Assembly (NCBI GenBank): GCA_020891255.1
Contig: BQFW01000005.1
Location: 1,364,001 to 1,428,000 of the forward strand
Direction: 5' to 3'
DNA from: Entomortierella parvispora E1425
Lineage: Eukaryota > Fungi > Mortierellomycota
Length of the DNA stretch: 64,000 bases
Below are positions 1-64,000 of this stretch, in pieces. The position numbers were made by a program, and so were the translations under genes. The notes under the pieces were generated by a model that saw only the letters and a program-made list of their open reading frames with translations, ran no database searches and was not told the origin of the DNA. The first letter of the stretch is position 1; every line of letters starts with the position of its first letter.

Positions 1-403
1 TTTCTTTTTATTCATGTGCGTGGTAGGAGCCATCGTAATCTCTGTAATTGTCTTTCCAGAAGATTATGACGGTTCAGAGACGTGGAGAATTCGAATATTC
101 CTTCTTCTTCCGTTGGATGTCATTATCTCGCTTGTTTCTGCGTGGCATTACCATCACATAGCCTACAGTTTTTACACAAATCCTTTGGTCCGCATTACCT
201 ACTTTCTCATTATCCTATATAAGATTATTGGAAATGAAAGACCCCTCTTTGTGGGATCCCGAAGGACACGAGCTGTTTGTAAGTAATTTGAATTAGAGAA
301 GTGCAACGATCCGCAAACCAAGAAATACTTCAATTTGAAAACTGAGCAGCCTCTTTTATTCCAGTGTTTTGCATTTTTTGCTTTAGTTCTACTCTGATGT
401 CAT

Positions 404-520
404 TCAATTAAAATGAGGAAGCCGGAGGCGACTCAGCTCGTCAGTGGGATTGTGTTCGGATCGTATATAGAGAGGGAGAATGCTCGCACGAAGGTCATAG
501 AGGCGTTTTTTTATTATTGA
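404..520 (-). pseudogene. Possible RNase H C-terminal remnant of a DIRS/Ngaro-like retroelement
   Basis: Minus frame reads KKRLYDLRASILPLYIRSEHNPTDELSR, resembling the YI-x-S-x-x-N-x-AD-x-LSR end of retroelement RNase H. It is short and has no other supporting domains. Confidence 0.3.
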
Positions 521-615
521 ACTTATACTATTGGAAGTGTCTATTTGTCGTCCGATTCGACATCTCCTTCCTTGTCGTCCGATGCTCTTATTTGTCGTCC
601 AGATTTCTGCACCGT

Positions 616-726
616 TGCAATAGGAGTATCGAGGGTGGAGTGGAGACAAGAAGTGAGTTTTATTATATTGCAAGTTTCTAGCTTTTGTAGGTACACATCG
701 CGTGATGTCACCGTATTCCTGTTACA
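616..726 (-). repeat. 3' LTR (111 bp)
   Basis: Base-for-base identical to 5572-5682 and preceded on the element strand by the PPT. Confidence 0.97.
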
Positions 727-738
727 CCTTCCCCTTTT
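727..738 (-). other. Polypurine tract AAAAGGGGAAGG
   Basis: Directly abuts the 3' LTR and overlaps the pol stop codon. The same tract is at 19412-19423 in the relic copy. Confidence 0.9.
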
Positions 739-3700
739 AAAAAATGATACCGTGCTGCTCTTTGAAGGTTGTGACCAAGTCCATGCAGTTGTCCAAGTTG
801 CTTACTGGGAGCCATTCGTCAGCTTCTCTGCCGTAGCCTTTGAATGACACTAGGAACTGGTGTTGTCTGCGGTAGAAGCGGTACTTTAAAATTTCGTCCA
901 CTTCATACTCCTCTTCGCCGTCAATTACAGTGGGATCCACGGGGGCAGGAGCTCGAATGCCGAGTGACTCCGGGGACGGCAAATAGGGTCGAAAGGTATC
1001 AACGTGGAAGACGTCATGGATTTTGTAGAATGGTGGCAGCTCGACGCGGAAGGTGACAGGTGAGTGTTGCTCCAAAAGTGTGAACGGGCCAAGGAATTGA
1101 GGTCGAAGTTTATCGGCTGGTCTGATACTGTCGGCAGGGATGGTGATATTGGTGGCACGCAGCAGGACCTTATCGCCAACCTTGTACTTGTGATCCCGTC
1201 GTCGCTTGTTTGCCTGTTGCTCCTGATGATCCTGAGCACGCTGCAGAGCATCCTGGGCCAGGGCAAGGGTGGTCGCCTGCTCAGTCAGGAAGGTATCGAC
1301 AGTGGGGACTGAGCTGCTGGGTTTACCGAGGAGAGCGGTGGGGAGACGAGGGTGCTGGCCAGAGTTGAGGAAGAACGGCGAGTATCCCGTGGATGCATTG
1401 ACAGCGTTGTTATAGGCGAATTCCAGTGACGGAAGGAGCTGGTCCCAGTTAGACTGCTTGTTGTCAATAAACGCTCTCAACATAGTCTTCAGCGTCTTGT
1501 TCATAACCTCTGTCTGCCCATCCGTCTGTGGGTGGTAGGCGGTTGACAGTGCAAGTTTGACATCCATTAGCCTGTGCAACTCTTGCCAGAATCTACTAGT
1601 GAATCGAGTGTCGCGGTCCGAGATGATGGATGTTGGTGTGCCATGCAGCTTAAAGATGTTGTCAAAAAACTGGTGGGCGACGTCGACGGCTGTGGCAGAG
1701 GTAGTACTGGGGACGAAGTGAGCTTGCTTGGTCAGCTTGTCGACAAACACTGTGATGGCGTCAAAATTTCTAGCTGTGGGCGGAAGAGGGCCGATGAAGT
1801 CCATGGTGACTACCTCCCAACGTTGCGAAGGAATGGGTAGCGGTTGCAAGAGTCCAGCTGGTCGATCCTGTGAGTCCTTGTTCCTTTGACACTTCTCGCA
1901 GGTTGCTACATACTGCTGGGTATCCTTGGCGATGTGGGGCCAATATACGAAACGGCGCAGGTTGTCGTAAGTCTTTTGAAAACCAAAGTGTCCAGCAGTG
2001 GCAGAGTCGTGAGCGTCGTGCAAGAGAGTGAGGCGGATCGGGGAGTGCCGAGGGATGGCCAGGGTGGTTGCTCCACGTCGGGTAAAGTAGAGGAGGTTGT
2101 TCTGGAATGAATATCCATTGGCAACCTTCCCATCCAGGCAATCCTTGTAGATGGGTCCAAGTCGAGGATCGTCGTTGTAGTCCTGGACAAGCTGGTCACG
2201 GACGTCCGGGGACAGGGAGACGCTGAGGTTGTATAGCTCAACAGGGTCAGGCTCGCGGTAGTCCGGTCGTCGGGAGAGAGCGTCTGGGACGATGTTGTCA
2301 ACTCCTCGCTTGTACTTGAAGTCAAAGTCGTATTCCTGAAGCAACTCCATCCAGCGAGCCTGTCGACGAGTGAGTTTGGGCTGTGTGGGGAAGTGGCGGA
2401 GGGTGGCGTGGTCGGTGTGGACGCTGAACTTGGTTCCATCGAGGTAGTAGCGCCAAGTGCGGAGCGCATGGATGACAGCCAACAGTTCCTGCTCATGGAC
2501 AGGGTAGTTCCGCTCAGCTGACTGCATTTTTCCTGGAAGTGAATGCGATGGGATGGGTATTCCCTTCCCGGTCAGTCTGCAGCAGCACTGCACCGATGGC
2601 GAAACCGGATGCATCTGTTTCGACAAAGGTGAGAGATCAGGGTCGAAGATGCGGAGGACGGGGGCGGAGCAGATGGCGCGTTTGAGCTGAAGGAATGCAG
2701 ATTGTTGTTCGTCGGTCCATTTGAAGGGAGTGTTGTTGGCGAGGAGGGAAGAGAGAGGGAGGGCAATCCCTGCAAAGCCCGATACGTACTGTTGATAAAA
2801 TTGCGCAAGCCCCAAAAATTGCTGGACGTCCTTTGTGCTCTTGGGGGTGGGCCAGTCACTGATGGCTTTGCTGAGCCCGGCCGATGTTTTGATCCCGTCC
2901 TTCGTGATGGTGTGGCCCAAAAATTCAGTTTCGTCTTGCATGAAGGAGCACTTGCTCAATTTCGCGTACAGACCATTCTTGCGGAGGAGAGCCAGGACGC
3001 TTCGGAGATGCTGCAGGTGTTCTTTCTTTGTCTTGGAGTAGATCAACAGATCGTCGAGATACACGACAACCCATTTGTCCAAGACTGGATCGAGTACTCG
3101 CAACATCATATTGGAGAACGAAGCAGGAGCGTTAGTAAGGCCAAAGGGAACAACATTGAACTCAAAGTGACCATAGCGACAACGGAAGGCAGTCTTGTGT
3201 GTGTGTGGTTCAAAGATACGCTGCTGATGATAACCGGATAACAAGTCCAACTTGGAGTAATAGCGTGCTCCACGGAAGCGGTCAAGAAGCTCGTCGATAC
3301 GGGGCAACGGGTGTCTGTTCTTCCTGGTGATCTTGTTGAGGCCACGGTAGTCGACGCACATTCGGAGTGTGCCGTCCTTCTTCCGCACAAAGAGCACGGG
3401 GGCGCCATAGGGAGAGGTACTGGGTTTGATAAAACCTGCTGCTAGCAATTGGTCCAGTTGTTTGCGAAGTTCGTCAAGCTCGGCGATTGAAAGTCTAATG
3501 ACAGGGCGGAAGGGTGGGTCGGCTGTCGGGTCGGTCTCGATCTTCATAGCATCACCACGGTCTGGGGGCAGGCCGTCCGGGAGTTTCTCCGGAAAGACAT
3601 CAGCGAACTCTTCCATGACAATGGACCGCACCTCTGGGGGTCATATCGGGAATTGTACGCGGTTGGTCAGTTTCTTCAGAGGGCTCTGGGGTGTTGCGAA

Positions 3701-4532
3701 TAAGGGCCAGGAACACCTCCGAGCCGGGCAGGGTTGCCATGGAATGAAAGTGCATGTGTGTGAGGAGGAGTCCTTTGGTGCGGCTTTGGATGTGATCGGC
3801 CTTGAAGCCGCGGCAGCTCCATTTGACATCGATTCCATTGTGAGTGAAATGAAGATCGTTGGTGCGCCAATTGATGCAAGGGTTAACTTTGGTGAGCCAG
3901 GGTTTGCCAAGGATGAGGTCGTATTTGTTGAGAGGATAGAGAATAGGGTTGAGCGAATCGGAGTAGTCGCTGCGGTTGAGGGTGATGGGGACGGTGTGTG
4001 ATGTGAGGGAGGAAGAGCCATTGGGGAGGAGGATGGGGATGGGCAAGCATTCAGTGCGGAGGAGCTGGTGTCGCTTTTGAAAAGACGAACTGATAATATT
4101 ACCTTCTGCACCACCATCAATCAGGATTCTGGCAGCGTGGCCATTGACAGAACCGATGAAAGTGAGCAGTTGGCTCTCTGCCTTTTGGACAGTGAATTCG
4201 TGTAGGCGAATCGCACGACGCTTCAACTTCTTCAACTGACTTTTGGACAGAGGTACACTAGGTGCCGGCGGTACAGCGAGAGGGTCCGGTTCATCTGTAT
4301 CGGAGGATCTAGGTAGAGGAGCGGACAGGGCAACTGGAGCGGGCGAGGCAACAGGTTTTTTGGTTTGGTTTTGGTTTCGGTCCGATAGAACAACCAGAGC
4401 ATCGTGGATGTGAGTTCGCTTGTCATGATTGGAGTCATGTTTCTGAGGTGTAGAATCAAGTGAAGTTTTATTTGAGGTACTTAGCTCAGGGTTGTTGGCT
4501 ACAGTTTCGACAACTGGGGGTCCGGACCGACC
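737..4532 (-). CDS. pol: Pol polyprotein (aspartic protease, RT, RNase H, integrase, chromodomain), interrupted by 3 single-base indels
   Basis: Motifs LIDGGA (PR), RMCVDYR/YLDD (RT), NYPVHEQELLA (RH), H-H/CEKC and MDF/SDRD/TEVMN (IN), GPF and YEV..LVSFKGY (chromo). Frameshifts at about 3638, 2630 and 2529. Confidence 0.93.
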
Positions 4533-5453
4533 CTAGTTGCCGGAGGCTTTTCCCGAATCAGGGGATTCACCCGCGGTTACTTGATTAATTCCTCGGCTGC
4601 CGTTGCCGTACTTAGGGCAATTGGGACTGATGTGACCCAATTCGCGGCAGCGGAAGCAGCCACCGTTACGTACAAGGTACTCTCGGTCGGCGGCGGTCAG
4701 GGGTGCGGGGCGATCTCGAGAAGGGTTGTTAGTACCGTTGGTGGGGCGGTTCTGTAAGGAGCGGTGAAGGGTGCCGAGTTGCTTATGGATATTGTTGAGT
4801 TGGATATGAATATTGTCCACTTCCATTGCGTTGGGGTCGGTGATACCAGCAGAGGATCCCGAGGCAGCCAGTGCTTTGGCACCGAGTGATGGGTCTCCAG
4901 TGTGGAAGATACGACCGAACTCCTCCGCGGCCTTGAAGAGTCTGGGCAGATCTATGGTGTCGTTGCCTGCATTAACAATGGCCACTTCCAGCATCTGGCG
5001 AAGCTGAGTAGGTGCACCACTGAGAAAGGCAGTACGGATAGTATCGTTGAGAACTGCGTTGTCGGCGTAGTAAGACTGGAGGAGCAGGTGGTATTCACGG
5101 GCTTTGGTAATATAGGCCATGACGTTGGAGATGTTCAATGGTAGTGTCATTTTCATTTGCATTGTGAGGGCGAGAATGTGCTCCTTAAACTTCGCAGGAC
5201 TGAACTCGGTGGCAAGGAGCTCGCTGAAATCCGGGAATGAGGTGTCGGATGGCTTGTTTAAGAGTGCCCACCAGCCGATAACCTCATCGCCGGCAAAGGC
5301 AAGGGTAACCCCGACCTTGCGAGATTCGGCAATTCCAGCGCCATCGAAGAAAAAGGTCATGCGTTTCAGAAAACCGAGAACAGAGAATCCGTCGCGCTTG
5401 CCGTTGAACGGTGTTGGATGAGGGAATTTGAATGACGGTGTCGCGGGGTCCAT
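4533..5453 (-). CDS. gag: Gag protein
   Basis: ORF from MDPATP..., with retrotransposon gag-like helical region and CFRCRELGHISPNC zinc knuckle. Ends in TAG in frame with pol. Confidence 0.9.
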   Translation of the reverse strand: MDPATPSFKFPHPTPFNGKRDGFSVLGFLKRMTFFFDGAGIAESRKVGVTLAFAGDEVIGWWALLNKPSDTSFPDFSELLATEFSPAKFKEHILALTMQMKMTLPLNISNVMAYITKAREYHLLLQSYYADNAVLNDTIRTAFLSGAPTQLRQMLEVAIVNAGNDTIDLPRLFKAAEEFGRIFHTGDPSLGAKALAASGSSAGITDPNAMEVDNIHIQLNNIHKQLGTLHRSLQNRPTNGTNNPSRDRPAPLTAADREYLVRNGGCFRCRELGHISPNCPKYGNGSRGINQVTAGESPDSGKASGN

Positions 5454-5559
5454 GTTGGGTGAATTGTCGAGGGAGAGTTGATCGAAGAGGGATACGAGGG
5501 GGTCCAGGGTGTAAGTGTGTCGGAGGGTCAGTGGGTCAGTGAGGTCAGTGGATCGAAAA

Positions 5560-5571
5560 CCTTTGCTACCA
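5560..5571 (-). other. Primer binding site for initiator tRNA-Met (TGGTAGCAAAGG)
   Basis: Starts with TGG immediately after the 5' LTR. Its complement ...CTTTGCT-A-CCA fits the initiator A1:U72/A73 end. Confidence 0.85.
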
Positions 5572-5682
5572 TGCAATAGGAGTATCGAGGGTGGAGTGGA
5601 GACAAGAAGTGAGTTTTATTATATTGCAAGTTTCTAGCTTTTGTAGGTACACATCGCGTGATGTCACCGTATTCCTGTTACA
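5572..5682 (-). repeat. 5' LTR (111 bp)
   Basis: Identical to 616-726 and followed by the PBS on the element strand. Confidence 0.97.
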
Positions 5683-5855
5683 ACCGTGCCCTGGTCATGC
5701 GCCGTGCCCATGCACCGCGCCCTGGTTATCCACTGCAATGAGTAGGCTATAGCATCAATGAGGACGAGGAGTGGAACGTGTCTATTAGACTAGCTAGACC
5801 AGGGCGCGATCGATTATCGACTGAGCTTGATCATAAGACCACTCCTGGGAACACC

Positions 5856-5984
<129 letters not shown>

Positions 5985-6119
5985 AGTTCCATGAAACCAG
6001 AAGTTCCATGAAACCGTCGGTCAATATCTTTTTATCCACGGACGCAATTGCATTTCTCGTGTTGAACTTCCTAAGCTTGATCGTTTCGTGTGTCTTTGCG
6101 GATTGAGGCTCTCCCACAG

Positions 6120-6175
6120 TACAGTCCACACCCACATCGACTGAAATTTTTCACTCGATGTGGGTGTGGACTGTA
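6120..6175. repeat. Perfect 21-bp inverted repeat (hairpin)
   Basis: tacagtccacacccacatcga (6120-6140) pairs with tcgatgtgggtgtggactgta (6155-6175), separated by a 14-nt spacer. Confidence 0.95.
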
Positions 6176-6287
6176 GGAACGGCCAATAATTGCGACGACA
6201 AGGAAGGGGCTCTCTTACCAGACGACAAGTAGACACGTTCCACTCCTCATCCTCATTGATGCTACAGCCTACTCCTTGCAGTGGATA

Positions 6288-6375
6288 ACCAGGACGCGGT
6301 GCATGACCAGGGCGCGGTGCATGACCAGGACGCGGTGCATGACCAGGGCGCGGTGCATGACCAGGGCGCGGTGCA
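6288..6375 (+). repeat. 18-bp tandem repeat, about 5 copies (accagg[a/g]cgcggtgcatg)
   Basis: Contiguous units with no spacers. Degenerate reverse-complement copies flank the LTR insertion site. Confidence 0.95.
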
Positions 6376-7461
6376 GAAATCTGGACGACAAATAGGAGCA
6401 TCAGACGACAAGGAGATGTCGGATCGGACGACAAATAGACACTTCCGCGATGCCGCTCTCTCCCTACGCGTGAGAAACGCATGTGACCCAAAACAGCCAT
6501 CAGTTCTGTCCTGTTATCTGTGTTATATTTTTGTGCCTGCTTGAATGTTGTGTACATTGCTGTCAACAAACAGACAAATCCCGTTCTGCCGTTATCCGAT
6601 TCTCTTGTGTGTTTGTCTCCAGGGGTCTGCCACCCTTTTTTTTGCCCATCGTTAAGTCGAGTTGATTGAAGAACACAGACGACAAGTAAACATGTTACCC
6701 TTAGCTGCGTGATGAATAGAATACCGCAATCTTTTCCCCCCAAACGCTGCTCATTCAAAACGGGTTACATAGATTCAACAACGAGGGCGTAGGGTAGCGG
6801 GCGAGGAGTTGCAGTACAGACCGACCAACAGGCACCTAAAATTTCATCGGTATCCGTCAGACGGCCAACAAATAGACCCCTCTGGGAACTTTGTGGACGA
6901 ATCGCTAATTTGAAGTAATTGAAAGGTAGCAGAGCACCCCAGAAAAAGTAGTTCCGCTTGACCGCTATTGGTTGTTATCCGATGCTCTTGTTTTTCCATC
7001 CACCCATCCTTGTGGTTTGCTTTTGTTTGTGTGTCTTCTCTGACGGAAGGGCCGACAAATAGACGCGTCTTTGGGAAGTGTCTTCACATATCGCTGTGAA
7101 CGCGCCCATGTACCTCTGAACCTTAAACTTCACCCCCTGAACCTTAAAGAGCTAGAGCACAGCTGAACGACAAGTAAGGAGAACTGGCTAGACACCTCTA
7201 TACAGGACAGAGTGCGTTCTCCACCACAGTTAGTTGTCAGGGTGTGAAAAAGAAACTCACCAACGAGTACAATTTACAGTAACTCCAGAGTAACTCCAGA
7301 ATTAATATAAATAGTCATGGACCCATTGTCCAAAAATTCTACATCTTCTCCAAACCCTTCCCAAAGTACATAGTATTCAGTTTTATCTGATTCTGCATGC
7401 AGCTGTTTCTTCGGTATCTAACTCTATCTAACCTCACTTTTCTTCTTTAGGTATCGCTTTC

Positions 7462-8016
7462 ATGTTGTTCAAGATACTGGCTATTGTCACAGTTCTCTCG
7501 CTGACAGAGGCATCTAGCCACAATACGACTCTGATGTCTGGCCACAACGCCACTACACCTGGTGGTCATAAGCCTCATGAGCTCATAGCAGGATGCAGTG
7601 CCATCCCTATTTTGAAATGTACGCTTACTGCACAAAGCTATTGCGAGACGGAGTTTGGAGTTGCCATGCCAGGCAATGTTTGCCTTTATGGAGCGACTTC
7701 TGCTTGTGCTTTTTCCTACTGTTTAAGACAACCAAGTGTCATGACAGCAGAGGCAATCTACTCGGAGTATAAATTACCGTGCAATGACGGTCCCACTGAC
7801 CCTCGTAAAGTCTGGGGGTATGATACCGGTTATCCCGCTGCATACAGCGCAGGTGCGGCTTATATCGAGGGCGAGGACAAGAAGAAAACAAGAGTGCAAA
7901 CCAAGAAAAGAACCAGAAAATCTGGAAAGGTGGACATCACTCAAGCTTGTTGCTTGGACGATAACTACTTCGGTGAATGCTGTGCGATTGGCCACGGAAT
8001 GGCGTGCCAAATGTAA
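7462..8016 (+). CDS. Small secreted Cys-rich protein (184 aa, 12 Cys)
   Basis: Signal-like N-terminus MLFKILAIVTVLSLTEA, intronless ORF, TATA-like tataaa near 7307, basic linker and C-terminal CC..CC..C module. Confidence 0.75.
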   Translation: MLFKILAIVTVLSLTEASSHNTTLMSGHNATTPGGHKPHELIAGCSAIPILKCTLTAQSYCETEFGVAMPGNVCLYGATSACAFSYCLRQPSVMTAEAIYSEYKLPCNDGPTDPRKVWGYDTGYPAAYSAGAAYIEGEDKKKTRVQTKKRTRKSGKVDITQACCLDDNYFGECCAIGHGMACQM

Positions 8017-8032
8017 ACAGGTCGTCCAACGG

Positions 8033-8200
8033 TGTAACAACATGATAGTATTATAATTCGGCGATAAGCAGTATCTATTTAGTATTAATAATACCCCTAT
8101 AATAAACCAAAACTCCTGTCTCCACTCTCTCCCCAGCACTCCTGTTGTATGATAGTGTAGCAAAGGACCTAGATCCCCTGACCTCTGACCCCTCGCTACC
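8033..8200 (+). mobile_element. Degenerate 5' LTR + PBS/leader remnant of a related chromovirus
   Basis: Starts TGTAACA. Its 3' part aataaa..ctgtctccactc..actcctgttgta resembles the family LTR end. It is followed by gtagcaaagg..gatcccctgacctctgacccctc, matching the PBS/leader of the intact element. Confidence 0.65.
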
Positions 8201-8360
8201 CTGTCTCCAAGAGCACCCTTCGGCCGTCATGATCAGATGAGGCAGAAAGAAGGAAGAGAGGGAGAGTTATGGTTTATTGTGATCTCAAAGGGTATTATAC
8301 TGTGTAGTAGAAAGCGAGGCAGGTCCACTTCGATACGCGCCTAGCTTAAAGGGGTTGTTT

Positions 8361-10359
8361 TTACACGGCGCTAGTATAGTCGAAGGTGGTCATGTCCTCG
8401 TAGAGGGTCTGGGTCGAGACTACAATGGCGCTAGTACGTAGGGACGAATGCGCGGCTTTTTTTTTTTTTTTTTTTTTTTTTTTTTGGCTGGCCAGATGGT
8501 TTTTATGGCCCTGGCACAGGGAAAACATTGGGACAAACTTTAAAGTGATGATGCTCGAGATCATGACTCTGGCATCGTAAAAATTCCCAAAACCGGGTCA
8601 AGTCCTGTCTTGAACTCGATCCAGTCGGAGAACGAGTCGGCGGTCGTGCATCTCTTTCGAGAATCCACCGCCATCGAGTCGATCCTGTCTTCGAGTCTAC
8701 TTGTCGTGTACACGGCGTTGTTCATTCGGTCCACCTCTGTCCTCCTGGATCTGAGCTCGGTGGCACCTCCTTGTAACGAGACATTGTACCTGCTTTTCAA
8801 GAACTCCCATATATATATGTAGTTAGCCTTTTGTTGTTTCTGGGTTGCCGCTGAATGGTCTGCAAAAAGACAAAGAAGGGGTAGTCCTTGGCTTGACGAC
8901 ACAAATTGGACAGGGTGAGACGCGTAAAGGGATCAAAGTGGGCCAAACAAAAGATCTATTGGTCATGGTCGTCGGTGTCCATAGTCTCTCCTAGCGTGGT
9001 GGTCCGTCTCGACCGTTGAAAGGGCTCTAGCTTAGCCGGATCCGCAAAGACAACAAAGGGTTTCCTCCGAAGAGTTCCTTAACGGTCTGTTGGATGTCGA
9101 CACAACGAGATCCCAAGACATTGAATGATCTGATCCAGCATTTCTCTCGAGACCATCGACCTCTCATCGAGAACAAAGAAGGGCTTTCTTCCCTGGGTCT
9201 TGATTCTCACAAGGCTCCATCCGATCTGGAACAGAATCGGGATAAAAGCCTCCACATTCACAGACTAACCGGAAGGACGGGCCCCCGAGATGCCAAAAAA
9301 ATGATGCAGCGTCAATCCCCCAATATTAAATGCAGCGACACTAGACCACAGACTCGTGGTTGCCCTTAATAGACGTCAAAGCCCAGCTAAATGTAGCCCA
9401 GGTTAGGCCATTATCTGCCTTAGAACTTGCTCCTGCTCCACACTGAGCTGGAACCCAAGACCCTGATCCTGTCCCGCCTCCTCCTCATCGGAATCCGTTC
9501 ATGACATCAAAGGAGGCCCCCGTGCTAAACCCCTGGAAGGTTGGTGGGGTGGGGTCGACTTGATGTTTTTGGGGTCATTTGGAGCACTTTTTCGGTGGCG
9601 AGGCTAGGTCCTGGGGCCCTGGTACCTTGGCTCATAGCAGTCCTCAGTTGCGGCTATCTGAAGATGCCATCAGGAACTCGGAGATAGGTTCTAGCGTATG
9701 TAAAAAATTGGCTTTCACACCGTGTACCTAGGGTCTCCCACAGCGGACTTTTCTACAGATTTGTTCTAGCACATGTAAAAATGGCTTTGCCCTGAAGCTT
9801 GGCTATTTGTAACAATGCATGGAGTTTCAGCTTGAATTTTGAAAGTGAAGACAAGGGGAGTATTTATTAGGGATCCATCAGCCTTTTGCCTTCTGGGGCG
9901 ACAATGCATGGAGCCTCGCTTGTTTTCCTCGAATGATCCGGGCTCAATTGCATTTTTCTTGCCAGCCTTCGCGAACTCAAAAAAGCCCGGGAATCCATTG
10001 TTCATGGCATTTCCACGGTTATGAGGGTCCTGTTGGGGATTCTCATTATATGAAATAGGCGCGTTTTTCTTGGGAAGAGGCTTCGATGAATACTCAAGGC
10101 CTTTAAAGCAACAGAATGGTGCTGCATCTGATTGCATGAAGACATTTGCCCAAGAGATTTGGTGGTACTTGGCCAAGCACTGTTCGCACAGCCGAATCTT
10201 GCAGGTTCGGGTTCCCTTTTCCCTTTTCTTTGTCAAAAACCTGTCCACAGCATGCAGGCAGAGTATTGAAAATGCGTCCATGGCATCCGCAGTATGACGA
10301 AAGATTCGAATGCAGTAGTCTTTATTTGCGGATTTGTTGCAGGCCCTTTGCTTGATCAT
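8361..10359 (-). pseudogene. Highly degraded ORF fragments, possibly of a transposon-encoded (TnpB/Fanzor-like?) protein
   Basis: Broken reading frames, e.g. TLGETMDTDDH and FSDWIEFKTGLDPVLG(N)FY, with multiple stops and frameshifts. No intact RuvC motifs seen. Confidence 0.25.
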
Positions 10360-12923
10360 GCATCGCCATCATGGCCACCAACACTACCATAAGGGGGAAT
10401 GGCATGTTCCGGGGAAAAGGAGGCTAAAACCAAGCTAGAGTTGAACTCTGTCGTGGGTTCTTCATACATCCATGACATATCAGTCTCACTTAAAAATTCA
10501 TCCTCGTCGTCGTCATCCTCATCGTCGTGCTCTGCCCACTGCAGCTCCTTCTACAACTCGATGGTCATACGCATCGCAGCCTAACATACAATGGAAAGTG
10601 AACAAATTGTTATATATATGCACAGCACTCAAATCACCTAGAGATAAATCCTTGAAATCCAGGAATGTGGGGGGGAGGATATACGTACTCTTATTTGCAA
10701 GATTCTGACCAGGCCTAGGAACTGGGACAGAAGACCACCCATCTCTGCTGGAAGAACATACATAGGTGACCGCTGCATCAGGCGCACATACGACGTGCAG
10801 TTTAGTGGACGCAACTGAATGGTAGTATATCCGCGGCCAAAAATGATAGGAGATCAAGAACAATCATTAGTTTGTCCGGTAATCAAGGACAAAGAATCGC
10901 ACCCTAGACTAATACCGAAGGAAAACTCAAGGAGTTGTGCACTCACCTCCAGTGTATCCGCCGAAGAAACGGCAGGTGTCCCTAAAAGCATACGGCACCT
11001 CACTCATTCTGTTCTGGGCGATAGCGACGGTCTCTCGAATGACAACATGCTCCACTCCCTTAAGGAACTTAGTTGAATTTGTGTCCCATGCGCGCATTCG
11101 CTCCACTACCATCCAGTCATGTTTCTGAATCTCATCGCGGCAAATAAGGGCCAGTCTTGTTGCTTGAAGGCCCCTCCGCACTGTGCTCGCGGCCCATGTT
11201 TTTCCTCCGAGACGAATCAATGCCACCCTTCTCGCCCGCCATCCACCATAAAGATGTCTTCCATATCATTCAACAAATCCAGCCATACTGGCCATGCTGA
11301 TCTTGCCCATCATGACTCTGAAAGATCCTCCACGATAAATGGCGATGGTTTCTTGGTGTACAGAAAATACCTATTGTGCATTAAAAACAATAAACAACAA
11401 GTCACCTTCACAACAGTCATTGTAAAAATAAAGAAAGCTTGCCATTCTACCGCCGTCTTCAGGGCCAGATGATAATCATACTGGTCTGCAGCGCTCGTCA
11501 TCAACTCCTGAGGTGTTGACATGCTGTGAGGGATGGCTGCCTTGCAGCATCCACTGCCGTAGACTATTCAGGTACCGAACGGTTGAACTCGAAACTTCAG
11601 CCAAGTCAAATGATGACTGCCCAGTGATCTCCTTCCACTCATCCTCAGAGAAGAGTGACTTTGTTGTCTGGCAAGAAAGGTATATCGTGTATGACTAATG
11701 CTATTAATACGAAATTTGAACGCAAGAATGAATCACCTTCTGTACTCAAAGACAACTAAACAGCTAGTTAGAAATTTCTTGCTTCATACCTGAAGAAACC
11801 CCGTGCTTGAGAGTTGCCTCGAACAGCACTTTCTCAACAGCTCGGCCTGTTGATCTCAGTCTCCACAAGCGACCGCTGTCTAGGAGCCTGAACCGTTCTG
11901 TACACCGTTGCTGGAGAACTCAATCGTTTGAACATCTTTGTTCGTCTTTCTAGCCCTTCCTCCCTTGCTTTTTCCTGCATCATCCAGATGCTCGGCGCTT
12001 CAAAGGTTGGATGTCTAGTGAACGAAAATAAATTGACAAAAACGAGTTAGAAGACAAAAGCACACAACCAGAGGCACAAAAATAAAAAAACCACTGGCAA
12101 ACAATGTGATCTGTTTATCGTCTGCTTTGGTCCCTTGAACTACATCGACAGGTTCCTGGATCACTCCTCCCCACTCTCCAGAACTGGCAGGCGCCTCAGC
12201 AGCAGACCGGTGTACAAGTCGACGTTAACGGGACTGCTTTACTAACAAATGTCATCATAGAACAAAAAATTTGGATGAGCAACAGGCACGACTGCAATGC
12301 TCCCACGACCCTCTATCTGGATTCACCACACACACCATTAAGTTCGCCTACTGACCTTCAGCATCAGACTGGGGAGGAATATGACTGCCTGATGAATTTT
12401 TCTTCGGTGAAAACAGTAGATTGTCAAAGTCATGCTTGCCATATGTCTCTTCCGCGCGACTCCGTGGAGGGGCTGACGCCAAGAACGAAGAAGAATGGCT
12501 GCCACCACTGGACATTCCTGCCCCACTGTCGGCGTTCAAACCACTTTTCTGCTGCACCTTCTCCTTGTACGATCCCACGGACTGCACTTTGATGCTCACA
12601 GCAAGGTCATCGGACACAACTTGAAGAGAGGAGCATGACTGCAAAAGTTCGAGCTGCTTCTGGCCACGGTTCGACTCACAGTATAGCAAAAAGGAGAAAC
12701 GCTGCCACTCAGACATGACCCGCACACCTTCCACATAGGCCTTGGTGTCGCCTCCGTTCTGAGCAGCATAGACTTCAGGCAACCACCGGTCCAGCATCTC
12801 ATCGTAAAAGAATTTATCCAAGTTGGAGGTTCTGCCTTTTATCAAAGGATGTGGTGAGTTGGTGTCGTATCTGGGTCTTTTGCTGATCGGTGTTAACGCT
12901 GTATCTGATAGTGGTACCAACAC
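10336..12923 (-). pseudogene. Multi-exon pseudogene of a Crinkler-like PD-(D/E)xK restriction-endonuclease-fold protein
   Basis: Spliced fragments DLSES*WARSAWPVWLDLL..., SSRRKN-like segment, LICRDEIQKHDWMVVERMRAWDTNSTKFLK, GGYTG|intron and an acidic tail. In-frame stops at 11310 and 10551, plus frameshifts. Confidence 0.5.
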
Positions 12924-14504
12924 GAGCGTTCTAGAACATCAAAAAAAACAAAGCAAAAGGAGTTGTTGATCTATGTTAAACGTCTACTGCAACATACACA
13001 CGTAAACTTCAAGCCAACGAGTGTACCTGTCCTGTGACCGTGGTACACCCAACACTACACCTGCGATGCACCTGTCCTGATGACAATGGTACACCGAAGT
13101 TGCATCTCCTGCAGCCCTGTGGCACATCAGGTGTGTAGGATCAGAGAAATTAGCAAACATTCTCGTCGCACCCTCACCAAGCACACTTGTTCGCAAACCC
13201 AACAATACAGAGTAGCCAACGCGATACACAAAACACGAGCGGGATGCACCTGCCCTGTTGACAACGGCACATCAACACGACTTTTCCTGCAGCCCAGTGG
13301 CACATCAGGAGTGTGTGGAGTTCATGGGAGTGGAGCATTTGATAAAAGCTTGCGGGGAGTTGGAGATTTTCTCATGACTCCTCGCGACATCATGCTCGTG
13401 GCAAATAGCTACAGTTACCTTGCTCTGAAACTGGCTGGATACAATCGGCGTGTAAGAACAATGCAAAGAGAGAGAAGTAGGGAAGCGAGAGAAGGGCAAA
13501 TATTGGTAAGCGTGTGGGCTTGGAGAGATGACGACAGGGTAAAGGTGGCGAGTGTGAGGATGAAGCAAAGGTGAATGATGTGGGGGGTGTGCGTCTGAAA
13601 GCAGCAAATTCCAGGCAATAATTACGTCCGCTGCCCTTGGGCCTGAATCAAGGCCAACACCAAACATTCCTAGGAAATCTAGATACCCAGGATAGTAGGC
13701 GTGCCCATTCCCAATGTCCACAAGGCCCTTCCCCATTTGGTACGACATAGCTGGCACAGGCGGACAATTCTCCCACCGTGGACACGGAGCCACTTCCACG
13801 CATTGATGATGCGACTCCGGTTTGCGGGAGGTTTGTCGCATCCTGAACGGACGAGTTCATGCCTACGTTGAAGTTAAGTGATAAACTTGATCGGTAGATC
13901 GAGACATGTCCATTGATGCACGGAAAGGACAGGACTGACCACGCACGACGGGCATCAAGGAACTAAAAGGCACGACCCGACACAGGCATCAAAAATCGTT
14001 CCAGTACAGCCCTCTGAGCGCCACTGGGGCGTTTTCTTCAAAGACAAGATTGCTATGCTCATCCATTCGTCGTAGAGGGTTCCCTCTGTTTTCATTGACA
14101 AAGGCCATCTATTTGACATGTACAGAGAGTTAACATAAATAGACACCTTCTGTTTTTGTTTTTTATACAAAAACACAGTCTACAACCCTGGACGAGAAAC
14201 ACATGCCCATTCCAATGATTTTGGGGAATTGCCTTTTTTTTTGTGCGTTCCGTTCCGGTTTCCTTTTTGGGCCATTTTACTGTAGCTCCGTTTTTTTTGT
14301 TTTTTCCCCCCAACTACTACTATTGTGCGTTTCAATAATTTTCCTTTTTTTTTTATTAAATTAAACTTCGATTAGCACTAAACCCATTTTTTTGTTGGGA
14401 CTAAAATATTCTTTAATCCCAGGAAACAAGCCACAAAACTAATTATTTCTCTGGCGCCTCATGCACTTTTTTTTTTGTCTTCCATTCTTGACCATTCTTC
14501 TCAC

Positions 14505-16072
14505 ATGGCACGCTCAACCCGTTCACATCCATTACCATTGCTTCAGACCACATTACCAGTAAGGAAGAGACAAAGGACCTCTTCTGCCCCTGGTACTGTA
14601 GGAGCTGCCCCTACTGTCACTACCGCCCCTACTGTCACTACCGCCCCTACTGCCAGTGCTTCCGTTGCCTCTACTTCCTCTCTCGCAGCCCCTGGCCCAG
14701 CTACCTCTTCTGTTTCCACTGTCACTACAATTCATCCTTCTACAGCAGATGACCGTCCTCTTGCAACTGAGGTGAACGATGCAAATATTGATGCTTCCAG
14801 CTTGGGGCCTCCCATACCTTCCTCTCGACTTGACAAAGGGAAAAGCAGGGCACTACCTGAACCTGAGCGTATCTCTCCGCCGACTTATCTCGAGTCAGGT
14901 AAATAGGACTTTACTATAGTCGTCGTTGTTCTTGCGATTTCTCTAAAGCTCCACACTCCATCATAGTACCAGCGCCAGATATCGGATCATCATCAAGAGC
15001 AGGTTTCAATCCGAATGCAGCCCTAGAACCCAGTTTTGAAGATAGTATTGACCTTCGGGAAACAGAGGAGGCAGAGCTGGATATATTCGGAAACCCATTG
15101 TTTCCTGCACCTTCACAGCGATCAGCCACATCACCTTCACAGCGATCAGCTACATCACCTTCACAGCGATCAGCCACACCTGTTGTACCAGGGGCACCCG
15201 TGGTACCAGATCGGATCACCATCGTCCTCCACTATCGCATTGGTGCCCCTCTTCAGCAGACGCGCCCGCGGAAAAATCTACCTGGGCCATCGCCCATCCT
15301 CTATTCTTGGGGCGAAGATAACTACGATGTCCTTTGCTCGAAGATTCGGCGAAAAGTAGAGGATATTCCACATGCTGCGAATGTGGAATGGAAACGAGGA
15401 TCCCATCCGTATCTGCAGCCCCACAACACGGCGACAGCAAATCACTATGTCAAAATGGACAACAATAATTGTAACGCCTCTTTGCGGAAAGCGTGGCAAA
15501 AAGAGTTCCGCAGGACAAGTAATCAAGACCTTATCTGCAGTGTCTATGTCTACCTGCAGGAAAAGCAAGTAGTTCCAACAGGAGCTACAGGAGCTACAGG
15601 ACCAGCTGTGGCTGCTGTACCTCCAGGACAGCAGTTTCGAAGAGCAACACAGAATCGTATTATGACACAAACCGCCATCATTCAACAGCAGCCGGATTTG
15701 CAACATTTGGGGCCCATTGAGACAGCTCATCTTGCTCGAACTACAGCCCGTCTAGCACCCTCCAATGCACCTATCACCGTCCCTTCGACAAACACATTCA
15801 GACAAATGAGACACCTTGATCAACAAGGGGCTTCTCTTCGTCAGCGCCAAGAACAAGCAGCTGAGGTGGAACAGCAAGTATGGAGGACGGTGTCAATTCG
15901 AGTGGCAGGGCTGGTTTGGCAAATTGAGATAAGTGCCAAGGAATTTCGTGATTCGATGGGACTACCTGATATGGACCTTAATGGGCTTGCAAATTTTCGG
16001 GAAGCCGAGATCAACGGACCACAGAATGACATGGAGGATGTTGACCATCCTGAAAGTGATGAAGACCAGTAG
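14505..16072 (+). CDS. Unknown protein, 2 exons (14505-14898, 14949-16072), tail-to-tail with a transposase
   Basis: The GT..AG intron joins the Thr/Ser-rich ORF to the 15098-16072 ORF in frame. Internal tandem repeats (APTVTT, PSQRSATS x3) and a structured C-terminal half ending ...EFRDSMGLPDMDL. Confidence 0.65.
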
Positions 16073-16084
16073 ACAAAATGATAT

Positions 16085-17151
16085 TTAATCCCTCAAGTTC
16101 AGCTGTCCTCTACGATATCCACATCTTTCCATGAGGCTCACAGGTAGAGTGTTTTCGGTGCACAGGGGCAGAGCTACATCAAGCACCAGCTGCGGTTCAT
16201 AACGAAAAGCAAGATTGGCATAGTCTTTGACATAGCCTTTCAAAAGCGCGAATGCGTTTTCGATTGGATTGATATGAGGGGAATAAGGAGGGAGATAGAA
16301 TAATAAAGCACCTCTGGATGCAATCGCCTCCTCAAGCTCCTTGTACATATGGATCCTGGCGTTATCCATGATTACAATGGAGTTGGGCATTGGGTACATG
16401 TTGAGGTGAGGTACAATTGTAGAGACAAAAGCGTCGTGGAAACGCTGTCTTGAAAATGTCCCTGCTGTATGCTTCCAGGCTAAAAATCCGGACTTGTTGT
16501 ATGCAGCGATAGTTGAAGTTCGCTGCCCTCGCTGGAATGGAATATCGACAACTGCAGGTGTCCCCATTAGGGAATACGCGTACTCTCGCACTGCAGATCT
16601 CCCATCCATGGCAGTCTCGTCAATAAAAACGAGCTGTTCTGGATAGAGGTAAAACGGAGACAACCTGAACAAGAAGTCCGTACGCTCTTGCGGAATGGCC
16701 TCGCGTGCACGCTTCTCCATTTTCTTCCTCGTTAACTTGAGATCATGTCTCAGGGCACGGCAGATGGTTGAAAGCGACGTGTTACTGAGTTGGGGGAAGT
16801 TTTCTCGCAAGTCTTCTTGTAGCTCTTTTAGGTAAAGACAAGGATGCTCAGAGACATACTGCTTCACATGGTCATTAACCTCCTTTGGCCAGCGAGGAGA
16901 GGGTGAATCTGAGGGATCTTTAGTATCCTCTACGTTTCCATGACTATTGAAGAATCCTAGAAAAGAAAATGGCACTATCAACAACACAGAAATAATGAAG
17001 GATTGGTTACCACAACAAAAGTTGATTTACTTGTCCACTTCTTGACACTGTCTCGGCTAACACCAAGAAACCAAATTATGGTTTCCATGGGGACACCACC
17101 ATAATTGAAAAGAATAACAGCTCTCCATCGTATATCTGCCGACTTTGTCAT
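16085..17151 (-). CDS. IS630/Tc1-like DD34E transposase, 2 exons
   Basis: Exon 1 MTKSADIRWRAVIL...LGVSRDSVKKW (HTH) is spliced to FFNSHGNV... Catalytic FIDET, MDNARIH and PPYSPHINPIE, with 34 residues between D and E. Confidence 0.9.
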
Positions 17152-17487
17152 TGTCAAAATAAGGAGTGAGGGGAAAGTGGTGTGAGTGGCAGAGCAGAGG
17201 CAAGGTGGTGAGAAAACAGATGGAAAGAAAATCCCCCGCTAATAGCCACCTCGTTCCAGATCACTCTGCCAAAAACATTGTCTTTTTACCGAAAAAAAAG
17301 AGTAGAAACGCAATGTTATTGTTCTGAAAGGCTCTAACTAGACCACTCTCGACAGCAATAGTGTCGTTGCTATAGATTGAACGAGGTGTATATAGGAATC
17401 AGTAGGAAAAAGAATATCAAATTTTACTGGGTTTAGGCACCGTCACTAAAACTAATCTGTGAAAACTAAAAATAAAACTGGAGTTGG

Positions 17488-17625
17488 TATTTTTCAGAGT
17501 CCGAGTAACTCGATTTTTATTAATTTTTTAAGATTTCCAGGTGCAAAGCACAATATTATTTTTCAGAGTCCGAGTAACTCGATTTTTATTAATTTTTTAA
17601 GATTTCCAGGTGCAAAGCACAATAT
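17488..17625 (+). repeat. Tandem duplication, 2 x 69 bp
   Basis: tatttttcagagtccgagtaactcgat...cacaatat repeated exactly; contains the palindrome CGAGT-A-ACTCG. Confidence 0.95.
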
Positions 17626-17739
17626 TAATACATGTAAAGAATTCTTTCTCCCCCCTAGTCTCGTCACCATCCCCTCCGCCGGTTCACAGGAGAGTCACAA
17701 GTGCTGACGCACCTGCCTTTTTTTGAAAACCGCGATGCA

Positions 17740-19534
17740 GTTTCTCTTTCTTCTTCCTCGCCAACAGTCAGTACTCACATGGACCGACCAGCAGCATGCA
17801 TCCATCCGGCTCAAGCGCGCCCGCTGCTCCGCCCTCGCCTACCGCATCGTCGACCTTGACCTCATGACCCGTGTTGACACGGATGCATCTGGCTTCTTCA
17901 TGGATAGTGCTGCTTCAAGTGGACCAACATGGAAATGCTCATCCGTCTTATTGCAATGCAACCAGCTGAGAACTAATCCTTCCATGTGCAGCAGCAACTA
18001 GCTGTCATTCATGCCCTGCGAACCTGGCGCCACTACCTCGATGGAACCATGTTCACCATCAACACCGACCATATCACATTTGTCAACAGGCCAACTGGAT
18101 GGTCGTTGCAGGAGCTTGACCTTGACTTCTACTAGCGAGGAGTTGACAATATCTGCCCGACGCCTTCTCCCGCCGATCAGACCACTTCGACCCTGATCCC
18201 ATTGAGATCCACAACCTCAGTCAGTCCCTGTCCCCCGACGTCCACGACCAGCTTATGCAGGACCGCTTTGTGTATTGGCCTCACTTCACCAATGACACTC
18301 AGCTCTATGTTCCGACCTGCGAAAAGTGCCAGAGGAACAAAGGATCGCAGGAGCGACCCGCTGGATTGTCCAACCCCTCCCCTCTCCTCCTCTCAGTGCT
18401 GGGACGTCGTCACCATGGACTTCATCCTCCCTCTTTCCCCCACAACCTCACAACTTTAACGCCATCGGTCTTTGTCGACAAGCTCACCAAGCTCGCGCAC
18501 TTTGTCCCCAGTACCACTTCCGCCACAGCCATCGATGTTGCTCATCAGTTCTTCGACAATATCTTCAAGTTACATGGCCTCCCCACATCCATCATCTCAG
18601 ATCGCGACACACGATTCACCAGCCGCTTCTGGCAGGAGTTGCACAAGCTGCTGGATGTGAAATTGGCTCTGTCTACAGCCTACCACCCACAGACGGAAGG
18701 ACAGACAGAGGTTACGAACAAGACGCTAAAGACTATGTTACGGGCCTTCGTTGACAACAAGCAGTCGAACTGGGACCAACTACTCCCCTCGCTAGAGTTT
18801 GCTTACAACAACGCCGTCAACGCTTCCACTGGATACTCTCCGTTCTTCCTCAGCACTGGCCAACACCCCCGCCTCCCCACAGCGCTTCTCAGTGTGCCGA
18901 GCAGCCCAGTCCCCACCGTCGACAGTGTTCTCACGGAGGAGGCGACGACGCCCATCCTTGCCCAAGATGCACTACAGCGCGCTCAGGATCACCAGGAAGA
19001 GCAGGCGAATAAGCGACGATGTAACGACAAATTCAAAGTCGGTGATAAGGTCTTGCTAAGCGCTACCAACATCATGATTCCCGCCGATAGCACTGACCAG
19101 CCGACAAACTGCGACCACAGTACCTTGGGCCATTCACACTGTTGGAACAACACTCACCAGTCACCTTCCGCGTTGAGTTACCTCCCTTTTACAAGATCCA
19201 CGACGTCTTTCCCCAGAATCTCTCGGGCCTCGAACAGTAGAGTATGAGGTCGAGGAAATTTTGAATTACCGTCGATTCCGCAGGCAACCTCAGTTCTTGG
19301 CTTCATGGAAAGGCTACGGCAGAGAGGCCGACGAATGGGTCCCACTGAGCAACTTAGACAACTGTGCCGACATGGTCCAAGCCTTTAAACAAGAACGTGG
19401 ACTTATTTTTTAAAAGGGGAAGGTGTGACAGTATGACATTAATACGGTGACATCACGCGGTCCTCGCCTATACAAGTTAATATTATCTAGCACTCAAATA
19501 AACATCACTTCTTGTCTCCAGTACTCCTATTGCA
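17740..19534 (+). mobile_element. Degenerate 3' half of a related chromovirus (RH-IN-chromo + PPT + 3' LTR)
   Basis: Nucleotide similarity to pol of the 616-5682 element (DTDASG, SDRDTRFTSRFW, SWKGY) with frameshifts. PPT aaaaggggaagg, then LTR 19424-19534 (TGTGACA...TGCA, 111 bp). Confidence 0.92.
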
Positions 19535-20716
19535 TACGCGTTTGTTTACCGTTTGGTGTTTTGTCATCTTATTGTTAAACTCTTCCAATAGGTTTCAGGG
19601 CAATGTCAAAAAAACCAAGATTCTTCGCGATTCAGCGGAACTTGAACTTAGGAACGGACGGCATCATGTCTCAGTCGCCTGGTAGTCAAGATATATAGAG
19701 GAGGGTCATGCGCGCCTTTATCTTCATTCAAACGTTTCTTCTTTCAACAGCAACACAGTGCAGGTCATCTAGTCCCAACAAGAAATTCTCAATATTTTTT
19801 CACCGAGAGGAAAGTGCACAATATCAGTCTTCTGAGGACGCTGTTCAAAAAACTAGTCCCCCTCTGCAAAGCTATGATTTCCGTTTTCCAAACAGACGAG
19901 TGAACGCCGAGGTTCAGTCGCCCAAAGTCCGGAAGTATTTTAGTCCAACATCCCTTTTTTCCCTCCCTCTCTTGAAATCTCCCTGACATCTTTTTTTTTT
20001 GTCCCTCAAGGGGAAGCAATTGAGGTTTTTTCTCTGCCCCTCGGAAGATCTTTTTTTCTGGCTCTCCCTGGCATATCGTTTCTTTGCCTCTCCCTGGTAT
20101 CTCTTACCTTGCTCCGTCTCCCTAACCTTTGTTCTGCTCTGTCTCTTTTGACCTTTTTTTCTCTCTGCCCCATGTTCCTTTCCTCCCTCCCATCTCTTTC
20201 CTTGGCTCTATCCCCTTGTCCTTTTCCCTCGGATCTGTCTCCTTGACCTTCTCCATGCTCTGTTTCCTTACGATATTTCAGAATTTTCTATCGTTTCCCC
20301 TACCCACCCAACTCATCTATTTGTCTCTCCCTCCTTATTCTATATCTTTTTCTTTGTCCCTCTTTCCGTATATAAGGAAGTCTCATGCGTACCCGGCGTC
20401 CTGCTTCAAACACCCATTTGATCCTATTGTATGTACCTCAAGACTCAAGCGACGCTCACAACAACCTCCGCAGGAACCATCACAAGCACTATCACAAGCG
20501 CCCCACCAACCCTCGCAAGAGCGCAGACTCCTTTCAAGAATTAACTGGACCATCCCCAAGCAAACCCACATAACTCGCCTCCTCCGCATATTTCACCCAC
20601 TCTCTTGTAAGGCTACATGTTACCCATGGTTTATTAAGGGACTTCGTTGGTAAAACATCTGACCAAGGACCAAAGTATCTTCACTCCTACTCTATAGCAG
20701 TGTTTGATTTTTAAAA

Positions 20717-21076
20717 ATGATCAAGCTCGCCATCTTTATGGTTTTCGCAATCCTCGCACATGTTGTAAGCTCCCAGGTGGTTGTGACAATGTACGAATTT
20801 GACAACCAATCTTATGTTTCAAGAAGGTCTTCAATGTTCCAGTACATTGCCACTTGGGATCCTAACAAGTTGAGGGAATATGTGAGATATGTCACCCAAG
20901 CCCACTGCGGCAATAGGAGAGAATATAAGACCGGTGCCAACTATATCACGTACGATTTAATGCGGTGCGGAGATTTTGCGGGAGCCAGTTGTGAAAGCGT
21001 AGCTGCTCACTATAGGAGAATGATGCCCTCAAATGCAACCCAGACATTTTTTGTTTGTAACCCCTTGCCAAAGTAG
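20717..21076 (+). CDS. Small secreted protein (119 aa, 4 Cys)
   Basis: Signal peptide-like MIKLAIFMVFAILAHVVSS, intronless ORF, no recognised family. Confidence 0.75.
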   Translation: MIKLAIFMVFAILAHVVSSQVVVTMYEFDNQSYVSRRSSMFQYIATWDPNKLREYVRYVTQAHCGNRREYKTGANYITYDLMRCGDFAGASCESVAAHYRRMMPSNATQTFFVCNPLPK

Positions 21077-21664
21077 CACACATACTACTCTAGATACGAT
21101 TACAATACATTACATAAGTCGTCGCTCAAACACGCTCTTCCTGAACGAACATGACTGAGCTTGGAATATACACACTCCTAAGAGACTAAGATTAGTGCAA
21201 GTGAATAAATGATCGCAACGCGTCCTCGTAATTCTCTGCAGGAGGAGAGAAAGCGCCGACATCGAAGGATCTAAAAGCAACGTCGCTATGAACGCTTGGC
21301 TGCCACAAGCAAGTTATCCAGTTGTATGGCAGACTGATCTTTTCGGCATCTACTGTCGCTGGAGGAAGCGCGTCTTCGTTTTGTTGGAAATAAGCGGGAA
21401 GCCCATTCGACAGTTCCTAGGCAACATGGGGGACAGGAACTCGGTTGATTTCAAAATTAGTTGAGGCTGAGCCGAATGATGTCGCGACATAGGGGCACAC
21501 AAGGACTCGTACATACTTAAACAGAAGAGAGAGAGGCAACCGCAGGACACCATCTGGTGTGAATACTATAGGGTGGTTTGAGTCGCGCTGATGAACGTCC
21601 TGGACAAGAGGAGGTGCGTTTGTTTGTGCATTCCTCCTGTGCACATGTGGACCTCCTTTCTGTA

Positions 21665-22953
21665 CAGTGCAAATTCGAAGTTGTTTCAATTTTTGAAATA
21701 ACTTCGAATATCTCTATTCTATGGTCGATTTTAATTCAATCAAATATATACGAACTTAATTTTCGGGTCATTCAGCCAATGGAAATAGGCTTGGGAGGCC
21801 GTCACGTGTCGTTCCTTCGCGCCCATGGTCTCATCTCATCCCAAAAAAAAAACCTCATAATGCCTTTTCATCGGGAGACTCATGCTCGACACGACAACCA
21901 CGAGGACAACCACAACGACCACCACAACCATAGATGAAAATGGTCACTTAAAAAAGACAACTACCGTGGTTCTGACTGAGGACGTTGTCACAAGGGAAAC
22001 CATATACGATGGACGCGGCAACAAGGCCACAACGGTCATGACAACAGGAAAACAGACACAGGCACACAAAGGCAAACGCAAACTACCAGAAAGTTCCAAA
22101 CTGGATGGCGACTGTCAATCAAAGACGAGGCAGAAGTACTCCCGCAAGCCCATCTCGATGAGCCTGAAGGCGCGTTTTATTGAAGATGTCGAGGCCGCAA
22201 GACTGAAGGATCCAAAAACGTCTGTGTCATCAATTTGTCGCCAAGAACAGTACGGATTTACACCACAGGCAGGCAACAAAATTCTTGCGGAAGCGAAGAC
22301 TATCCTCAAAGAAGCTGAGCGTCTCGGAACAAACGCGCTTACGATGTTCAACAAATACAATCGTCGAATGGACATTGTCGAGCAGGTGCTTTACCTTGAT
22401 TTCAAAAATCAGCTCAAGTTAGGTACAATTTGACGCGCTTCCAGGAGTTTACCGCGACAGAACTCCCTTAGCTAATAATGTCGTATGTATGTGTGCCTGT
22501 TAGGATTACCTGTTAACGATAAGCGACTCCTGGAGATGGCCTTCTATACGTACATGGAGACTATGCCGCTCCTAAGATACAAAGATAGACCGGCTCCTTA
22601 CAATTTCTCCCCTGGCTGGCTTGCCAACTTCAAGAAGCGGTTCAACATCCGCATGCATGTAGGGCATGGGGAGGAAGGAGACGTTGATATGGTCAAGAAC
22701 GCACCGCTCTTCAAGGCAATTGCAGATGGTCTTACGGGTATCTCACCTCGAGACATCTACAATTGCGACGAGACAGGGCTGTATCTGAAGGCACTTTCTA
22801 ACAGGACCTTGTCAGACACGTCGGTCAAGGGCAAGAAGCTCATACGAGGCGCCAGAGTGTCCATTCTAGCCTGCTGTAATGCGGATGGGACCGACAAGCG
22901 CCCGTTGTTTGTACTGAGTAAGAGTCGCCGTCAATATTCGCTCTGTGCCTCAT

Positions 22954-22989
<36 letters not shown>

Positions 22990-24361
22990 CTGCTCTTTCT
23001 TTACTAATTACGTCGCCATTATAACAGGCGCACATCGACCTCAGGGCTTGGACGAAGACACCCAGGCTGTCATGATGACCGACTTCGCAGGATCAGGATA
23101 TATGACTCAAGAGTTATTTCAGGAGTGGCTCGATGTATTTGATGCCGATATGAAAGAACAAGGCCGCAAGATTGTTCTGCTCATGGACAATGCCCCAGGA
23201 CATGGCAAGCTTGAGCAATACCATCTCACGAATATAACCATTGTCTTTCTGCCGCCCAAAACAACATCGGTAGCCCAACCGTTGGATGCTGGGATTATCC
23301 GATCCTATAAGACGAAATATACCCGCCATATGATACGTGTTACGGCCAATTACCGAGGTTCCAATGGCCTGCAATCCACGGTCGTGAAGTATTGGCCTTG
23401 CTTGGTTAAGGCGTGGGATGATGTTACAAAGACAACCATCCGCAACTGCTTTGCCCACGTTCCCACTATACCTCCTGAACTGAGGTCCGAGCTTCGAACT
23501 ACACAGGAGGATGACATCGACAAGGAGATGGAGCAGCTGAAGCAGGAGCTGATGAAACTATACCCGGCGGGGGATGCGGCCATTCAAATGCAAAAAGATT
23601 ATGGTGTACTCACATATCTCAAGAGTTGTGAGGGAGATGGCCCTACCCAAGGTCTGATGGATGCAATCAAGCAAGTCTCAAGGATGGAGGAGTATAAAGA
23701 TCAGTTTTACTCTCCAGAGGAGCTGACGGTGGTAGAAGAGGATCAATTGGATGATGAGAGCGACCCCCTTGACCTCGATTACTTTCCATCGTGCGCGCCC
23801 CGTCCTTGTCGCTGAGCAAACTCGTATTCTGGATTGCAGATCTGGTCCCATCGTGGTGGAGCTTCCGCTTAATGTTGCCTCCTCTCAAGAAACCACGGCC
23901 TCTCAATGGTCCCACTCATCGCAAGAGCCTCAGGATTACATCGATGTCGACGATATGGATGCCGTGTGTGACGATCCGAATGATAGTGAACTTGCGCTTC
24001 ACTCCAACTCGTCTGATGAGTCGACCATATCGCCCCAGCCCGTTGTTGAAAGCGGGGAACCGATATGGGACGAGCTGCAGGTTAGCTATGAAAACCTCCG
24101 CGAGAGCTTTCTTGCTTTCTCCTCGCGATGCTGTTCATCGACCGCGAGAGAAGGGCCTCATATCCTAGGTTTGACCAAGCACTTCGACCTCATAGCTGAC
24201 ATGCTCGACCTGACCTGCGCCGATGGCGAATAAAATCCTTTGCTGCCATTGGCTGAATGACCAAAAATTAAGTTCGTATATATTTGATTGAATTAAATCG
24301 ACCATAGAATAGAGATATTCGAAGTTATTTCAAAAATTGAAACAACTTCGAATTTGCACTG
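21665..24361 (+). mobile_element. Complete pogo/Tigger-type DNA transposon
   Basis: TA target duplication (21663-4, 24362-3) and about 117-bp nearly identical TIRs starting CAGTGCAAATTCGAAG. Confidence 0.96.
21882..23815 (+). CDS. pogo/CENP-B-like transposase (HTH + DDE_1), 3 exons; may extend to 24233
   Basis: FSPGWLANFKKRFNI (CENP-B HTH), YNCDETGL, LLMDNAPGH, QPLDAGII (DD32D). GT-AG introns at about 22422-22503 and 22917-23027. Confidence 0.9.
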
Positions 24362-25010
24362 TAGAACGTGGGGGTCGACCAAACACAACAGCCTTGAATG
24401 CTGCTCACCAACGACAGCCCAGTTGTCCACACTGGGCGAATGGGGCAAAAGGCAATTCCAAATATGCACAATGATGTCTTTCGATTTTTAATTTTTCGAT
24501 CCTTCTTTGTCCAGCTCTCGCCCTTTACCGCTACTGGACAGAGTTCCACCCATAATCCAGGATCTGCAGTATGAATGTACAAAACAGTGGCAGACAACAG
24601 CATTCAAGTGCAGACTACTTGCCATCCCTCCCTCCTCTCCAAGAGAACGCTCACTTGTTCTTCTGGTCGCTCAATAAGGTTCCCATCGTGACCCCTGCAG
24701 ATAAATTCTGCTTTTTTTTTTTCAGAAACCTTACTTGGCGACCAACCCTTCCGGAGGGGTTGAGCCCGAAAAGGTAGGAAGTCAGGCACACCTCGCCCCG
24801 GGATGGTAACTACATTGTCCAATTGAAATGGCCGTGAAGGTCGTGTGGCCCATGAGGGATATAAAAAGGAAGACCATTTGATTCTCAAGATACCTCTTCC
24901 TTGTTGCCTCTACTTCACCATCTCTTTAGACCATCATACCCATCAAGTTACTTCACATATAATAATCGCCTCTTCACCACCTCCACCCAAGACACATTCG
25001 CTCACCAGCC

Positions 25011-25367
25011 ATGAATTCCACAAACATCACCCTCCCCTACGTCTGCAGAGAGGTTTTCCAGCCCAACAACGTCACTTCCTGTTTCCGCTTCAACGATGTC
25101 AAGACGTGCACGCAAGCATGCCAAGCCAGCGATCTGAACTCCATCTGCGTCACCTCCAGTCCTGGCATGATCAATGTCGTAGGAGGATCCAAAAATCTCA
25201 ACTGGACAGCCACGCCATTTCCCTGCACCGTGGAGAGCTGCCCCACTATGGGCGATGTCACCAATAGTAGTGCAGCCACCAAGGCATCCATCATTACTGA
25301 AAAGTCCTTGACCCTCTCGAGCGCTCTCATCCTCGTCCTGCTTGTTTCCCAAATGGTCCTCTGTTAA
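25011..25367 (+). CDS. Small Cys-rich protein with hydrophobic C-terminal (GPI/tail-anchor-like) segment
   Basis: 118 aa, 8 Cys, NSSAA followed by a hydrophobic tail, several N-x-S/T sequons, TATA-like tataaaa near 24860. Confidence 0.6.
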   Translation: MNSTNITLPYVCREVFQPNNVTSCFRFNDVKTCTQACQASDLNSICVTSSPGMINVVGGSKNLNWTATPFPCTVESCPTMGDVTNSSAATKASIITEKSLTLSSALILVLLVSQMVLC

Positions 25368-26257
25368 ACTTTTGTTTGACAAAGGGGAAAGAAAAACCGT
25401 TTTTTTTTTCCCTCTCATTTCTTCTCCACCGCCTCATTTTATACCTTGTCCCCCCTTTCCGTGTAAAATATCTATAGACTGAAATATCTTGATCTACGAA
25501 TAATAGTCTATTGTAACAGCAAACAGCCTGGTCTACGAAAACCAGTGCGCCTTCAAAATCAAAAAAAGTGACTTGTGAGAAGGAGTACGATTTTTCAATA
25601 AACATTGTTAATCTCACTCGAGAAAGACCACCCCCTGGGAGAACCAGCGTTTTTCATTGTGGGGATTTGGGTGGATGCAGTCGACGACAATACAGGAAGT
25701 CGAACTGACGGTCCATTCACAACCAAGTATCACTCTTAAAGGCTCTGCAAGATTTGATAGCCTGGAACGAACAACTTGATCCCCCCCGCTTCCAGGCAAT
25801 CAATCTTCAATGTCTGTTGAAGGAAAGGGTAAAGGCTACGTCATGGATAGAGGAGTCAGCTCTCATTCCGGGGCAAAGTGAGTATCGGTCCTCTGGATCC
25901 GACGGTGCATGACTTCAATGACTGGTATGAGAGGCAACTTGCGACATCGCTTGGGCTCCAGATGTTGGCTTGTGGCCCTTTCTTGGGTTTTAGCCTGACT
26001 CTCACGCAGTTTGAACGATTTGAAAGAAAAGCAAAGATTTTTTTTTTTTAAATGGATATAAGAGTGTACTACTATTAGGGTAACAGGTGGTTGGATATCA
26101 AAGCGGGTAGATGGTATGGCATTGAAGGACCTTGGGTCTCTTTCACTGTATAAGGCAAAGAACACAAACGTCTGACAGGAACAGGAACAACAATTGGAGG
26201 GAAAATCTTTTTTTTTATCGTATCGAAAAAGAGGATAGACGAACAATAAAAAGAAGG

Positions 26258-29200
26258 CTACAGGGAGTGTCCATAGACAGTTTCGGTTCCCTGGATCTGA
26301 CGATGGTGGTCAAGCGTCTTGATCATTCCCTTCAGTTGCGACTGTTGTTGCTGCTGCTGGCGTCCTCCAAGGACTCCGTACTTCAGGGGCATGGATCGCA
26401 TCATCGAATTCTCCACCAAGGTAATGTCCTCGTGAAGATCCAGCGAGTGATCGTCCTCATCCTCCTCCTCCACCTCCTCTTCTACCACAGTACCTCCGTT
26501 CAAGGTCGTATTGGTGCTTGTCAGGTTCGCCTGCGAATACCCCTGATACTTGTGCTCAATCTCGTCATCGCGATGAAGGACAGAGCCTGGGAACTGCTCG
26601 TACCCTGAGTTGGTCGCATTCGACAATGACTGGTGTTGCTGTTGTCCTCGATATTGTTGTTGCTGTCGTCGCTGTTGTTGTTGCTGCTGTTGCTGCTGCT
26701 GTTGTTGTTGACGAGTCGATTCCTGACCTGCGCGTCGCTGCTGCTGGCCACCACGGGGTCCGAATGCGCCACTGCCGCCGCCACCGTGATTCTCCACGTC
26801 ATCATCGTCACCATCTCGGCCGCCATAGTAAGGTGGTCTCTGGTGTCCCAGACCCGGCACCTCTTGAAGTGGCTGCTCCCAGCTCATATCTTCATCCGGG
26901 TAGGCCTGAGATGAGGGGGAGTCGTGTGGATGTTGCTGCATCTGGTTCTGCAAATGCTCAAGTTCGGTCTTGACTCCGCGCAGAATCATACGCTCCTGGC
27001 CATGATCGGCCTCGGATCGGGTCATACCCATCAGCTTGAGTTGGTCAACCTCATTGAACTGCTTCATCATCTTGATCTCCATGCCCATCTGCAGATCCTG
27101 TCGCATCGACGCGATCTCTTGAAGGGAATGAGTCCAGAGAGCTTTGTAGTGCTCCTTGTAGTTGTTGGAGAACGTAACATCGTACACAAGTTTACTGTTC
27201 TGGGCCTCCAACTCGGCGATCGTCTGGTGGAGCTGGTTGACGCTGTTCAAATCAATGTGAGCAGGATGATCATGACGGTACTGGTTAAACTCGGCCTCCA
27301 TCATCTGGTTCTGTCTCTGGAGAGCACGGAATCGATCCTGAAGCAAGAAATAATCCTGGGCGGAGGGGGTGCTGCCCAGGACAGGCTGTGCACCGCTAGA
27401 GGAAGAAGTGGTTGGCTGCATGTTCAAAGGCTGGTTCGGGTGATGGAAAGCGCCCTGCGAATATCCATGTCGATCCATAACCTTCTGGAAGTTGGCCTGC
27501 TGTCGCTGCAAAGCTTCCTCTGCACGCAACAGCTTGCGCTCGCGGAACTCAAGGGCGATGAGCTGCTTTTGGACTTGATAATCCAATGCCTTGAGATCTC
27601 TCATCTTTTGCTTGGCCTGTTGGGCGCTCATATCCTCACCGAGGGCCCCAGGAACAACGGCATCGTCCTCCTTGAGATGAGAGTCCATTGCGGTCTCTGG
27701 TCTGGCAGCGAGCTTCTCTGCTTGAAGGGTCTGCTGAAGAGAGTGGGGAAGGCTCGAGATGGGAGAACGACGCAAAAGATCGTACTCGACTTGACGGTTC
27801 AGCTCGGCTTGCTTCATGAGCTGCTGTTTCAACGCCATTTGATAATCCATGACAGGTTCATTCTTGCCTGAGGGGCTAGAAGGCTTGCCATAAGGATGAT
27901 GGTGGTGGGGATGGCTGTTCTGGTGTGTTTGAGACAAGTGACGGACCTGCGATCGACGTACAGAGGCTGGGCGTTGGCTTGAACGGTGGCCGCTGGGAGT
28001 AACAATGTGCTCCGAACGCTCCTGATCAGTGTAGCCCTCTGCAAAGTGCGAGGCTGCATGTGGCTGATGTCGATGTGCGTGGTCCTCCTCCTGTTCTACA
28101 GTAACAGCCTTGGCGTTGCCTCGTGGATAGAATCCATACTGAGGCTCCGGTCCACTAGTAGAAAGATCATCCGAGAGACCTCGAGAATGATGTAACTCCA
28201 TAGAGTGGACAGGTGTAGTGGATAGAATTTCACTCTGCTGGCTGTCAAAGTACTCTCCTAGGTCCTCCAGGGAGCACGCGAATTGTACCTCACCCACAGG
28301 CGTAATTCCATCCTCGCGGACAGCCACAAATGTAGACTGGATACGTTGAACACGGCCCTCGGTAGACGGGGATGAGCTCTCATCCAGGATGTCAATAAGA
28401 TGGATCTGTCCCGAGGCGTGTTGAACATTCTGGTGAGTATCTGGATGTTGACACCACACCTCAACCATCAACGGTGTCTTGAGCTGGTTTCGAAGTGCCG
28501 CGGGAGTCTGGCAAAGCTGGAAGGAGCGGCTGGAATCGGGCAGCGGTGTCTCTACCAGTCGAGAGACATTGACCGGTGGTTGCGTTGACTTTGGTCCAAA
28601 AGGTCGATAGTTGTATCGGAGCGAAACATTCGTCAAACTCCTGGAGAGAGACTTGAAGGAGTTGAGCTCGATCGAAAACTTGTAGTCGTGTCTTCTAGGG
28701 GATCGGGATGAAGTTGAGGAGCTTGTCATACGGCCATTATCGACTTCAATGGCTACTGGTCTTGTCGCCCTCCGGATGAGGCCGCTCTGGGAAGATCGTC
28801 GAATAGCAGGCGTACTAGGAACAGACAGGGTATTCAGATCACGGGTGACGTGCATGGCTACTTGGACAAGGGCCACCTCAGAAGGTGAGGAATCAGAGTT
28901 GTTCTCCGCAGACTCGAAAGGATAGTATTGGGGGCTTGCGTGGAACAGGTTGGCAGTGCCGTGCAAGAGAATAACGGCCAGTGGGATGGTGGCGGTACCA
29001 AGCAGATTCGCTCCGTGGCAGAGATGGATCACAAGCTGCTCACCGTCTCTGAAATGTTGGTACATTGACTCCATGGACGATTTAAGTCTCAGCGCGATCT
29101 CCTCAATTGGGGCTCCAGTCTCCTTGGTGCTAGTCAAGAACTGGGTTGCAACGTTGTTGCCAAGGAAGCTGTAGTATAGATAAAGACCTGGCTGCACGGA

Positions 29201-30072
29201 TGCAGTACTCCTTCCTTGCATGGCCGCATACCGCTCAATCGCCTGGTCCAAGTTCTTGGTCGTCTGGATTGTGATCGTGAAAATGAAGTAGTCACGGCCC
29301 AGACCCAACTGAAGGTACCCCTTGTCGTTGACGTCCGTAGGGATCATAGCCTCGCCAATGTCAACAGGAATGTCGATCTGCATCGATTCGTCACCCTCGT
29401 ACCCGGGAACCTCATCCTCGTCTTGATAGCTGTCCTCAACTTGGTGGTAAAATGACCGGTCGCCGACTGAGGGCACTTGGGCATCTTGATCGTCTTCATA
29501 ATCGTATTCGTTCTCCTCTTCAACATCCTCAAGGCCACCAGTCTCCGACTTCTCAAAGCGAGGAAACTGTTTGCTCACATGATCGACGTCCTCTGATCCA
29601 GAATGGGACTCAATACTGGTCAAGAGAGTATCAATTGTAGGGGTAACCTCGGAAATGCCATCGTCGATCGAGAATGCAATTTTGAGTTCTGGTTGCAGTC
29701 CGCGGAACCCTGTTGAATTGGATCCACTCAAGGCTTGCCAGCGCTCCTCAGCGGCATCGGCTTCAAAGGCTGTAGAGAGGTCGAGGATGATATGACCTAA
29801 GGATTCTTCTTCGTTGGTCTTTTGATTGACAGCGAAGCAGTTGAGCTTGAGAGAGGCCCGCTCGATACGGAGAATGTCTAGGACTTCAGCATCAAGGTCC
29901 CAGGCAAGCTCAGTATCCCAGATGGGGTACGGAGTTTGTTCCACGGGGTCGGTGCTGAGGACTTCGGGGTATGAGTGACTGTTTGTCTCCGCGTTGTCGA
30001 TAAAGAGCGCATCATTGAACTGGCACTGCACCAGCAGTTGGCAGTCGGGGTCTCGAAGGAAGTAGCGGCCTA
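26258..30072 (-). CDS. CEP120: CEP120 orthologue (three C2 domains + coiled coil); first exon upstream, not resolved
   Basis: STDPVEQT..P.WDTELAWDLD..L..LR..R..LKL.CFA (C2A), LYYSFLGNNV / LVIHLC (C2B), YKFSIEL..LRYNY.PFG (C2C), and HYKALWTHSLQEIASMRQ in the coiled coil match CEP120 motifs as I recall them. Confidence 0.85.
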
Positions 30073-33000
30073 TAAAGAAACAGTAAAGATAAATGTGATT
30101 GGTCAGTCTAATTGCCACCAAAATAACCTGGAAAGTCGACACGCGACAAAAAGGGGAACGCGCGATTCAAGCGTGTTTCCACGCGCCTTTCCCATGGTCC
30201 CTGACTGTTCTATCATCCTCTCTTTCTCCCTTGGCGTTTACTGTCCCAAGCCCTCCCCGACACCAATAGGCACAAAAATACAGTTTTGCTATGCATCAAT
30301 GCAATACGCGCACGGAGAGGCACTGCCGTCCACTCCGGAAAACCGTTCTCCTCTTCTTCCTCCTCCTTTTCTCCTCTCGTCTTCCCCCTTCTCTCCTTCT
30401 CTCCCCTCGACTCGCACTTGGATTATTCTTACTGCCCTTACTCCGATGACTTGGCCACCTGATATTGTTCCGTCGGAGACCCTTCATCCGCAATCACCCT
30501 GCTGCACCTGTATGCTGTTGCGTCGCAGTTTTTGACAGTTATGGTTGACGTAACAGTGGCGAGACTTTCAAGAAAAAAACTCATCGTACAACCCTCGAGA
30601 ACAAGAATTTGATTTGTGACCCAGGAACAGGAATGACAAGAGGGAATGATATAGTAACTGAGCGTGTTGTTGTTGTTGTTGTGTTGCCAGAAGCAAGGAT
30701 GTGGGAAAGGGAAAAATAATACAAAGGAGGATGGTAGGACGAACAGAGGGATCCGAGAGCAAAGTCTCCCCCATGCACTTCTAGGGATAACTTTTATGAG
30801 CTAAGCAGGGAGCTCGCTTTTTTTGTCGACTTGGAAAAAAGTCGAACATGCGCAGAGTGGCTTGAGACGAGGTAGGCAGCATAGTGTATTTGATAAAACT
30901 CACCTTCAACAATGGTTACCAGTATGGTATATCTAGGCGCAGGGCTGGCCATTTCCTTGTATTCGCGTGCTTGACCGGAAGCAGGTTAAATAAGGGGGAT
31001 ACGCGTGGGATCTGGTTGGGTCTTGAGAAATGAACTGTCGTCTGGAAGGGGAATAAAAAAGAGTCAAAGGGGTGGATTGGAGACGACAGAGGAGTAAGTA
31101 GGAGATATGAAGAAAGCAGCAGGGGAAAAAATTGGAATAACAAAAAAAAAACAAAAAAAGGGGGGATGGGGGGATGTTGCTGATGGAAATGGAAACAGAT
31201 TGGCGTGGAATCGGGTATAGATCAAGTCGATATTAAAGATGCAGTATAGAGTACAGATGAAACAAAAAGAATACAGAAAGACAGAGAAGGTAGAGAAGAA
31301 AGGGTGAATGAATGAACGGAAGAGAAGAGGAAGGACAGAAGGATGACTCAAGAAGAAAGAAAAGATGGATGAAGAAGGATGGAGAAGAGAAAATAAAAAA
31401 ATAAAAATAAAAAGGCGAATGAGCCATGGTCCCATGGTACCATGCACCCCTCGACCATGGCCTCCTGCACCCCCAAGCACCCCGACCACGAAAAAAAAAA
31501 AGAGAAACAAACAACAAAGAGTCAACAGCCCGTGACAGCGCAACAAACGGCGTATCCCTCGGGTGAGGTCAACAACCCCGCGGCGAACGTGGCAAGAGTC
31601 AGATCATTGTGCATGCATGGTATGCAACCTTGCCCTAGATGGCATGCACCATGGCACCTTTGTCCCATTCACCGCCGCCCTGGCACTGTGGAAATTCCCA
31701 GGCAGCTATTCTCTGTTCCTCCACACGCACGCCTACCATTCCACCCTTACTATCTTCTTTCCATGGGCCCGCCCAGAGGACACGTGGAGCGACTGTCGAG
31801 GATCTCAAAGAAGGAGAGCGCCTGTCTGTTTTCCAGTCGGCCCGCTTGGTCGGCCAGCGTGACCTCCGCCTGATCTCAGCCTTCCGGGTGAACAGAGTCC
31901 AGGACAGAAGGGTATGGCATGCATACACGCGAACTGGGGGGGAGAGGGGGATGCCCTTTCGGTGAGAAATTCCAGCTCATGGCATGGCACGGAAGAACAG
32001 GAGCGATGCATGGGTCGGGAGTGATAATTCCTCGGCTGATCCAGTTTTAACTGGACGGCGGAAGGACGAGATGGGACAAGGTCGCGATGATGGTAAGGAG
32101 GTTGGGAGGTGGGAGATGGGAGGAAGCCATCGATGTGGCAAGATACGTGGGGGATGTATGGTTGGCTTTTCCCGGCTGGAGAAAAGAAGAGAGCAAAAAA
32201 ACCATGCCCATGCAGAAATCCAGCCGCTGGTAAAGACGGGCCATGGGACCACGCGAAAAGGCAAAACAGAGCAATGGGCAGGGAAGAGCATGGTTTGTCG
32301 GGAAAAAGGACGTCCAAGAACGGAAACTGTAAAGGAACGAAAAACCAAAAAAAAAAAAAAAAAACAAACGAAAACAAAAAAGGAGCAGAACTGCGAATGG
32401 GGGAGAATGCGAGTCAGGGGTGGGCACAAAAGAAGGCTGAGAAAGAAGAGAAGGCGCAACCCGACAGGGCACAACAGGGATGAAACGAACAAGAGGCACC
32501 AACAAAGGCGGACACAGCCGCCGACGAGCGACGGGTGCAATTAACTTACTTGGACCTGAAAGAAGCGAGGACAGGCAGGGGTGCAGCTGGATGCGGTGCA
32601 GGTGCTTGCTGATTGGGCGTGTGGAAGGGCGAGAACTAGGGACTGAGGGCACAAACAAAAGGGACAGTGTTGTCGAGGGGTGCGTGCTGTGGTGGCGAGG
32701 ATGGTAGGCGAGGAAGGGAGATCGTTTCGGGAAGGTCGTTCAGCGGGAGGGTCGGGAAGTGGGCGAATGTATGTAGGTCGACGGGAATGCGTGCGTGCGT
32801 GCAGGAGGACAAGGGAGGAAAAAATATAAAAGGTCGTGGTTCCCTCACTTTTTTTTTTTTTCTTTTTTTTTTCTTTGTGGTTGTCTTTGGGGAATCTGAT
32901 CAAGGCGTGCGGAATGGGAGGTCGTTAAAGCAAAAAGAGATCAAGCGAGCTGTAATGGCAAGTTGAGGGGAGTGTCCTGTGGAAGGTGGATGGGGTCGTT

Positions 33001-34097
33001 ACAATGGGGTGCTAATGAGCAGAGTCGAGAAAGGTCGTTGCAAAATGAAATAAAGGTCGTCAAATGAGATCGTAAAAATGAATGAATGGGGAGGCAAAAT
33101 GGAGGAAGAGAGAGAGAATAAAAGGGACTGAGGGGATAATGGAAAGGGGAAGGGATGGAATGGATTGACAATGAAGTGGAGAAAGGGAGAAGAGACGAAA
33201 CAGAGCCGAGGCACTTAGGGAGAGGCCGCCAAGGACGGCCCAACAACAAGCACGAGCGAGCGACTGCCCAGTTGGATGTTGACATGATGAATTGGTAGCG
33301 ATATAATAAGAATCCCCAAATGAAACGGAGAGCACTTTGCTTCTCTCATACGCTGCACCCTCCAGTGGCAGCAGTGCGCCATCCCTGCCGCTGCCTTGAC
33401 CATGGTCAGAGACGTGAAACAGGGTACCCTCATGTTGGGTGTCATCTGCCCTAGGTCAAAAGGGGCAGGCACCAGCATGCGTGTAGATACACCTTCATGT
33501 CTCATGACAGCCGGCGAAGGGCTGCACCGCCTCGCCGTTGAAGACAAGGCTGTATTTATAGGGTCGCCTCTTGCCCCACCAGACTCAATTTCCTTACCCA
33601 GGGCTCTCGCTGTGTTGTCCTTCATTCATATTCATTCATATTCATTCATATTACGATACAAGAACATGCTCTCATCACCGAGCAATGTTTTTGTTTTTGT
33701 TTTTGTGTGATTTTTTCATTTCTCAGACTGGGCGTTGCACAACATTGAATAATAGAAGAGAACTATCCAGTGCATGCGGCCAAGAGATCGACAAAGCTCC
33801 AAAGGGGTCAAATCTAATAATCCAGTTAGCTACTCAGATCGCGGAACTTGCTCGACGCGTGCACCACATTGCTTTTTTTGACCGTGTTTCAAATGCAGGA
33901 CACGCGTTCAGCAGTAATTCCTGGAACGTCAGCTGCGACCCCTTGACTCTTTTTTTTTTTTTCTTTTTTTTTTAAATCCCTCCCTTAGTCCCTTAGGACA
34001 CCCGCAGCCAGTCTACACACATTGAGCACAAACAATCTTGGCCATTCTCGCAGAGTCAGTTTGAGAAGACAAGTAACTGCAGGAGTCGCGGTTTGTT

Positions 34098-35595
34098 TTA
34101 TTCGGCATTGCTAACAGCTGACATGAACGCGGCAATCTTTTCGTGTCCAGCCGAGATATCTTTGTAAGGGCAGATCTGTGGCACCATCAGAGAGTCATGC
34201 GAACGACCCACTCCAACCTCAAGTGTAATTTCAACTCCATCCCGCTGGGCCCTTTCGACAAAGGTCTCGATTGGTTGGCGGAAGATCTCTACCCCGCCAA
34301 CAAAGACAAGTGTTGGTGGCAATCCTGCAAGGGTAGTTGCGTTCAGAGGCGAGTAATGAGGACTGTTCAGATACTCTGGTTGAAGTTGCGTATAGTACTC
34401 TACGAATGCCTGACAACCAATTGGAGAAATGTAGTCGTAGAGAGAACATTCAAAAGGTTCATAGAAGCTCATGAACGGTGAAATGGAAATGATGCCTGCC
34501 GGAAGAGGGAAGCCTGGGAGTGTGTCACGAATCTTAATAGCAATGGTAATTGCAAGATTGGCACCCGCAGAGTCGCCACCTGGAAAGGTTGGTTTACAAC
34601 ACGCTGCTGTTAGCAAAGATGTCCTTAGTTATTCGTATCGAAAACGGTCAGGAAACTTACCAAAGAAAATGTTTTTGGGATCGAGTTGGTGCAGCCCCAC
34701 CAGGTCTTTGTACGCAGCAATGCATTCGTCCAAAGCCCCAGGGAACGGTGTTTCGGGGGAAAGACTGTATTCCATCGACAGGAACCCAATCTTGATCTTG
34801 TGGGTATCGTAGGCCGTTGTCATCCAACGACGAAAGATATCGAGGTACATGCGGGCATTCCCGTCCATGAACCCACCTCCGTGTGTGAACAAGATCACCT
34901 TGTCACATCCTTGACCAATCTTTTGAGCCGAGTTTGTAACAAACTCGACCTTGTCTGCTGCAGAGGGTCCATCAGGGCCATGGTTTTGGTAAGGCACCCA
35001 AAAGCCCTTCCAAGTCTTTGCGGGAGGAGTGGGCTCTGCGGCAGGTGTCTCGCCCACAACCTGAACCAAGTTTGTCGATTGCTCAACCGTGCCACCCAAT
35101 CCATCTCCGCCAACCCAGATACCAATAGCAGCCTTTTCCTTCTCTGATCGGACGCCAGACTCCGAGTCCATAATCCAGATTCCAAGTCTCATAAATGCCC
35201 TCGCTTGATGGACGTTCAGATATTCTTCTGCGGGCTGCAGCATTGCCACTCCACATCCGACGCTATATGACTGGCCTTTAGGTGACTTTCCAACAATATA
35301 ATGTCCTGTGTATTTCAACACTCTCCCCGCTTATTACACCAAAAGAAAGAGTTAGCCACTACCCCCTCTGAAACGAAGCATCCCAAAACAACGGCGGCTA
35401 TATCCATACCAATCAAGAAGAATAGACGCGTGTACGCCAACGAGTTTCTAAGGAATATGTATCCGAGAATGTCAGCAATTCGAATTTCGAACGATTGTAT
35501 TTCGGGAGAGAAGTGTGTTGCAGTACTGTATGTAGGGCAGTAGAACTTAGAACTTTACGGGAGAGTGCGTGGCCTCTTGCGCTGAGAAAAGACAT
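34098..35595 (-). CDS. Hormone-sensitive-lipase-type alpha/beta hydrolase, multi-exon
   Basis: HGGGF oxyanion motif, GDSAG nucleophile (split by an intron), LPPTLV..GG.E.F and C-terminal H. The 5' exons are approximate. Confidence 0.9.
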
Positions 35596-35732
35596 GGAGC
35601 AATTGACGTTGAGACTCGGGGATTTCAACAGACATCTTTTACGATAAGAATGGGGCGTGAGATGAAAGACAATAGAAAGGAGAGGGAGAGAGGGAGAGGA
35701 GGGAGGAGAGAGAAGAGAGGGAGAAGAGAAAT

Positions 35733-35734
<2 letters not shown>

Positions 35735-35789
<55 letters not shown>
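35735..35789 (+). repeat. (GA)n microsatellite
   Basis: Direct reading. Confidence 0.97.
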
Positions 35790-35797
<8 letters not shown>

Positions 35798-36515
35798 CAG
35801 AGGGAAGGAGAAAAACAGGGAAAACGAGCCCAGCAAGAGCCAGCGAATTGATGAGCGGTGATTCTTCCGTGAGCAGGACAGGTCAACAGCACCCACGCAT
35901 GGAAGAAGGGAAGATTTCTTAGTCAACCAGGGCAATGTTGTTGTGATGGGACTGCGACTGCACCTGTGTGTTCCGTGCAGCAGCACATGGGCCAGTTGTG
36001 GCGCGTCCACTTTTTCTTCCTTTCGCTGTGGGTGAGTGTTGCACAATAACTAGAGTCCAAGCATCCACACCCCATGCAACAATAGCGACTGGGCATGATA
36101 CAATATCAGGAGGTGGCAGAGTTATATAGTCCACAATACACACGAACTTGCGGGTTCATGCATGACTCTTTTCTTCCCAATCGCAGTGGCATCCCCCTTT
36201 GACGCATATACCTTTCTTTAACGCACTCACCCTTCTTGCCTTCCACTGGTAATCTCCGACTGGCAACTTGTCCTTCACTATTGGAACAGCCCAACTATGC
36301 CCACCTCTCTCCGCCCGCCTTGACTTATATGATCATCTCCATCCCTCCTCTCAGCTTTAATTTTCAGAAGAGAATAAAGAACTCCTTCCCCAGAGCGACC
36401 AGATTGTTGGCAATAAAAGACGACAGCATTATTAATTAATGATCCAGTGTCAAGCCTCTCTCTTCAAAACAATCAAACCAATGCAAAGGCATGTCGAAAG
36501 GGAATAATTCAACAC

Positions 36516-38018
36516 TTAATATTGTCTGGTTTGCATTATCTTGCGAATTTCCTGCACTCCTTGTTCTCCAATAGCGTTCAGCTCCAGGTTCAGAGTAGTC
36601 AGAGTTGAGTTAGCCTCGAGCGCTTCAATCGTTGCTCGCACAGTACTTGGTCCGATATTGTTCTTGCTCAAATCAAGACTAGTCAGCGTCGCGTTGATCT
36701 TGAGTGCTTCAATCAGCGCTATCGCTCCCTTGTCCGTGATGGCATTGTCTGCTAAGGACAACGTGATCAGACTGGAATTGGCTCTCAGTGCCTCCGATAA
36801 CGCCTGCGCTCCATCATCTCCGATACAGCATTCATACCCATCAGACACGTTTGCGTCCAAGTTAAGGGAAGTCAAAGTCGTGTTGATTTTGAGTGCCTCT
36901 GACAACGCCCGGGCCCCATTTTCTAGGCAATAGTTGTTCCCCAAACTCAGAGTAGCTAGAGTTTTGTTGACCTTAAGTGCATCTGATAGCGCTTGAACTC
37001 CATCATCCCCAATTTCGTTGATATACAAGTACAAACTAGTCAGAGTCGAGTTGATTTTGAGCGCTTCTGACAACGCCAGAGCTCCTCCATCATTGATATT
37101 GTTGCATCCAAGGTTTAAGGTGGCCAAAGTCGAGTTGACTTTAAGTGCAGCTGATATCGCATGAGCTTCAAAGTTTCCAATCGAGTCGTTTGCGAGGCTC
37201 AGCTCAGTCAGGGTCGAGTTGCTCTTGAGAGTCTCAATCAGCACCTGGTCAATATTCTGTTCAATACTATTGTCCCCCAATTCTATCTTGATCAAAGTCG
37301 AGTTGATTTTGAGAGCATCCAAAAGTACTTCAGCTCCAACGCCGCCAATATCGTTCATGTGCAAGTTCAAATCAGTCAAAGCCGAGTTGATCTTTAAAGC
37401 ATCGGAGAGAGCTAAAGCTCCATCGACATCGATCGAATTTTGCGAAAGGTCCAAAGTGGTTAACGTCGAGTTGCACTTAAGTGCCGCAGACAGTGCCCGG
37501 ATTCCATCGGAATCAATAGAGCAGAAGCGCAAGTTCAAAGTAGTCAAGGTTGAGTTGATTTTGAGTGCCTTGGACAATGCCTTTGCTCCATTCCGCTCAA
37601 TAGAGTTGCAAGCTAAGTCCAAGGTGGTCAAAGTTGTGTTGACCATGAGTGCTTTCGACAGTGCCTTGGCCCCATTTGGCCCCATCAGGCATTCCTTTGG
37701 CCCGTAAGCTTCGGTTTCCAAGATCAAACGCGACAGTCTTGTATTGGATATGATGATGGATAAAACAATTTGTTGTACCGATGTCCATGCAGATTCTTCG
37801 TAGAACCGCTTGTCAAGTTCCAGGTATCGAATGAAGTGCTTGTTACTTTCGACAGATTCTATGCCGGGGCCATATTTTGACAACACGACATCACGATAAA
37901 GAAGTGGTGTGGAAGAGTCTCTCCAATCACGACTCACGCATGAACAAGAGACGAGGTCACTTTTGGGAAGAAGGTTGGCAATTATTGTGCGAATCTCAGG
38001 TATGTCAAGGGCATTCAT
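36516..38018 (-). CDS. F-box-like + 13 RI-type 28-residue leucine-rich repeats
   Basis: LDIPEIRTII..L...DLVSC..VSRDW N-terminus and repeats GAxALSxALKINSTLTTLxLxxNxI; intronless. Confidence 0.9.
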   Translation of the reverse strand: MNALDIPEIRTIIANLLPKSDLVSCSCVSRDWRDSSTPLLYRDVVLSKYGPGIESVESNKHFIRYLELDKRFYEESAWTSVQQIVLSIIISNTRLSRLILETEAYGPKECLMGPNGAKALSKALMVNTTLTTLDLACNSIERNGAKALSKALKINSTLTTLNLRFCSIDSDGIRALSAALKCNSTLTTLDLSQNSIDVDGALALSDALKINSALTDLNLHMNDIGGVGAEVLLDALKINSTLIKIELGDNSIEQNIDQVLIETLKSNSTLTELSLANDSIGNFEAHAISAALKVNSTLATLNLGCNNINDGGALALSEALKINSTLTSLYLYINEIGDDGVQALSDALKVNKTLATLSLGNNYCLENGARALSEALKINTTLTSLNLDANVSDGYECCIGDDGAQALSEALRANSSLITLSLADNAITDKGAIALIEALKINATLTSLDLSKNNIGPSTVRATIEALEANSTLTTLNLELNAIGEQGVQEIRKIMQTRQY

Positions 38019-38216
38019 GATGGCTATCCTGGTTGCTACAAGGTGAAGGACGAATGAAGAATGAATGATTTTACCGAATGAAGGGAACTGAATGAAGGGG
38101 TGGTTGATTTTCTCACCCCCTAGGGGCCCTTAGTATGACAAATTTGCCCCGTTAAAATTTATTTTATCTAAGTTTTAATATTATTCTGGAAATTTTACTA
38201 AACCACCCCTCCTCCG

Positions 38217-40202
38217 GTGATAGAACGGGCAAAAACGTCCATTAATGTCAAGATTCACCGTCAGGAATTAGTCATTCACATGCAGCCTCCAACTGAAATT
38301 ACTCCTCCCACATTAATCGACATGAGCCAGAGATTCATGCTCATCGGCCTTGAAAAGGTCGACGAGGAAGAGTTTGTGCCTGTTGTTGAGATACAAGCTC
38401 AGACTGACGAAACCTTTCAAGAACAAGACGAGGAGCAAGAGGCGCCTAATGAACTAGAGCAAGATGAACAAGACGGAGATCAGGTGCAGGAAGGAGATCA
38501 AGAGGAAGAGCTTCTACAACGAAGGAGAGGGAGAAAGAAGACGAAGCCCAACATCAAATTGCCTGATCCTCCAGAGTTCGAGCCTCTGGTCCAGAACATC
38601 CAGCCTGGATATGTTAATCTTGATCCTGTTTTCCAGGGCACCGTACCGCCACCCATCGCTCTCTTTCGATTTTTCTTCACAGACTTCATGCTCGATACAA
38701 TTGTTAGGAACACTAATCTTTACGCCGAAAACAAAAGAACTGAAGCGGGTGCAACTGGTCGTGCTTGGAAATCAATGACCAGAAACGAACTTGTTACCTG
38801 GATCGCCATCACCATTTACATTGGACTTCACAAAATGCCGTCGTTGGTGCAACTCTGGAACACAGAGCGAGTGGCACCGACACACTACATATCAATGTAC
38901 ATGAATCAAGTTCGATATGAGCAGATCAAGCGCTATTTCCATGTGTGCGCCCCAGATGCCGTTGTTGATGAGTACTGTGATAAAGTCGAGCCACTGCTGT
39001 CACATATCCGAGATACTTCAAAACGATACTACACACCGGCATCGAATGTCTCCATCGATGAGATGATGATCCGGTTTTCGGGACGAAGTGCTCACACCGT
39101 TCGCATGAAAAACAAACCGATTGCGGAAGGCGTCAAGATATTCTCTCTCTGCGATGCGGGATACACCTACACTTTCATTCCATCATCTAGGGTTCAGTCA
39201 GTCCGAATTGAAAAAGTACCCGGCCTCACTCAAACAGGGAACATTGTCAACCATCTTGTCCAACAGCTACCACAGAGTCCACATTACCGCGTTTTTATGG
39301 ACAACTACTTCACCAGTGTCAAACTTTTCCAACACTTTCGAAACCTCGGCATCGGCGCCTGCGGCACCGTAAGAAGGCAGGGTGGAGTCCCGAAGGAGCT
39401 ATGTGTCGACAAGAATGCAAAGCTCGATTGGGATACTAGGTCTGGTGTTGTTGTCGGCGGCGTACTGGTGGTCTTTTGGATGGACAACGGCCCGGTTACG
39501 ATGATGACTACGATTCATGGCATGATAGGAGATGAGTGGGAGGTGATGCGAGTACGACGTCGGCCCAGAGAAACAAGTACTAATGGGACCAAGGTGCGAT
39601 CTATTTTCGGCAATGAACCCAAAAAAGAACTCAAGATCCTCAAAGTCATCGATGACTACAATGTCAACATGGGTGGAGTTGATATTGTCGACCAACTTCG
39701 GTCATATTACAGCACGCAACAGAGTGCACATCGAAACTGGTGGCCGATCTTTTTCTGGCTCTTGGATACTACGATCATCAACTGTTATCTCATTGCTCGA
39801 AAAAAAGGATCCATTCTCACACACAGAGAGTTCCGCAGCTCTCTTGTCTGGGGCTTGATTGACTCAGTTACCACCACAAACATTACCAAGCGCCGCAAGG
39901 TCGATGATCCTGTTCTAGTTGAGGAGATCGAAGGGGCGACATGGAGACGTCCCCGCGTGACCAAAACGTTCACTCTCCCAAACGACCGGTTTACTGACGA
40001 CAGTCACTTTCCTGTTACCCGCAAGGAACGATCCACCTGCCTTCTCTGTTCCTGGAAAGCCAAGAACAAGCTCATCTTCATGGATCATAAAAGCCCTGTT
40101 CAGTCCAATATATGGTGCCTAGCATGTGGAGTTCCTCTGTGTAGCAACAAAACTCGAAGCTGTTTCAAAGAATACCATACCAAAACTCATGACCTTGAAT
40201 AA
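38217..40202 (+). CDS. piggyBac-family transposase with C-terminal Cys-rich domain
   Basis: VSIDEMMIRF, VFMDNYFTS, MGGVDIVDQ (DDD) and C-terminal CLLC..WCLAC.VPLC..CF..YH. The ORF is uninterrupted. Confidence 0.93.
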   Translation: MIERAKTSINVKIHRQELVIHMQPPTEITPPTLIDMSQRFMLIGLEKVDEEEFVPVVEIQAQTDETFQEQDEEQEAPNELEQDEQDGDQVQEGDQEEELLQRRRGRKKTKPNIKLPDPPEFEPLVQNIQPGYVNLDPVFQGTVPPPIALFRFFFTDFMLDTIVRNTNLYAENKRTEAGATGRAWKSMTRNELVTWIAITIYIGLHKMPSLVQLWNTERVAPTHYISMYMNQVRYEQIKRYFHVCAPDAVVDEYCDKVEPLLSHIRDTSKRYYTPASNVSIDEMMIRFSGRSAHTVRMKNKPIAEGVKIFSLCDAGYTYTFIPSSRVQSVRIEKVPGLTQTGNIVNHLVQQLPQSPHYRVFMDNYFTSVKLFQHFRNLGIGACGTVRRQGGVPKELCVDKNAKLDWDTRSGVVVGGVLVVFWMDNGPVTMMTTIHGMIGDEWEVMRVRRRPRETSTNGTKVRSIFGNEPKKELKILKVIDDYNVNMGGVDIVDQLRSYYSTQQSAHRNWWPIFFWLLDTTIINCYLIARKKGSILTHREFRSSLVWGLIDSVTTTNITKRRKVDDPVLVEEIEGATWRRPRVTKTFTLPNDRFTDDSHFPVTRKERSTCLLCSWKAKNKLIFMDHKSPVQSNIWCLACGVPLCSNKTRSCFKEYHTKTHDLE

Positions 40203-40944
40203 ATTATTAAGGGATAGTGCTCTAGATTCTGGATGTACGTTTATGGGGTTGTGTTTCAAATGATGCGCTACACGACCAGTGTGCTTGCATCTGGACAGTG
40301 GAAGCATCAAACCTGAGCTGATGCTCAAACCATTTTTCTCTTACGACTCTCGACTCTTTGTGGGCGCGGAAGTTGTCGTCCAACTCAGCTTGCTATTGAT
40401 GAAACCTGGAGGGACCCTATTTTCTGTAACTCTACCTTTCAAGTCTCAATATGGTTTCTAGCCGGGATAGAAACGGGTGTCAAATTGACAGGGCCTGAAA
40501 AGTTTGGGTCCATTTTTGAAAGTAACTTGAATTGGAAACAGTCATTCGACGAGAGGGCACCTATTCATAGAATGCTGTTCTCAGTTGGCTGACCCAAGAG
40601 TTGTGAGGCGCCAGCTTGTACTCATTCTCCCAAAGCCTCTTTGCTCGCGATACAGCATGGTTGATTCACGGACAGCAACACGCCAGGAACGCGTCCAAAA
40701 AACACCGCAGCCGTGGAATGAGTCATGTGATGCCTTGATTCGGTGACGTGATTGGCTCCTCCGTTAAGGGTGTAGAGTGGGCCATGGAGAAGCGCCTGCT
40801 CATCCTCTGCTCGACATTCATCGCTTGCTTGTCCTCCCTCTGTCCTCAATTATCCTTTCGATCTTTGCTCCTCCTCAGTACCCATCTGCTTGCATCTTCA
40901 TTTCTTCATTCACCACCCCGCACTATAACCAACCCGCCACCACC

Positions 40945-42254
40945 ATGTCTGCTCTTGTCGCCACCGAGTTCTGGTATTGTTCAGTGACCACCTTCTGCGT
41001 TCATTTCAATGACGGGCGTGGTCGCGTTCTCAACAAAGGGGCATCGGCCCTGACTAGGCCCACCATTTCGATGCGGCCTTGAACGCGATCTCGTAGGGTG
41101 CATACGGGGACTCTCCACCTGGGCTCTATTGCTCCTGCGATGGTTTGCTTGACCTCGCCCTGACTTTGACTCTGACTGAACTCAACCTCGAACATCGTTT
41201 TGCGGGGGGTATGGCATTGCTAACACGAGTGATTCTGCTTGAACCTGCCCTGTTCTATTTTAGCCCCGTATACGCTCCTTTCTTTGGAGTCATGGGCGCC
41301 ACTAGTGCCATCGTCTTCTGCTGTAAGTGTTGTCCTCCAAGCTCTTCAAGGACGATGCGAGTGTTCCTGGAAGAATTGCATTGTCAGGAATCCAGGGAAT
41401 GGACGAACTGGAGATGTCGCAGCACCGTCGACTGTGCTTGGCCTTGTGATATGCCCCCATCGCTTGTCGGATGGACAGAGTGGATGATGGATTCGATACA
41501 CTGATTTGGCATCATTGTTCAGCTTGCCAGACGTGAGCGGGCCAACTCATTTGGCGGATCGAAAGAAAAGTACAAGATACACGCAGCTACTTGGGTGCTA
41601 ACTGTCAATATGACCTCTTCTCTGTTGTTAGGCTTTGGAGCCGCTTACGGTACTGCCAAGTCTGGTGTTGGTCTCACCTCCATGGGTGTCCTTCGCCCTG
41701 ACTTGATCATGAAGGGTGTTGTCCCAATTATTATGGCCGGTATTATCGGTATTTACGGTCTCGTCGTCTCTGTCCTGATCGGAAACGGATGTAAGTTGTG
41801 TCTCTCTGTCTTCAAGAAAGCCTCCCCGCACTTTTTTTTTTTTTTACTATTTGAACTGCGACTTATTTTTTTTTTGTCCTTTTTTTTCATGGTTGTAGTC
41901 AGCCAAAAGATGTCACTCTATGCTGGATTCATTCAGTTGGGCGCCGGTCTCAGTGTCGGTTTGGCCGGTATGGCCGCTGGTTTCGCTGTTGGTATTGTCG
42001 GTGATGCTGGTGTCCGTGCGTCAGCTCAGCAGCCAAGACTTTTCACCGGAATGGTAAGTGGTGCCCTTTTTTCACAGCTGTACTCGTTTGCGAACCCTAT
42101 TTGATGCCTTGGTGGACTTACAAATGAAATGTGCGATATGTGATTCCCTTTGATCCTGTAGATTCTTGTCCTCATTTTCGCCGAGGTGTTGGCTCTTTAT
42201 GGACTCATTGTGGCGCTGATCTTGAACACGAAAGCCTCGGATGCAGCATGCTAA
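40945..42254 (+). CDS. VMA3: V-ATPase V0 proteolipid subunit c, 5 exons
   Basis: [54 protein letters not shown] (catalytic Glu); GT-AG introns. Confidence 0.97.
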
Positions 42255-42433
42255 GAGTGATCTTTGCTCCCTTGGCCCTATAACCACTCAATTTCAACCA
42301 CCTGCTCTCTCCCACCCTCCCTTTTCCCTTTTTACAAACAGCAACCAGCACAACCCCCTCTCATCACAACAAGAATGGGAAATAAACATGCCCTGACATT
42401 TTTATTGTTCTCCATATCAAGTCAGTCGTCGAG

Positions 42434-42814
42434 CTACTGTCTGTATCGAAGTGGGCACTGGATCTCGACGCAGAGAGCAATAGGGTCTCCAATGTCGATC
42501 AAGGACGGGTATGCGACCAAGATGGAATGGACACAATCCAAGTGGCAGGTGCCATTGTCGATGATGTTTGCGTCGTTAGGGCATTTCTTGGCTGAGCACT
42601 CCTGGTAAGATTGACGCACCTTGTTGACAGGGATGGTTGAGTGCTGGGGTCCATAGACTTCTAACGCCGAGAGGAAGCAGCGGACACGACAGGCATCGTA
42701 GGCTGTGGAAGGGTAGCCAAAGGGGGGACCTTCCGCCTGGGCTGATGAAGGAGCAGAATGTGAAAGAGCGGCCAAAAGTATTAGACCTGCAAGAAAGAAG
42801 AGCTTTGACATCAT
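42434..42814 (-). CDS. Small secreted Cys-rich protein (about 126 aa, 8 Cys)
   Basis: Signal MMSKLFFLAGLILLAALSHS and Cys pairs CRVRC, CSAKKC, CHLDC, CVEIQC. Confidence 0.8.
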   Translation of the reverse strand: MMSKLFFLAGLILLAALSHSAPSSAQAEGPPFGYPSTAYDACRVRCFLSALEVYGPQHSTIPVNKVRQSYQECSAKKCPNDANIIDNGTCHLDCVHSILVAYPSLIDIGDPIALCVEIQCPLRYRQ

Positions 42815-43138
42815 CACTGGGGGTTGTAGTATAAGAGAGAAGAAGTAGAAGAAGGAGGGGGGAGAAGGGATTGAGTCTAGAGTCAGAGAAAGAGAGAGGG
42901 GGAAGAGGGATGAAGGCAGAAGAAGACAGGATGCAGATATGCACAAGGACGGGGGGGGCAATCTGCTGTCAAACAGGTAACCACGACGCGTGTATCCCAG
43001 GCGCGAATGGCCGCCAGAGCCTGTTACCTGGCGCGTGCCGTTGTGTCAAGGTGGGTCGCGTTGGTGATCGACCGAAGGGAGGACAGGGTGGATGCATGCA
43101 TGCTGTCACTCTTGCGTCCTTGGCCAAGGGCACAAGGC

Positions 43139-43142
<4 letters not shown>

Positions 43143-43196
<54 letters not shown>
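43143..43196 (+). repeat. (GA)n microsatellite
   Basis: Direct reading. Confidence 0.97.
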
Positions 43197-43200
<4 letters not shown>

Positions 43201-43551
43201 AAGAGAAAGGCACCACAACCAACAGCGACACATTCAGATCCACACCGACCCACCTGCATTCCCCCATGGCCCAATGGAATCCCACTCTGCAGGTGCATGG
43301 CACCCACCCATGCACCTACGCATGAATCACCTTGCTCCTTTGCTCCTTGTCTGTCTGCCTGTTCTCTTCCTCTGTCTTCTGTCCCTCCATTCATTGCCCC
43401 TTTTCACCCTCGCCATCCACTCATCCTGCTGACAGGATCCCCTTCACCTGTGACACCCTTTCGCCGTCGACTCGGTCAACTGAGTCCCCTTTTTTTCTGA
43501 TCCCTTCTCGTCATCGCCTGCATCCATCGTCCGAATCTCGCATCCTCCACC

Positions 43552-44163
43552 ATGAACACCTCCAACCCACACGACTACCAGCAGCAGCAACAACAACAAC
43601 AACAAGCATACGGCACACGAAGACACTCCTCAGCAAACACCCTTCTTCTACAAAAGTCAGTCACCCCTATAGGATCCAACATGTCTTCCCCTCCTCCCTC
43701 CTCCTTGTCCTCGTCTAATCTTGCAGTCCCAACCGGTCGACCGCTGCCAAAGACGCCACCAGGTCACGATCAACAGCAACAGCAGCAGCAGTACTACATG
43801 GACGCATCCGTTCCAGCTAGTTCCATGAGCACCGGCCACCTGCAGACTGGGCCCTACCAGATGAGCAGTGGTGCCAACAGCAGCAGCGCTCTCCAACTGC
43901 CGGGCTCTGCTTCCACGAGAACATCGCGGGTCAACATCCATATCAGTCAGCCTTCCTCCACGTCCATCGCAACAATGGGTGGCAGCGGTAATACCGTTGT
44001 AAATGATCACAGTGCAAAGTCTAATCTCGGCTACGGGGCAAACAGTCGGAACTACTCTTCTTGGGTACAGCCAAAGACTACAACGACAGCATCCTCAACC
44101 TCAACCGCATATTCTACTGGGAGCACAGTCTTGAACGGAAAGAAGAGTCAACAGCTTTTGAGT

Positions 44164-44197
<34 letters not shown>

Positions 44198-47100
44198 CGT
44201 CGTCCTTGCAGCCCCCAGGAATGTCTTTGGAAGAAGCTTCCGCCTACCATGCAGCCTTGACGAGACCTATCTCTCCAACCATAATCATGAACTACCTCCC
44301 ACCTCCGACTACCAACTCGACCACAACAACTTCATCTTCTTCTATTCGCCCAATATCTGCGACTGCTGCACTCTCGTCTTCGTTTAATACCCTTGGTCCT
44401 GGAGCGCAGCCCGCACAGAGACCCGTAATGGCACAAGGTGCAAGAAGCTCCTATATAAACCCTACTACTGGAGGAGTAGCTGGCAATTCCGCACCCCCAC
44501 CTCCTTCACAGCAGCAGCAGCAACAACAACAGTATATGTCTCCACGGCAGCAGCAGACAAAGAACAATAATCAGGGTAGCGCCGGAATCGCCATGACTTC
44601 AGAAGAACCAGGATCCAATTCCTCGCGATTTGCTCGAAGGGGACCTTTGGTAAGCCAGGAGTCATCAGCAGGCGGATCAGGAGACACCCCTGGGACTCGA
44701 TCGCGAAGAGAGAGTACGTACAGCGACACGGAAAGCCTACAACAATTTAGTCCTGCCATGCTCAGGTCCGGTGAGGCTTCTGAGTGTGTTTCACCGGCTG
44801 CAGGCAATCTTGGTATGCAACTACAGGTATGTCAAATCCTTGGACTATACACTGGAAATCATTTGAACAAACTGTTTACCGAGACGTTTTTGTATTTACT
44901 TTTCTATTTCCCCTCTTGCAATAGGTTGCTAAAGAGGGATGGCTCTGGAGACGAGGAAATTTGCTGGTATGTGATTTTTGTAACCATGTTGCGTAATTGA
45001 GTTTTTTTGATGCAAGCATCGTTTCTGACGCCAGAAAAAAATTATGACTTACATACAGACATGGAAACGCTGCTACGCTATCGGGAGGTACCGAGGCGAT
45101 GCTCATCCCGGAGTTCTTACCCTTTTTAAGGACAATGAGGTAACAGAAAGGAGACTGTCGGGACATACGATGCACTGTGTGTGAAAAAAAAGTACAGAAC
45201 TGACAGCTTCTCCATTGACATATTTATGACAGCACTTGTTTCCAATCAAGACTATTGACATGTCCGAATGCTATGAGGTTCAAGTCAAAGCATACGATAC
45301 CAAAGGAACAGGACGATTCGAATTTAAAGTGGTTACAAGAAAAGAAGAAACGTGGTTTGCCACTGACACCATGACTGAAAGGACAGGATGGATTGATGCT
45401 CTCAACTCACTTATGGCCAAAGTTGTGGGTGCTTCACTACTCAAACTGGAGGCGAAATTGAACACGATCCGCCATCGAAACAACTCGCTCGAGTACGCTC
45501 ACACCGCGCTTTCCACAGAAAAGGCAACACTGGAGGAACATCTCCAACTGGTGCAGCAGGATCTGGTCTCCAGAGAAAACCAACTAACACAACGCGAACT
45601 CGAGCTGGAGCGCAAACGCGTCGAATCACTTGTGGTTCAGTTGGAAGCATGGAGGGCTGCTGCAAAGGTCACAGTCAACCAGCACTATGCAGTTCGAGAT
45701 CAACTTTTGGAGAGGGTGATGAAAACAGCGAGAACTGTGCAAGAACTAGTTGACAGGGCCAAAATCCACCTGGACACCGGAGCGGACCAGGTGACTGAAG
45801 TGATCAAGAGCCATCTCGAGTGTCTCAAGGTCCACGTGGGAGAGCTGGGCCTGAATGGGCCCTCACAAAAGATGATAAAGTCGATTCTCGTGGGGTTGAC
45901 TGTGAACCTCGATACCCGAAGTTCAGAGATCAAAAGGGTGCTTCTCGTTTTGGATCAACATACAGCTGCCGCAAAGATGTCGTCCTCTACTTCAAATTCT
46001 TCACCGTCATCTCCAAGGGCCGCCGCTTCGCCTTCAGCCGCCAAAGATCGAAGACTATCCATGGGACCAATCCCATCCTCTCATCCACCGCCATCAACAC
46101 TTGGGATCGGGGTGCATATCCTGCAGCTACGAGAAAAGTACACAGAGACCCTATTGATTATAGAGGAGGGCTCCAAGAGGCTGAAGCGGATACTGGAACG
46201 ATCTGATGTCAACAATACTGAAAGTGGCCGTCGCTTCTACGAAGAAATCTGCGAAGCCTTAAAGGGTCTACTGAAACTACCGGTTTACTCGTTCGTGCCC
46301 TGCCTTCCGGATCAGCCCTTGCCTGGTGCAGCCGACACATTTTACAGAGAAGATTTGATTCAGATCCAGCAGAAGGGCCAGGAATTGCTTCGCAAATCCT
46401 CGGGAAGCAACACCCAAGCTCAGGATTCACGCCTCACGTTCAAGGAACCTCCTCCAGCCGCAAACTCCTCTCCAGAGCCGCGGGAGTCACAGACAACAAA
46501 CACGGAGACGTCTCTGCCCCAAGAGCCTGAATCATCGACGCTGAACGCGCCTTCCATCCCCAAAGGACCAGCCCCTGCTTCCCAGCCAGCACCGGTAAAG
46601 GAGAGGGGTGCGTTGTCAACAATGACCACTGGACCACCAACTCTCTCACTAGCACTACCAGAGTCTCTCTCCTCCTTTTTGTTTACGAGCCAGCAGCCAG
46701 TGGCAGCAACAGGTGCAGCTGTCGCAGGATCTGTCGAGCTGACTCAAAAGTTAAGGGATACGATATTACCGGAATTCGATCATTTGTCGATCAAGCAGGA
46801 AGAGTCACTTCAGGCGATGACTGCGCTTTTGAACCAAGTGTCTGCAGCCCTTGTCAGTAAACTGGGCGAGATCAAGGAGGCCACTCATAACCAACGTCAA
46901 GAGTTTGAAGAACTCAAGGATGAAATCATTGACGTGATGCAGCTCTCCGCCACGGATCCCAGCGCACATCAAAGGGATATCTCGGCCCTCTCCGAAATTC
47001 GATCCAAATTGGCTGAAATTACAGGACAGTTGGAGAATGTGCAGGCTGTACAAGGCCAGCAGCAACCACAGCTGCAAGGACTAGTAGGGTTGCATAGAAA

Positions 47101-49801
47101 TGGCTCTTATAGGAGACTAGGTACAACGCCTCAGGCAGGGCAAGCTACAGCGACTGGAATTTCGCTGCTTCAACGATCGGCAAGCACTATGGTCCATTCC
47201 TCTACAGGGGGGATTGGATCGGCCTACTACCATACCATTGACAGTGGATCAAGGAATCAGTTCCAGCATGCAAACAACAATTCATCCAGTTTGCGTCCTC
47301 TTTCACCACTGTCAGGAAAGCAGCCCAAGATAGCTGGGATGGCTCGCCTATTTGAGGACGGTCCATCCATGTCAAGTCACGCAGGATATCCAGCAATGAT
47401 GGCCGATAGATACGATGATGAGGGTGACTCCCGCTCTTATGGATCCCATTCAGTAGTCTCCAAGCTGGACCAGCTGTTGCTTTTGCTCGAGTTTGTGAAC
47501 ACGGCCCAATGCCGAATGATGGCATACCAAGATTTGCAGTTTGACAAGAGCAAGGAGGCCAACGTGGACGATGGCAGAATGATGGCAGTGCAGGAGCACA
47601 TGGAGCAAATGGACAAGAAGATAAACCAGCAAATGAATCTTTTGAAGCGAATCGTAGGCACCGAGGGTAGGCCAACCATAGTGGAGCTGAGTGAGTCAGA
47701 GGCAGCTCAGAGTTCAGACAGCTCCGAAAGCCTGCCAGAGGGTTTGGATGAAAACGGTACCTCTCTTTCAACAAAACACCAACACAAGGATGACCTTACT
47801 TTGTTTGAAGTGTTGAATCGACTCGATCTGCAGGTGATTCCCTCCGTGCAGGACCAGTCCAACAGGATTTATGAACTCTCGGATCAGCTCTCAGAGATGA
47901 AGCGACAGCTCGATGAGCAGCAACGGCGACTCCAAGAAACTACTTCTACCCTGGCTTCTGCCCCGACAGCCCGTCCTCGTGTAGCGACTTCGAATTCAGT
48001 GGTCCGAAGCAATAGTCTTGAGGGATCCTCAGCTGTAGCATTACCTCATTCCCGATCGGGCTCGCAAATCTCGTTGCAACAACAGTCCTCCATCCCAGGA
48101 TCTGTAGTATCATCCCCTCTCGATGTCGAATCCCCCGCTCTGTGGCGCGCTTCCCTCAGACCTAGCAACAGCACAAGCAGCTCGGCTTCTCTTTCCAGAG
48201 ACAGATTGTCAGGATCTCAATCTACATCTGATCGGATCGCGGAAATGCTGGATCGAATGGATGCCCGGATGACCTCTGTGATTGATGAGCAATTGGCTCG
48301 GTATGAGAAGGGCAACAAGGAGCTTTTGGCCAAGGTTTTTGAGCTCTTGGATGCAGATGACGATGATGAAGAGGAAGACGAGTCAGCACCTTCTCAAGGA
48401 ATGAAGCGGTCTGGTTCAAAGAAGGCGCTAGCAGCTTCGTCACCGCAACGGGACCTTGAGGATCGACATGGCCCACAATGGCCGACTGAGCCATTTGATC
48501 GGCTCAAGGACCTGATTTTGCAAGAGGCGGATCGTTCAGAGAACTCGCTGAACGATCAGAGAGACGAACTTCTGGAGAAGTTGAATTATCTGCAGTCCTC
48601 GATTCAGGAATCCCAGGCTATGGACTCTTTGAGGCAGGGCACCGTCCAGGAAGAGCTGAGGGATATGCGGGATTGGATCGTGACTCATTCGAGTCGCCAA
48701 ACTGAAAACCTCCGAGATTTGCTGCAGGAGATGACTCTTCACTCAGCCCCGCCTACATCCTCGCAGCCTACAGAAACAAGTGCCATGACGGTCGAATTTC
48801 GGGAGGAAGGTGAAGGTGGAGTCGATGCAGTTCTCTCATCTTTGGACACGATTGATTTGACCAATGGGCGCACAACCGCGACCGCCCAAAAAGGGCAATC
48901 CCAACTGGACGAGGCCATGATCCGTGAGGTGATTCAGGACCAGCTCGAGATGTTTACCCGCGTCCAGATGGCGACCTTTTCCGAAATGTCGGACAATCTC
49001 AACGGAGTGGAGCGGATGATGCGGGATATGGCCAAGATGATGGGTCTTCGGCGCGGCGGCACGATCTTGCGAAAGAAGGAAGCAGAAGAAGGACGGGCGA
49101 TGCTGGCCATGGAGGTCAAGGAGACCATTGAGGAGGTGATGACCCGACGCATCTCCTCGCTCTCGCCTGCCGCATCCTCGGCGTCCGTGTCTTCGAGCCT
49201 GGCCAATGGGACGCTTCCTCGTGCTGGATCTATGGACGGCGGTATCCTCAGTGGTGCCACCTCTCCTCAAGAGCCTACCCCAGAGGGCAGTGCTAAGCAG
49301 CCCAACGGAAGCGGTAGCGGTCTCTTCAAGTACTTGTATCAACCTCGACGATCCATCTCCTTGGCGACAGGCATGGAACCCTCCTCAACAGCGGCCACAC
49401 CTCCCCGTCCCGCCAGCTTTACAAACGGCAGCACCAAGGGCAGCACTCCTCTGGGAGCAGAGTCCAATCACAATCTCCTTCGCCGATCTTCTGGAGAACT
49501 AGCGTTCGCGGAGGAGGACCATGCGGGTGAGCCTACAGACGACGATGAGCGCTTGCCTTGCAAGCCCAAGAAGAAGAAGAGTCTCAACGAGACCCCCTCG
49601 CTTGGCAGATCCAGTACCGACACCCAAGAACTGTCGATGGAATGGGTCCATGATCAATTGGAGGCCCTGTACAAACGAAAGGCTCGCGCAGAGATTGAGG
49701 TGGAGGATCTGGTGGCCAAGAAGGATGCCCTTCGGACCGAATGTGATGCTCTTCAACGTGAATTGGAAGAACTGCGAACACAGAAAGCCATGGTCGCCTG
49801 A
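43552..49801 (+). CDS. Large PH-domain + coiled-coil protein, 4 exons
   Basis: Gln/Ser-rich exon 1. Small exons give VAKEGWLWRRGNLL / TWKRCYAIG.., and the last exon completes the PH domain (ERTGWIDAL), followed by long coiled coils. Confidence 0.8.
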
Positions 49802-49961
49802 GATCCTTCATGTAATACGATTTTAAACAAAAAAAATTAAAAGAAAAAAAAAAAAAATGCAGAACATCGAATGTAAAAGAATGGTCTATATTTTGTACAT
49901 ACAAAGAGAGAGGCGGAAAAAAAAAATGCAAAGGAAAAAGATCAGGGCAAGTCTAGCTCTT

Positions 49962-52900
49962 CTATGGGGTTGGTTCAGATTTGGGTTCCGATTTGGGTTC
50001 AGGAGGGTTGTCAGAGGCAGTTCTCTTGTTGGCTGCTTTAGCACTAAGACCCAGCTCCCTCATGATCTGGAAGGGATTCTTCTTGCGGTCAAAGAGTCGA
50101 GGGAGCAGGCCCCATCGGTCGAGGTCTTGGTCCGAGAATGACTTTTCAGCAAAGAGCATGTGAATCAGCACGGACCTCTTGATCGCGTCTGCCTTGGACA
50201 GCTTCAGCCTTTCATGATCGGCGATCAAGGTGTTGTTCAAGTTCAGGCCACGAATCGATCGCATCAATGCCTCCTCATCCTCCACAGCCCTAAAGTCCTC
50301 TACGCTCCTCAGTGGTTTCGCATTGTCCTTCAGGGAGAGAACCTTGTGAAGGTGGTCGTGGAAGTACTCCAGGTGTAACTTAGGTCGGTACCGGAGCGAC
50401 GCCCTATGGAGCTTTTGGCGGACCTCATTGTCCGACATGTCATGGGGGATCTCTGATTTTGGGAGGTCCATCGCATCCGCCAAACGCTCCAGCTCTGCTC
50501 GATCAAAAGTTTCATAGTCTGCTGGTTTGGCAGGAATCTTCATCAGCTTGAAACGGATATCATCGTACGGGTGAGCGGTACTAATCAATTGGTCATGCTT
50601 TGTCTTGAGATGCTCTAACCGCTCAGCTTCCTCTCCTTTCAAAGGACCAGCAATCGATTTCTGGATAAGGTCGAGATCCTTGATGGTGAGTCGAAGATTT
50701 TTGGAGGGAGCATCAAAGGGTCGGTAGTGGATCGTCGGCTCTTCGGGCATCACCCATTTTCTTCGTGCTGTAGCGCCTTCTTCTTCTCCTGAATTGAATT
50801 GAGACTCGGCAACGGTTGCATCAGCTGACAAGTTCTTGAGCTTACGGACCATTCGTTCCGCAATGGAAGCTGGTATCTCTTCCTCAGCGTTCTTGGAAGG
50901 GGCAGGCTCCTCTTGGATTTTGGTGTAGCCCTTGGGCTCCCAGACCAGGAACCCTCCGTCTGCCTGTTGCTTTTCCTCATGTTCAGCCATAGCTCGACCC
51001 TGCTCACTGATTTTCCGGAGACGATCCCGCATAGCATCAAACGAAGACGATGTCTTTTCGCTCGGTGGTGGCGTCCGACCTTCCGCCAAAGCAGCAGCTG
51101 CAACAGCAGCCTCCCGCTCCTTATCGTCCGAGAGGATTTCTGCCTGCAGAGCCTTGACTCGGCGGTATTCGTTCATCATATGGGGTTTCTTCAGCTCTGC
51201 AATCTTGAATCTCAATTCCCACACGTCAGTTCCCCTGTCATTCAGTTCAAAAGGTCCCACGGTCGGGGTGCTGTTGATGTTGGAATAGCAAACAATCTGC
51301 CACAGACTTAGTTCAGCTCCAGGCTGTATCTCTGGCGCCCCGTTCTCGTCAAACTCAACGACAACATTCTCCCCTCGAGTAGAAGAGGCGGCACCCAGGG
51401 GCATAGTCTCCACCCAGACATTCATACTCTGCACTGTTTCGTCCGTGTCCACTGTGATCTTCAGGTCCTGTTCGGGGTATTTTGCCGTGATCTCATCCAA
51501 AGCTCTGTTTAAAAGTCGGAGTTGGTTCTTGAAGCATTCGTCTCCCATGACAGTAGTACCGAACAAACGCGAATCCATCTCGTCCAATGAAATGTACTGG
51601 AATCCAAAAATCTTGGCCGTGTTGTGGAAAGCTACAAAGATTCCGTCCATTTGACCGATTCGAACCTGGAGACTGTACTTGAGGAACGCAGAGCGCATCA
51701 TATCATAGTATTCACGCTCAAAACTCTCAAGATATCCATGAGCCTTTGAAAGTTGATAGCCCTGGTTCTGTTCGTAGTTGTGAACATCCAATCTGATTGC
51801 GACCGCAGCCCTTGTCTTGAGATCAAAAGTCTTTCCTGGGAGTCGAGGGTCCTCACAGTCCAGTTGAGATCGAAGCACAAAGTTCTCTGTGTTGATATAG
51901 TTGAATGCCTCTGGTTGATTACGTTCCTCCATAGTCACTTGCCAAGAGTTCTTTTTCGTGAACCGTGAAAATTCCTGTGGTGTACTGGTGAGCATTTTCT
52001 CCATTGATTTTCCCTATGATCAGGCTGAGGGTCAGTCAAATCTTCTACAGAAAACAATAATATTGAGAAATGACGGTGACAGGTGGATTGGACTTACAAG
52101 CTGCATCAATACTGTGCTAGAGTCAAACGTTTTGTCGGCATCAATGGCATACACCCCAGAGCCTTTGTACACCAACTGGATCGTCGATGGGGCTCGACTT
52201 AACCGAGTGAATCCTTTCGGCTACAATGTACAGGGCGTTTGTCAGGGGTTGCTCATAATGTCCTGACTCTGCCCAAATGATCATGATCTTTGTCCTACCT
52301 GTGACGCAAAAGCTCCCGAGAGGTGATTCGTTTTGAGGGGTTTCCAGGCCGAGATCAAATAGTAAAACTGTGACAAGATGGATGTCATAGAGGAGGTCGA
52401 TCCCATGTATTTTGCTTTATGCAATCGCGTGACATTGAAAAGTGCTGGATCCCTGGATGAAGTCCTGTAAGCGGGGAGGGCATCATAATCAAAGTCGTCC
52501 GGCTGACAGATCGATCGAAGATAAGGGTCATAGTTGAAAACAGAAGATCGTGGATCCCGCAGCCAATGTACTCCTGGACTATTTGACAATAAAAAAAATA
52601 AAATAAAAAAATTAATAAAATCCTGTTAGGTATTCCTCATACAACCATACCGCCCTATACATACTTGAACAAAACTCGATCAAGTCCATGTTCCAAGGCA
52701 GCGACCTTTGGTATATTTGTAGGTGTAATATCTAGAAGAGGCACAGGGTCAATCATAGCTGTTGAAGAAAATGGCCTACTCCGATCGAGGATATAAACAT
52801 ACTTTTGACCTTGACCTCGTTGGCATTCACAGACTCCCAGCGTGCCGACCCTACAAGGTATTGAGCCTGAATATCCGGCAACTGTGATCCGGACGCTGGT

Positions 52901-53355
52901 TCAGCGTTAGCCCTATTATAGCGCGAGTCTCTCCTCCCTGGAATAGCCTTCAGTCCCGCTTGAATGGCAGAGTCGAGCTGATTTGCAAATGGATCGGCAG
53001 CCGCACTGAAGGGGTGTTTGCTACTGCTCTTTGATACTATGGCTGCAACCATCTCCTTGGCCGAAACAGCGGGTCTCTGTACAAATTGGGGTCCATCTGT
53101 GATCGCATCTCCAACAGATACGGAAGTGCTCTTTGACTTTCCAGCAGATGCGGAAGCGCTTTTTGACTTTGGATATTTCCCTTTCTTTGGAGGTCCCGTG
53201 CGCTCAAGTCTCTTATTTGTAGTGGCTGTCGACGATATTGTCCTGCATGGGCGTAGTACAGCACGCCCAAGGGGAAGCCATCCTCGAGAGGGCAGTCCAC
53301 CGACTGCCCGACAGAGCGAGGAGGCTCGAGACGAGATGCCAAGGGCTCTTGACAT
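49962..53355 (-). CDS. PET127: Mitochondrial 5'-3' exoribonuclease Pet127, multi-exon
   Basis: Arg/Ser-rich presequence-like start, LEHGLDRVLFNPGV (spliced), STSSMTSILSQFY, LRSQLDC..LP..TFDLKTRA, YYDMMRSAFLKYSLQVRIG.MDGIFVA.HNT. Confidence 0.95.
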
Positions 53356-53844
53356 TAACTAGTTAGAAGCCGGTTTGCTCGTCAGTACTGGCGGTAAATT
53401 GGTCTGATCCAGAGTCTGGTCGTGCTAATGTTGATCCCGAGAGCGAAGGTGATGGATGGATGGATCGACAAAGGCATGCGATCAGGCCAAAAAAGGGAAT
53501 GCAGACTGTTTACGCAGCAGTCACGCAAAAATTGGTGGCGTTTTTATCCCATCCGCTGCGGAGGCCAGCTTCTCGAGGATGGCGCGTGTTTTGATGAAAC
53601 TTGGTTGCTCTGAAGGGGGCACCGTACCAGAGTCTTGGACGGCTGGCAAGAATGAGGCCTGATGTTGACTCTGCACCGCCTTTTTCAATATGGCGAGCCA
53701 TAGCCATTCGGGTAGGTACTGGAGAAAGCAGCGAACAATAGCGCCTTTCAGGGTCTCGAAGGTGTATCCGTGAAGTTGTCTTTTTTTAATTATTAAACTC
53801 ATTCCTTTGTTGCCTACATCTGCTATGCCGCCCAAGAATACCCC

Positions 53845-55377
53845 CTACGCGAATGACATGAGCTCGTCCTCGTCTACAAAAACTTTGCCCTGGAATTCCT
53901 CCTCAAGAGGCACCTCATCCACAAATATAACGTCGTGCTTGTCCGTCTCGGCCTCTTTGCGCTCCCTCATATCCTCAGTCATTTCCTTCGACATGGACTC
54001 CATCATCCGAAGCTGGGTCTCGAAACAGAACTTGAGGTCATTCTCAAGAACAAGTTCTCCCGTTTGTCCTTTTTGAGAATCAGCGCCTACAGAAGCTGTC
54101 ATGACAGTCACCTCTGGCCTCTGATCGACATCGATGACAGGGACCGTGTTCTTGTTCTTGCGGGCCTTGCCTCTTTTGCTCGACCCTGCCTTTGCTGCAT
54201 TGACCTTGCGCTCATAGAGCTCAAAGCAAGGGAACTCGATCGTATTCTGGGTCAAGTAGTAGTGAACAAAAGTCTGATCAAGGATGGTCAGTTCTATGAA
54301 CCTGATTGTGAAAGACAAAGTCTTTGTCAATTGCAGTCCAAAGCAGAAATGTACCTCTTTGGTTTGCCCGATACGGTGGACTCGGCTCACAGCCTGGGCA
54401 ATCAAGGCTGGGTTAACCAATGGTTCACAGATGAAGACGTGGGTTGCTTGTACCAGAGTTAAACCCCTAAGAAGTGAGCAAAAACGAAACATGAACAAGT
54501 TAGTGAAGCAAAGAAAAAAAAATCCTAGCAAGTCTGTATAACGATACTTACGCTGACTGCGACTTTGCATGGAGCATGAAGACGTGCTTGTCCTTGTTTG
54601 ACTTGAACTCTTGCACCGCAGATTTGTTTGCTGCGCCGCTGTCAAGTCGAACATGCCCAACTTGGTTCAAGACCAGACTCTCACTCACCAGTTGCAAGAG
54701 CCTGGACCACTGTGAAAAAACAAGACATTTAACCGAGGGATCCTCCTGGATCAAGAATCGGATATGACGGACAATACTGTCAATCTTGCTGCCGTAGCCA
54801 CTTTCGATGCGGACCCGAGCAATTGCATCAGGCACCTGACAAACCCCTCGGAGAGTGGTGGTGTCAGAGTCGATGGACAATGACCGGTGAAAGTCCTCAA
54901 GGCAAACACCTTCCTTGGGCGCGATGGAGCGACTTGAGGAAGACGCGCTTGACTGCACCATGGTCACCTTGGTCAACTTGGGTCTTGCAATTTGACTCTT
55001 GCAAGATGGACACTTGGAGTGGGTCTTTGTCCATTTGTCCAAACAAGCCTCACAAAAGACATGGCCACACTCGGTCAAAAGGCCGTACTGATAGTTGTCG
55101 CTGCAGATCAGGCAGACGCTCTCTTGCCCTCCATCTTGCTGCTCTGTGTTCGATGGAATAGCGGTAGCGGCAATGTTGTCAAGATAGGTTCGTCTGCTCT
55201 TGAGCTTGTTGATCCCAGCCAGGAGCGTTGTCTCCTCTGCAAGACACTTTTGAATATCTGCCTGAGGGTTCTTGGAGTCAACAACGAGAACTGTGTCCGA
55301 GATGGCCTGAAGCTGATGGTTATACAGGGATCGGACATCTGCGAGAATTTGCAGTTGCGCGAGTTCTCTACAAGTAC

Positions 55378-55411
<34 letters not shown>

Positions 55412-58400
55412 AGACAAAGGAAAAAAGTAAGTCGCTACTTCCTCTTTCAAAAGTAAAACAAGAAAAGGGCATGGCAGCGAACAACTTACTTTTCCAAAAA
55501 GTCTGCGACTGCTAGATGGTCCTCCTGCAACCCCTTCATTCGCTGTGTCAAATTTTTAGCGTGTATCTTGTCGTTGTGCGATGTATTCATAGAGGAGGCC
55601 ATAGACTCGAGTGTAGCGACAACAGTCTTGAAGGTGAATGCCAACTCGGGACTCACGGGATCGAGCATTTGCTTCTCTAATTGCTCATGCAGAGTCTCAT
55701 CCTCATCCACTTTTGTGGATTTCAGTCGCCTGGCAGCTCTGCTATTACGCCCGGTCATCATATCCTGGTGTTCTTTCTTGGCTTGCGCATCTCGAACAAA
55801 AGACGCAATTGATGATGGTCCACTCGAGAGCAGATCTTTACGGAAAAAGAAGAGTCGACTGTAGTTGTTCAGGTACGCGTGAACAGAAATCTCGCTCTCG
55901 TACGAGTCCATCAAGCTATCGCTCCCATCTGTTGCTTGGAGGTCAATGGGTTGAAGAAGGATCTCCAACAGGCATTTTCTCCATCCGCCTAAAAGTCTGA
56001 GGTGCTTGTTCAACAGCTGAACCAGGGACTTGAACCGGTGCGACATCTTTGAAAGAATTGTACCCTCCATACCCAGTATCTGGGGCTCAGGCATGAGGCT
56101 CCCTCGGTCCAGAGAAACACTGTGCATGGCTTCCATGACAGGGCCAACGACCTGCTGGAACTTGACGACGGGGTCTGAAAGCATACTCTCACGGATCATC
56201 TCCGCTTTACGATTATACTCGGCTGCCTTGACGGCCATGCCGTGATCAGAGTATTGCGCTCCCATGAAGAACAAAATTCGATGATGCTGCTCAACCCAGT
56301 CGCGGTACCTGGCTCTTGGATTCTCAGACCCATCCTTGTCCTCCATGGCGCGGCCACGGCGAGTGGGTTGTAGAGACAGGCTGGCGAAGGGGAGGGCGGC
56401 TTCTGTGCCCTCATCTTGACTGAGGTCTAGACTTTGATCGACTTTGTGCTTCCAGAACTGGACCTTATCTGCGATGTCGTTCTCGACTTGTTCAAGGAGC
56501 TCTTGGGCCTGGATGATATCATCAGCGTGGGCGTGAAGGATGGCTCTCTTGATCTTGACGGCTAGCAGGGCGCGGTCTTTGGTGTTGATCTGACTGGACA
56601 CCTTTCGCAACATGACTCCCAGTACAGTGTCGATCGTGTGGATGTCTTTGTTGCCCAGGTTTCCCTTGGTCCATGCTCCGATTTGTGGGTGGCAGCTGTG
56701 CAGGTTGATCAAAGAGAAAAAAAAAGAGTGAGAATCTATTCAGTGCACCAACGACAGCTGCGAAAAGAATCTAGCACCTTGCAACCCATACCTCGTTTGG
56801 CGCAGTCGTTCCAACCAAAGCTGCATCTTGTCAAAGTCTACATCTCCATCGAGGTTGCACTCTTGGAGGCATTCTTCCCAGAGATCCATATAATGAGTTC
56901 GTTCAATGTCAGAAAATTGGATCCCATAGACCAGTCGATGTTGCTTCGGCAAGATCAACTCATGGGCAACATCACTCTTGGCATGCCGGTGCATGATACG
57001 CTGGTAAGAGGCAATGAGCAAGGGTCGGAATGGAGGCGAGATCAACAACTTCCAAAGTCGCTTTTGAGAAGCAAGTGGGTCTTGTCTCAAAAACTGCAGG
57101 AGGGAGTGTAGATCCTCAATGTGCCGCTTGATCGGAGTTCCACTGACAGCCCACGATATAACGCGAGGGATCATGAGCGTCATGGCTGCTGCCTGAGAGA
57201 CCGTTGTGCCCTCGATCAGCTGTGCCTGTATACAATACAAAACGATCTCGGATTAGAACTTTGACCCTCCAACTCCTTTGTGCAGATAGATCATATTCAA
57301 AAAAAAAAAAAAAAAAAAAAGAAAAAAAGAAAAAAGGGTTGCCTTACCTCGTCGAGGCACACACGCCACCAATGGATCTTGACAAAAGGACTCTGTCGAG
57401 GGACATAGAGTCTTTCGAATCGACGAGGCCGGTCATATTGCTGAGTGTAGTTGATCTCCTTTGCAAGAGCCGGATAGGTTGTAAGGACAATATCGTACGA
57501 AGCGAGTTCTTCTGCGCTGATCGACCTGTGCACTTCGTCCACGTAAAGAAACACTCGCAGAGTCGGGGCATGGTTCTCAATTTCGCTTGCCCACTGGTGC
57601 AGGATCGAAGGCGGAGTGATGATCAAAGTGGCAGAGCTGTAAATCAGACCCAGAGGGGCACTCGTGTCCGTGCCGTTCAGCACGATGGTCTTGTCCTCTT
57701 CGGGATTGCTAGCCTTTCGCTTGTGCAAGAGAATTAAGGCAAGCATCTCGACCGTCTTGCCAAGGCCCATCTCTTCGGCAAGAATACCTCCTCGTGGCCC
57801 TTGCTCAGCCGCGACCAGGTCGTCACACGCAAGGCAAATAGAGCCATCAAGTCGATTGATGAAAAGCTCTTTGCCGAGCACAGTAGTCACCTTCTCCCAT
57901 GTCAGTGGCAATCGCTCCATCGTGGTGGGAGTTCTATCATACACCTGCTGTTCTCCGTCCTCCCTGAAACCAGCTGACTCTCGAGATAGAAGCCAAGCAA
58001 CCGACTGGCGTTGGAAAGGGAGAAGTCGTGGCATGAGCTCCTCAGGTTGAACACCAGCAGGGAGGTCCACGCGAGAAGAATTGGGGTGCAGATTCGCGTA
58101 TAAATCGACGATGGCATCCTGAGAGTAATGACCCTTTTGCTGAGCAGGAAAAACCAGGTTGATGAGATCCTGTCTCTCTTGGCGGAAGGGGCCGGACAAG
58201 GACAAGTCCTTTGACAGCAAGTTCGAATGAAGGTATACATCAAACTGCAGGGAAACAGATCCCTGATGCCTGTCCAGTTGGAAGCGTGTCTTCAGAATAG
58301 CCTGATTTAACTTGGCATGGTAACCGAGTGCCTCAAAAAGGGCCACGCTGAATGAGGTGGACACGAGGCAGCCGGGAGGTGACTGATGGTCACTGGAGGA

Positions 58401-58811
58401 AGGCGAGATCATCGAGGCCAAAGTCTCGCCTTCCAGCTGGATGGACACGGATCCAACCTTAAGAACAGGGGTGGGCTTGAGGCTTTCAATGTATTCACTG
58501 TTGAGGTGGCCACAGGGAAGCAGGTCCTTGATACGTCCCAGGTATTCTTGAGATTGACGAACATGGATCCAGCCGTCACTCTCCATTGCGTTAACACTTG
58601 AATCGAATGAGTAGACTTTGTCTTGATCACCATGGCGCTTGATACCGATGACTCCATCAATGCGTCTTCTCTTGGACTCTGGACCAGTCAAATCAACCAC
58701 CAGAGCATCTCGGGCTCGCGCTGTTGTCCTTGGCTTGCGGTTATTCTGGCATGTTGGACAGGCAGTGGCCATCACTGGAGGGAAAAGAACCCAGGACGAG
58801 ATCAAAGTCAT
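53845..58811 (-). CDS. SHPRH: SNF2 helicase + RING E3 ligase (SHPRH/IRC20-like), about 6 exons
   Basis: GGILAEEMGLGKT, ATLII.PPSILHQW..EI, WWRVCLDE|AQ, WAVSGTPI, RING CLIC..CGHVFCEAC..CPSC, FSQW, helicase C motifs (QAVSRVHRIGQ). Confidence 0.92.
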
Positions 58812-58963
58812 GGTGAGAAAGGGGTTGGAGTGGGGGTGCAAGGTTGAATATCGAATGATGAGAATCAAAAAAAAAAAAAAATTCTGAAGCGCCAGACGCG
58901 TATATTTAAGGGGTGTATAGATTTTACTGTTGATTCCTGTATAGAGTTATGAACCTTACGTCT

Positions 58964-59047
58964 GAGAATGAACGTTGTGTCTGAAAACAGAATGGGTGGG
59001 ATGCCAGAGAATGAACGTTTGCCGAAAATAGAATGGGTGGGATGCCA
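58964..59047 (+). repeat. Imperfect direct repeat, 2 x about 42 bp
   Basis: gagaatgaacgtt....gaaaa.agaatgggtgggatgcca occurs twice in tandem. Confidence 0.9.
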
Positions 59048-59336
59048 GCGTTGCTCACAGACCACTTCCAAACCCTGGCTCAATCCAGCGACGAAGGACT
59101 AGCAGCTGGCCTGTGTGTGCTGTCTGTTGACACCGAAAAAACAGACAGAGGGATATAGCTTTGTAGCCATCTTGATAGTCGACTGGACTTGTTCAAGCTG
59201 TAAACAGTTGGGCTCGAACTTCACTTTACGCACTTTGCTCAATAAAACTCGCCTCACAGAAAAGACAAAAAGACGTTCAAAAAATCACCAGCTTTATTCT
59301 CTTCTTTTCTCTTCTTTCTTTCCTTCTCTCCTTTGC

Positions 59337-62300
59337 TCAAAGTTCACTCTCTAGCGCATCCTGAGCCTCGGCATGATGGCCCACAGGAAGCGCTGCCATG
59401 CAGCTGTGGTTGAAGTGGTAAGAGACATTGTCTACTCTCTTAATATCATCCCCCGAGATAGTTGTAAAAACAAACCTGCGACTATCGCGCTCGAGCTCTT
59501 CCTTGCAAGCACCGCAAACAGGCCGCTTCCCTTTCTTGCTGACAGAACAAACACTAAGACCAGCAGGGTAGTAGGTCTTCTTACTACGGCGGGTCTTGAG
59601 AGTGTCTTGAAAGGGTGGCAAAGTGACCTCTCCTCTTTGGCTTCGGCGAGTGCCAATCACCTTGGTTTCGCTACTGGCAGTACTCTTGGCCTTGCCATTA
59701 GCACTGACAGACGGAGAGCCCTTCTGAGGCTTGGCAGACTCCTTGCACGGATTGGTATCACTCCTGTCAACAGTACTGGTGCTATGTGATTCGGCATCTG
59801 CAGTTGGGCTGCCATTGCTTGAGCCCATCGAAACGACATCTTTTGCGATCAGCGACAAGTCCTCCTCCGGGTCTGGGCGCTCAATAATATACCAAACATG
59901 AATGATTCGGTAGCCAGGGGGATGAGTGACCGACTTGATTGGTACATTGCGGATGAGTCTTCCTCTTCTCGCTCCATCATACACAAATGCAACCGTACCA
60001 GCAAAGACCGTGCAACAGAAGTGCGTCCCGTTACTGTACATTATGGCTGCTCGCTTGTAATCCTTGAGGTTCATGGTCAGAAACGCCGGAGGTATACATG
60101 GTCCTGCTTCTCCATTGACTTCATAAGCGGATTGAAGGAAGTCGAGAACCAACATATAGGGATGGGTTGTCAAAGTTATCGGTCCTGTTGATTTTTCTCT
60201 CTCCTGCGCAGGCGTGCCAAAACTCAAGCCCTCCATCGACATTGATCAGCGACTCCACTCTTGTGTCCTCTCCGATCATCTCGGAATCACCCCCAGATGA
60301 TACGTCGACCTTGGTTGAACAAGTAAACTCAGTCTGACGAGTCCATGATTGGTCAAAAGAACTCTGGGTAATCCTCGCGCAGGCCGACATCACAACTGCT
60401 CTTGGGGTGAACATTTCGATCCGCTGTGGACATTCCAATCGGGTGCACTCCGTCGTTCTTACTGTCTCGAAACGCGTCAAACCAGGTAGAATATCAAGAA
60501 ATACCTCCTCCAAACTCTTGAAGAGGTCATGGTGCTGATCTCCAGCTAGCTCCATCGCCTCAGTGCACCACAGCTCTCGCGCGTAGTCGTACCGTGTGGC
60601 CCGGATCTCCTCCATAACTCGTAACAACGTTTGACCCGCATTTGATCTTGCGACGGCTGATGGGAGAGTCGCCCCAGAATGTTTTGATAGCAGGAACCAG
60701 GCCATCAAAGTTGTGTCGACAGGGCAACTGTTCTCGAATGTGAATCGATTCGCAACAGGCTCTTGTCTCCTCCATGGGATCCCAAAGGTATCCCAGTCGA
60801 TATCTCCGACAGATCTGATGGAGGGCAATACATTACGACTTCCTCTTGGCCGTCCTGCACCTCTGCCTTCGGTGTCCCTTCCTGTGTCCCTGGGTCCGAT
60901 GACACGCTTTCTTTTGGCACCCTTTGCTTTGGTGTTGGTTTCTTCGTCAAGAAGGGCCTTGGTGGTGTCCGGTGCTCGACCGTCATTGGTGTACTTGACA
61001 TTTACCAGTGGCTTTCTTGGCACGAAGCTGTCGTGTTGTGCCCGCAACTTCATCCCAGCAGTCTTCCTTCGATTTTTTGCACCTTCTCTGGATGATCGAG
61101 ACCTCTGTGTAGGATTTTCCTTCCTGCTGTCCTTGTAGCGAAGAACACCACCCTGACACACGAATTCGAAGTCCTCCATGAAGCTCTCTTGGTATCTGAC
61201 GATCGCTGAGACCCCTTGGATGATCGAGCAAGTTGGGTGCGTACGCTTGACGAATAACTTGAAGTCTCCTCCCAGACTCTCCTGGGCGTTGGTGTCTTTA
61301 CTGATTGTTTCCTTCGCTGCAACATCCCGAAGTGCAGGGAAAATAATCTTGGAACGATCTTGATGAAGGTAGAAGTCAAGCCAACGGCGGATCTTGGGAA
61401 ACCTCTCTAATAATCCGGCTACCATATTATCGAACTCGAAGCGGGTCACAGAGCTGGATGCAAGCATCATGGCGTCAACGTAGAAGTCCATCTCCTTTCC
61501 CGGTGGAATAATGGCGCCATTTTTGCGAATCCGGACTACCGATCGCTCGTAATGGACAATGCAGTAGCCAAAGTATCGCTCGAGAACGAAGTCTTCAGGA
61601 GCGATGTCAAAACGCTCAAGGACAGCGTCTTTGAATCCAATTCGCTCTGCATCTGCAAAGTCACAGGTCATCCCAGGAAAGTTTTCGTCGAAGTCGTCCC
61701 AGTCTCGATAATTAAGGACGTCGAATACGGCCAGGAAATGCTTCTTGTAGTGTTCGGAGGTCTTGCCAAGGTGGATCGTCATTGTTATCGGTACTGTCCG
61801 GTCAACAAAATCACTGAAGGCCGAGGTGACCGTAACGCAGATATCGGCGTAGTGGTCGTCCGTTACAATATCATGAATCGAATCCGTCGACAACGAAGAA
61901 TCCAGTGTCTGAGCGTGCTCTCGGATAAAGTCAATGACAATTGATATGTGTCCATCAAACGATGAAATACTTGAGGACACTACGAAGCAGGACCCGACCA
62001 CTTCCTCCAAAGCCGCTAGCGAACCAAGGTCGTTGGCGCTTCGATTCTTGTGTATGATCTTGTTCCGGAGGTGTCTCACATAGCTGAGATTGCGATATAC
62101 CATATACTTCCGGCTGATGGGGTCTCGCAACTCCGTCTTGTGGAGAAGGTGCTTGGGTCTGCTTTCAGGAGCCGTAGAAACAATCGTCTCCAGGTAATTC
62201 AACGCATCCTGCGACGCGCGCTTCGGGATTGGTGCCTGATGTGTATGGTAACCGCGATGGGTGAACTTGATGCATCCCCCTTCCTCGACCAAATCCAGGA

Positions 62301-62809
62301 CAGCTGTACATGGCAGATGTTCAAGCTCTCTCTCGTGGATAGCGCAAAATTGGCTCTCGGGTGTGTCCGACATGTCGATACGCGTTTCGCCTGTGACGTA
62401 ATCAACAGGTCCATTAACTTTTGGTCGCCGCACCCACCGACAGTCAGGAGCTGGGCATCGCAGAATACCAAGGCACTTTTTGTGGATTTTGATCATTGAC
62501 CCATCAGATTTGATATTGCGCCGGTAAACTTGAGTCGCCCAGCCTACACTCCGAGCGAGTAAAATGGTGTCATAGTCCTGGACATTGCGCTTAAACTTGA
62601 TGTTTCCATTTGGGAACTCGTCGCTTGACTCGAGGCTTCTACAATTCGTTTTTTTTAAAAAAAAAAAAAGTTAGCAGACAGACTATAGCCCCGAGAGGAA
62701 TGAGATGAGATGCAGTAGTATCCATACCCTCTGCTATTTTCTGAGGAAGCTGCCTCTCTCGAGGACTTTAGTTTCTGCTCGTCAGCAGGCGTAGCACCGA
62801 CATGCAGCC
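59337..62809 (-). CDS. Mutator-like transposase with GCM domain, AT-hook, USP-like protease and PARP-type zinc finger (one frameshift at about 60194)
   Basis: GCM: EFPNG..VGWA..KKCLGILRC..C..H.C..H.H.H. MULE: STDSIH, TCDFADAE, CIVH, TNAQES. AT-hook GRPRG. Protease: NSC, THF, YDG. Zinc finger: CGAC..YHFNHSC. An upstream exon at 62727-62809 splices in frame. Confidence 0.8.
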
Positions 62810-63026
62810 TAAAAAAGACAAGAATCTGAATAAATACCAGGGAACGTACGAGAACGACACAGAAAAAAGACGACAGGGATCAACATAAAACGTCATCAAG
62901 TGGCGAACATACCCAGCCTGACAGAAATTGTAGGTCTAGCATTTAAAACATAGGAGTATGGCGGTTAGGACCACTAGCAATCGATCCTCACCATGGCTTG
63001 GGATCAAGGAACTGTCGTCGACGTTC

Positions 63027-63057
<31 letters not shown>

Positions 63058-63143
63058 TACAGGTCATCTGGAATAACGATAGGGTTATTTGAGCTATAAA
63101 AGAAAGAGAGATTAGATCGAAAGAAAAAAGGAACACACCAAAG

Positions 63144-63940
63144 TCAATTGAACTTCTGATCATCATACCTGGAGCAGGGTTTTCTCACTTCATGACGAGA
63201 GCCGGGGTAATAACAGACAAACGGATCAGCAACTGGATGACCAGCAAAAGAGACGCCAGCAAGATGGCCAGCAAATGGGCCTGCAAGACCTGCATATGGA
63301 CCAGCATCAGGGTGTCCAACATATGGACCAGCAAATGGATGACCAGCAAATCGACGACCATCAAGTGGACCAGCAACAGGAAGCTTGGCAATCGGACCAA
63401 TAAAAGGGCCAGAAACAGGACGAGAAACAGGAAGCGGGCTATACACAGTAGAATACGTCAGCTTTCAGATATATGAAGGAAGGATGACAGTACTTATGGG
63501 ATGAAAGCCCTTACCCAGAATATGATCTTCTTAATCCATTAGGATGTAAGGTCATAGGTTTGGCCGCAGGAGTGGATGCCGTGTCAATTGCGAACTTGGT
63601 GCAAGTAGCAGGTTTGACAGATGCGACGACTCGGAGGGCAGGCGCCACAGGCGCTGCAATCAGGGGGGGTGGGCACCACAGGTGCGGCAATTGGGGGGGT
63701 AGGCACCACAGGCGCAGCAATCGGGGGGGTGGGCACCACAGGCGCGGTATTTACGGTCTTATCGAGCGCTGAAGGTGTGCTAAACGGGGAAACAGACCTG
63801 GCAACTGGGGAAATAGACCGCGCAATTGACGGGGAAATAGACCGCGCAATTGACGGGGCAGACACACAAGCTCCGGTCTTGGCAAGTGTAGCAGGTGCAG
63901 CAACTGGGGAGGGGGAGAGCCTTTTCGAAAACTTTGCCAC
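63144..63940 (-). other. Repeat-rich probable coding exons (Pro/Ala- and Gly/Pro/His-rich); possibly the 5' part of the MULE gene or a separate gene
   Basis: Tandem units APVVPTPPIA x3, SIARSISP x2-3 and FAGHP/YAG-like units; GT/AG sites are present but I could not close the phases. Confidence 0.4.
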
Positions 63941-64000
63941 AAGTCTAGACAGAAAAGAAAAGCGGGATCAAAGGCGAAATAATGAGTAAATTAGCAAGGA

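What the first reader, a model, noticed from the sequence alone, without database searches (positions are those of the whole stretch)
59337..62809. GCM-Mutator transposase apparently fused to a USP-like cysteine protease and a PARP-type zinc finger
Seen: the 60121-62496 ORF plus its in-frame upstream extension carries a GCM-like fold (EFPNG..GWA..KKCLGILRC...HRGYHTH), a complete MULE catalytic set (D in STDSIH, D in TCDF, CxxH, E in TNAQES) and an AT-hook (GRPRG). It then has a Cys box FENSCPVDTTL (Cys codon 60724-26) and finger-like C-x4-C and C...C pairs. The overlapping 59337-60242 ORF supplies ITLTTHPYMLVLDF, a His box SNGTHFCC (60021-23), YDG (Asp 59976-78) and a terminal CGAC-x29-H-x4-C finger. 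Removing one A from the A5 run at about 60194 joins them (WHACAGERKSTGPITL). Known: GCM belongs to the WRKY/GCM1 family linked to MULEs, and MULEs carrying Ulp1/C48 SUMO proteases are described. Inference: this is a single polypeptide combining transposase, a C19/USP-like deubiquitinase with an intact-looking triad, and a DNA-break-sensing finger. It could be a transposon that edits host ubiquitin marks at its own cut sites, or a domesticated chromatin factor. I am not aware of this architecture being described.
Basis: partly seen in the sequence, partly recalled or inferred. Interest (0 to 1): 0.85.

Follow-up and report, generated by a model that had tools for sequence, protein, structure and literature searches.

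The report
Jumping gene carrying a deubiquitinase-like domain
This is the right-hand half of a young, transcribed Mutator-type jumping gene in a soil fungus; I found no paper noting that its cutting enzyme is fused to a ubiquitin-protease-like domain and a DNA-break-type zinc finger.

Summary

The locus is the 3' 5.1 kb of a 9.36-kb DNA transposon of Entomortierella parvispora. It has ~85-bp terminal inverted repeats, 9-bp target duplications, and at least three copies that are 99.4-99.9% identical.

All four domain calls passed tests:
- **GCM domain:** family profile against mouse GCM1, E=2.6e-11.
- **Transposase:** IS256/Mutator-type DDE fold, with invariant D, D, CxxH and E.
- **USP fold:** Z=16, all top 50 PDB hits are USPs. 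Cys/His/Asp are kept in 26/27, 34/34 and 32/33 relatives.
- **PARP-type finger:** E=8.9e-6 to PARP1.

Homologues at 33-55% identity encode one continuous protein. A spliced RNA contig from the same strain carries A4 and gives an open 1126-codon frame. The +1 break is therefore copy-specific or a Nanopore homopolymer error.

It is a transposon, not a domesticated gene. GCM plus DDE is the published "MuDRF" clade (2011). I found no description of the USP and PARP-finger module, although it is widespread. First readers of this scan flagged the same architecture on other DNA of this genome, without follow-up. Enzyme activity and target are untested.

The parts
58911..58993 (.). Right (3') terminal inverted repeat of the transposon. 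The element ends at about 58909-58911 with GGGTGTATAGATTTTACTGTTGATT...
   Evidence: blastn against the two paralogous copies stops at 58911, and this stretch matches their left ends in inverted orientation. Termini are aligned. The TIR core occurs once in the window against 0 expected. DNA contigs of run X2 show this stretch at 394-626x against 72x for the flank.
58994..59336 (-). 3' untranslated and subterminal region of the element
   Evidence: About 99% identical to L001 and L002. Lies downstream of the stop codon at 59337-59339.
59400..59516 (-). PARP-type zinc finger core (C-x2-C ... H-x4-C) at the C-terminus
   Evidence: G24, C29, C32 and H62 are invariant; V20, P27 and C67 are at least 90% conserved in 22 homologues. 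The profile hits PARP1 zinc fingers at E=8.9e-6. pLDDT is above 90 in the model of P0004.
59601..59880 (-). Variable, low-complexity linker between the USP-like domain and the finger
   Evidence: Unalignable among homologues. pLDDT is about 40 in the equivalent stretch of the P0004 model.
59881..60810 (-). USP-fold (peptidase C19-like) domain: Cys box 60724-60726, four finger cysteines, His 60021-60023, Asp 59976-59978. It is interrupted in this copy by one extra A at 60192-60196.
   Evidence: All top 50 Foldseek PDB hits are USPs, best 1.8e-10. VIA Z is 14.4-16.4 over 211-247 residues. The HMM hit to USP46 aligns the Cys and His boxes.
60192..60196 (-). A5 run that breaks the frame. It is A4 in the two paralogues and in the RNA contig.
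   Evidence: Three-copy alignment. The X1 contig leaves one letter out at 60192. The A4 form gives 1126 codons with no stop.
60811..60978 (-). Conserved linker with an AT-hook-like GRPxGSRN motif and an NDGRAPDTT motif
   Evidence: Conserved in 6 of 7 homologues. Not tested further.
60979..62190 (-). Mutator/IS256-type DDE transposase domain (D 61882-61884, D 61660-61662, CxxH 61552-61563, E 61279-61281)
   Evidence: D252, D326, C359, H362 and E453 are invariant in 33 sequences. The model has pLDDT 87. Best PDB hit is the ISCth4 transposase, E=1.7e-6.
62191..62638 (-). GCM-type zinc DNA-binding domain (EFPNG..GWA..KKCLG..C..HRGYHTH)
   Evidence: The profile hits mouse GCM1 1odh_A at E=2.6e-11 over GCM residues 33-169. 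Foldseek to 1odh_A gives E=4.4e-5, TM 0.52 by target.
62639..62727 (-). 89-nt spliceosomal intron (GT..AG)
   Evidence: GTATGG...CTAAC...TAG can be read in the sequence. X1 contig record 3 joins 62728 directly to 62638.
62728..62807 (-). Short coding exon (..LHVGATPADEQKLKSSREAASSENSRG)
   Evidence: Open and in frame with the next exon after splicing. Present in gene models P0001 and P0008 and conserved in P0003.
62808..62911 (-). 104-nt intron
   Evidence: Joint 62807|62912 in run X1, with ends CT..AC on the plus strand, which is GT..AG on the minus strand.
62912..64000 (-). Upstream exons of the same gene: a Pro/Ala-rich, repeat-bearing N-terminal region. The gene and the element continue about 4.2 kb beyond the window end. 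This copy has a 172-bp deletion at 62916/62917.
   Evidence: Gene models P0001 and P0008. The alignment to L001/L002 runs to the window edge.

Best explanation
The finding is the 3' half of an autonomous, recently active Mutator-superfamily DNA transposon of the GCM-bearing 'MuDRF' clade in Entomortierella parvispora.

**Shown:**
- The element is 9.36 kb with ~85-bp TIRs and 9-bp TSDs.
- Its main gene is spliced and transcribed.
- The gene encodes one long protein, in this order: low-complexity N-terminus, GCM zinc DNA-binding domain, DDE transposase with CxxH, AT-hook-like linker, USP-fold domain, PARP-type zinc finger.
- The putative Cys/His/Asp triad and four finger cysteines of the USP-fold domain are conserved across the family.

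**Inferred:**
- The GCM domain recognises the element's ends and the DDE domain cuts and pastes (likely, by analogy with other MULEs).
- The USP domain is an active ubiquitin or ubiquitin-like isopeptidase (about 0.6).
- The finger holds it at nicks, gaps or ends made during excision and insertion. There it would remove a ubiquitin-type mark from chromatin, a repair factor or the transposase itself, to protect the transposase or steer repair or silencing (about 0.3).

The +1 frame break in the window copy is either a Nanopore homopolymer error left in a repeat or a private mutation of this copy. It is not part of the design.

The confidence given (0.8) is for the shown core: a MuDRF transposon whose transposase is fused to a USP-fold domain and a PARP-type finger. 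The inferred steps carry the lower odds stated above.
For: **Transposon identity**
- Three loci share the sequence at 99.4-99.9% identity.
- The TIRs are about 74-88 bp.
- The 9-bp TSD ATATTAAAC is perfect in L001 and matches 8 of 9 in L002.
- A related 5.17-kb Linnemannia element has 76-bp TIRs and the 9-bp TSD AAAAAAAGA.

**Domains**
- GCM: E=2.6e-11 to 1odh_A.
- DDE: ISCth4 at E=1.7e-6, and invariant D, D, CxxH, E.
- USP fold: Z=16.4, all top hits are USPs.
- USP boxes: USP46 HMM alignment of NTC with NTC, HF with HY and YD with FD.
- USP topology: in the model, Cys24 opens helix 24-39 and His256/Asp271 flank the hairpin 257-270.
- USP conservation: C 26/27, H 34/34, D 32/33.
- Finger: PARP1 at E=8.9e-6.

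**Fusion is ancestral**
- P0003 to P0006 are continuous proteins.
- 12 of the 156 sequences held show all five parts, and many more show adjacent parts.
- A distant member, P0186, has a Pfam-significant UCH domain (54.4 bits against a 23.9 cutoff) in the same position, plus Ulp1 and the same terminal finger.

**Expression**
- X1 contigs lack both introns and carry A4.
- That form is an open 1126-codon frame colinear with P0004.
- The strain's RNA-seq and its Nanopore assembly are described in PMC8759367.
Against: - No single sequence of the close family reaches any Pfam threshold for MULE, UCH, GCM or zf-PARP.
- The USP call therefore rests on a predicted structure of a 55%-identical homologue (P0004), not of the window's own broken protein.
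- I could not read the model's coordinates, so co-location of Cys, His and Asp is inferred from topology and alignment, not measured.
- By inspection, the Asn that forms the oxyanion hole five residues before the catalytic Cys in canonical USPs is not conserved here.
- The His-to-Cys spacing of the finger is x4 in this copy rather than the PARP x2.
- hhalign of the family profile against P0186's canonical UCH domain found nothing. The two USP modules may have been acquired independently.
- The RNA contig is a mosaic of window-type and L001-type SNPs. It may be a de Bruijn chimera of several copies.
- The DNA contigs did not cover 60196, so A5 in this particular copy is neither confirmed nor refuted.
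- Activity, substrate and DNA-break binding are wholly untested.
Confidence: 0.8

Rival explanations
1. The USP-fold domain is a self-processing protease. It would cut the long polyprotein into a transposase and a C-terminal product, as Babu et al. proposed for the OTU domain fused to Medicago MULE transposases.
For: There is a published precedent for the idea (PMC1702500). A conserved triad is compatible with any cysteine-protease role. Long disordered linkers flank the domain.
Against: USPs cleave after the C-terminal Gly-Gly of a folded ubiquitin-like domain. No beta-grasp domain and no conserved LRGG-type site is seen between the DDE and USP parts in the alignment or the models. The terminal DNA-break-type finger stays attached to the USP domain in all relatives, which fits a role on DNA better than a role in maturation.
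Confidence: 0.12
2. The USP-fold domain is a non-catalytic ubiquitin- or SUMO-binding module (a pseudo-enzyme). It would dock the transposase on modified chromatin or repair factors.
For: The family is too divergent for Pfam UCH. The canonical oxyanion Asn and the QQDAxEF-type motif are not evident by inspection. Catalytically inactive USP-fold proteins exist (own knowledge).
Against: Cys is kept in 26/27, His in 34/34 and Asp in 32/33 homologues that are otherwise only 14-30% identical. That pattern is hard to explain without catalysis.
Confidence: 0.15
3. The locus is a domesticated, host-serving chromatin factor derived from a transposase.
For: It is a long conserved ORF with DNA-binding, ubiquitin-related and DNA-break-related domains. 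It is transcribed and spliced.
Against: It lies inside a 9.36-kb unit bounded by TIRs and 9-bp TSDs. That unit is present at three or more unrelated loci at 99.4-99.9% identity, with different flanks. The DDE residues are invariant. Relatives in Linnemannia are also TIR- and TSD-bounded.
Confidence: 0.02
4. The two ORFs are meant to be separate. The A5 run would be a programmed frameshift or slippage site that sets the ratio of transposase-only to full-length protein.
For: The break lies in a homopolymer inside the USP domain. Homopolymer slippage is used by some mobile elements (own knowledge).
Against: The two paralogues and the RNA contig have A4 and need no frameshift. All homologues are continuous. 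The break falls in the middle of the USP fold, not between domains. All small indels among the copies sit in homopolymer or dinucleotide runs of a Nanopore assembly.
Confidence: 0.03

Closest known systems
MuDRF elements (Repbase MuDRF-1_PSt etc.; Cantu et al. 2011, PMC3164196)
   Same: A distant MuDR/MULE branch with one protein carrying a GCM DNA-binding domain followed by a DDE transposase, and 9-bp TSDs. It was reported in Basidiomycota and Naegleria. The window element has all these features.
   Different: The paper mentions only GCM and DDE; the word 'ubiquitin' does not occur in it. Here the C-terminal 500 residues are shown to be a USP fold plus a PARP-type finger. AlphaFold DB 'GCM domain-containing' proteins share that C-terminal fold. 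The host is a Mortierellomycete. This element is 9.4 kb and has a second small gene.
MULEs and other DNA transposons carrying Ulp1/C48 or OTU peptidases (KAONASHI-type MULEs from own knowledge; Medicago OTU-MULE fusion, Babu et al. 2006, PMC1702500)
   Same: A papain-like ubiquitin/Ubl peptidase is encoded by, or fused C-terminally to, a WRKY-GCM1-type MULE transposase. One distant relative here (P0186) even carries both UCH and Ulp1 domains.
   Different: The peptidase class here is USP (C19), not C48 or OTU. It is coupled to a PARP-type zinc finger. I found no paper describing a USP in a MULE.
Cellular USP deubiquitinases (USP35, USP30, CYLD, USP1, USP46, USP7) and the SUMO-specific USPL1
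   Same: The fold matches over about 240 residues (Z 14-16). The catalytic Cys sits at a helix N-terminus, His and Asp sit on a beta-hairpin, and the finger subdomain has four Cys.
   Different: Identity is only 9-16%, below the Pfam UCH threshold. The canonical oxyanion Asn and the QQD box are not evident. The domain sits in a transposase. Specificity (Ub, SUMO or another Ubl) cannot be read from the fold, because USPL1 and USP18 score as well as true DUBs.
PARP-type zinc fingers (PARP1 F1/F2; DNA ligase III from own knowledge)
   Same: A G..P.C..C...I.R...R...W..YH..C pattern with a C-x2-C ... H ... C ligand set, and a profile match to both PARP1 fingers.
   Different: A single finger at the extreme C-terminus of a transposase. 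The His-Cys spacing is x4 in this subfamily and x2 in others. There is no Pfam zf-PARP hit. DNA-break binding is untested.

Membership tests
Mutator/MULE superfamily, MuDRF clade | DDE catalytic triad with the CxxH motif on an RNase H-like fold of IS256/Mutator type | tested here: met
   D252, D326, C359, H362 and E453 are invariant in 33 sequences. Best PDB fold hit is the ISCth4 (IS256-family) transposase at E=1.7e-6.
Mutator/MULE superfamily, MuDRF clade | Terminal inverted repeats bounding the element | tested here: met
   74-88 bp TIRs in L001 and L002, with the right TIR in the window at 58911-58993. The left end of the window copy lies beyond the window.
Mutator/MULE superfamily, MuDRF clade | 9-bp target-site duplication | tested here: met
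   ATATTAAAC is perfect in L001; L002 matches 8 of 9. AAAAAAAGA in the Linnemannia relative. Not testable for the window copy, whose 5' end is off the window.
Mutator/MULE superfamily, MuDRF clade | GCM DNA-binding domain N-terminal to the transposase domain | tested here: met
   Profile against 1odh_A gives E=2.6e-11 over nearly the whole GCM domain. Foldseek gives E=4.4e-5.
Mutator/MULE superfamily, MuDRF clade | Match to the Pfam MULE / Transposase_mut models | tested here: not met
   No Pfam hit for the window ORFs or for six homologues. The 2011 paper also needed four PSI-BLAST iterations to link MuDRF to MuDR. This reflects divergence and does not exclude membership.
USP / peptidase C19 | USP catalytic-domain fold | tested here: met
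   All top 50 Foldseek PDB hits are USPs, best 1.8e-10. VIA Z is 14.4-16.4, rmsd 3.4-4.7 A, 211-247 residues aligned. The model is of homologue P0004, pLDDT above 90 in the domain.
USP / peptidase C19 | Cys box with the catalytic Cys at a helix N-terminus; His box and Asp on the following hairpin | tested here: met
   The NTC, HF and YD motifs align with those of USP46. Conserved 26/27, 34/34 and 32/33. Helix 24-39 starts at the Cys; strands 257-263 and 266-270 are flanked by the His and the Asp. Inter-residue distances could not be measured.
USP / peptidase C19 | Pfam PF00443 above the gathering score | tested here: not met
   No hit for the window or close homologues. It is met only in the distant family member P0186, at 54.4 bits against a 23.9 cutoff.
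USP / peptidase C19 | Oxyanion-hole Asn about five residues before the catalytic Cys | tested here: inconclusive
   By inspection of the alignment, the residue at C-5 is T or R. The conserved Asn is at C-2. A structural equivalent may exist but could not be checked.
USP / peptidase C19 | Isopeptidase activity on ubiquitin or a Ubl | not testable with these tools
   Needs a probe or AMC assay.
PARP-type zinc finger (zf-PARP) | C-x2-C ... H-x2-C zinc ligands with the conserved G/K..C..C...I..G..R and W.H..C context | tested here: inconclusive
   The ligands and the context are conserved and the profile hits PARP1 F1 and F2 at E=8.9e-6. However, the His-Cys spacing is x4 in this subfamily (x2 in P0019, P0022 and P0025), and Pfam zf-PARP does not hit.
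PARP-type zinc finger (zf-PARP) | Binding to DNA nicks, gaps or ends | not testable with these tools
   Needs EMSA or fluorescence anisotropy with nicked, gapped and intact duplexes.
Domesticated transposase gene | Single copy, no TIRs or TSD, conserved synteny | tested here: not met
   Three or more near-identical TIR/TSD-bounded copies at unrelated loci.

The most novel reading that the evidence does not exclude
MuDRF transposases, spread across fungi, plasmodiophorids and several animal groups, would carry a DNA-break-targeted USP-class isopeptidase. The PARP-type finger would park the enzyme on the gaps or ends made by transposition. There it would erase a ubiquitin-type mark on a histone, PCNA, a repair factor or the transposase. 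That would block ubiquitin-dependent silencing or damage signalling and steer repair in the element's favour. It would be the first USP-class counter-defence or repair-steering module of a cut-and-paste transposon.
Probability: 0.3. Interest if true: 0.8.

Novelty: new variant of a known kind. Interest (0 to 1): 0.6.

Why it matters
Transposons are known to carry Ulp1 (SUMO-protease-like) and OTU peptidases, but nobody knows what these do for the element. Here a third class, a USP, is fused in one chain to the transposase and to a finger type known from DNA-break sensors. Its catalytic residues are conserved in a family of over 1,500 database representatives, and it is transcribed in a culturable fungus.

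That gives a concrete, testable handle on how a cut-and-paste element might interfere with ubiquitin-type signalling at its own breaks. It also adds about 500 residues of annotation to the MuDRF clade, which has been described only as 'GCM + DDE' since 2011.

The family also shows that full GCM domains, best known from animal developmental transcription factors, are widespread on mobile elements outside animals.

Tried and rejected
- **Pfam scans:** scans of the window ORFs, six homologues, the N-terminal region and the second small ORF gave nothing.
- **PDB sequence searches:** a single-sequence search with the 301-aa ORF and a search with the whole-length profile A1 found nothing meaningful. 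Only domain-level profiles worked.
- **hhalign:** the family's C-terminal profile against P0186's canonical UCH domain gave no alignment.
- **TIRs in L003:** an inverted-repeat search in the metagenomic contig found none, probably because the contig ends 418 bp after the gene.
- **Bacterial-type scans:** the promoter and terminator scan of the 3' region was empty and does not apply to a fungus.
- **Literature:** searches for MULE or transposase together with USP, UCH, C19 or deubiquitinase returned no relevant paper. Dupeyron 2019 and Muszewska 2017 do not mention it.
- **DNA reads at 60196:** the run X2 contigs did not cover the element body, so A5 against A4 in this particular copy is unresolved.
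- **Rejected readings:** a small intron at the A5 site (no GT..AG of usable length), programmed frameshifting, and a domesticated gene.
Full report
**1. What is in the sequence**

On the minus strand there is a 791-aa ORF (60121-62496) and an overlapping 301-aa ORF (59337-60242). The first ORF stays open for 47 more codons, up to 62637. There it meets a typical fungal intron, GTATGG...CTAAC...TAG, at 62727-62639. The frame changes in a run of five A at 60192-60196. No Pfam model matches either ORF.

**2. Organism and copies**

Protein search gave 100% matches to Entomortierella parvispora gene models. P0001 (EMPS_03911) is the model of this locus; it bridges the frame break with an invented intron. 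P0002 and P0008 are models at two other loci.

blastn and a three-way alignment show a 9.36-kb unit, at L001 3520-12871 and L002 7079-16432, that is 99.9% identical between those loci and about 99.4% identical to the window. The unit has the following boundaries:
- It ends in inverted repeats of about 74-88 bp that start GGGT..GATTTTACTGTTGATT.
- It is flanked by a perfect 9-bp duplication, ATATTAAAC, in L001.
- It is flanked by an 8-of-9 duplication in L002.

The window holds only the right 5.1 kb. The element ends at about 58911, some 40 bp from the neighbouring SNF2-type gene, and its left end lies about 4.2 kb beyond position 64000. DNA contigs of the same strain show the TIR at 394-626x against 72x for the unique flank. 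That means roughly 6-9 TIR copies in the genome.

**3. The frame break**

The window has A5 where both paralogues have A4. The paralogues carry other small indels where the window is in frame: -2 at 62333-4, +1 at 61811 and +1 at 59922. L002 also has +1 at 61016. Every one of these indels sits in a homopolymer or a GA run.

The genome was assembled from Nanopore reads and polished with Nanopolish and Pilon; RNA-seq of the same strain exists (PMC8759367). Laying public runs on 58850-63000 gave these results for run X1:
- A 2,928-nt contig joins 62728 directly to 62638, so the 89-nt intron is removed.
- Another contig joins 62912 to 62807, so a 104-nt GT..AG intron is removed. X1 is therefore RNA, whatever its label.
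- The long contig leaves out one letter at 60192 and has no other gap.
- A second contig covers 59327-59815 without gaps.

I applied exactly those differences to the window sequence. The result is an open frame of 1126 codons with no stop, colinear with the intact homologue P0004 over 1097 columns at 54.6% identity. An uninterrupted message is therefore expressed. Whether this particular copy really has A5 could not be settled, because the DNA contigs did not cover the site.

**4. The fusion is ancestral**

Metagenomic homologues P0003 to P0006 (33-55% identity to the joined protein; 36-58% to the 838-aa piece) read straight through the junction and end with the same finger. An exhaustive profile search found 1,576 representatives at E<=1e-3 and 256 at E<=1e-30.

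I scored the 156 sequences held with sub-profiles. Twelve have all five parts (GCM, DDE, linker, USP-like, finger) and many fragments have adjacent parts. E. parvispora also has a second, divergent family of the same kind (the P0010 cluster). A Linnemannia elongata relative is a 5.17-kb element with 76-bp TIRs and a 9-bp TSD.

**5. Domain tests**

*N-terminal part.* A 33-sequence alignment has invariant zinc ligands and invariant D252, D326, C359, H362 and E453. Its profile hits the mouse GCM1 DNA-binding domain (1odh_A) at E=2.6e-11 over GCM residues 33-169. The AlphaFold model of the window's own residues (60979-62637, pLDDT 87.3) finds two things in the PDB:
- the ISCth4 transposase, an IS256-family protein and the bacterial branch of the Mutator superfamily, at E=1.7e-6;
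- the GCM domain, at E=4.4e-5.

*C-terminal part, conservation.* A 35-sequence alignment keeps the following:

| Feature | Conserved in |
|---|---|
| N-T-C Cys box, the Cys | 26/27 |
| Four finger cysteines | 32-34 of 32-35 each |
| H-F | 34/34 and 32/33 |
| Y-D-G, the Asp | 32/33 |

*C-terminal part, fold.* The model of P0004:600-1062 has pLDDT 84, and above 90 in the domain. Its Foldseek PDB hits are all USPs among the top 50, best USP18 at 1.8e-10. On re-alignment, Z is 14.4-16.4 over 211-247 residues to USP35, USP30, CYLD, USP1, USPL1, USP46 and USP7. The family profile hits USP46 at E=0.001 and aligns NTC with NTC, HF with HY and YD with FD. In the model the Cys opens helix 24-39, and the His and Asp flank the hairpin 257-270. 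That is the papain/USP topology.

*Finger.* The 22-sequence profile hits PARP1 fingers F1 and F2 at E=8.9e-6.

*A distant member.* P0186 has the family's GCM and DDE domains (E=5.8e-31 and 8e-102). A Pfam-significant UCH domain (54.4 bits) sits in the same position, followed by a Ulp1 domain and then the same terminal finger.

**6. What is known**

Babu et al. 2006 described WRKY-GCM1 domains on MULE transposases and an OTU peptidase fusion in Medicago.

Cantu et al. 2011 named 'MuDRF', a distant MuDR branch. Its single protein has a GCM domain and a DDE domain, it makes 9-bp TSDs, and it occurs in Basidiomycota and Naegleria. No other paper in the library uses the name, and that paper never mentions ubiquitin. 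The element here fits MuDRF on every defining feature.

AlphaFold DB clusters named 'GCM domain-containing protein' share the C-terminal fold (E down to 2.8e-28). So do uncharacterised proteins that I believe, from accession memory only, are from rust fungi, plasmodiophorids, a sea anemone, aphids and a rotifer. The USP module therefore looks like a general feature of the clade that has been overlooked. Four literature searches for a USP, UCH or C19 domain in a MULE or DNA transposon found nothing.

**7. How it most likely works**

Shown: the architecture, the element's ends, its copy number, its splicing and its expression.

Inferred from family knowledge: the GCM domain binds the element's ends and the DDE domain performs cut-and-paste with 9-bp staggered insertion.

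Inferred from conservation: the USP domain is catalytically active (about 0.6). The fold cannot tell its substrate class, because the SUMO-specific USPL1 and the ISG15-specific USP18 match as well as true deubiquitinases.

Speculative (about 0.3): the PARP-type finger holds the enzyme at transposition-induced breaks or gaps, where it removes a ubiquitin-type mark.

Rivals are self-processing (0.12; no ubiquitin-like domain or Gly-Gly site is seen upstream), a non-catalytic binding module (0.15; the conserved triad argues against it), programmed frameshifting (0.03) and a domesticated gene (0.02).

**8. Verdict**

The element is a new member of a known clade, MuDRF. The USP plus PARP-finger module is, as far as I could find, an undescribed variant of the known theme of transposon-encoded ubiquitin/Ubl peptidases.

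First readers of this scan flagged the same architecture on other pieces of this genome. Those notes are unchecked and are not independent evidence.

Noticed in passing
window 62916/62917: This copy lacks 172 bp that both paralogues have (L001 8698-8869). The missing stretch lies in the N-terminal low-complexity region of the gene. An RNA joint (62807|62912) extends across the deletion point, which suggests that a copy with this deletion is itself transcribed, at lower depth (5.2 against 26.6).
   Followed up: partly
L001 5140-5941; L002 8700-9503 (off the window, in the left half of the element): All full copies carry a second small gene (called at 239 aa) upstream of the transposase gene and on the same strand. 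It has no Pfam match and its role is unknown.
   Followed up: partly
P0186 (ENA metagenome protein, 1695 aa): A distant family member carries both a canonical Pfam UCH domain and a Ulp1/C48 domain between the DDE domain and the PARP-type finger. That is two different Ub/Ubl peptidase classes in one transposase.
   Followed up: partly
P0010 cluster (EMPS_02890, EMPS_02970, EMPS_11582, EMPS_04051): The same genome holds a second, divergent family (about 41% identity) with the same GCM-DDE-USP-like architecture.
   Followed up: no
P0026 (Spongospora subterranea), P0180 (MMETSP transcript): Relatives at 45% identity in the DDE region occur in a plasmodiophorid, and another occurs in a marine protist transcriptome. 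The patchy cross-kingdom spread may reflect horizontal transfer of the element.
   Followed up: no
window 58850-58993, runs X3 and X4: Runs from other samples with the same species label hold the TIR at depths of 136-486x but almost none of the element body (word share 0.07 and 0.00). This suggests non-autonomous derivatives or divergent elements that share the ends.
   Followed up: no
window 57297-58868 (-): The element's right end lies about 40 bp from the start of an SNF2-family helicase-like ORF (GGILAEEMGLGKT motif, RAD5/RAD16-like by inspection). The insertion is therefore in that gene's 5' region, as is common for MULEs.
   Followed up: no
window 59795-59867: A 73-nt piece of the linker region, with 3 differences, is shared with a different expressed and genomic sequence. 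Contigs X1 record 4 and X2 record 12 run on into unrelated sequence after it.
   Followed up: no
window 63584-63940 (-): There are tandem PVVPTPPIAA-type and SISP/VARSVSP-type repeats in the N-terminal region of the transposase gene. The repeat number differs between copies.
   Followed up: no
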